Part shown: positions 1 to 32,000 of the stretch, in pieces
How positions within the stretch are numbered: the stretch's first letter is position 1
How the letters are laid out: each line of letters opens with the position of its first letter
From: Longivirga aurantiaca
GTDB lineage: Bacteria > Actinomycetota > Actinomycetes > S36-B12 > CAIYMF01
Direction: 5' to 3'
NCBI RefSeq assembly: GCF_042660085.1
Contig: NZ_JBHSTI010000002.1
Coordinates: 480,001-512,000 of the forward strand
DNA: 32,000 nt
The notes under the pieces: generated by a model
Databases searched by the model: none
What the model was told of the DNA's origin: nothing
What the model saw: the letters and a program-made list of their open reading frames with translations, nothing else
Translations under genes and position numbers: made by a program

Positions 1-1036
1 CGCGGAGGTCGTCGTCTGCCCGACCGCGGTCGACCCGGAGGACCCGCGCTCCTACTACTCGGTGTCCGACCGGCTCGTGCGCGAGATCCCCGGCGCCTGG
101 AAGCCCGACCAGTACTCCAACCCGAACAACCCGCGCTCGCACTACGAGACGACCGGCCCCGAGCTCTGGGCGCAGACCGACGGCCGCATCACGCACTTCG
201 TCGCGGGCGTCGGCACCGGGGGCACCATCAGCGGCACGGGCCGCTACCTCAAGGAGGTCAGCGGGGGCACGGTGAAGGTGATCGGCGCCGACCCCGTCGG
301 CTCGGTCTACTCCGGCGGCACCGGGCGCCCCTACCTCGTCGAGGGCGTGGGCGAGGACTTCTGGCCCACGGCGTACGACCAGGACGTCTGCGACGAGATC
401 GTGGCGGTGTCCGACCGTGACTCGTTCCTCGTCACGCGCCGCCTCGCCCGCGAGGAGGGCCTGCTCGTGGGCGGCTCCTGCGGCATGGCGGTGCAGGCCG
501 CGCTCGAGGTGGCCGAGCGGTCGGGCAAGGACGACGTCATCGTCGTGCTGCTGCCCGACGGCGGCCGCGGCTACCTGTCCAAGGTGTTCAACGACGAGTG
601 GATGGCCGACTACGGCTTCCTGTCGACCTCGACCGACCGCAGCGTCGGCGACGTCCTGCACTCCAAGAGCGCCGAGCTCCCGCAGCTCGTGCACACGCAC
701 CCGCAGGAGACTGTGCGCGAGGCCATCGACATCCTGCGCCACTACGCCGTGTCGCAGATGCCGGTCGTTCGCGCCGAGCCGCCGGTCAAGGCCGCCGAGG
801 TCGTCGGCTCCGTCGTCGAGCGCGACCTGCTCGACGCGCTGTTCGCGGGCCGCGCCGAGCTCGCCGACCCCGTCGAGAAGCACATGAGCGCCTCGCTGCC
901 GATGATCGGCGCCGGCGAGCCCGTCGCCGCGGCCATCGCTGCGCTGGAGTCGGCGGACGCCGCGATCGTGGTCGAGGACGGCCTCCCCGCGGGTGTCGTC
1001 ACGCGCCAGGACCTGCTCGGCTACCTGTCCCGCTGA
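1..1036 (+). CDS. cbs: Cystathionine beta-synthase (5' end lies outside the window)
   Basis: The frame of ORF 62..1036 stays open back to base 2 (AEVVVCPTAVDPEDPRSYYS...), so the gene starts upstream of the window. It has the PLP beta-replacement fold motif GVGTGGTISGTGRYLK. The C-terminus carries a pair of CBS/Bateman repeats (ETVREAIDILRHYAVSQMPVV...; AAAIAALESADAAIVVEDGLPAGVVTRQDLLGYL). Confidence 0.85.
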   Translation, partial: AEVVVCPTAVDPEDPRSYYSVSDRLVREIPGAWKPDQYSNPNNPRSHYETTGPELWAQTDGRITHFVAGVGTGGTISGTGRYLKEVSGGTVKVIGADPVGSVYSGGTGRPYLVEGVGEDFWPTAYDQDVCDEIVAVSDRDSFLVTRRLAREEGLLVGGSCGMAVQAALEVAERSGKDDVIVVLLPDGGRGYLSKVFNDEWMADYGFLSTSTDRSVGDVLHSKSAELPQLVHTHPQETVREAIDILRHYAVSQMPVVRAEPPVKAAEVVGSVVERDLLDALFAGRAELADPVEKHMSASLPMIGAGEPVAAAIAALESADAAIVVEDGLPAGVVTRQDLLGYLSR

Positions 1037-1258
1037 CCGCGACCGACGGCGGCACCGGCGACGCAGCGTCACCGCCGTCCGGGCGACCTCGTCGCCGCTG
1101 CCGCCCGGCTGCTCCGAACGGGTGGTCGTCACGCTCGTCCGCGCACGGCGGCGGCGGCGCGCGTCCCCCGGTCCGCCCATCAAGACCGCCTCCACCAGGG
1201 TCGACCCTCCCTCATGACACTCGTGGACGGCACGGGTCGTACTGGGCCGGAGGCCTTG

Positions 1259-3169
1259 ATGGCACTCGAGAGCGGGATGCGGCGCGTCCGCATGGTCGGT
1301 GCTGAGCACTGGACCGAGACACCCGAGCGCGAGCTCCCCACGATCGTTGCGGGCGGCGACACCTACGCCGTGCACGAGCGCATCTGCATCGACTCGGCGC
1401 GCGTGCGCCTGGTGCTCGCCGACGGCGAGGACGTCGCCGCGGCGCTGCGCGAGGTGTACGGCGAAGCCGTGCGCGACTTGCGCGTGTTCCGGCTGGTCGA
1501 GGGCGGCGGCGACGTCGTCGAGGGCCTCCCCGAGTGGCGCCTGACCCTGCCATTGTCCGACGACGCGGCGCACGATCCGCTTCCGGGAATGATCTCCCGG
1601 CTCGCCGGGGTCGTCGCGGAGCCGCAGCCGGTCGCGCAGGAGGACGTCGCGGTCGAGCCCGTCCTCGCGGAGGCGGCCCTCCTCGAGCCGCCCGCCGACG
1701 CCGTCCCGGTGCTCGAGCCCGCCGACGCCGTCCCCACGCTGGAGCCGGAGCCCGAGCAGGAGCCGGCGGCGTTCGACCTCCCCGAGGGCCTGGTCATGCC
1801 GGAGCTCGCCGCTCCGGACGCCGTCGCCGAGGAGGCCGCCCCGGTCGACGTGCCCGACGAGCAGGCCGAGCCGGAGCAGCTGGCCGACGCCGAGCTCCTC
1901 GCCGCTGCCGCTGCCGCGGCCGCAGCTGTGGCCGACGAGCCCGCCGCCCAGGACGAGCCCGTTCCGCACGACGACCCGTTCGCGATGCCGGCCGAGACGG
2001 TGTTCCCCGCCGAGGCGGCCGAGGTCGAGGCCCCCGAGGCACTCGGCGTGCCCGAGGCCGCCGAGCCCGTCGAGGAGCCGGCTGCGCCCGTCGACGAGCC
2101 CGAGCAGGAGCTGGCCGACGAGGTCGTCGCCGAGGAGTCCGCGGCCGCGGAGCCCGAGGCAGCAGACGTCGTGGCCGCGGAGCCCGCGGCCGAGCCTGAG
2201 CCGGAGCCCGAGCCGGAGCCCGAGCCCGAGCCGGACCCGCGCGACCTGGCCTTCGCCGCCGTCGCCGCAGTCCTCGAGGTCGGTCGCCCGACGTGTGCCG
2301 CCGTCGATCGTGACGGCCCGTGCTCCACGTCGTCCGACGTCGTGTGGCAGACATCCGCGGGTGCCGCCTGGGCGTGCGCCTGGCACTGGCCGAGCGCCAT
2401 GGCCGGCTACCCCGGCGCCGAGGTGGGCGCGGTCCGCACGGCCGGTGCCTGGGCCACGTGGCGCGACGGCAGCTCGGTCGACCTCGCCCGTCAGGGCGCG
2501 GACCTGTTCGCCGACGCCGCGCGGGGGCACGACCACCCGGTGGCGCGGCCGCTCGTGGCGCTCGACCGGCTCGACGAGATGCTGAAGTCGCTTCCGGACG
2601 ACCTCCGCGGCGCGATCCTGCTCTGGTCGATCTCGGTGACGAACCCCGACTGGGACGTGCCGGCGGTGGCCGAGCACGGCCGGGCCACCCACGAGATCAT
2701 CGTGGCCGAGGGTCGCGCGGTGGCCTTCCCGGACGAGATCTACTTCCAGCAGCAGGTGGCGGCGGCCCCGATCAGCCCGGTCGCTGCCGAGGGCGAGGCC
2801 CCGGCGCCTGCCTCGAACGCGAGCGGCGAGTCGCTGTTCTCCCGCGGCACGTCGCTGGCGTCCGCGGGCGACCTGCGCGGTGCCGCCCAGGCCTGGACCG
2901 AGGCGGCGGAGGACCACAACCACGCACTCTCGATGCGTGCCCTCGGTGATCTCTCCAGCGACCGAGACGACCTGAAGACGGCTGAGGAGTGGTACGGCCG
3001 CGCGGCGATGCTCAACGACACGACGTCGATGATGCGCATCGCGCTGCTGCTCGAGAGCCGCGGTCAGAACGAGCGCGCCGCCGAGTGGCTGCGTCGTGCA
3101 GCACGGTTCGGCGACGAAGAGGCGGCTCGCCGCCTGCAGAACCAGGGTGTGGTGGCCGCGAGCGCCTGA
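1259..3169 (+). CDS. Hypothetical modular protein: unknown N-terminal domain, ~210-aa acidic Pro/Ala/Glu linker, unknown central Trp-rich domain, C-terminal Sel1/TPR-like repeats
   Basis: Taken from long ORF 1214..3169. The ATG at 1259 is preceded by GGAGG (1249-1253, 5-nt spacer), whereas ATG 1214 has no SD, so 1259 is preferred. The C-terminus (AAQAWTEAAEDHNHALSMRALGDL...AEEWYGRAAMLNDTTSMMRIALLLESRG...AAEWLRRAARFGDEEAARRL) has Sel1-like A-x-x-W...AA...LG periodicity. The other domains are not recognised. Confidence 0.6.
   Translation: MALESGMRRVRMVGAEHWTETPERELPTIVAGGDTYAVHERICIDSARVRLVLADGEDVAAALREVYGEAVRDLRVFRLVEGGGDVVEGLPEWRLTLPLSDDAAHDPLPGMISRLAGVVAEPQPVAQEDVAVEPVLAEAALLEPPADAVPVLEPADAVPTLEPEPEQEPAAFDLPEGLVMPELAAPDAVAEEAAPVDVPDEQAEPEQLADAELLAAAAAAAAAVADEPAAQDEPVPHDDPFAMPAETVFPAEAAEVEAPEALGVPEAAEPVEEPAAPVDEPEQELADEVVAEESAAAEPEAADVVAAEPAAEPEPEPEPEPEPEPDPRDLAFAAVAAVLEVGRPTCAAVDRDGPCSTSSDVVWQTSAGAAWACAWHWPSAMAGYPGAEVGAVRTAGAWATWRDGSSVDLARQGADLFADAARGHDHPVARPLVALDRLDEMLKSLPDDLRGAILLWSISVTNPDWDVPAVAEHGRATHEIIVAEGRAVAFPDEIYFQQQVAAAPISPVAAEGEAPAPASNASGESLFSRGTSLASAGDLRGAAQAWTEAAEDHNHALSMRALGDLSSDRDDLKTAEEWYGRAAMLNDTTSMMRIALLLESRGQNERAAEWLRRAARFGDEEAARRLQNQGVVAASA
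2192..2239 (+). repeat. In-frame hexanucleotide tandem repeat (GAGCCN)x7 plus GACCCG, encoding (EP)7-DP
   Basis: Read directly from the sequence: gagcct gagccg gagccc gagccg gagccc gagccc gagccg gacccg. It lies inside the acidic linker of the 1259..3169 CDS. Confidence 0.9.
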
Positions 3170-3228
3170 GCCGCGTACCACCGGACGTGACGCCGGGCCT
3201 GCCAGGAGGCGGGTGCGGCGTCCGTCGT

Positions 3229-3234
3229 TACGAT
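3229..3234 (+). promoter_or_regulatory. Candidate -10 hexamer (TACGAT, TANNNT class) positioned for a leaderless transcript of the 3242 CDS
   Basis: tacgat is followed by 7 nt (cgtcggc) and then ATG at 3242, with no SD between them. This spacing fits actinobacterial leaderless mRNAs. The call rests on sequence pattern only. Confidence 0.3.
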
Positions 3235-3241
3235 CGTCGGC

Positions 3242-3478
3242 ATGAGCACCGTGCGCGTCGAGCCCCGCGACAAGTCCTGGACCCTGACCAAGGTGGTGGC
3301 CGTCGTCGTCGCGATCCTGACTGCGGGCTACATGGCCCCGTGGGCCGTGGCGGCCGTCCGCGACGTGAAGCACTGGGGCGTCTTCTGGGTCAACCTCCTG
3401 CTCGGCTGGACGATCATCGGCTGGATCATCGCGCTCGTGATGTCGTTGCGCGCCCAGCGGCTCGTCGTCGTCGGCTGA
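3242..3478 (+). CDS. Small two-TM membrane protein, superinfection-immunity (Imm_superinfect) family-like
   Basis: The 78-aa product has two hydrophobic helices. The second segment, WGVFWVNLLLGWTIIGWIIALVMSL, matches the family hallmark (N-x-L-L-G-W-T-x-x-G-W-I-x-A-L) as I remember it. Confidence 0.7.
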   Translation: MSTVRVEPRDKSWTLTKVVAVVVAILTAGYMAPWAVAAVRDVKHWGVFWVNLLLGWTIIGWIIALVMSLRAQRLVVVG

Positions 3479-3550
3479 CGCCCCTGACGCCCCTGGCGGC
3501 CCGGGCGTGTTCGGCTGCGCCGGGGGCTCGTCCTCCTCTACGTTCCCGTC

Positions 3551-4714
3551 GTGCAGATCCTCATCCTCGGCGCCGGGTTCGGTGGCCTCGAGCTCGCCAG
3601 TCGTCTGTCCGAGGAGCTCGGCGACGCCGTCGACGTCGTGCTGGTCGACAAGGGCGACGGCTTCGTCTTCGGGTTCTCCAAGCTCGATGTGATGTTCGGG
3701 CGGGTGAGTCCCGAGCACGTGGTGCACCGCTTCGCCGACATCGCGAAGCCGGGCGTGACCTTCGTCCAGGCGGAGGTGACCGGGATCGACCCGGTGGCCC
3801 GGCGCGTCACGACCACCGTGGGCGAGCTGGTCGGTGACGTCCTCGTGGTCGCGCTCGGGGCAGACCTGCACCCCGAGCTGACTCCCGGCCTCCTCGAGGG
3901 CGGGCACGAGTTCTACACGGTGGCGGGGGCGTTCGCGGTCGCCGACGTCTTGCGGACGTTCGAGGGCGGCCGTGTCGTGGTGGGCGTGACGTCCACCCCG
4001 TTCAAGTGCCCGCCCGCCCCGAGCGAGACCACGCTGATGGTGCACGACCTCCTCGAGGCGCGAGGGCTGCTCGAGGTGTCGTCGGTGGAGCTCGTGCTCC
4101 CGCTGCCCGTGCCGATCCCGCCGTCGCCGCAGGCCTCCACGACGATCCTCGAGACCTTCGCCGAGCGCGGGATCGCCTTCCGTGGCGGCACCCTGGTCAC
4201 CGCGCTCGATCCGGAGCGCAAGGTCGCACTGCTGTCGGACGGCACCGAGCTGCCGTACGACCTGTTCCTCGGCGTCCCGGTGCACCGCGCTCCGGCCGTC
4301 GTGGTCGAGGCCGGACTCACCGAGGACGGGTGGATCCCGGTCGACGCGCTCACCCTCGAGACGCGGTACCCCGACGTCTACGCCGTGGGCGACGTGACGA
4401 GCGTCGGCACGCCGAAGGCCGGAGTGTTCGCCGAGGGGCAGGCCGACATCGTGGCCAGCGCCATCATCGCCCGGGTCCGCGGCGGCGACGCGGCGGAGTA
4501 CGACGGTCACGGCATCTGCTACATGGAGTTCGGGCACCAGCAGATCGCGATGGTCGACGTGTACTTCCAGAAGGGCGTGACCCCGCACGGCGACCTCATC
4601 GGCCCGTCGACCGACCTCATGGCCGAGAAGTCCCACTTCGGCACGAGCAGGGTCCGACGCTGGTTCGGCCGTGAGTGGTACGCCGTCGACGAGCCAGGTA
4701 CTCCGCCCCGCTGA
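3551..4714 (+). CDS. FAD-dependent pyridine nucleotide-disulfide oxidoreductase, sulfide:quinone oxidoreductase-like
   Basis: It uses a GTG start and has the N-terminal Rossmann motif ILILGAGFGGLELA. It also has the FKCPPAPSE motif typical of SQR-type enzymes and the C-terminal FAD motif VYAVGDVTSVG. Confidence 0.75.
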   Translation: MQILILGAGFGGLELASRLSEELGDAVDVVLVDKGDGFVFGFSKLDVMFGRVSPEHVVHRFADIAKPGVTFVQAEVTGIDPVARRVTTTVGELVGDVLVVALGADLHPELTPGLLEGGHEFYTVAGAFAVADVLRTFEGGRVVVGVTSTPFKCPPAPSETTLMVHDLLEARGLLEVSSVELVLPLPVPIPPSPQASTTILETFAERGIAFRGGTLVTALDPERKVALLSDGTELPYDLFLGVPVHRAPAVVVEAGLTEDGWIPVDALTLETRYPDVYAVGDVTSVGTPKAGVFAEGQADIVASAIIARVRGGDAAEYDGHGICYMEFGHQQIAMVDVYFQKGVTPHGDLIGPSTDLMAEKSHFGTSRVRRWFGREWYAVDEPGTPPR

Positions 4715-4908
4715 CGCTGGTGGGGGTCGGGTCAGGGTGCCGTGGGGGATCGTCCCCGACGTCGGCTCCCCGAACGTCCGCCTAGCGTCGCAGGCATGGA
4801 CGCACTGACCCGGATGTACGCGGACGCGTGGTCGCGGTTGCCCGTGGAGGTGCTCGAGCTCGTGGTCGTGCCCACGCCGCGACGGGCGGAGGACGACGCC
4901 GACGACTC

Positions 4909-5670
4909 CTAGGCGCCGGCGGCCGGGTGGAGGAACACGCAGAACTCGTTGCCCTCCGGGTCCGCGAGCACCCACCAGCCGATCTCGTCGTCGGGGGTGC
5001 GCAGCACAGTGGCGCCGGCGTCGACCAGCGCCTCCGGAGTGGCGACCCCGTCGGGCAGCTCGACGTCCCAGTGCATGCGGTTCTTCACGGTCTTGGTCTC
5101 GGGCACCTCGTTGAACACCCAGGCGTAGAAGGGGAATCCGGTCGCGCCCTGGATCCACCAGTACGGCGCCCCGTCGCGCGTCTGGGCCGTGCCGCCCGTC
5201 CGCGCCGCCCACCACTGCGCCACCGCGCCCGCGTCGACCGCATCGACCACGAGCTCGAAGGGGGTGGGCACCTCCACCGTCGGAGCACCCCACTCCGGCG
5301 GCGCAGGGGGCATGGCGCAGAAGAGGTTGCCGTCCGGGTCGGCGAGCACCCACCAGTGCTGGTCGCCCGCGGGCTCGCTCACCAGCCGCGCGCCCGCCTC
5401 GAGGAGGGGCGTCGGATCGGCCGCTGACAGGCGGAGGTCGAGGTGCACGCGGGTCTTCACCGCGCGCGGCTCGGGCACCGGATCCACCCACATGTGCTCG
5501 CCGTGCGGGCCGGCCGGAAGGACGGCGTACCCGCCGTCGTTCGTGCTCTGCACCGTGCGCGCGAGCAGGCGGCCCCAGAACGACGCGAGGACCTCGGAGT
5601 CCACGGCATCGAGGCAGAGGTCCTTGAACGAGCAGTCGGGGGCGGCGGCGGGCGGCGTCGTCTCGGTCAC
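4909..5670 (-). CDS. VOC/glyoxalase-like family protein with two tandem domains
   Basis: This is the C-terminal 253 codons of the 1355-aa track ORF, starting at GTG 5670 (VTETTPP...). Two repeated halves each end in the motif WWVLADPDGNLFC / WWVLADPEGNEFC. The rest of the track ORF upstream is antisense to mfd. Confidence 0.75.
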   Translation of the reverse strand: MTETTPPAAAPDCSFKDLCLDAVDSEVLASFWGRLLARTVQSTNDGGYAVLPAGPHGEHMWVDPVPEPRAVKTRVHLDLRLSAADPTPLLEAGARLVSEPAGDQHWWVLADPDGNLFCAMPPAPPEWGAPTVEVPTPFELVVDAVDAGAVAQWWAARTGGTAQTRDGAPYWWIQGATGFPFYAWVFNEVPETKTVKNRMHWDVELPDGVATPEALVDAGATVLRTPDDEIGWWVLADPEGNEFCVFLHPAAGA

Positions 5671-5811
5671 ACGGGCATCCTGCACGGCGGCACCGACCGG
5701 CGGGGAGGGTCGCCGGTGTCCCCGCGGGCACGTAGGGTCGAGGTGTCGCGCACGCGACCACCCCGCCCTCGCCGAGGAGCGGGGCTTACGGGCGTGCGCA
5801 GGGAAGGAACC

Positions 5812-9407
<3,596 letters not shown>

Positions 9408-9411
<4 letters not shown>

Positions 9412-10052
9412 GCACCGCCACCCGACGCCGCACCCTGACCCGAGCGGCCGGTGCGGCCGTCCTCGCCGTCCTCCTGACTGCCTGCGGCAACAGCCTGGCC
9501 GGCAAGGCGCTCGTGGTGGGCGGCACGTCCGTCGACGACGCGGAGATCGCGGAGCTGACGGAGGAGGTGCGCGACGTCTATGCGGCCTACCCGAAGGACT
9601 TCGCCGCCGTGGGGGCCTCGTTCGACGAGGGCACCGTCGTGTCCACCAACGTCAACCGGCTCACGCGTCACCTGCTCCTGCTCGAGGCCGCCGCCCGCGA
9701 GGGCATCACGGTGACGCAGGGCCAGATCGACACGTCGATCCGCACCGCCCTCGAGAACCAGTTCAACGGCAGCCAGACCCTGCTCGACGTCACGCTCGCC
9801 GCCCAGCAGCAGGCGCCGCCGAGCGCGACGTCCGAGGTCGTCTACGACTTCCTGGTCCTGCAGGCGCTGGCCGAGAAGCTCAAGCCGGCAGACCCGGCGA
9901 CCGCGCCCGTCAACGAGTACCTCGTCGACCTCGCGGCCGAGCTCGGCGCGGAGGTCTCCCCGCGCTTCGGCGTGTGGGACGCCGAGAGCATCTCGCTCAC
10001 GCCGGTGCCCGACGACCTCTCGGTGCTGCCGAACCTCGCGCCCACCGAGTGA
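9408..10052 (+). CDS. Lipoprotein (SurA N-terminal-domain-like), conserved mfd-mazG neighbour
   Basis: The GTG at 9408 overlaps the mfd stop (GTGA) and follows GAGAGGAA. The signal is RRRTLTRAAGAAVLAVLLTAC, with lipobox LLTAC. The domain assignment is tentative. Confidence 0.65.
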
Positions 10053-10065
10053 CCGGCGCGCGGTC

Positions 10066-10773
10066 GTGACGGACGCTGCTGCTGTGGGCTCCCGCCCGGG
10101 GGAGCGGCTGCTCGACCTCGTCGCGGTCATGGACCGGCTGCGCTCTCCGGGCGGCTGCCCGTGGGACGCCGAGCAGACCCACCACTCCCTCGTCGAGTAC
10201 CTGGTCGAGGAGGCCTACGAGACGGTCGAGGCGATCGAGACCTCGGACGACGCCGCGCTCCGCGAGGAGCTCGGCGACCTCCTGCTCCAGGTGGTGTTCC
10301 ACGCACGCATCGCCGAGGAGCACGCCGCGCCGTGGTCGATCGACGACGTCGCGGCAGGCATCGTCGACAAGCTCGTGTCGCGCCACCCGCACGTGTTCGC
10401 CGACGTCGACGCGTCCACCGCGGCCGAGGTCGAGGCCAACTGGGCGGCGCTGAAGGCTGCTGAGAAGGGTCGCGAGTCGGTCACCGACGGCGTGCCGCAG
10501 GCGCTGCCCGCACTCGTGCTCGCCGCCAAGCTGATGTCGCGGGCGAAGCAGGTCCCGGTGGTCCCTGCCGAGCCTGATGCAGCCGCTGCTGCCGCCTCGG
10601 CGGTGGCCTCGCTGTCCGCCGGGCGCCCGACCGCGGAGGCGGCGTACGGCGACCTGCTGCTGGCGCTCGTGGCGCAGGCCCGCGCCGACGGTGTGGACGC
10701 CGAGCAGGCGCTGCGCGAGGCCACGCGCGGCTACCGGGCCCGCGTCCGCGCCGCCGAGGGCCCGCACGCCTGA
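10066..10773 (+). CDS. mazG: MazG nucleoside triphosphate pyrophosphohydrolase
   Basis: It uses a GTG start. Recognisable motifs are LLDLVAVMDRLRSPGGCPWDAEQTHHSLVEYLVEEAYETVEAIE and ELGDLLLQVVFHARIAEE. It sits directly downstream of mfd, as in other actinobacteria. Confidence 0.9.
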   Translation: MTDAAAVGSRPGERLLDLVAVMDRLRSPGGCPWDAEQTHHSLVEYLVEEAYETVEAIETSDDAALREELGDLLLQVVFHARIAEEHAAPWSIDDVAAGIVDKLVSRHPHVFADVDASTAAEVEANWAALKAAEKGRESVTDGVPQALPALVLAAKLMSRAKQVPVVPAEPDAAAAAASAVASLSAGRPTAEAAYGDLLLALVAQARADGVDAEQALREATRGYRARVRAAEGPHA

Positions 10774-10816
10774 CGCCGCGGCCCCGCGGCTGCGCGATCG
10801 CGGCTACGGTCGGGGC

Positions 10817-12520
10817 ATGACCGACTGGGAGCTCGGGGACCGATCCGGTGACGTCGAGCAGACGTTCGCCGCGCTGGCCGACCACGTCATCGACGGGCTG
10901 CTCGCGCGCAGCCCCGAGACCGCGACCGCCCTCGGCGACCACCGCTTCGACGACCGGCTGGCCGACCTCAGCGAAGACGGCGTCGGCGAGACGCTGGCCC
11001 GCATCGACGAGGACCTGGCAGGCGTCGACCAGATCGACGACCTCGCGCTCGGCCAGGCGGCCGCCGTCGACCTCGAGATCCTGCGCGCCCGCCTCGCCGC
11101 CGAGAAGCTGAGCCTCGAGACGATCCGCGAGAGCACCTGGAACCCGCTCGTGGCCAACCCCGGGTCGGCGCTGCACCTGCTGCTGTCGCGCGACTTCGCG
11201 CCGGTGGAGGAGCGGCTCGAGTCGGTGGCCGGTCGGCTCGGCGCCGTGCCGGAGCACCTGGCGGTGGCGCGCGACGTCCTGGGCGAGATGCCGCAGGTCC
11301 ACGTGGAGACCGCGCTCGGGCAGTTCGAGGGCACGCTCGGGCTGCTGCGCGGCCCGCTCGAGGACGCGCTCGCCTCGGCTCCCGGTCTGCGGTCACTGGT
11401 CGAGCCCGTGCGCGACGCCGCGGCCGGCGCGCTCGAGGCCCACCTCGGGTGGCTCCGCGACCGGCTCGAGTCCGGGGTGGCCGCGCGCGACCCGCGGCTC
11501 GGGCCGGAGAAGTACGCCGCCAAGCTCTGGGCCACGCTCGACGCCGACCTCACGCCCGACGACGTCCTGCACCGCGCGGAGACCGACCTCGTGCGGATCG
11601 AGGGCGAGATCGCGCGGGCGGCTGCCGAGTACCTCGGTGAGCCCGCGCCGCCGCCGGACGACGCGGGCGCGCTCGTGCGCCGCGCGCTCGACGCCGTCGC
11701 GGCCGAGGGCCCGGTCGACGACACGACCGTGCTGCCGCTGTGCGTCGCGGCGCTCGGCACCACGACCGCGTTCGTGCGCGAGCACGACCTGGTGACGGTG
11801 CACGACGACGCGGTCGAGATCGTCGAGATGCCCGAGATCCACCGGGGCGTGGCCGTCGCGTACTGCGACGCGCCGGGCCCGCTCGAGCCGCGCGCGCTCC
11901 CGACGTTCTTCGCCGTGGCCCCGACGCCGACGGGCTGGGACGGCGCCCGGGTCGCCTCGTTCTACCGCGAGTACAACGCGAGCATGCTGCACAACCTCAC
12001 CGTCCACGAGGCCATGCCGGGCCACGTGCTGCAGCTCGCGCACTCGCGCCGCTGCAGCACTCCGAGCCGCGTGCGCACCACGTTCATGAGCGGCACGTTC
12101 GTCGAGGGCTGGGCGGTGTACGCCGAGCAGCTCATGGCCGAGCGCGGGTACGACGCCGGCCACGGCGAGAGGGGTGCCCTCGCGATCCGGCTGCAGCAGC
12201 TGAAGATGCAGCTGCGCATGACGATCAACGCGATCCTCGACGTGCGCGTCCACACCCGCGGCATGACCGAGGACGAGGCGATGCGGCTCATGCAGGTGCG
12301 CGGTCACCAGGAGGAGGGCGAGGCCGCGGGCAAGTGGCGCCGCGCGCTGCTCACCTCGACCCAGCTGTCGACGTACTACGTGGGCTGGACCGCGGTGGCC
12401 GACCTCGTGGCCGACCTGAATGCGGCCAACCCGGGCTGGACCGACCGGCAGGTGCACGACGCCGTGCTCGCGCACGGATCGCCGCCGCCACGCCACCTGC
12501 GCAGCCTGCTCGGCCTCTGA
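10817..12520 (+). CDS. DUF885 family protein (metallopeptidase-like HExxPGH motif)
   Basis: The ATG at 10817 (MTDWELGDRSG...) lies inside track ORF 10577..12520. The motif VHEAMPGHVLQ and the overall length (567 aa) fit DUF885. Confidence 0.8.
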   Translation: MTDWELGDRSGDVEQTFAALADHVIDGLLARSPETATALGDHRFDDRLADLSEDGVGETLARIDEDLAGVDQIDDLALGQAAAVDLEILRARLAAEKLSLETIRESTWNPLVANPGSALHLLLSRDFAPVEERLESVAGRLGAVPEHLAVARDVLGEMPQVHVETALGQFEGTLGLLRGPLEDALASAPGLRSLVEPVRDAAAGALEAHLGWLRDRLESGVAARDPRLGPEKYAAKLWATLDADLTPDDVLHRAETDLVRIEGEIARAAAEYLGEPAPPPDDAGALVRRALDAVAAEGPVDDTTVLPLCVAALGTTTAFVREHDLVTVHDDAVEIVEMPEIHRGVAVAYCDAPGPLEPRALPTFFAVAPTPTGWDGARVASFYREYNASMLHNLTVHEAMPGHVLQLAHSRRCSTPSRVRTTFMSGTFVEGWAVYAEQLMAERGYDAGHGERGALAIRLQQLKMQLRMTINAILDVRVHTRGMTEDEAMRLMQVRGHQEEGEAAGKWRRALLTSTQLSTYYVGWTAVADLVADLNAANPGWTDRQVHDAVLAHGSPPPRHLRSLLGL

Positions 12521-12522
12521 CC
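12504..12522 (+). repeat. Direct repeat copy 1 (GCCTGCTCGGCCTCTGACC), covering the last codons and TGA stop of the DUF885 gene
   Basis: It is a perfect 19/19 match to 16662..16680, read directly from the sequence. Confidence 0.95.
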
Positions 12523-12600
12523 CTCCCCGGCCGTGCGCCCGTCGGGGGCCGGATCGCGTCGCTGGGGACGCGCTCGGACCCCCAGCCCGAGACCCCCGCC

Positions 12601-12650
12601 GATTTGGTAGTGGGAAGTCGCAGCGGGGCGCGAGTTCCCACTACCAAGTC
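12601..12650 (+). repeat. Long hairpin element, copy A (probable terminator of the DUF885 gene)
   Basis: The core is a perfect 13-bp inverted repeat, ttggtagtgggaa (12604-12616) and ttcccactaccaa (12635-12647). It extends inward by 4 bp after one mismatch and outward by 3 bp. It is related to copy B at 16691-16732. Confidence 0.8.
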
Positions 12651-12738
12651 GGCGTGCGGCTGGAATCGGTTGTGGTTGCTGTGGATATCGCCTGTCGGTG
12701 GTCGGTGCATTGTCGGAGGTGGTGGCCATGATGGGGTC

Positions 12739-14214
12739 ATGTCCCAGGCCACCTTCGTCGATCCGGCGGTGGAGTTCGCGCGCCTGGTCGCGGGTGCGCG
12801 GGGTCTGCTGAGCGAGGCGTCGGCGCTGGCCGGTTCGGGTGCGGTCGCGGGTGTCGGTCTGGCGGGTCTGCCGGAGCTGACGGCGGAGCTGTTCTCGGTC
12901 CGCGACGCCGCCCACGCCCTGGGGACCGTCGCGGTGGACCGCCTGGACGCCTCAGGGGTTCTCGCGGCACAGGGGTTCGGGTCGACGACGGCGTTCCTGA
13001 CCCAGCGCACCGGCATGGCAGCGGGCAAGGCCGGCAGCGTCGTCTCCGGCGCCCGCACGCTGCGGTCCTATGCCGCGACGCGGGTCGCGCTGGTCGCGGG
13101 CCGGGTCACCCCGGACCTGGCCGCTGCCCTGGTGCGCGGGTCGGAGGCGGCGATCGCGGACAAGACCGACCAGGACCGGGTGCCGTGGCGGGCGTTCTGC
13201 GAGGACTACCTCCTCCCCATCGCGGAGCAGGGCTCGGTCGAGGAGGTCGCGGGCGCTGCCGCGGTGCTCAAGGAGATCCTCGATCCCGAGTCCGCGGCCC
13301 GGCGCAAGGAGGAGTCGATGGCGGGCCAGTTCCTCACCGTGACGCAGGTCGGGGACCAGTTCGTGATCAAGGGCGCCCTCACCCTGGAGGACGGCGCGGC
13401 GCTCAAGGTGCTGCTGGACCGGATGCGCGACGCGAAGTACCGGTCGGGATCCCTGACCCCGGACGAGCAGCCCACCGGCGACGCGGCCACAGATGAGCGG
13501 CGGCGGCGGATCGCGGCCGCGCATCAGGACGCCCTGTCGTTGAACCACCTCGTGCAGCTGTGGCTGACCAACGGCATGGTCGGCCGCGCCCACGGGGTCC
13601 GCCCGCACGTCACCATCACCACGTCGGTCGACGACCTCGACGCGGGGTTCCCGGGCGAGATGACCGTCCCCGGGATGTCGTCCCCGGTGCTGGTCAACGC
13701 CGAGATGGTGAAGCGGATGCTGTGCGACGCGTCGGTGACCGAGATCGGCGTCATCGGGTCCGTCCCCGACCGGCACGCGCACCACCACGACGGCGTCCCC
13801 TGCCACGGACCCGCCCACCACGGACGACACGGCCACGTCCACGGCGTCTCAGGCTGCGAGCTGCACCCCGGCTCCGCGCGGTTGCTGCGCCGCCGCCACC
13901 ACGTCTGGGACGAGGGCCGCCGGTACCGCACCGTCCCGCCGAGGCTGCGCCGGGCGCTGGACCTGCGGGACCGGCACTGCTCGTTCCCCGGCTGCCGGAT
14001 CGCGGTCGGGTGGTGCGAGGCCCACCACATCACCGAGTGGGAGCACGGCGGCGCCACCGACCTCGACAACCTCACGTTGTTGTGCGCGAAGCATCACCAC
14101 TCGGTGCACGAGGGCGGCTGGACCATCGTGAAGAACCCCGGCATCGACCCGGGATGCCCGGCCTGGCTCACCGTCGACCCACCCGACCCCAGCCCACCAC
14201 GAACCCAGCCCTGA
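12739..14214 (+). CDS. DUF222 domain / HNH endonuclease (REP13E12-family type)
   Basis: The ATG at 12739 (MSQATFVDPAVEF...) lies within track ORF 11740..14214, whose upstream part overlaps DUF885 out of frame. The DUF222-type motif is VKRMLCDASV...GRRYRTVPPRLRRALDLRDRHCSFPGC. The HNH motif is CEAHHITEWEHGGATDLDNLTLLCAKHHHSVHEGGW. Confidence 0.85.
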   Translation: MSQATFVDPAVEFARLVAGARGLLSEASALAGSGAVAGVGLAGLPELTAELFSVRDAAHALGTVAVDRLDASGVLAAQGFGSTTAFLTQRTGMAAGKAGSVVSGARTLRSYAATRVALVAGRVTPDLAAALVRGSEAAIADKTDQDRVPWRAFCEDYLLPIAEQGSVEEVAGAAAVLKEILDPESAARRKEESMAGQFLTVTQVGDQFVIKGALTLEDGAALKVLLDRMRDAKYRSGSLTPDEQPTGDAATDERRRRIAAAHQDALSLNHLVQLWLTNGMVGRAHGVRPHVTITTSVDDLDAGFPGEMTVPGMSSPVLVNAEMVKRMLCDASVTEIGVIGSVPDRHAHHHDGVPCHGPAHHGRHGHVHGVSGCELHPGSARLLRRRHHVWDEGRRYRTVPPRLRRALDLRDRHCSFPGCRIAVGWCEAHHITEWEHGGATDLDNLTLLCAKHHHSVHEGGWTIVKNPGIDPGCPAWLTVDPPDPSPPRTQP

Positions 14215-14457
14215 AGAAGGGCCGGCACGCGAGATCCACCAGCACCACCCCGAGACCGCACCACCCGGCAGGGAGCGGTCCCTGTGGCATGTCCGGGCAC
14301 GGGTGGCAACGCGAGAAGGAACCGGCATCAGGACGAGCCTTCGGATCGGCGGGACACCGTCGATCCCACGGCTGGAAACTGGATGTGCGGTGCGGCGGGA
14401 GACAGGGCCGGCACCCAGTTGACTCTGGTCACCGCCCCCGTTGACGGGAGGCGCACC

Positions 14458-15669
14458 ATGCGCAGGTTCATCGCCATCCTGGCCGCGGCGGCCACCTTCG
14501 TGCTGACGCTCGCCAGCTGTGGTGGCTCCGACGGCTCGACCTCGGGCAGCTCGAGTCCCGCCGTGTCGAACTCACCGACAACGACCTCGAGCCCGTCCTG
14601 GCCCAAGCCGACGAACGCAGCCCTGCCCAAGGCCATGGTCGACCAGTTGCAGGCCCAGCTCACCAGCTACATCGCCGAGAAGAAGCTCGTCGGCGTGACC
14701 GCCTCCGTCGTAACCCGCGACGGCATGTGGGCTGGAGCCGCTGGAGTCGACGGTGCCGGGAAGACCCTCAGCCCGGACTCCGCGATGGTCATCGCCAGCA
14801 CCACGAAGACGTTCACCGCCGCCGAGATCCTTCTCCTCTCCGCGCAGGGGAAGATCAACCTCGACGCCCCCGTGACCGACTACGTGTCTCTGCCGTTCGA
14901 CGCCCAGGGCGCCACCGTCCGCCAACTGGCCACGATGACCAGCGGCTTCCCGGACCTCCCCGAAGCGACCATTCGCCCGAAGGTGAGTGCTGATCTGACG
15001 AAGGAGTGGAAGTGCACCGATGTCGTCGCGCTCGTGGACCCCAAGGCGGCACGCAAGGGCTCGCTGGGCGGGGCGGCCGCCTACAACGGTCTGAACTACT
15101 ACGTCCTCGGCATGGTGATCGAGAAGGTCACGAGCAAGCCGCTCGCGGATGCCATCCGCACGGACCTGCTCGTGCCTGCCGGCGTGACTCGGGTCTGGAC
15201 CCAGACCGGTGACAAGCCCGAGAAGCCGTCGGCACCGCTGGCGATGCCGGTCGATGACACGACGAACCCCGTCGTCGATGCCACCAGCGGATACCTGCCG
15301 TCCGCTGCCGCGGCGACCAGCAGCTGCGCGGGAGCCGGGATGGCCGCGGACGCACCGAGCCTGGCGCGTTGGGGATACCTGCTCTATGGCGGGTACGTCA
15401 TCGACAACAGCCTCGTGAAGACCATGACCACTCCGAACCCCATGGGCGGAGACAACAGCTACGGCTTCGGAACGATGATCGACAGCGACAACGGCGACCC
15501 GCTGTGGGGCCACGCCGGCAACTACACCCAGTACACGTCGATCTTGCTGGTCTGGCCCAAGACCTCGACAGTGGTCTCGGTGCTCGTCCCCATGACGGGC
15601 GGAACGGACAACGACGTCAGGGGCGACCTCGCCTTCCAGCTCAAGCAGACAGCGACGGCATCCAACTGA
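14458..15669 (+). CDS. Lipoprotein serine hydrolase, beta-lactamase/transpeptidase-like (class C / DD-peptidase family)
   Basis: The ATG at 14458 is preceded by GGGAGG (14445-14450). The signal plus lipobox is MRRFIAILAAAATFVLTLASC. The S-x-x-K motif is ASTTKTF and the H-x-G box is WGHAGNY. The middle Y-x-N box is not clear (AAYNGLNYYVLG). Confidence 0.8.
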   Translation: MRRFIAILAAAATFVLTLASCGGSDGSTSGSSSPAVSNSPTTTSSPSWPKPTNAALPKAMVDQLQAQLTSYIAEKKLVGVTASVVTRDGMWAGAAGVDGAGKTLSPDSAMVIASTTKTFTAAEILLLSAQGKINLDAPVTDYVSLPFDAQGATVRQLATMTSGFPDLPEATIRPKVSADLTKEWKCTDVVALVDPKAARKGSLGGAAAYNGLNYYVLGMVIEKVTSKPLADAIRTDLLVPAGVTRVWTQTGDKPEKPSAPLAMPVDDTTNPVVDATSGYLPSAAAATSSCAGAGMAADAPSLARWGYLLYGGYVIDNSLVKTMTTPNPMGGDNSYGFGTMIDSDNGDPLWGHAGNYTQYTSILLVWPKTSTVVSVLVPMTGGTDNDVRGDLAFQLKQTATASN

Positions 15670-16229
15670 CGCGACAGCGGGCACAGCCCCGGTCCTGCCC
15701 TGCGCATGTCCCCGATGGGCGAGGCGTCGAGAGCAGGCCGCTGGTGGAGGGGCACACACAGGTTTCCTGCGCATGTGCAGGCCGGGTGTGCGCGATATGC
15801 CGCTATCGCTCGCTTCACGTGAGCCGACCCGGCGCCAGCGCGTGCCTGGGCAAGGGTGACGAGGTCAAGGGCGAGTTGCTCAGGCTGACCTGGGATCAGG
15901 TGCATGCCTGGCGCAGGGACGACGTGATGAACCTCGCTGCGGCCGCCGTCCTGTGGAAGCGGACGCCTTGCAGGACGAACGGGCGGTCGCCGTGAACGCG
16001 GCCGCCGACGAGGTCGTGTTCGCGATGATGATCACGCTCGATGAGCCTGGCGACCCGGAGGGGGATCCTGGGGGTGATGGGTGCGAGCTTGTGGACCCCG
16101 CGACTGGATGACCGATCGACGGCCTGCACGAAGGGCTCCTGAGGGCTGACCCCACCGGTAACGAGGGCAGCGACCTCTTCGCCTGAGGCGTGGCGCACCC
16201 GAGCCGCTGTCGTCGTCAGCCCGTCACGG

Positions 16230-16579
16230 CTATTCAGCGACCCTCCGGTGGCTGAACGCGAAGTCCCTCACGCCGCTGTGCTCGCCGATGCCCATCGCCG
16301 TGACGCCGCGCTCGAGCAGCAGCGCTCGAGCTGCTTCCAGGTCATCGGTCTGCAGCGCGATGGACGGGGTGGCCAGATCGAGGCCGTACGGGTTGTCGGC
16401 CATCATCTCGAGCGGGACACGCTCGAGGCGAAGGGCTGGTCGGCGAAGCCGACCTGGACGATGGAGAAGTCGTCGACCTCGGTGCGCGCCTTCTCCACCA
16501 GCCCGAACTGTTCGACCCGGAACCGGCGGCAGACCTCCGCGTCGGTGACATCGAGAACGACGTAGCGGACGCGCAACAC
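16230..16579 (-). pseudogene. Frameshifted VOC/glyoxalase-family gene remnant
   Basis: From GTG 16579 (GAAGG upstream), frame A reads VLRVRYVVLDVTDAEVCRRFRVEQFGLVEKARTEVDDFSIVQVGFADQPF... and stops at 16405-16403. A second frame, readable as VOC-like sequence from 16427 (open somewhat further upstream), continues LERVPLEMMADNPYGLDLATPSIALQTDDLEAARALLLERGVTAMGIGEHSGVRDFAF... to TAG at 16232-16230. The span is 350 nt, which is not a multiple of 3. Confidence 0.55.
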
Positions 16580-16661
16580 GTCGATACCTTCGTCGGCCCT
16601 CTGGGGACCTACACCACCTGGGTCGTGAGCCGGCCGGACCAGGTCACGGTAGCGATCTGCC

Positions 16662-16680
16662 GCCTGCTCGGCCTCTGACC
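16662..16680 (+). repeat. Direct repeat copy 2 (GCCTGCTCGGCCTCTGACC)
   Basis: It is a perfect 19/19 match to 12504..12522. Here it ends a short orphan reading frame (...RLLGL*) rather than an intact gene. Confidence 0.95.
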
Positions 16681-16690
16681 ATGGCCGACT

Positions 16691-16732
16691 CGGTAGTGGT
16701 AAGTCGGCCTCTGCCGCGAGATACCACTACCG
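16691..16732 (+). repeat. Long hairpin element, copy B (between the direct repeat and the O-mannosyltransferase stop; probable bidirectional terminator)
   Basis: The core is a perfect 11-bp inverted repeat, cggtagtggta (16691-16701) and taccactaccg (16722-16732). It ends 8 nt from the stop codon of the convergent gene at 16740. It shares GGTAGTGGnAAGTCG...GCGAG...CCACTACC with copy A. Confidence 0.8.
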
Positions 16733-16739
16733 AATCGGG

Positions 16740-18380
16740 CTAGACCCAGGTGTCGAACCACATCCGCAGGTGCCAGGCGTCGTACGGCATGATCTGCGCG
16801 CTCCAGATCGGGTAGAAGAACCACGCCGCTGCCACCGCCAGCAGGACGACCGACCCGACGACGCTCGCACCGATGGTGCGACGACGCGGCTCGGCGTCGG
16901 CGGGGCCGAGGATCGTGCCGAGGGTCATCGCGAGGGCGATGCACACGAACGGCGCCATCACGACGCTGTAGAACGTGAAGATCGTGCGGCCCTGGAAGCC
17001 CAGCCACGGCGCCCAGGCGGCGAGCAGCGCGAGCACGACGTAGCCCGAGCGCCAGTCGCGACGGGCGGCCCAGCGCCAGGCCTGGTGCACGAGGGCGGCC
17101 GCGCCCGCCCACCAGATGATCGGGTTGCCGAGCGCGAGCACCTCGGCGGCGCACTTGTCGGCCCCGCACGTGCCGGCCGGGATGTCGGGCGTGCCCTCGT
17201 AGAAGAAGCTGGTCGGCCGGGTCTGCAGCAGCCAGCTCCACGCGTTGCTCTGGTACGAGTGCGGCGACGACAGTCCCTGATGGAAGCTCAGCGCCTGGCC
17301 GTGGTAGTACCAGAGCGACCTGGCCCAGTCGGGCAGGAGGGCCCAGACGCCGGACGCCGGGTTCTTCGACGCCCAGTCGCGGTAGAACCCGTCGTCGCTG
17401 AGGATCCAGCCGGTCCACGACACGACGTACACCACGACGACGGTGCCGACGATCGCGACGAAGGCGCGCAGCCCGTCGAGGAACGCGCCGATCACGGCGT
17501 CGCCGGCGTTGGTGCCCACGAGGCGACGGGTGCCGTACTCCCACGCCACCGTGCAGAGCCCGAACGCGACCACGAACCAGACGCCCGACCACTTGGTGGC
17601 GCACGCCATGCCGAGCGCGAAGCCCGCGGCCCAGCGCCACGGGCGCCAGCCGCTGCTCGGGCCGTAGCCCTGACGCAGGGACATGATCGCGTCGTGGTCG
17701 TCGGCGAACGCGCGGACGCGGTCCGCGAGGCGTCTGCGCGTTCGTTCGCGGTCCATGAGGATGCAGCCGAATGCGACGACGACCCAGAACGCGAGGGTGT
17801 TGTCGAGCAGTGCCGTGCGCGACAGCGCGATCGACATCCCGTCGATCGCGACGAAGAGCCCGGCGGCGGCGGCGATGAGGGTGGAACGGGTGAGCCGCCG
17901 CGTGATGCGGACGACGAGCAGCACAAGCAGCGTGCCGAGCAGCGCCATCATGAAGCGCCAGCCGAACGGCGTGAGCCCGAACGCGTACTCGCCGATCGCG
18001 ATCGTCCACTTGCCGACCGGCGGGTGCACGACGTACGCCGCGCTGTCCTTGAAGACGTCGATCGTGCGCCAGTTGCCGTCGCTGGCGAGGATCAGGTCGT
18101 TCGCGTCGTCGACGAACTGCCGCTCGGTGCCGTAGCGCAGCAGCGAGAGCGCGTCCTTCATGTAGTACGTCTCGTCGAACACCACGGCGTGCGGACGGCC
18201 GAGGTCCCAGAAGCGCAGGACGCCGGCGAGTGCGGTGATCGCGAGCGTGACCCACCAGGACGTCGCGCGGTCGGCCGGCATCGCGGGGGAGAGGCGGTCG
18301 GCGAGGGGCGACAGCCGCTGGTCGCCCGAGGGCGGGGGCCCCGGTGCCGGGGCGCGCTCCGCCTCGATGGTCGCCGTCAC
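16740..18380 (-). CDS. pmt: Protein O-mannosyltransferase (GT39, polyprenol-phosphate-mannose dependent)
   Basis: The product is polytopic. It has the PMT loop-1 DE motif VVFDETYYMKDA after the first TM helix (WWVTLAITALAGVLRFWDLG). The start is placed at GTG 18380; alternatives are ATG 18281 and the track start 18572, which would overlap rsmI. It is divergent from rsmI, as for Rv1002c/Rv1003. Confidence 0.85.
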   Translation of the reverse strand: MTATIEAERAPAPGPPPSGDQRLSPLADRLSPAMPADRATSWWVTLAITALAGVLRFWDLGRPHAVVFDETYYMKDALSLLRYGTERQFVDDANDLILASDGNWRTIDVFKDSAAYVVHPPVGKWTIAIGEYAFGLTPFGWRFMMALLGTLLVLLVVRITRRLTRSTLIAAAAGLFVAIDGMSIALSRTALLDNTLAFWVVVAFGCILMDRERTRRRLADRVRAFADDHDAIMSLRQGYGPSSGWRPWRWAAGFALGMACATKWSGVWFVVAFGLCTVAWEYGTRRLVGTNAGDAVIGAFLDGLRAFVAIVGTVVVVYVVSWTGWILSDDGFYRDWASKNPASGVWALLPDWARSLWYYHGQALSFHQGLSSPHSYQSNAWSWLLQTRPTSFFYEGTPDIPAGTCGADKCAAEVLALGNPIIWWAGAAALVHQAWRWAARRDWRSGYVVLALLAAWAPWLGFQGRTIFTFYSVVMAPFVCIALAMTLGTILGPADAEPRRRTIGASVVGSVVLLAVAAAWFFYPIWSAQIMPYDAWHLRMWFDTWV

Positions 18381-18408
18381 CCCGACAGCATAAGGAGGTG
18401 GCAGGCTG

Positions 18409-19317
18409 ATGCTCGTGGACGCTGCCCCGAACGACACCGGATCCTCCGGCGACGGCACGGCGTCCTCCGGTCTCCTCGTGCTGGCTGCCACGCCCATCGG
18501 ACGCGCGGACGACGCCTCCGGTCGCCTCCGTGACCTGATCGCAACCGCCGACGTGGTCGCGGCCGAGGACACCCGGCGCCTGCGGCGCCTCGCCGACGAC
18601 CTGGGCGTGACGATCGGCGGCCGGGTCGTGTCGTACTACGACGCCGTCGAGCGGCAGCGGCTGCCCGAGCTCGTCGCCGCCCTCGAGGGCGGCCGGACCG
18701 TGCTGCTCGTGACCGACGCGGGGATGCCCAGCGTGAGCGATCCGGGCTACCGGCTCGTGGCCGCGGCGGTCGAGGCCGGGATCCGTGTGACCGCCGCCCC
18801 CGGGCCCAGCGCGGTCCTGACGGCGCTCGCGCTCTCCGGCCTGCCCGTGGACCGGTTCGCGTTCGAGGGCTTCCTGCCGCGCAAGGCGGGGGAGCGCAGG
18901 CGCGCGCTCGCGGCGGTGGCCGCCGACCCCCGAACGCTGGTCTTCTTCGAGGCGCCGCACCGCGTGGGCGAGGCGCTTGCGGCCATGGCCGAGGTGATCG
19001 GGGACGACCGCCCGGCGGCGGTGTGCCGCGAGCTCACCAAGACCTACGAGGAGGTACGCCGGGGCACGCTCGGCGAGCTCACCGCCTGGGCCGCCGACGG
19101 GCTGCGCGGCGAGATCACGATCGTGGTCCAGGGCGCCGCGCCGGGCACCGTGCCGGCTGCGCCCGGCGCGGACGGTGCGGATCCCCGCAAGGCGGCGCTC
19201 GCGGCCGTGGCAGCGGCGTACGGCCTCGACCGCGGCGCCGTCTACGACGCCGTCGTCGCCGCCAAGAAGGCCGCGGCGGCCGGATCCGGGGGGATGGGGC
19301 TGCCGCCGCGCAACTAG
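18409..19317 (+). CDS. rsmI: 16S rRNA (cytidine1402-2'-O)-methyltransferase RsmI
   Basis: AAGGAGG lies 10 nt upstream of the ATG. The tetrapyrrole-methylase-fold motifs are [35 protein letters not shown] and [15 protein letters not shown]. Confidence 0.9.
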
Positions 19318-19326
19318 GATCGTCGG

Positions 19327-20928
19327 GTGCCCGGAACCGAGAAGGCGTTCTACCTGACCACGCCGATCTACTACGTCAACGACGCGCCCCACATCGGGCA
19401 CGCCTACACGACGACCGCGGGCGACGTCCTGACCCGCTGGCACCGCCAGCGCGGCGAGAAGGTCTGGTTCCTCACCGGCGTCGACGAGCACGGCCAGAAG
19501 GTCATGCGCACCGCCGAGGCCAACGGCGTCGCCCCGCAGGAGTGGGCCGACCGACTCGTCGAGAGCGCCTGGCTGCCCGTGCTCGAGACGATCGACGCCG
19601 TCAACGACGACTTCATCCGCACGACCTCCACCCGGCACACCGAGCGCGTCCAGAAGTTCCTGCAGGGCCTGAAGGACAAGGGCGAGATCTACGAGGGCTC
19701 GTACGACGGCCCCTACTGCGTCGGTTGCGAGGAGTTCAAGCTGCCGGGCGACCTGCTCGACGGCGAGGGCGAGTACGCCGGCCAGAAGGTGTGCCCGATC
19801 CACGGCAAGCCGGTCGAGACCGTCAGCGAGACCAACTGGTTCTTCCGGCTCTCGGCGTACGGCGACGCGCTGCTCGCGCACTACGAGGCCAACCCGCTCG
19901 CGGTGCAGCCGCAGTCGGCGCACAACGAGGTCACGTCGTTCCTGCGCGGCGGGCTCACCGACCTGTCGATCTCGCGCTCGACCTTCGACTGGGGCATCCC
20001 GGTGCCGTGGGACCCGAGCCAGGTCGTCTACGTGTGGTTCGACGCCCTGCTCAACTACGCCACCGCCGTCGGCCTCGGCGACGAGCCGGGCACCCCGGGC
20101 GCCGAGCAGTTCGCCGCCACCTGGCCGGCCGACGTGCATCTCGTGGGCAAGGACATCCTGCGGTTCCACGCCGTCATCTGGCCGGCGATGCTGATGGCCG
20201 CGGGCCTGGCGCTGCCGGGCCAGGTGTTCGCGCACGGCTGGCTGCTCGTCGGCGGCGAGAAGATGAGCAAGAGCAAGCTCACCGGCATCGCGCCGAGCCA
20301 GATCGTCGACCACTTCGGCTCGGACGCTTTCCGCTACTACTTCCTGCGCGCGATCCAGTTCGGCAGCGACGGCTCGTTCTCGTGGGAGGACATGAGCGCC
20401 CGCTACACGTCCGAGCTCGCGAACGGCCTGGGCAACCTCGCCTCGCGCGCCCCCGCGATGGTGGCGAAGTACCGCGACGGCCTGCTGCCCGAGCCGACGG
20501 CGTACGGCGAGGCCGAGGAGACGCTGCAGGCGCTGCTCGTCGCGACCGTCGCGACCGCCGACGAGTGCATGCTGCGCCTGGACTTCGCGGGCGGCCTCGG
20601 CGCGATGAAGTCGTTCGTCGACGCGGTGAACCTCTACGTGACCGAGCAGGCGCCGTGGGCGCTCGCCAAGGACCCGGCCAACGACGAGCGGCTCTCGACC
20701 GTGCTCTACACGATCTGCGAGTCGCTGCGGGCGATCGCGGTGCTGCACCACGCCGTGATGCCGAAGGCCACGGCGTCGCTGTGGGAGCAGATCGGCGCGG
20801 AGGCCTCCCTCGGCCCGATCGGCGCGCAGGTCGTGACCGACGCCGGCCGCTGGGGGCAGCTGCCCGTCGGCACCACGATCACCAAGGGCGCGATCCTGTT
20901 CCCGCGCCTGGAGGAGACCGCCGACTGA
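19327..20928 (+). CDS. metG: Methionine--tRNA ligase
   Basis: It uses a GTG start. The HIGH motif is APHIGHAYT and the KMSKS motif is GGEKMSKSK. A CxxC...C zinc knuckle (PYCVGCEEF...VCPIHG) is present. Confidence 0.95.
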   Translation: MPGTEKAFYLTTPIYYVNDAPHIGHAYTTTAGDVLTRWHRQRGEKVWFLTGVDEHGQKVMRTAEANGVAPQEWADRLVESAWLPVLETIDAVNDDFIRTTSTRHTERVQKFLQGLKDKGEIYEGSYDGPYCVGCEEFKLPGDLLDGEGEYAGQKVCPIHGKPVETVSETNWFFRLSAYGDALLAHYEANPLAVQPQSAHNEVTSFLRGGLTDLSISRSTFDWGIPVPWDPSQVVYVWFDALLNYATAVGLGDEPGTPGAEQFAATWPADVHLVGKDILRFHAVIWPAMLMAAGLALPGQVFAHGWLLVGGEKMSKSKLTGIAPSQIVDHFGSDAFRYYFLRAIQFGSDGSFSWEDMSARYTSELANGLGNLASRAPAMVAKYRDGLLPEPTAYGEAEETLQALLVATVATADECMLRLDFAGGLGAMKSFVDAVNLYVTEQAPWALAKDPANDERLSTVLYTICESLRAIAVLHHAVMPKATASLWEQIGAEASLGPIGAQVVTDAGRWGQLPVGTTITKGAILFPRLEETAD

Positions 20929-20945
20929 GGTCGGCGCTCCTCGCC

Positions 20946-21854
20946 ATGGCTGCCACAGACGAGCCTGTCCGCCAGCGCGCGGCGCAGCAGGAGACCGGGC
21001 ACTCGCGCGACCTCGAGCGTCCGCCGCTCCCCGAGCCGCTGCGCACGCCGGTGATCGACACGCACTGCCACATCGACATCCACGACGGCGACGCCGGGGC
21101 CGAGTGGCTCGGCGTCGGCGAGGCTCTGGCCCGAGCGGCGTCGGTCGGCGTCACGCGCGTGGTGCAGGTGGGCTGCGACCTGCCGAGCGCGCGCTGGTCC
21201 GTCGTCGCCGCCCACGAGCACGAGCACCTCGTCGCCACCGTCGCCCTGCACCCCAACGAGGCGCCGCGGATCGAGGCGGCGTCCGGTAGGGCGGCGCTCG
21301 AGGAGGGCTGGGCCGAGATCGAGTCGCTCGCCGCCGATCCGCGCGTGCGGGCGGTGGGGGAGACCGGTCTCGACTTCTTCCGCACGGGCGAGGAGGGCCG
21401 TGCCACGCAGGAGGAGTCGTTCCGCCGGCACATCGACCTCGCCAAGCGGCTCGGCAAACCGGTCGTGATCCACGACCGCGACGCGCACGACGACGTGATC
21501 CGCGTGCTCGAGTCCGAGGGCGCCCCTGAGCACGTCGTCTTCCACTGCTACTCGGGCGACGCCGAGATGGCGCGCTACTGCACCGAGCGCGGGTGGTTCC
21601 TGTCGTTCGCGGGCACCGTGACGTTCAAGAACGCCAAGGTCCTGCGCGAGGCCGCCGCGGTGGCACCGCTCGCGAACCTGCTGGTGGAGACGGACGCGCC
21701 GTACCTCACGCCGACGCCGTACCGCGGCCGTCCGAACGCCTCCTACCTCGTGCCGCACACGGTGCGCGCGATGGCCGAGGCCGGCGGTCACGACGAGGAC
21801 GTGCTCGCCCAGGCGCTGTGGGACAACGCCCAGCGGGTGTTCGGCCCGTGGTGA
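20946..21854 (+). CDS. tatD: TatD family metal-dependent hydrolase/DNase
   Basis: The ATG at 20946 lies in frame within track ORF 19023..21854. The metal-binding motif IDTHCHID is present, along with GETGLDFFR and ETDAPYLTP. Confidence 0.9.
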
Positions 21855-22714
21855 CGCCCGACGGCCACGACGGCCTGCTCGGCGCGACGGAGATCCGGCT
21901 GCTCGCCGACCGGCTCGGGGTGAGGCCGACGAAGCAGAAGGGCCAGAACTTCGTCATCGACGGCAACACCGTGCGGCGCATCGTGCGCACGGCGGAGGTC
22001 GGCCCCGACGACGTGGTGATCGAGGTCGGCCCCGGGCTCGGGTCGCTCACGCTCGCGCTGCTGCCCGAGGTGGCGCGCGTGGTCGCGATCGAGATCGACG
22101 ATGTGCTCGCCCCTGCCCTCGCCACGACCGTGGAGGCGCGCCGCCCGGACCTGCTCGACCGGCTCGAGGTCGTGCACGCCGACGCGCTGCAGGTGCGCTC
22201 GCTCGACGGCCCGGCCCCGACGGCGCTCGTCGCGAACCTGCCGTACAACGTCTCGGTGCCGGTGATCCTGCACCTGCTCGAGCACTTCCCGAGCATCCGT
22301 CGCGTGCTCGTGATGGTGCAGCTCGAGGTGGCCGACCGGCTCGCCGCCGGCCCGGGCTCGAAGGTCTACGGCGTGCCCAGCGTGAAGGCTCGCTGGTACG
22401 GCGACGTCGCGCTGGTCGGCAAGGTCGGCCGCACGGTCTTCTGGCCCGCGCCGAACGTCGACAGCGGCCTCGTCGCGATCACCCGTACATCGCCCCCGGA
22501 GACCACGGCGACCCGCGCCGAGGTGTTCGCCGTCGTCGACGCCGCCTTCGCCCAGCGCCGCAAGACCCTGCGTGCCGCGCTCGGTCAGTGGGCCGGCTCG
22601 CCCGCCGCGGCCGAGGAGATCCTGCGCGCCGCCGGTATCGACCCGAGCGAGCGCGGCGAGCAGCTCGACGTCGCCGCCTTCGCCGCCATCGCCGCCGCCC
22701 AGGGCCGCGAGTAG
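21851..22714 (+). CDS. rsmA: 16S rRNA (adenine1518/1519-N6)-dimethyltransferase RsmA/KsgA
   Basis: The GTG at 21851 overlaps the tatD stop (GTGA); GTG 21848 is equally possible. Motifs are [12 protein letters not shown], the SAM-binding [12 protein letters not shown] and NLPYNVSVP. Confidence 0.9.
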
Positions 22715-22762
22715 CTGCCCGAAGCGGGGTGATGGAGCCGCCCATCACCCCGCTTCGGGCAG
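22715..22762 (+). terminator. Perfect 21-bp-stem hairpin starting immediately after the rsmA stop codon
   Basis: The arms are ctgcccgaagcggggtgatgg (22715-22735) and ccatcaccccgcttcgggcag (22742-22762), with loop agccgc. There is no U-tract. The two mirrored track ORFs here (22572..22790 +, 22585..22788 -) are by-products of the palindrome. Confidence 0.6.
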
Positions 22763-22787
22763 TAACTCGCTTCTGCCCGCCAGCACA

Positions 22788-22793
22788 TAGGGT
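22788..22793 (+). promoter_or_regulatory. Candidate -10 hexamer TAGGGT placed for a leaderless ispE transcript
   Basis: tagggt is followed by 6 nt (cggagc) and then GTG at 22800, with no SD. The same hexamer occurs upstream of mfd (5733-5738) and glmU (29559-29564). Confidence 0.3.
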
Positions 22794-22799
22794 CGGAGC

Positions 22800-23722
22800 G
22801 TGCTCGCTTCTGTGACGGTCCGCGCCCCGGCGAAGGTCAACCTCGCCCTCGGCGTCGGTCCGCTGCGCGAGGACGGCTTCCACGGGCTCGCCACGGTCTT
22901 CCACGCGGTCGGCCTGTACGACGACCTCGTCGCGACGCCGCTGCCCACGGGGTCGGGCATCCAGCTGCATGTCGCGGGCGAAGGCGCGTCCGAGGTGCCG
23001 CTCGATGGCACCAACCTCGCGTGGCGCGCGGTCGAGGCGCTCGTGCCGTACGGCGGGTCGCACGACGTCTCGCTCGCCATCCGCAAGGGGATCCCGGTGG
23101 CCGGCGGCATGGCCGGCGGAAGCGCCGATGCCGCCGCAGCCCTCGTCGCGGTCGACGCGCTCTTCGGCCTGGGCCTCGGCCGCGAGACCCTGATGGACGT
23201 GGGCGCCGAGCTCGGCAGCGACGTCCCGTTCTCGATCCACGGCGGTACGGCGGTGGGCCGCGACCGCGGCACCGAGCTGACCACCGCCATGGTCCGCGGC
23301 ACCTTCCACTGGGTCTTCGTCCTCGCCGAGGAGGGCCTGTCGACGCCCGCCGTCTACCGCGAGACCGACCGGCTGCGCGCCGGTCAGCCGGTGCCCGAGC
23401 CCGAGGTGCCGGCCGAGCTGATGTCGGCGCTGCGCGCAGGCGACCCCGTCGCCCTCGGCAAGGCGCTGCGCAACGACCTGCAGACCGGCGCGGTGTCGCT
23501 GCGACCCCTGCTCGCCCAGGTGCTCTCGATCGGCGAGGAGTACGGCGCCCTCGGCGGCGTCGTCTCCGGCAGCGGACCGACCTGCGCGTTCCTGGCGCGC
23601 GACGACGAGCACGCGCTCGACCTCGCCGTCGCGTTCACGGCGTCCGGCGTCTGCCGCACGGTGCGACGGGCGGTCGGCCCGGTCGCCGGGGCGAAGGTCG
23701 TCGACCAGCGGGCAGCAGGCTG

Positions 23723-23723
<1 letters not shown>
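22800..23723 (+). CDS. ispE: 4-(cytidine 5'-diphospho)-2-C-methyl-D-erythritol kinase
   Basis: It uses a GTG start. Motifs are the N-terminal APAKVNLALGVG and the GHMP-kinase ATP motif KGIPVAGGMAGGSADAAAAL. Confidence 0.9.
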
Positions 23724-25624
<1,901 letters not shown>

Positions 25625-25633
25625 CCTGTCGCG

Positions 25634-26752
25634 GTGCAGAACTCCACGAAGGTCCTCGTCATCGGCGGGTCGGCCGCCGGCCTCGCCACGGCCGCGTGCC
25701 TGAAGGACACGGGCGTCCCGTTCGAGGTCCTCGAGGCGACCGACGTCGTGGGCACCGCGTGGCGCCACCACTACGACCGGCTGCACCTGCACACGCCCAA
25801 GTCGGCGTCCACGCTGCCGGGCACGCCGATGCCGCGCGGCTGGCCGCGCTACCCCGCACGCGAGCAGGTGGTGGAGTACCTCGAGACGTACGCCGCGGAG
25901 CACGGGATCGAGCCGCGCTTCGGGCAGACGGTGTCGAGCATCGAGCGCGCCGGCTCCGGCTGGACCGTGACGACGCAGGACACCACGTGGCACGCCGACC
26001 ACGTGGTGGTGGCGACCGGAGCCACGCGCGTGCCCGTGCGGCCGAGCTGGCCCGGCCTCGAGTCGTTCGGAGGCGCCGTCCTGCACTCGAGCGAGTACCG
26101 CAACGGCGAGCCGTGGCGCGGGGGATCGGTGCTCGTCGTCGGGTTCGGCAACTCCGCGTGCGAGCAGGCGATCGACCTCGTCGAGCACGGCGTCGCCGCG
26201 CACCTGTCGGTGCGCTCGCAGGTCAACGTGCTGCCGCGCGACCTGCTCGGCATCCCCGTCCTGAAGATGGGGATCGCGATGCGCGTGCTGCCGACCGGCC
26301 TCGCCGACGCCCTCGCCGCACCGCTCGTGCGGCTCACGGTCGGCGACATCACGAAGGTGGGCCTGAGGAAGCTGCCGTACGGCCCCAACACGCAGATCAA
26401 GAACGACAAGCACATCCCGCTGCTCGACATCGGCACGATGGACCACATCAAGGCGGGCCGCATCGCCGTGCACGGCGACATCGAGCGGTTCACGGCGTCC
26501 GGCGTCGTGTTCGACGACGGCGCCCAGGTCGACGTCGACGCCGTCGTGCTCGCGACCGGCTACCGCCCGGCCCTCGAGGACCTGCTGCCCGAGTGGCGCG
26601 CGGTCTGCGGCGACGACGGTCGACCGATCGTGAGCGGCGGCCCCACCGCGCTGCCGGGCCTGTGGTTCGTCGGCCAGTTCGTGTCGCCGTCGGGGATGCT
26701 GCGCGAGATGGGTCTCGAGGCCAAGCGCGTCGCCGCAGCCGTCGCTGGCTGA
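25634..26752 (+). CDS. Flavin-containing monooxygenase-type NAD(P)/FAD oxidoreductase
   Basis: It uses a GTG start 9 nt after the ABC-F stop. The FAD motif is VLVIGGSAAGLATA, the FMO motif FxGxxxHxxxY is FGGAVLHSSEY, the NADPH motif is VLVVGFGNSACEQA, and ATGY is present as VLATGYRP. Confidence 0.8.
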   Translation: MQNSTKVLVIGGSAAGLATAACLKDTGVPFEVLEATDVVGTAWRHHYDRLHLHTPKSASTLPGTPMPRGWPRYPAREQVVEYLETYAAEHGIEPRFGQTVSSIERAGSGWTVTTQDTTWHADHVVVATGATRVPVRPSWPGLESFGGAVLHSSEYRNGEPWRGGSVLVVGFGNSACEQAIDLVEHGVAAHLSVRSQVNVLPRDLLGIPVLKMGIAMRVLPTGLADALAAPLVRLTVGDITKVGLRKLPYGPNTQIKNDKHIPLLDIGTMDHIKAGRIAVHGDIERFTASGVVFDDGAQVDVDAVVLATGYRPALEDLLPEWRAVCGDDGRPIVSGGPTALPGLWFVGQFVSPSGMLREMGLEAKRVAAAVAG

Positions 26753-26765
26753 GCGGGGCAGCGCG

Positions 26766-26794
26766 GGGCAGCCGGACCGGTGGCCCGGCTGCCC
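26766..26794. terminator. Bidirectional terminator-like hairpin between convergent genes
   Basis: The 10-bp stem is gggcagccgg (26766-26775) and ccggctgccc (26785-26794), with a 9-nt loop. It sits roughly midway between the FMO stop (26752) and the stop of the minus-strand gene (26809), 13-14 nt from each. Confidence 0.5.
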
Positions 26795-26808
26795 GGAGGC
26801 GCATCGGA

Positions 26809-27357
26809 CTACGACCTGCGGTCGGATGCGACGTAGGTGATCTCGCCCTGCGAGAAGGTCCCGCTCGTCGTCGTGGGAGGCGACTGGAGGTCCGAGCTCC
26901 GGGCCAGCAGCTGGCCCGAGCCGGTGGCGTGCAGGAACCGACCCGTGCCGCCGGTGATCGTCCAGTCGACGGTCGGGACGCTGATGAGTCCGCCGGACTC
27001 ATCGACGTAGAGGTAGAACGTGCCCGACTCCGCCATGTACAGCTGGTCCCCGTTCGCCGCGATGATCACGATCGTGCCGTGGTCGAACGTGCCGGTGGTC
27101 GGGCCGGTCAGGTAGCTGCAGTGGCTGATCGTGAACTGCGAGCGGCCCAGGTTCGACAGGTACGCGGTGCCGGACGCGGTGTAGCGCCAGACTGCGCCAG
27201 CGGGGCAGCCGGTCGGTGCTTCGGGCGGGAGGTCCTGGGTCACGACGGTGCCGGTCAGCGGGCGGCTGACGGGCGGTGGGGCCGCCGATGCGGCGGGAGG
27301 TGCGAGGCTCAGCACGGCCACGGCGGCCACGGCGAGCCCGATGAGTGCGCGCTTCAT
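26809..27357 (-). CDS. Secreted protein of unknown function (beta-rich; weak dirigent/allene-oxide-cyclase-barrel-like motif)
   Basis: The ATG at 27357 (MKRALIGLAVAAVAVLSLAPPAASA|AP) gives a classic Sec signal. The mature part is rich in G/T/S beta-strand pattern. The motif WTITGGTGRFLHATGSG is reminiscent of dirigent-like barrels, but the family call is tentative. Confidence 0.6.
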   Translation of the reverse strand: MKRALIGLAVAAVAVLSLAPPAASAAPPPVSRPLTGTVVTQDLPPEAPTGCPAGAVWRYTASGTAYLSNLGRSQFTISHCSYLTGPTTGTFDHGTIVIIAANGDQLYMAESGTFYLYVDESGGLISVPTVDWTITGGTGRFLHATGSGQLLARSSDLQSPPTTTSGTFSQGEITYVASDRRS

Positions 27358-27523
27358 AAGGATCACTTCCCCGTCGGGGGCGATCGCCACCACTGTCTGT
27401 GGGGTCGCCAACCCCCACGGGAGATCCTGCTCCGACGCCGGGCCCGATGCAGGTCGGCCGCCGACGCCCGTCCTGGGGCCCAGGCCGGGGTGGTTCTGGC
27501 GCAGGGAAGGCCCGGGGCGGCGA

Positions 27524-28042
27524 TCAGGTGGGCGGGGTGTTCGCCGTGTCGAAGGGCAGGGTGAGGCTGCGGAGCACGGTGGCGAGGCGCTCCCGCTCGG
27601 TGACGGTGAGGGCGGCGAGGATGGCGCGCTCGTGGGCCAGCAGGTCGGTGAGGGCGTCGTCCACCCGCGTGCGACCGCCGTCGGTGAGCAGCACCCGGAC
27701 GCTGCGGCCGTCGGTGGGGTCGGGCACGCGCTCGACGAGGCCCTTGGCCTCGAGCCGGTCGATGCGGTTGGTCATCGTGCCGCTCGTGACGAGGGTGACC
27801 TGCAGCAGCCGTCCGGGGGAGAGCGCGTACGGCGGCCCCTCGCGGCGCAACGCTGCCAGGACGTCGAACTCCCACGGCTCGAGGTCGTGCGTCTCGAAGG
27901 CCTGACGCCGGGCGAGGTCGAGGTGGCGGGCGAGGCGCGAGACGCGCGACAGCACCTCCAGCGGGGCGACGTCGAGGTCGGGGCGCTCGCGGCGCCAGGC
28001 CTCGACGAGCGCGTCCACCTCGTCGCGGGGGTCGGTGCTCAC
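27524..28042 (-). CDS. MarR family transcriptional regulator
   Basis: It uses a GTG start. The winged-HTH region is WEFDVLAALRREGPPYALSPGRLLQVTLVTSGTMTNRIDRLEAKGLVERVPDPTDGRSVRVLLT. Confidence 0.85.
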   Translation of the reverse strand: MSTDPRDEVDALVEAWRRERPDLDVAPLEVLSRVSRLARHLDLARRQAFETHDLEPWEFDVLAALRREGPPYALSPGRLLQVTLVTSGTMTNRIDRLEAKGLVERVPDPTDGRSVRVLLTDGGRTRVDDALTDLLAHERAILAALTVTERERLATVLRSLTLPFDTANTPPT

Positions 28043-28060
28043 GGTCGGACTCTACGCCCG

Positions 28061-28080
28061 GTCTCTCGACGTCGAGATAC
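28061..28080. promoter_or_regulatory. Palindromic operator candidate upstream of the MarR gene
   Basis: gtCtctcgacgtcgagaTac contains a perfect 14-bp palindrome, tctcgacgtcgaga (28064-28077), extendable to 20 bp with one symmetric mismatch. Its centre lies ~28 nt upstream of the MarR start. With no spacer it is a poor RNA hairpin, which favours a dimer-binding site. Confidence 0.4.
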
Positions 28081-28087
28081 CTGGGGA

Positions 28088-28525
28088 TCAGCCAAGCGAC
28101 GACCAGCGCGTCTCGCCGTCGTGCACCACGTCCGTGGGACGCAGCCCGATGCGCGCGGCGACCCGCTCCGACGCCGTGTGCCCGGGCGCGATGTGCGCGA
28201 TCACCTCGACCGCGCCGGCCTCGGTCATGGCCGTCACGAGCGCCGCGGCGGCCTCGCTGGCATAGCCGTGACCCTGCCACGGCGTGCCGACCACCCAGGC
28301 GAGCTCGGCGACCACCGCGGAGGCAGACGCCGTCACCGTCGCCTGCAGGAAGCCGACGGCCGATCCGCCGGCACGCTCCCGGGCGACCCAGTTGTGCCAG
28401 GTCTCCTGCCCGTCGTCCGAGCGGCCGAGCACCTGCCGCGCATAGCGGGCCTCGAGCTGGGCCACGGTCGGAGGCTCGCCGCCGGTGACGACGTACAGGG
28501 AGGGGTCGGACAGGACGTCGACCAT
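28088..28525 (-). CDS. GNAT family N-acetyltransferase (RimJ/RimL-like); the true N-terminus is probably upstream, up to 28594
   Basis: The acetyl-CoA-binding region is ELAWVVGTPWQGHGYASEAAAAL. The frame is open upstream and encodes the typical beta1 segment LSTPALVTERLDLEPLRVEHAAEM, but it has no ATG/GTG/TTG. Confidence 0.75.
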   Translation of the reverse strand: MVDVLSDPSLYVVTGGEPPTVAQLEARYARQVLGRSDDGQETWHNWVARERAGGSAVGFLQATVTASASAVVAELAWVVGTPWQGHGYASEAAAALVTAMTEAGAVEVIAHIAPGHTASERVAARIGLRPTDVVHDGETRWSSLG

Positions 28526-28595
28526 CTCGGCTGCATGCTCGACCCGCAGCGGCTCGAGGTCGAGCCGCTCGGTGACGAGCGCCGGCGTGCTCAGG

Positions 28596-29285
28596 TCAGG
28601 CCTTCTTCGTGGCCTTGAGCGTGGGCTTCTTCTCCAGGCCCGCCAGCCCGTTCCAGGCGAGGTTCACCACGTGGGCGACGACCTCCTCCTTCTTGGGCTT
28701 GCGGACGTCGAGCCACCACTGACCGGTGAGCGCGACCATGCCGACGAGCATGTTGGCGTACATCGGCGCGAGCTTGGCCGGGAAGCCCTGGCGCTCGAAC
28801 TCGCGGGCGAGGCGGGCCTCGACCTGGCTGGCGACGTCGCGCAGCAGCGAGGCGAAGTTCCCCGTGCTCTGGGAGACGGGCGAGTCGCGCACGAGGATGC
28901 GGAATCCCTCGTTGTGCGTCTCGATGTAGTCGAACAGCGCCCGGCCGGCCTTCTCGAGCAGGTCGCGCGCGCCGCCGCTCGACCCGGTGAGCGAGTCGCT
29001 CACCATGCCCATGAGCGCGTTCATCTCGCGGTCGACGATGACGGCGTACAGGCCGTCCTTGCTGCCGAAGTGCTCGTAGACGACCGGCTTGGAGACGCCG
29101 GCCTTCGCGGCGATCTCCTCGATCGTGACGACCTCGAACCCCTTGGCGGCGAACAGCTTGCGACCCACGTCGATGAGCTGCTCGCGCCGCTCGCGGCCGC
29201 TCATGCGCACGCGCTCGGTGCGCTCCCGGCGTACAGGGGCGGGGTCGGCTTCGGCGGCGTCCGGCACGTTCGGGTCCACGGTCAC
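28596..29285 (-). CDS. TetR/AcrR family transcriptional regulator
   Basis: The HTH is TIEEIAAKAGVSKPVVYEHFGSKDGLY. The start is placed at GTG 29285 (VTVDPNVPD...), with ATG 29204 (MSGRERREQL) as an alternative. The track ORF extends further to 29618 across the tRNA and is not credible there. Confidence 0.85.
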   Translation of the reverse strand: MTVDPNVPDAAEADPAPVRRERTERVRMSGRERREQLIDVGRKLFAAKGFEVVTIEEIAAKAGVSKPVVYEHFGSKDGLYAVIVDREMNALMGMVSDSLTGSSGGARDLLEKAGRALFDYIETHNEGFRILVRDSPVSQSTGNFASLLRDVASQVEARLAREFERQGFPAKLAPMYANMLVGMVALTGQWWLDVRKPKKEEVVAHVVNLAWNGLAGLEKKPTLKATKKA

Positions 29286-29386
29286 GGCCTCATCCTGCCG
29301 CTCCGGCGGCCTGAACCGTCGACCGGACGCCGCGTCGCCCTCGCAGCACACCCTGGGAGGCGCTCTACCCTGGGCGTGCGAGACCT

Positions 29387-29463
29387 TCCCGGGTTGCTCT
29401 GCTGGCAGGGGCGACCGCACTTTGAATGCGGGTACGACGCAGGTTCGATTCCTGCCCCGGGAG
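29387..29463 (+). tRNA. tRNA-Gln (anticodon UUG), CCA not encoded
   Basis: The acceptor stem is tcccggg/cccggga (U1-A72) with discriminator G. The anticodon arm is ccgca-cTTTGaa-tgcgg. The T arm is gcagg-ttcgatt-cctgc, and the D-loop contains GGCA. Its position upstream of glmU-prs is conserved in actinobacteria. The spacing is atypical (77 nt). Confidence 0.65.
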
Positions 29464-29525
29464 CCCAGTGACAGGCGCGGGAACGGCGGGTGGACGGCTT
29501 CCGGCGCGGGGGTTCCGCGAGGTGG

Positions 29526-29544
29526 CCGGTCGGGCTCCGACCGG
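29526..29544 (+). terminator. Short GC hairpin downstream of tRNA-Gln
   Basis: The perfect 8-bp stem is ccggtcgg (29526-29533) and ccgaccgg (29537-29544), with loop gct. Its function is inferred only from position. Confidence 0.3.
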
Positions 29545-29605
29545 GTCCGGGCGCGGGGTAGGGTGATCCCGCCTCGCCCGCCACCTGGAGAGCAGTGACG
29601 CCCTC

Positions 29606-31108
29606 GTGAGCAGCCCACGACCGTCCGCCGTGGTCGTCCTCGCCGCTGGTGAGGGAACGCGCATGGTGTCGACGACGCCGAAGGTCCTCCACGAGATCGC
29701 CGGGCGCAGCCTCCTCGGGCACGTCCTCGCCGCCGTGGCCGGCCTCGACCCCGAGCACCTGGTCGTCGTCGTGGGCCACGGACGCGAGCGCGTCACCGAG
29801 CACCTCGCCTCGATCGCGCCGTCGGCCGTCGCCGTCGTCCAGGAGCAGCAGAACGGCACCGGGCACGCCGTCCGGGTCGCGCTGGAGGGCCTCGAGGCGA
29901 CGGGCGTCGCGCTCGACGGCTCCGGCCCGGTGCTGGTCGTCGCCGGCGACACCCCCCTGCTCACGACCGCCACCCTGCAGTCCCTCGTCGACACGCACGC
30001 CGCGGCAGGTGCGTCGTCGACCGTCCTCACCGCCGTGCTCGACGACCCCACGGGCTACGGCCGCGTGCTGCGCGACGGCGACTCCGTGACCGCGATCGTC
30101 GAGCACAAGGACGCCGACGACTCCCAGCGCGCGGTGCGCGAGGTCAACAGCGGCGTGTACGCGTTCGACGCCGCAGCCCTCCGCGACGCGCTCGGCCGCC
30201 TCACGACCGACAACGTGCAGGGCGAGGAGTACCTCACCGACGTGCTCGGGCTGCACGTCGCGTCCGGGCTCGTCGTCGCGGCGGTGACGGCGGACGACGC
30301 GAACGAGACCCTCGGCGTCAACGACCGCGTGCAGCTGGCCGAGGCACGCGCCCTGCTCCGCGACCGCACCAACACCGGCTGGATGCGGGCGGGCGTCACG
30401 ATCGTCGACCCCGCCACCACCTGGATCGACTCCGACGTCGTCCTCGCGCCCGACTGCGTGGTCGAGCGCAACACCGGCCTGCACGGCCGCACCACCATCG
30501 CGCGCGGCGCCGTCGTCGGCCCCGACACCACGCTCATCGACGTCGTCGTCGGCGAGGGCGCGAGCGTCCTGCGCAGCCAGGTCACGTCCGCCGACATCGG
30601 CGCGGGCGCCACGGTCGGCCCGTTCACGTTCGTCCGGCCTGGCACCGTGCTCGGCCCGAAGGCCAAGCTCGGCGCCTACGTCGAGGCCAAGAACGCCGTC
30701 ATCGGCGAGGGCTCCAAGGTGCCGCACCTGTCGTACGTCGGCGATGCGGAGATCGGCGTCGGCTCCAACCTGGGCGCCGGCACGATCACGGTGAACTACG
30801 ACGGCATCGACAAGCACCGCACGGTGATCGGCGACCACGTGCGCGTGGGCAGCGACTCCATGCTCATCGCGCCCGTGACGGTCGGGGACGGCGCCTACAC
30901 GGCGGCCGGCTCGGTCGTCACCGACGCCGTGCCGCCGGGCGCCATGGCCGTGGCGCGCGCCCGCCAGCGCAACATCGAGGGCTGGGTCGAGCGGCGACGC
31001 CCGGGCAGCCCCGCTGCTGAGGCGGCTGCTGCCGCCAAGGCCCACCACGCTTCCGGGACGGCGACCGCCGACCCCGGTGACAGCACGCACGAGGAGCAGG
31101 CCCAGTGA
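29606..31108 (+). CDS. glmU: Bifunctional UDP-N-acetylglucosamine diphosphorylase / glucosamine-1-phosphate N-acetyltransferase
   Basis: It uses a GTG start. The N-terminal motif is [11 protein letters not shown]. The C-terminal left-handed beta-helix has hexapeptide repeats (...[42 protein letters not shown]...). Confidence 0.95.
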
Positions 31109-32000
31109 CCGGCATCGTCCAGACCAGCCAGAAGCGGCTCGTCCTCATCGGGGGCCGCTCGCACCCCGAGCTCTCCGAGCACGTGGCGAAGGAGCTCGGC
31201 GTCGAGCTCGTCGACACGCAGGCGTACGACTTCGCCAACGGCGAGATCTTCGTGCGCTTCGAGGAGTCGGTGCGAGGCTGCGACGCGTTCGTGCTGCAGA
31301 GCCACACCGAGCCGATCAACAAGTGGATCATGGAGCAGCTGCTCATGGTCGACGCGCTCAAGCGCGCCTCGGCCAAGCGCATCACCGTGGTCATGCCGTT
31401 CTACGGCTACGCGCGCCAGGACAAGAAGCACCGCGGCCGCGAGCCGATCTCGGCCCGCCTCATCGCCGACCTGTTCCGCACCGCGGGCGCCGACCGCCTC
31501 ATGGCCGTCGACCTGCACACCGCGCAGATCCAGGGCTTCTTCGACGGCCCCGTCGACCACCTCTTCGCGCTGCCGCTGCTGGTGAAGTACGTCGCCCAGC
31601 ACATCGACCGGAACGAGATCACCGTCGTGTCGCCGGATGCCGGGCGCGTGCGCGTGGCCGAGCGCTGGACCGACCTGCTCGGCGCACCGCTGGCGATCAT
31701 CCACAAGCGTCGCGATCCGGACGTGCCCAACGAGGCGAAGGTCTTCGAGGTCGTCGGCGACGTCGAGGGCCGCATCTGCGTCGTCATCGACGACATGATC
31801 GACACCGGCGGCACGATCGTGAAGGCGGCCGAGCAGCTCTTCGAGAACGGTGCCAAGGACGTGATCGTCGCGGCGACGCACGCGATCCTGTCGGGTCCTG
31901 CCAAGGAGCGGTTCGAGAACAGCCGCGTGCGTCAGGTCATCGTGACCGACACGCTGCCGATCCCCGAGGAGCGCAGGTTCGACAAGCTCCTCGTGCTGCC
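31105..32000 (+). CDS. prs: Ribose-phosphate diphosphokinase (3' end outside the window)
   Basis: The GTG at 31105 overlaps the glmU stop (GTGA). My own translation reads [67 protein letters not shown]...[11 protein letters not shown]...[12 protein letters not shown]. It is absent from the ORF track because no stop lies within the window. Confidence 0.9.

Follow-up and report, generated by a model that had tools for sequence, protein, structure and literature searches.

The locus analysed here raises the question of how an islet that is led by a DUF222-HNH nuclease gene and bracketed by a perfect 19-bp direct repeat, and in which no recombinase can be detected, came to lie behind the 3' end of a conserved gene. 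Among the unexplained repeats of Actinobacteria, genes of this '13E12' type are some of the most common. REP13E12 loci of Mycobacterium tuberculosis, one of which holds the phiRv1 attachment site, were reported as hot spots of diversity and gene conversion and described as regions of undefined function (PMC13061034), and literature searches agreed with the original prediction, made from the DNA letters alone, that no mobility mechanism is established for REP13E12 or DUF222-HNH elements. In the present study a stretch of 32,000 nucleotides from Longivirga aurantiaca, referred to as the window, was compared with the corresponding loci of related genomes, a small sample that consists mostly of MAGs. 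A search for relatives had been proposed for Micrococcales; the closest ones belong instead to the Sporichthyales (Longivirga) or are MAGs with the label Nanopelagicales.

Islet boundaries and unoccupied alleles

The sequence GCCTGCTCGGCCTCTGACC is present in exactly two copies in the window, at 12504-12522 and 16662-16680. A third copy was not found in the window when up to two mismatches were allowed, and 100 shuffles gave a chance expectation of 0 matches, which bears out the claim of a perfect direct repeat occurring only twice. On the plus strand the left copy comprises the last codons of the DUF885 gene, its TGA and a following CC, while the right copy is non-coding and closes no gene; with one mismatch the repeat grows to 22 nt (GC[A/C]GCCTGCTCGGCCTCTGACC). 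The DUF885 gene, which is the target (10577..12520, plus strand, start codon uncertain; Pfam DUF885, E 3e-93), has orthologues of 82-87% identity in L001, L004 and L062. Convergent with it lies the gene of a protein O-mannosyltransferase (PMT; 16740..18572, minus strand; Pfam PMT 8.8e-20, PMT_4TMC 4.1e-14), orthologues of which adjoin DUF885 in L001, L004 and L061.

These three relatives display unoccupied alleles. The order in L004 is the DUF885 stop, 15 nt, a hairpin and the PMT stop; L001 has the same arrangement with an IS481 inside the hairpin loop, and in L061 the hairpin was precisely lost. Since DUF885 is joined directly to PMT in all three, the inserted DNA, 12523-16661 or 4,139 bp, represents a clean insertion. 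The alignment of L004 to the right flank of the window begins at 16663, and both copies of the 19-mer are matched by L004. Native DNA reaches the left repeat, because positions 12300-12520 are 96% identical to the unoccupied L061 (BLAST), and the right flank shows 91% identity to the same allele; native flanking sequence extends to the repeat at either end. The islet represents a real and fairly recent insertion, placed a few bases past the DUF885 stop codon. A terminator-like hairpin that was already there separates DUF885 from the convergent PMT gene, and the insertion point precedes this hairpin by 2-5 nt. The original proposal of an insertion at the DUF885 3' end was thus confirmed, with boundaries exactly at the repeat and with the uninterrupted DUF885-PMT junctions that had been sought in relatives. 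The same site is occupied in a second genome, L090, which also carries an HNH module there and whose cargo differs from the right end of the module onwards.

Gene content was as described before (DUF222-HNH, lipoprotein hydrolase, convergent DUF885 and PMT; Pfam). The atypical composition expected for inserted DNA was seen in part: GC3 is 0.89 in the hydrolase gene, and the right half of the islet has 65-69% GC versus 72-78% in the flanks, but the HNH gene, with a GC3 of 0.94, resembles the flanks (0.94-0.96).

The hairpin family and the DUF222-HNH module

Folds and a covariance model corroborated the observation of two related long hairpins, one after each copy of the repeat, which share GGTAGTGGnAAGTCG...CGAGnTnCCACTACC at 12606-12645 and 16692-16731. 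Hairpin 1 (12597..12654) forms the left edge of the HNH module; this 57-nt, near-perfect palindrome folded as DNA with -30.0 kcal/mol (z -11.3) and, with covariance model R1, scored 71 bits on one strand and 69 bits on the other. As a near-perfect palindrome it cannot be assigned an orientation, and the suggestion that both hairpins point the same way was not upheld. Hairpin 2 (16683..16740, plus strand) abuts the PMT stop codon, folded as DNA with -21.9 kcal/mol (z -6.4) and scored 71.7 bits on the plus and 49.7 bits on the minus strand. Because a lone hairpin is present at this very position in the unoccupied alleles of L004 and L001, hairpin 2 is the native hairpin of the DUF885-PMT junction and belongs to the target, not to the element, so that the two hairpins are not the ends of one element as had been assumed.

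When both strands of 285 kb from close relatives were searched with the covariance model, the hairpin family was recovered upstream of the HNH modules of the window, L080 and L082, as degenerate remnants beside the modules of L081, L083, L086, L087 and L090, and as lone hairpins at the unoccupied DUF885-PMT (L004, L001) and csrA (L088/L089) sites. No member was found in these 285 kb away from modules or their unoccupied alleles, and the stems contain compensatory changes. Judged by this distribution, the hairpin is apparently a rare DNA partner of the module that marks unoccupied alleles as well; the lone hairpins, instead of being targets, could also have been left behind by lost modules. The repeat is located 5-6 nt from the base of the hairpin, directly in the window and, for csrA, as deduced from L088.

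The conserved hairpin and DUF222-HNH module has a length of about 1.7 kb (12597-14327), and its unit 12649-14327 is 76-89% identical to copies elsewhere. The spacer between repeat and hairpin 1 (12523..12596, plus strand) holds the motif GGATCGCGTCG...CGCGCTC, relatives of which precede the HNH modules of L080, L081 and L086, and is homologous to the spacer that follows DUF885 in L090 (41/55 aligned, a score reached by 1/2000 shuffles). Next to hairpin 1 a leader (12655..12738, plus strand) with a GGAGGTG Shine-Dalgarno sequence forms a candidate promoter region; in an alignment of seven copies (A2) its conservation starts at about GGCCGGAATCGG, and BLAST homology with L080, L081 and L083 begins at 12649-12657. 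The REP13E12-type nuclease gene itself (12739..14214, plus strand, 491 aa) is intact and matched the Pfam families DUF222 (3e-14) and HNH (6.5e-6) above the curated cut-offs. It is under purifying selection, with dN/dS values of 0.17-0.39 between module copies, and the catalytic and zinc-binding HNH residues (Cys/His) are invariant in 72 homologues. An AF2 model of the protein reached a pLDDT of 88, and relatives in the PDB were obtained for the HNH domain only, namely McrA, IscB and the En domain of group II introns. The untranslated 3' end of the module (14215..14327, plus strand; alignment A1) displays long invariant blocks in seven copies and closes with the right end 'RE' (...CCGGCA); an RNA fold of this segment gave no significant structure (z 0.39). 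Homology to every other module copy ends at RE, with the same breakpoint in L080, L081, L083, L086, L087 and L090.

At least four other module sites were encountered (L080/L082/L087; L081/L083; L086; L091), and in relatives the module recurs at no fewer than five positions in the chromosome. Longivirga aurantiaca has two copies (P0001 and P0002), and one MAG likewise has two (L086, L087) with an unoccupied DUF885-PMT site. The HNH tree ignores the site of insertion, for L080 groups with the window and L081, apart from L082 and L087, which share its site. The module of L090 is 82% identical to that of the window, similar to the flanks, which speaks for a long residence at the DUF885 site; the perfect repeat of the window must therefore stem from a later re-insertion or re-arrangement.

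Cargo and the island downstream of csrA

The idea of one uniform element was abandoned, as the islet combines the conserved hairpin and HNH module with unrelated, partly decayed cargo. This cargo of 2.3 kb is lineage-specific and attached at the fixed right end of the module; it is different in each genome, and the difference starts every time at this end. It contains one intact gene (14458..15669, plus strand) for a lipoprotein of the beta-lactamase/serine-hydrolase family (Pfam Beta-lactamase 1.3e-41) with the lipobox LASC and a GGGAGG Shine-Dalgarno sequence, for which NCBIfam matches were weak only and which is absent from all related loci examined. It is followed by a decayed non-coding remnant (15670..16221) with no intact ORF and no six-frame Pfam match, and by a glyoxalase/VOC pseudogene together with its upstream region (16222..16661, minus strand; Pfam Glyoxalase/Glyoxalase_6). 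The pseudogene proper, at about 16222-16579, is truncated at its 3' end, bears at least two frameshifts and has homologues of 120-144 aa with at most 84% identity (E 1e-52). Its upstream region, to which the N-terminal extension of P0133 aligns, reaches to ~13 nt from the junction, so the right junction is a random-looking break within this region without a specialised terminus. Hence the stretch that had been regarded as decayed does comprise ~1.0 kb without an intact ORF (15670-16661), but includes a recognisable pseudogene. One weak copy of a 'cargo motif' (CAGATGTGCCGwTmGCGCTCGC) is present in the non-coding remnant of the window islet (15794-15814, E 0.17), and the cargo of L081, L083, L087, L090 and L086 contains the motif with E values from 1e-6 to 1e-2. 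Pfam searches of the four genes and of all six frames of 15660-16745 yielded no recombinase domain, and those of the islet genes and six frames no transposase domain; neither a recombinase gene nor a remnant of one was detected, in accordance with the original prediction.

A second module-led island is found in L081 (5632-10989) downstream of csrA, a site that is also occupied in L083 and empty in L088/L089. It is bracketed by a 19-nt repeat (18/19) of the csrA stop region, GCCCG[C/A]CGAGTAGCTGCCT, the right copy of which ends exactly where synteny with L083 resumes; the repeats of the two islands are unrelated, whereas their modules are 88% identical. No recombinase was found in the L081 island or in the islet of L090. 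Past the L081 module lie six small ORFs, one of them for an Imm8 immunity protein, each followed by a 25-nt motif which the module RE resembles; in L083, too, the motif follows cassette-like ORFs. Since no hairpin is present 3' of the right repeat in L081, its later loss must be assumed there. At their outer ends the islands of the window and of L081 have no sequence in common, and consequently there are no element termini to be recognised. Bracketing repeats occur at two of about five independent sites: 19-nt repeats were seen at these two islands only, background repeats elsewhere reach at most 13-15 nt, and five other loci have none above this background. In L083 a 4.4-kb insert with a serine integrase (phrog_95, 2e-102) and a rolling-circle Rep resides inside the HNH gene (codons D-N|L).

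Mode of insertion and known systems

Taken as a whole, our best explanation stands at an even chance: the module, composed of spacer, 57-nt hairpin, leader, DUF222-HNH gene and conserved 3' end, would be a conserved, selfish unit of the REP13E12 type, and the 19-bp repeat would be target sequence duplicated when the island entered rather than the common core of a recombinase. Whether insertion depends on the HNH nuclease and is directed by the hairpin, with a duplicated target, is in our judgement equally balanced. Such a role of hairpin and nuclease is favoured because another HNH-led island without a recombinase is bracketed by a 19-nt target repeat of its own and lone hairpins are found at both unoccupied sites. 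The nuclease would recognise the cognate palindrome at the unoccupied site and break the adjoining DNA to the left of the stem, at distances of about 5 and about 24 nt. Repair by the host might then fill in the staggered ends around the incoming island, or use an occupied allele as template for the island on one side and close the other by end joining, and by either route the 19 bp between break and insertion point would be duplicated. The module would afterwards persist for long, with its right end as a hot spot for gain and loss of cargo. HNH nucleases cut DNA but do not integrate it, which counts against HNH-driven insertion, and the geometry is not uniform, since the hairpin of the module lies left of the HNH gene and the island of the window left of hairpin 2. 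Further points on this side are the dissimilar outer ends of the two islands, the bracketing repeats at no more than two of about five sites, the missing hairpin in L081, the possible origin of lone hairpins from lost modules, the long residence indicated by L090 and the small sample. A more far-reaching version is unlikely, namely that DUF222-HNH modules form a new kind of autonomous integrative element driven by a nuclease. In this version the nuclease would recognise its cognate ~57-nt palindrome at gene ends and cut on one side of it, at distances of about 5 and about 24 nt; host repair would install the module together with anything attached to it and leave 19-bp target duplications, and the fixed right end would become a platform on which gene cassettes are captured, accumulate and turn over.

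Other readings have to be weighed. The islet might be an integrative island, similar to CIMEs or pseudo-SCC elements, whose integrase was lost or is supplied in trans, so that the 19-mer would be the attL/attR core and the HNH module a passenger. Its architecture is that of the textbook (a repeat that includes a gene's 3' end, relatives with an empty site, partly atypical composition, decayed genes), perfect identity of the repeat is what core-dependent recombination keeps, and large serine recombinase elements circulate in related genomes (L083). We regard this as unlikely, as no recombinase or remnant is found in the islets of the window, L081 and L090, modules of 88% identity have unrelated repeats instead of a common core, the right junction falls into the upstream region of the glyoxalase fragment and not into an attP arm, the lone module-family hairpins at both unoccupied sites receive no explanation, and the sole serine-recombinase element seen targets the HNH gene itself and not gene ends.

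It is likewise improbable that the HNH module takes no active part, being one captured or converted sequence, and that the palindrome alone drives a hot spot, in which the 57-nt hairpin would be fragile through replication stalling or cleavage by host nucleases, and repair by end joining or template switching would capture assorted DNA and duplicate a few bases. The hairpin site was indeed hit by IS481 (L001) and precisely lost (L061), the junctions lie directly at hairpin bases, ordinary genes in truncated form make up the patchwork of the cargo, the HNH phylogeny does not track the site (L080), and M. tuberculosis has its REP13E12 gene-conversion hot spots (PMC13061034). Under this reading, however, it is not explained why the hairpin is confined to HNH modules and their allelic sites, why the module always forms the left edge in the same orientation and two independent events both produced 19-nt repeats, and why the module ORF and its untranslated ends are constrained, as expected of an active element. 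That the right 19-mer is the last trace of a second DUF885 after paralogue decay or local tandem duplication is highly improbable and was rejected, since the DNA left of it is the native upstream region of the glyoxalase pseudogene on the opposite strand, similarity to DUF885 stops after 19-22 nt, no relative has an intact second DUF885 next to PMT, the case which the original prediction had named against itself (the MAG of L061 has another one elsewhere, L062), and the ORF reading into the analogous repeat of L081 has no similarity to CsrA.

With this locus and its relatives the DUF222-HNH unit obtains clean boundaries, a fixed right end with cargo that varies between genomes, a rare 57-nt palindrome as partner and two recombinase-less islands with 19-nt target repeats. 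The mobility of 13E12-type elements thereby becomes an experimentally concrete question, and a route is suggested by which small variable islets at gene ends may arise without integrase or transposase.

Compared with known systems, the islet lacks the transposase and terminal repeats of insertion sequences. The L081 island, with its six ORFs and 25-nt motif, and the similar right end of the module recall integrons, but there is neither an IntI recombinase nor attC-like palindromes, and the window has a single weak motif copy. A palindromic repeat tied to one gene and hairpins between convergent genes as insertion points are shared with REP/RAYT systems (REPINs); the protein here is an HNH nuclease and not a Y1/HUH or DEDD transposase (Pfam detected no HUH protein), and the hairpin is rare, with none elsewhere in 285 kb, instead of occurring in hundreds. 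Integrase-less islands with att repeats at the 3' end of a gene are known as CIMEs and, at rlmH, as pseudo-SCC elements. The islet resembles them in its repeat with a gene end, its empty site and the missing recombinase, and differs in that the repeat varies between near-identical modules without a common core, no cognate recombinase was seen in related islands and a module-specific hairpin marks the target. Homing copies a gene precisely and leaves no target duplication. Free-standing homing genes such as seg and mob of phage T4 share with the module an intact, constrained nuclease gene in a conserved gap, presence or absence at a site (DUF885-PMT, csrA), long residence with co-divergence and the proposed cutting of the unoccupied allele close to the insertion point; the 19-bp duplication, a palindrome as putative recognition element, 2.3 kb of unrelated cargo and several unrelated sites set the islet apart. 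The likeness to REP13E12, a multi-copy unit of ~1.4-1.7 kb with DUF222 and HNH domains, non-coding flanks and apparent sequence exchange, is one of shared Pfam architecture. In M. tuberculosis, phiRv1 is integrated in a REP13E12 copy with its integrase alongside (Rv1586c/Rv1587c; PMC1931498), and in L083 the large serine recombinase element is likewise found inside the HNH gene; the copy in the window is free of such an element. The boundary features of the DUF222-HNH unit were not found described in the literature searched, and compared with REP13E12 as published the islet is distinguished by a cognate palindrome on the left, a fixed right end, unoccupied alleles with a lone palindrome, 19-nt repeats and variable cargo.

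Insertion between DUF885 and the mannosyltransferase gene

The 19-mer GCCTGCTCGGCCTCTGACC is present at 12504-12522 and again at 16662-16680, with no third copy in the window even when two mismatches are allowed, and the repeat reaches 22 nt if one mismatch is tolerated. The chance expectation for such a repeat is none, and a chance origin is excluded. In agreement with the original prediction, the left copy forms the end of the DUF885 gene (10577-12520, plus strand), the right copy closes no gene, and both are followed by hairpins of one family, hairpin 1 (12597-12654) and hairpin 2 (16683-16740), both of them strongly palindromic DNA (-30 and -21.9 kcal/mol, z -11.3 and -6.4). Between the repeats lie an intact DUF222-HNH gene (12739-14214), an intact gene for a lipoprotein of the beta-lactamase/serine-hydrolase family (14458-15669) and about 1 kb without intact ORFs, which holds a frameshifted and truncated glyoxalase pseudogene on the minus strand. 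The expected lack of a recombinase was borne out, as no such domain was detected in any ORF of the islet or in six-frame translations of its decayed part. Rfam gave no match in the window, and the sole tRNA of the window is far from the islet. Composition, proposed as a check on the insertion, gave a divided answer: GC and GC3 of the cargo, the DNA to the right of the HNH gene and its conserved surroundings, are below those of the flanks, while the HNH gene itself is host-like.

Scanning of species-representative genomes with the DUF885 protein yielded three relatives (loci L004, L001 and L061) in which DUF885 and the O-mannosyltransferase gene (PMT; window 16740-18572, minus strand) are adjacent and convergent, so that the predicted empty sites of an insertion at the DUF885 3' end do exist. 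In L004 the DUF885 stop codon is followed by 15 nt, a single hairpin of the window's family and the PMT stop codon. The order in L001 is the same, but an IS481-family element (rve, LZ_Tnp_IS481; L001 11806-12917) sits in the loop of the lone hairpin with a CTAG duplication, showing that other elements, too, use the hairpin as an insertion hot spot. In L061, the closest relative, which aligns collinearly to 26 kb of the window with about 90% identity, both genes abut without a hairpin. Its junction (L061 11840-11860, TGA-TGCCG|CGGCTGG-AGACCC) looks like that of L004 after exact excision of the palindrome, or as if the palindrome had never entered, and hence the hairpin may be gained and lost as a unit. 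A second DUF885 gene in the metagenome-assembled genome (MAG) of L061 (locus L062), 84% identical to the window protein, stands in another context without PMT downstream. A second indel relative to L061 was observed at window 3511-4795, where about 1.3 kb, including a Pyr_redox_2 oxidoreductase ORF (3551-4714), replaces about 0.2 kb of the relative.

The native flanks of the window reach the repeat, 12300-12520 being 96% and 16742-16900 91% identical to L061. Both 19-mer copies can be aligned to L004; the inserted DNA therefore spans 12523-16661, and the right copy, hairpin 2 and PMT represent the ancestral junction. The islet is a clean insertion beside a pre-existing hairpin, with a target-derived repeat. 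The implied order of the empty site is DUF885-19mer-ATGGCCGACTCGG-hairpin-PMT, and the junction of a circularised islet would read ...GGTAGCGATCTGCC-GCCTGCTCGGCCTCTGACC-CTCCCCGGCC.... Decay of a DUF885 paralogue is excluded, because the DNA directly left of the right 19-mer is native to the glyoxalase pseudogene and forms its upstream region.

The nuclease module and its palindrome

Limits of the module, the unit of hairpin and DUF222-HNH gene, were determined by BLAST against loci encoding the closest HNH homologues. Window 12649-14327 forms a separate unit that recurs at other chromosomal positions with 76-89% identity, namely in the interval from DUF6421 to an alcohol dehydrogenase gene (L080, L082, L087), on the downstream side of csrA in a flagellar cluster (L081/L084, L083) and at two further sites (L086, L091). 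L086, L087 and L004 belong to one MAG, in which the DUF885-PMT site (L004) is empty. Purifying selection acts on the ORF (dN/dS 0.17-0.39), the HNH and zinc-binding residues are invariant, and conservation with long invariant blocks extends to a leader of about 80 nt and about 110 nt past the stop codon. All other copies lose homology at one right end (...CCGGCA, window 14327).

The 3' untranslated end is more strongly conserved than the coding sequence. Across this region (14215-14327), an alignment of seven module 3' ends contains invariant blocks, in copies whose overall identity is only 76-79%; among these blocks are a stem-loop across the stop codon (GCCCTGAAGAAGGGC) and ACCGCACCACCC...GCGGT. 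No structured RNA was indicated, the single-sequence fold not surpassing shuffles (z 0.39), and covariation is uninformative because the conserved blocks are invariant. An RNA guide was likewise considered and rejected, as complementarity of the non-coding parts of the module to the target repeat was not above chance in the window or L081. The DUF222 domain is well predicted (pLDDT 88) and had no solved relatives, which were found for the HNH domain alone (McrA, IscB and the En domain of group II introns). When metagenomes were scanned with the HNH protein, the only matches were a 2-kb fragment and, once more, the L081 contig; the plasmids searched contained neither a close HNH relative nor the hairpin. 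On a short metagenome contig (L085 1-1570) a DDE-type insertion sequence stops in the module leader, about 45 nt before the start codon.

A hairpin or a recognisable remnant stands at the left edge of every module, and its stems display compensatory changes. Six hairpins served to build a profile HMM and a covariance model, with which both strands of 285 kb of close relatives were searched. Beyond these six, the only match was the L001 hairpin interrupted by the IS (weak, E 0.056); family members therefore occur only upstream of modules, alone at the DUF885-PMT site of L004 and L001, or beside PMT in the window. In viral contigs the hairpin pattern was matched only by chance, in DNA of low GC. 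A neighbouring 200-aa gene led to the unoccupied csrA allele (L088/L089), where a lone hairpin of this family likewise lies between both stop codons. Thus, at both sites with a findable unoccupied allele, a lone palindrome is located precisely where other genomes hold a module-led island, and the constrained nuclease module is accompanied by a cognate palindrome. Hairpin orientation was dropped as a clue, since hairpin 1 is too symmetrical and the L001 hairpin seems inverted relative to L004.

A second island, cargo turnover and history of the sites

In L081 the stretch from csrA to the next conserved gene consists of a spacer, a degenerate hairpin, the module and six small ORFs, one encoding an Imm8 immunity protein; no recombinase was found in this island, which parallels the islet of the window. 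The flanking repeat of the island consists of GCCCGCCGAGTAGCTGCCT, from the csrA stop region, and GCCCGACGAGTAGCTGCCT, its second copy 5.4 kb downstream. The right copy stops one base short of resumed synteny with L083, and the ORF reading into it is unrelated to CsrA. The 19-nt repeats of the window and L081 have no sequence in common and are therefore target-derived rather than a common recombination core. The window repeat stops 5 nt short of the opening CGACTCGG of hairpin 2; in the unoccupied csrA allele, the matching 19 nt stop 6 nt short of its counterpart, CGATTCGG. At L080, L082, L083, L086 and L087 no bracketing repeat rose above the 13-15-nt background.

Past the fixed right-end breakpoint the cargo turns over: it is different in each genome, also at the same site (window versus L090; L081 versus L083; L080 versus L082 versus L087), and tblastx detected none common to the islands. 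Glyoxalase/VOC genes or fragments adjoin the hairpin or module in five loci (L080 5576-5805, L082 5337-5771, L083 12107-12520, L087 9220-9648 and window 16222-16579); they belong to different VOC subfamilies, so that a shared cargo gene was rejected, and their recurrence is either coincidence or a biased kind of cargo. To the right of the HNH modules, every small ORF of the cargo is followed by a motif of about 25 nt, GCGCAGATGTGCCGwTmGCGCTCGC (L081 7593-10989, six copies next to the Imm8 gene; L083 7456-8537; L087 12482-12873; L090 11411-11439; L086 4997-5021; window 15794-15814, weak with E 0.17). The module's own right end resembles this motif, which looks like a candidate cassette-junction or regulatory repeat.

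A more distant relative, L090, also holds a module at the DUF885-PMT site. Its post-stop spacer is homologous to that of the window (41/55 aligned positions, a score reached by 1/2000 shuffles), its cargo differs from the module right end onward, and no clear right repeat is present. Identity between window and L090 is 82% in the module and 81-85% in the flanks; therefore the module is either old at this site or spreading between genomes at the same site. The repeat copies of the window are identical, yet the DUF885 end differs from L090 at 4/19 positions; with flanks matching the unoccupied L061 up to the repeat, the arrangement in the window is therefore recent relative to the divergence from L090. 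Module phylogeny does not follow site, as L080 groups with the window and L081 (HNH dS 0.34-0.40) and not with L082 and L087 (0.51-0.55) from its own DUF6421-alcohol dehydrogenase site. This suggests that HNH copies may be replaced by, or undergo gene conversion with, one another, consistent with the REP13E12 gene conversion reported in M. tuberculosis (PMC13061034).

Mechanism, rivals and known systems

The HNH nuclease would recognise the palindrome at an unoccupied site and break the DNA beside it, after which host repair would install the island. Ends staggered by 19 nt could be filled in; alternatively, an occupied allele could be the template for repair on the DUF885 side, with end-joining on the other. 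Both routes would duplicate the 19 bp between break and insertion point. We regard this as a specific, testable lead drawn from sequence comparison. Against it count the unconserved outer ends of the islands, the repeat at only 2 of about 5 sites and the right repeat of L081, which is not followed by a hairpin. The lone hairpins might be relics of lost modules and not targets. There are two rival readings: the palindrome may simply be fragile and the module a passenger, or the island may be a classical one whose integrase was lost or acts in trans, against which the absence of a recombinase from two parallel islands speaks. Of the original interpretation, an insertion at the DUF885 end lacking a recombinase is retained, while the right hairpin proves to belong to the target and not to the element.

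Both its domain architecture and its behaviour as a repeat place the gene in the DUF222-HNH/REP13E12 family. The HNH gene of L083 is split by a 4.4-kb element (L083 7338-11766) at a point equivalent to window 14067-14070, within the HNH-motif codons D-N|L (GACAAC^CTCACG, CAAC being common to both junctions). This insert, with genes for a large serine integrase (phrog_95, 2e-102) and a rolling-circle replication initiator (Rep), resembles phiRv1 in REP13E12 of M. tuberculosis (PMC1931498), so that this type of relationship is present well outside Mycobacterium. The islet does not pass the tests that define integrase islands, insertion sequences, REP/RAYT systems or integrons, and in full-text literature searches neither the boundaries nor the target nor the mobility mechanism of DUF222-HNH elements was found described. 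Closest in behaviour are free-standing homing endonuclease genes, from which the module islands differ in target duplication, palindrome, cargo and multiple sites. The islet is a new, better-defined form of a known, unexplained element family, with a specific and testable mechanistic lead.
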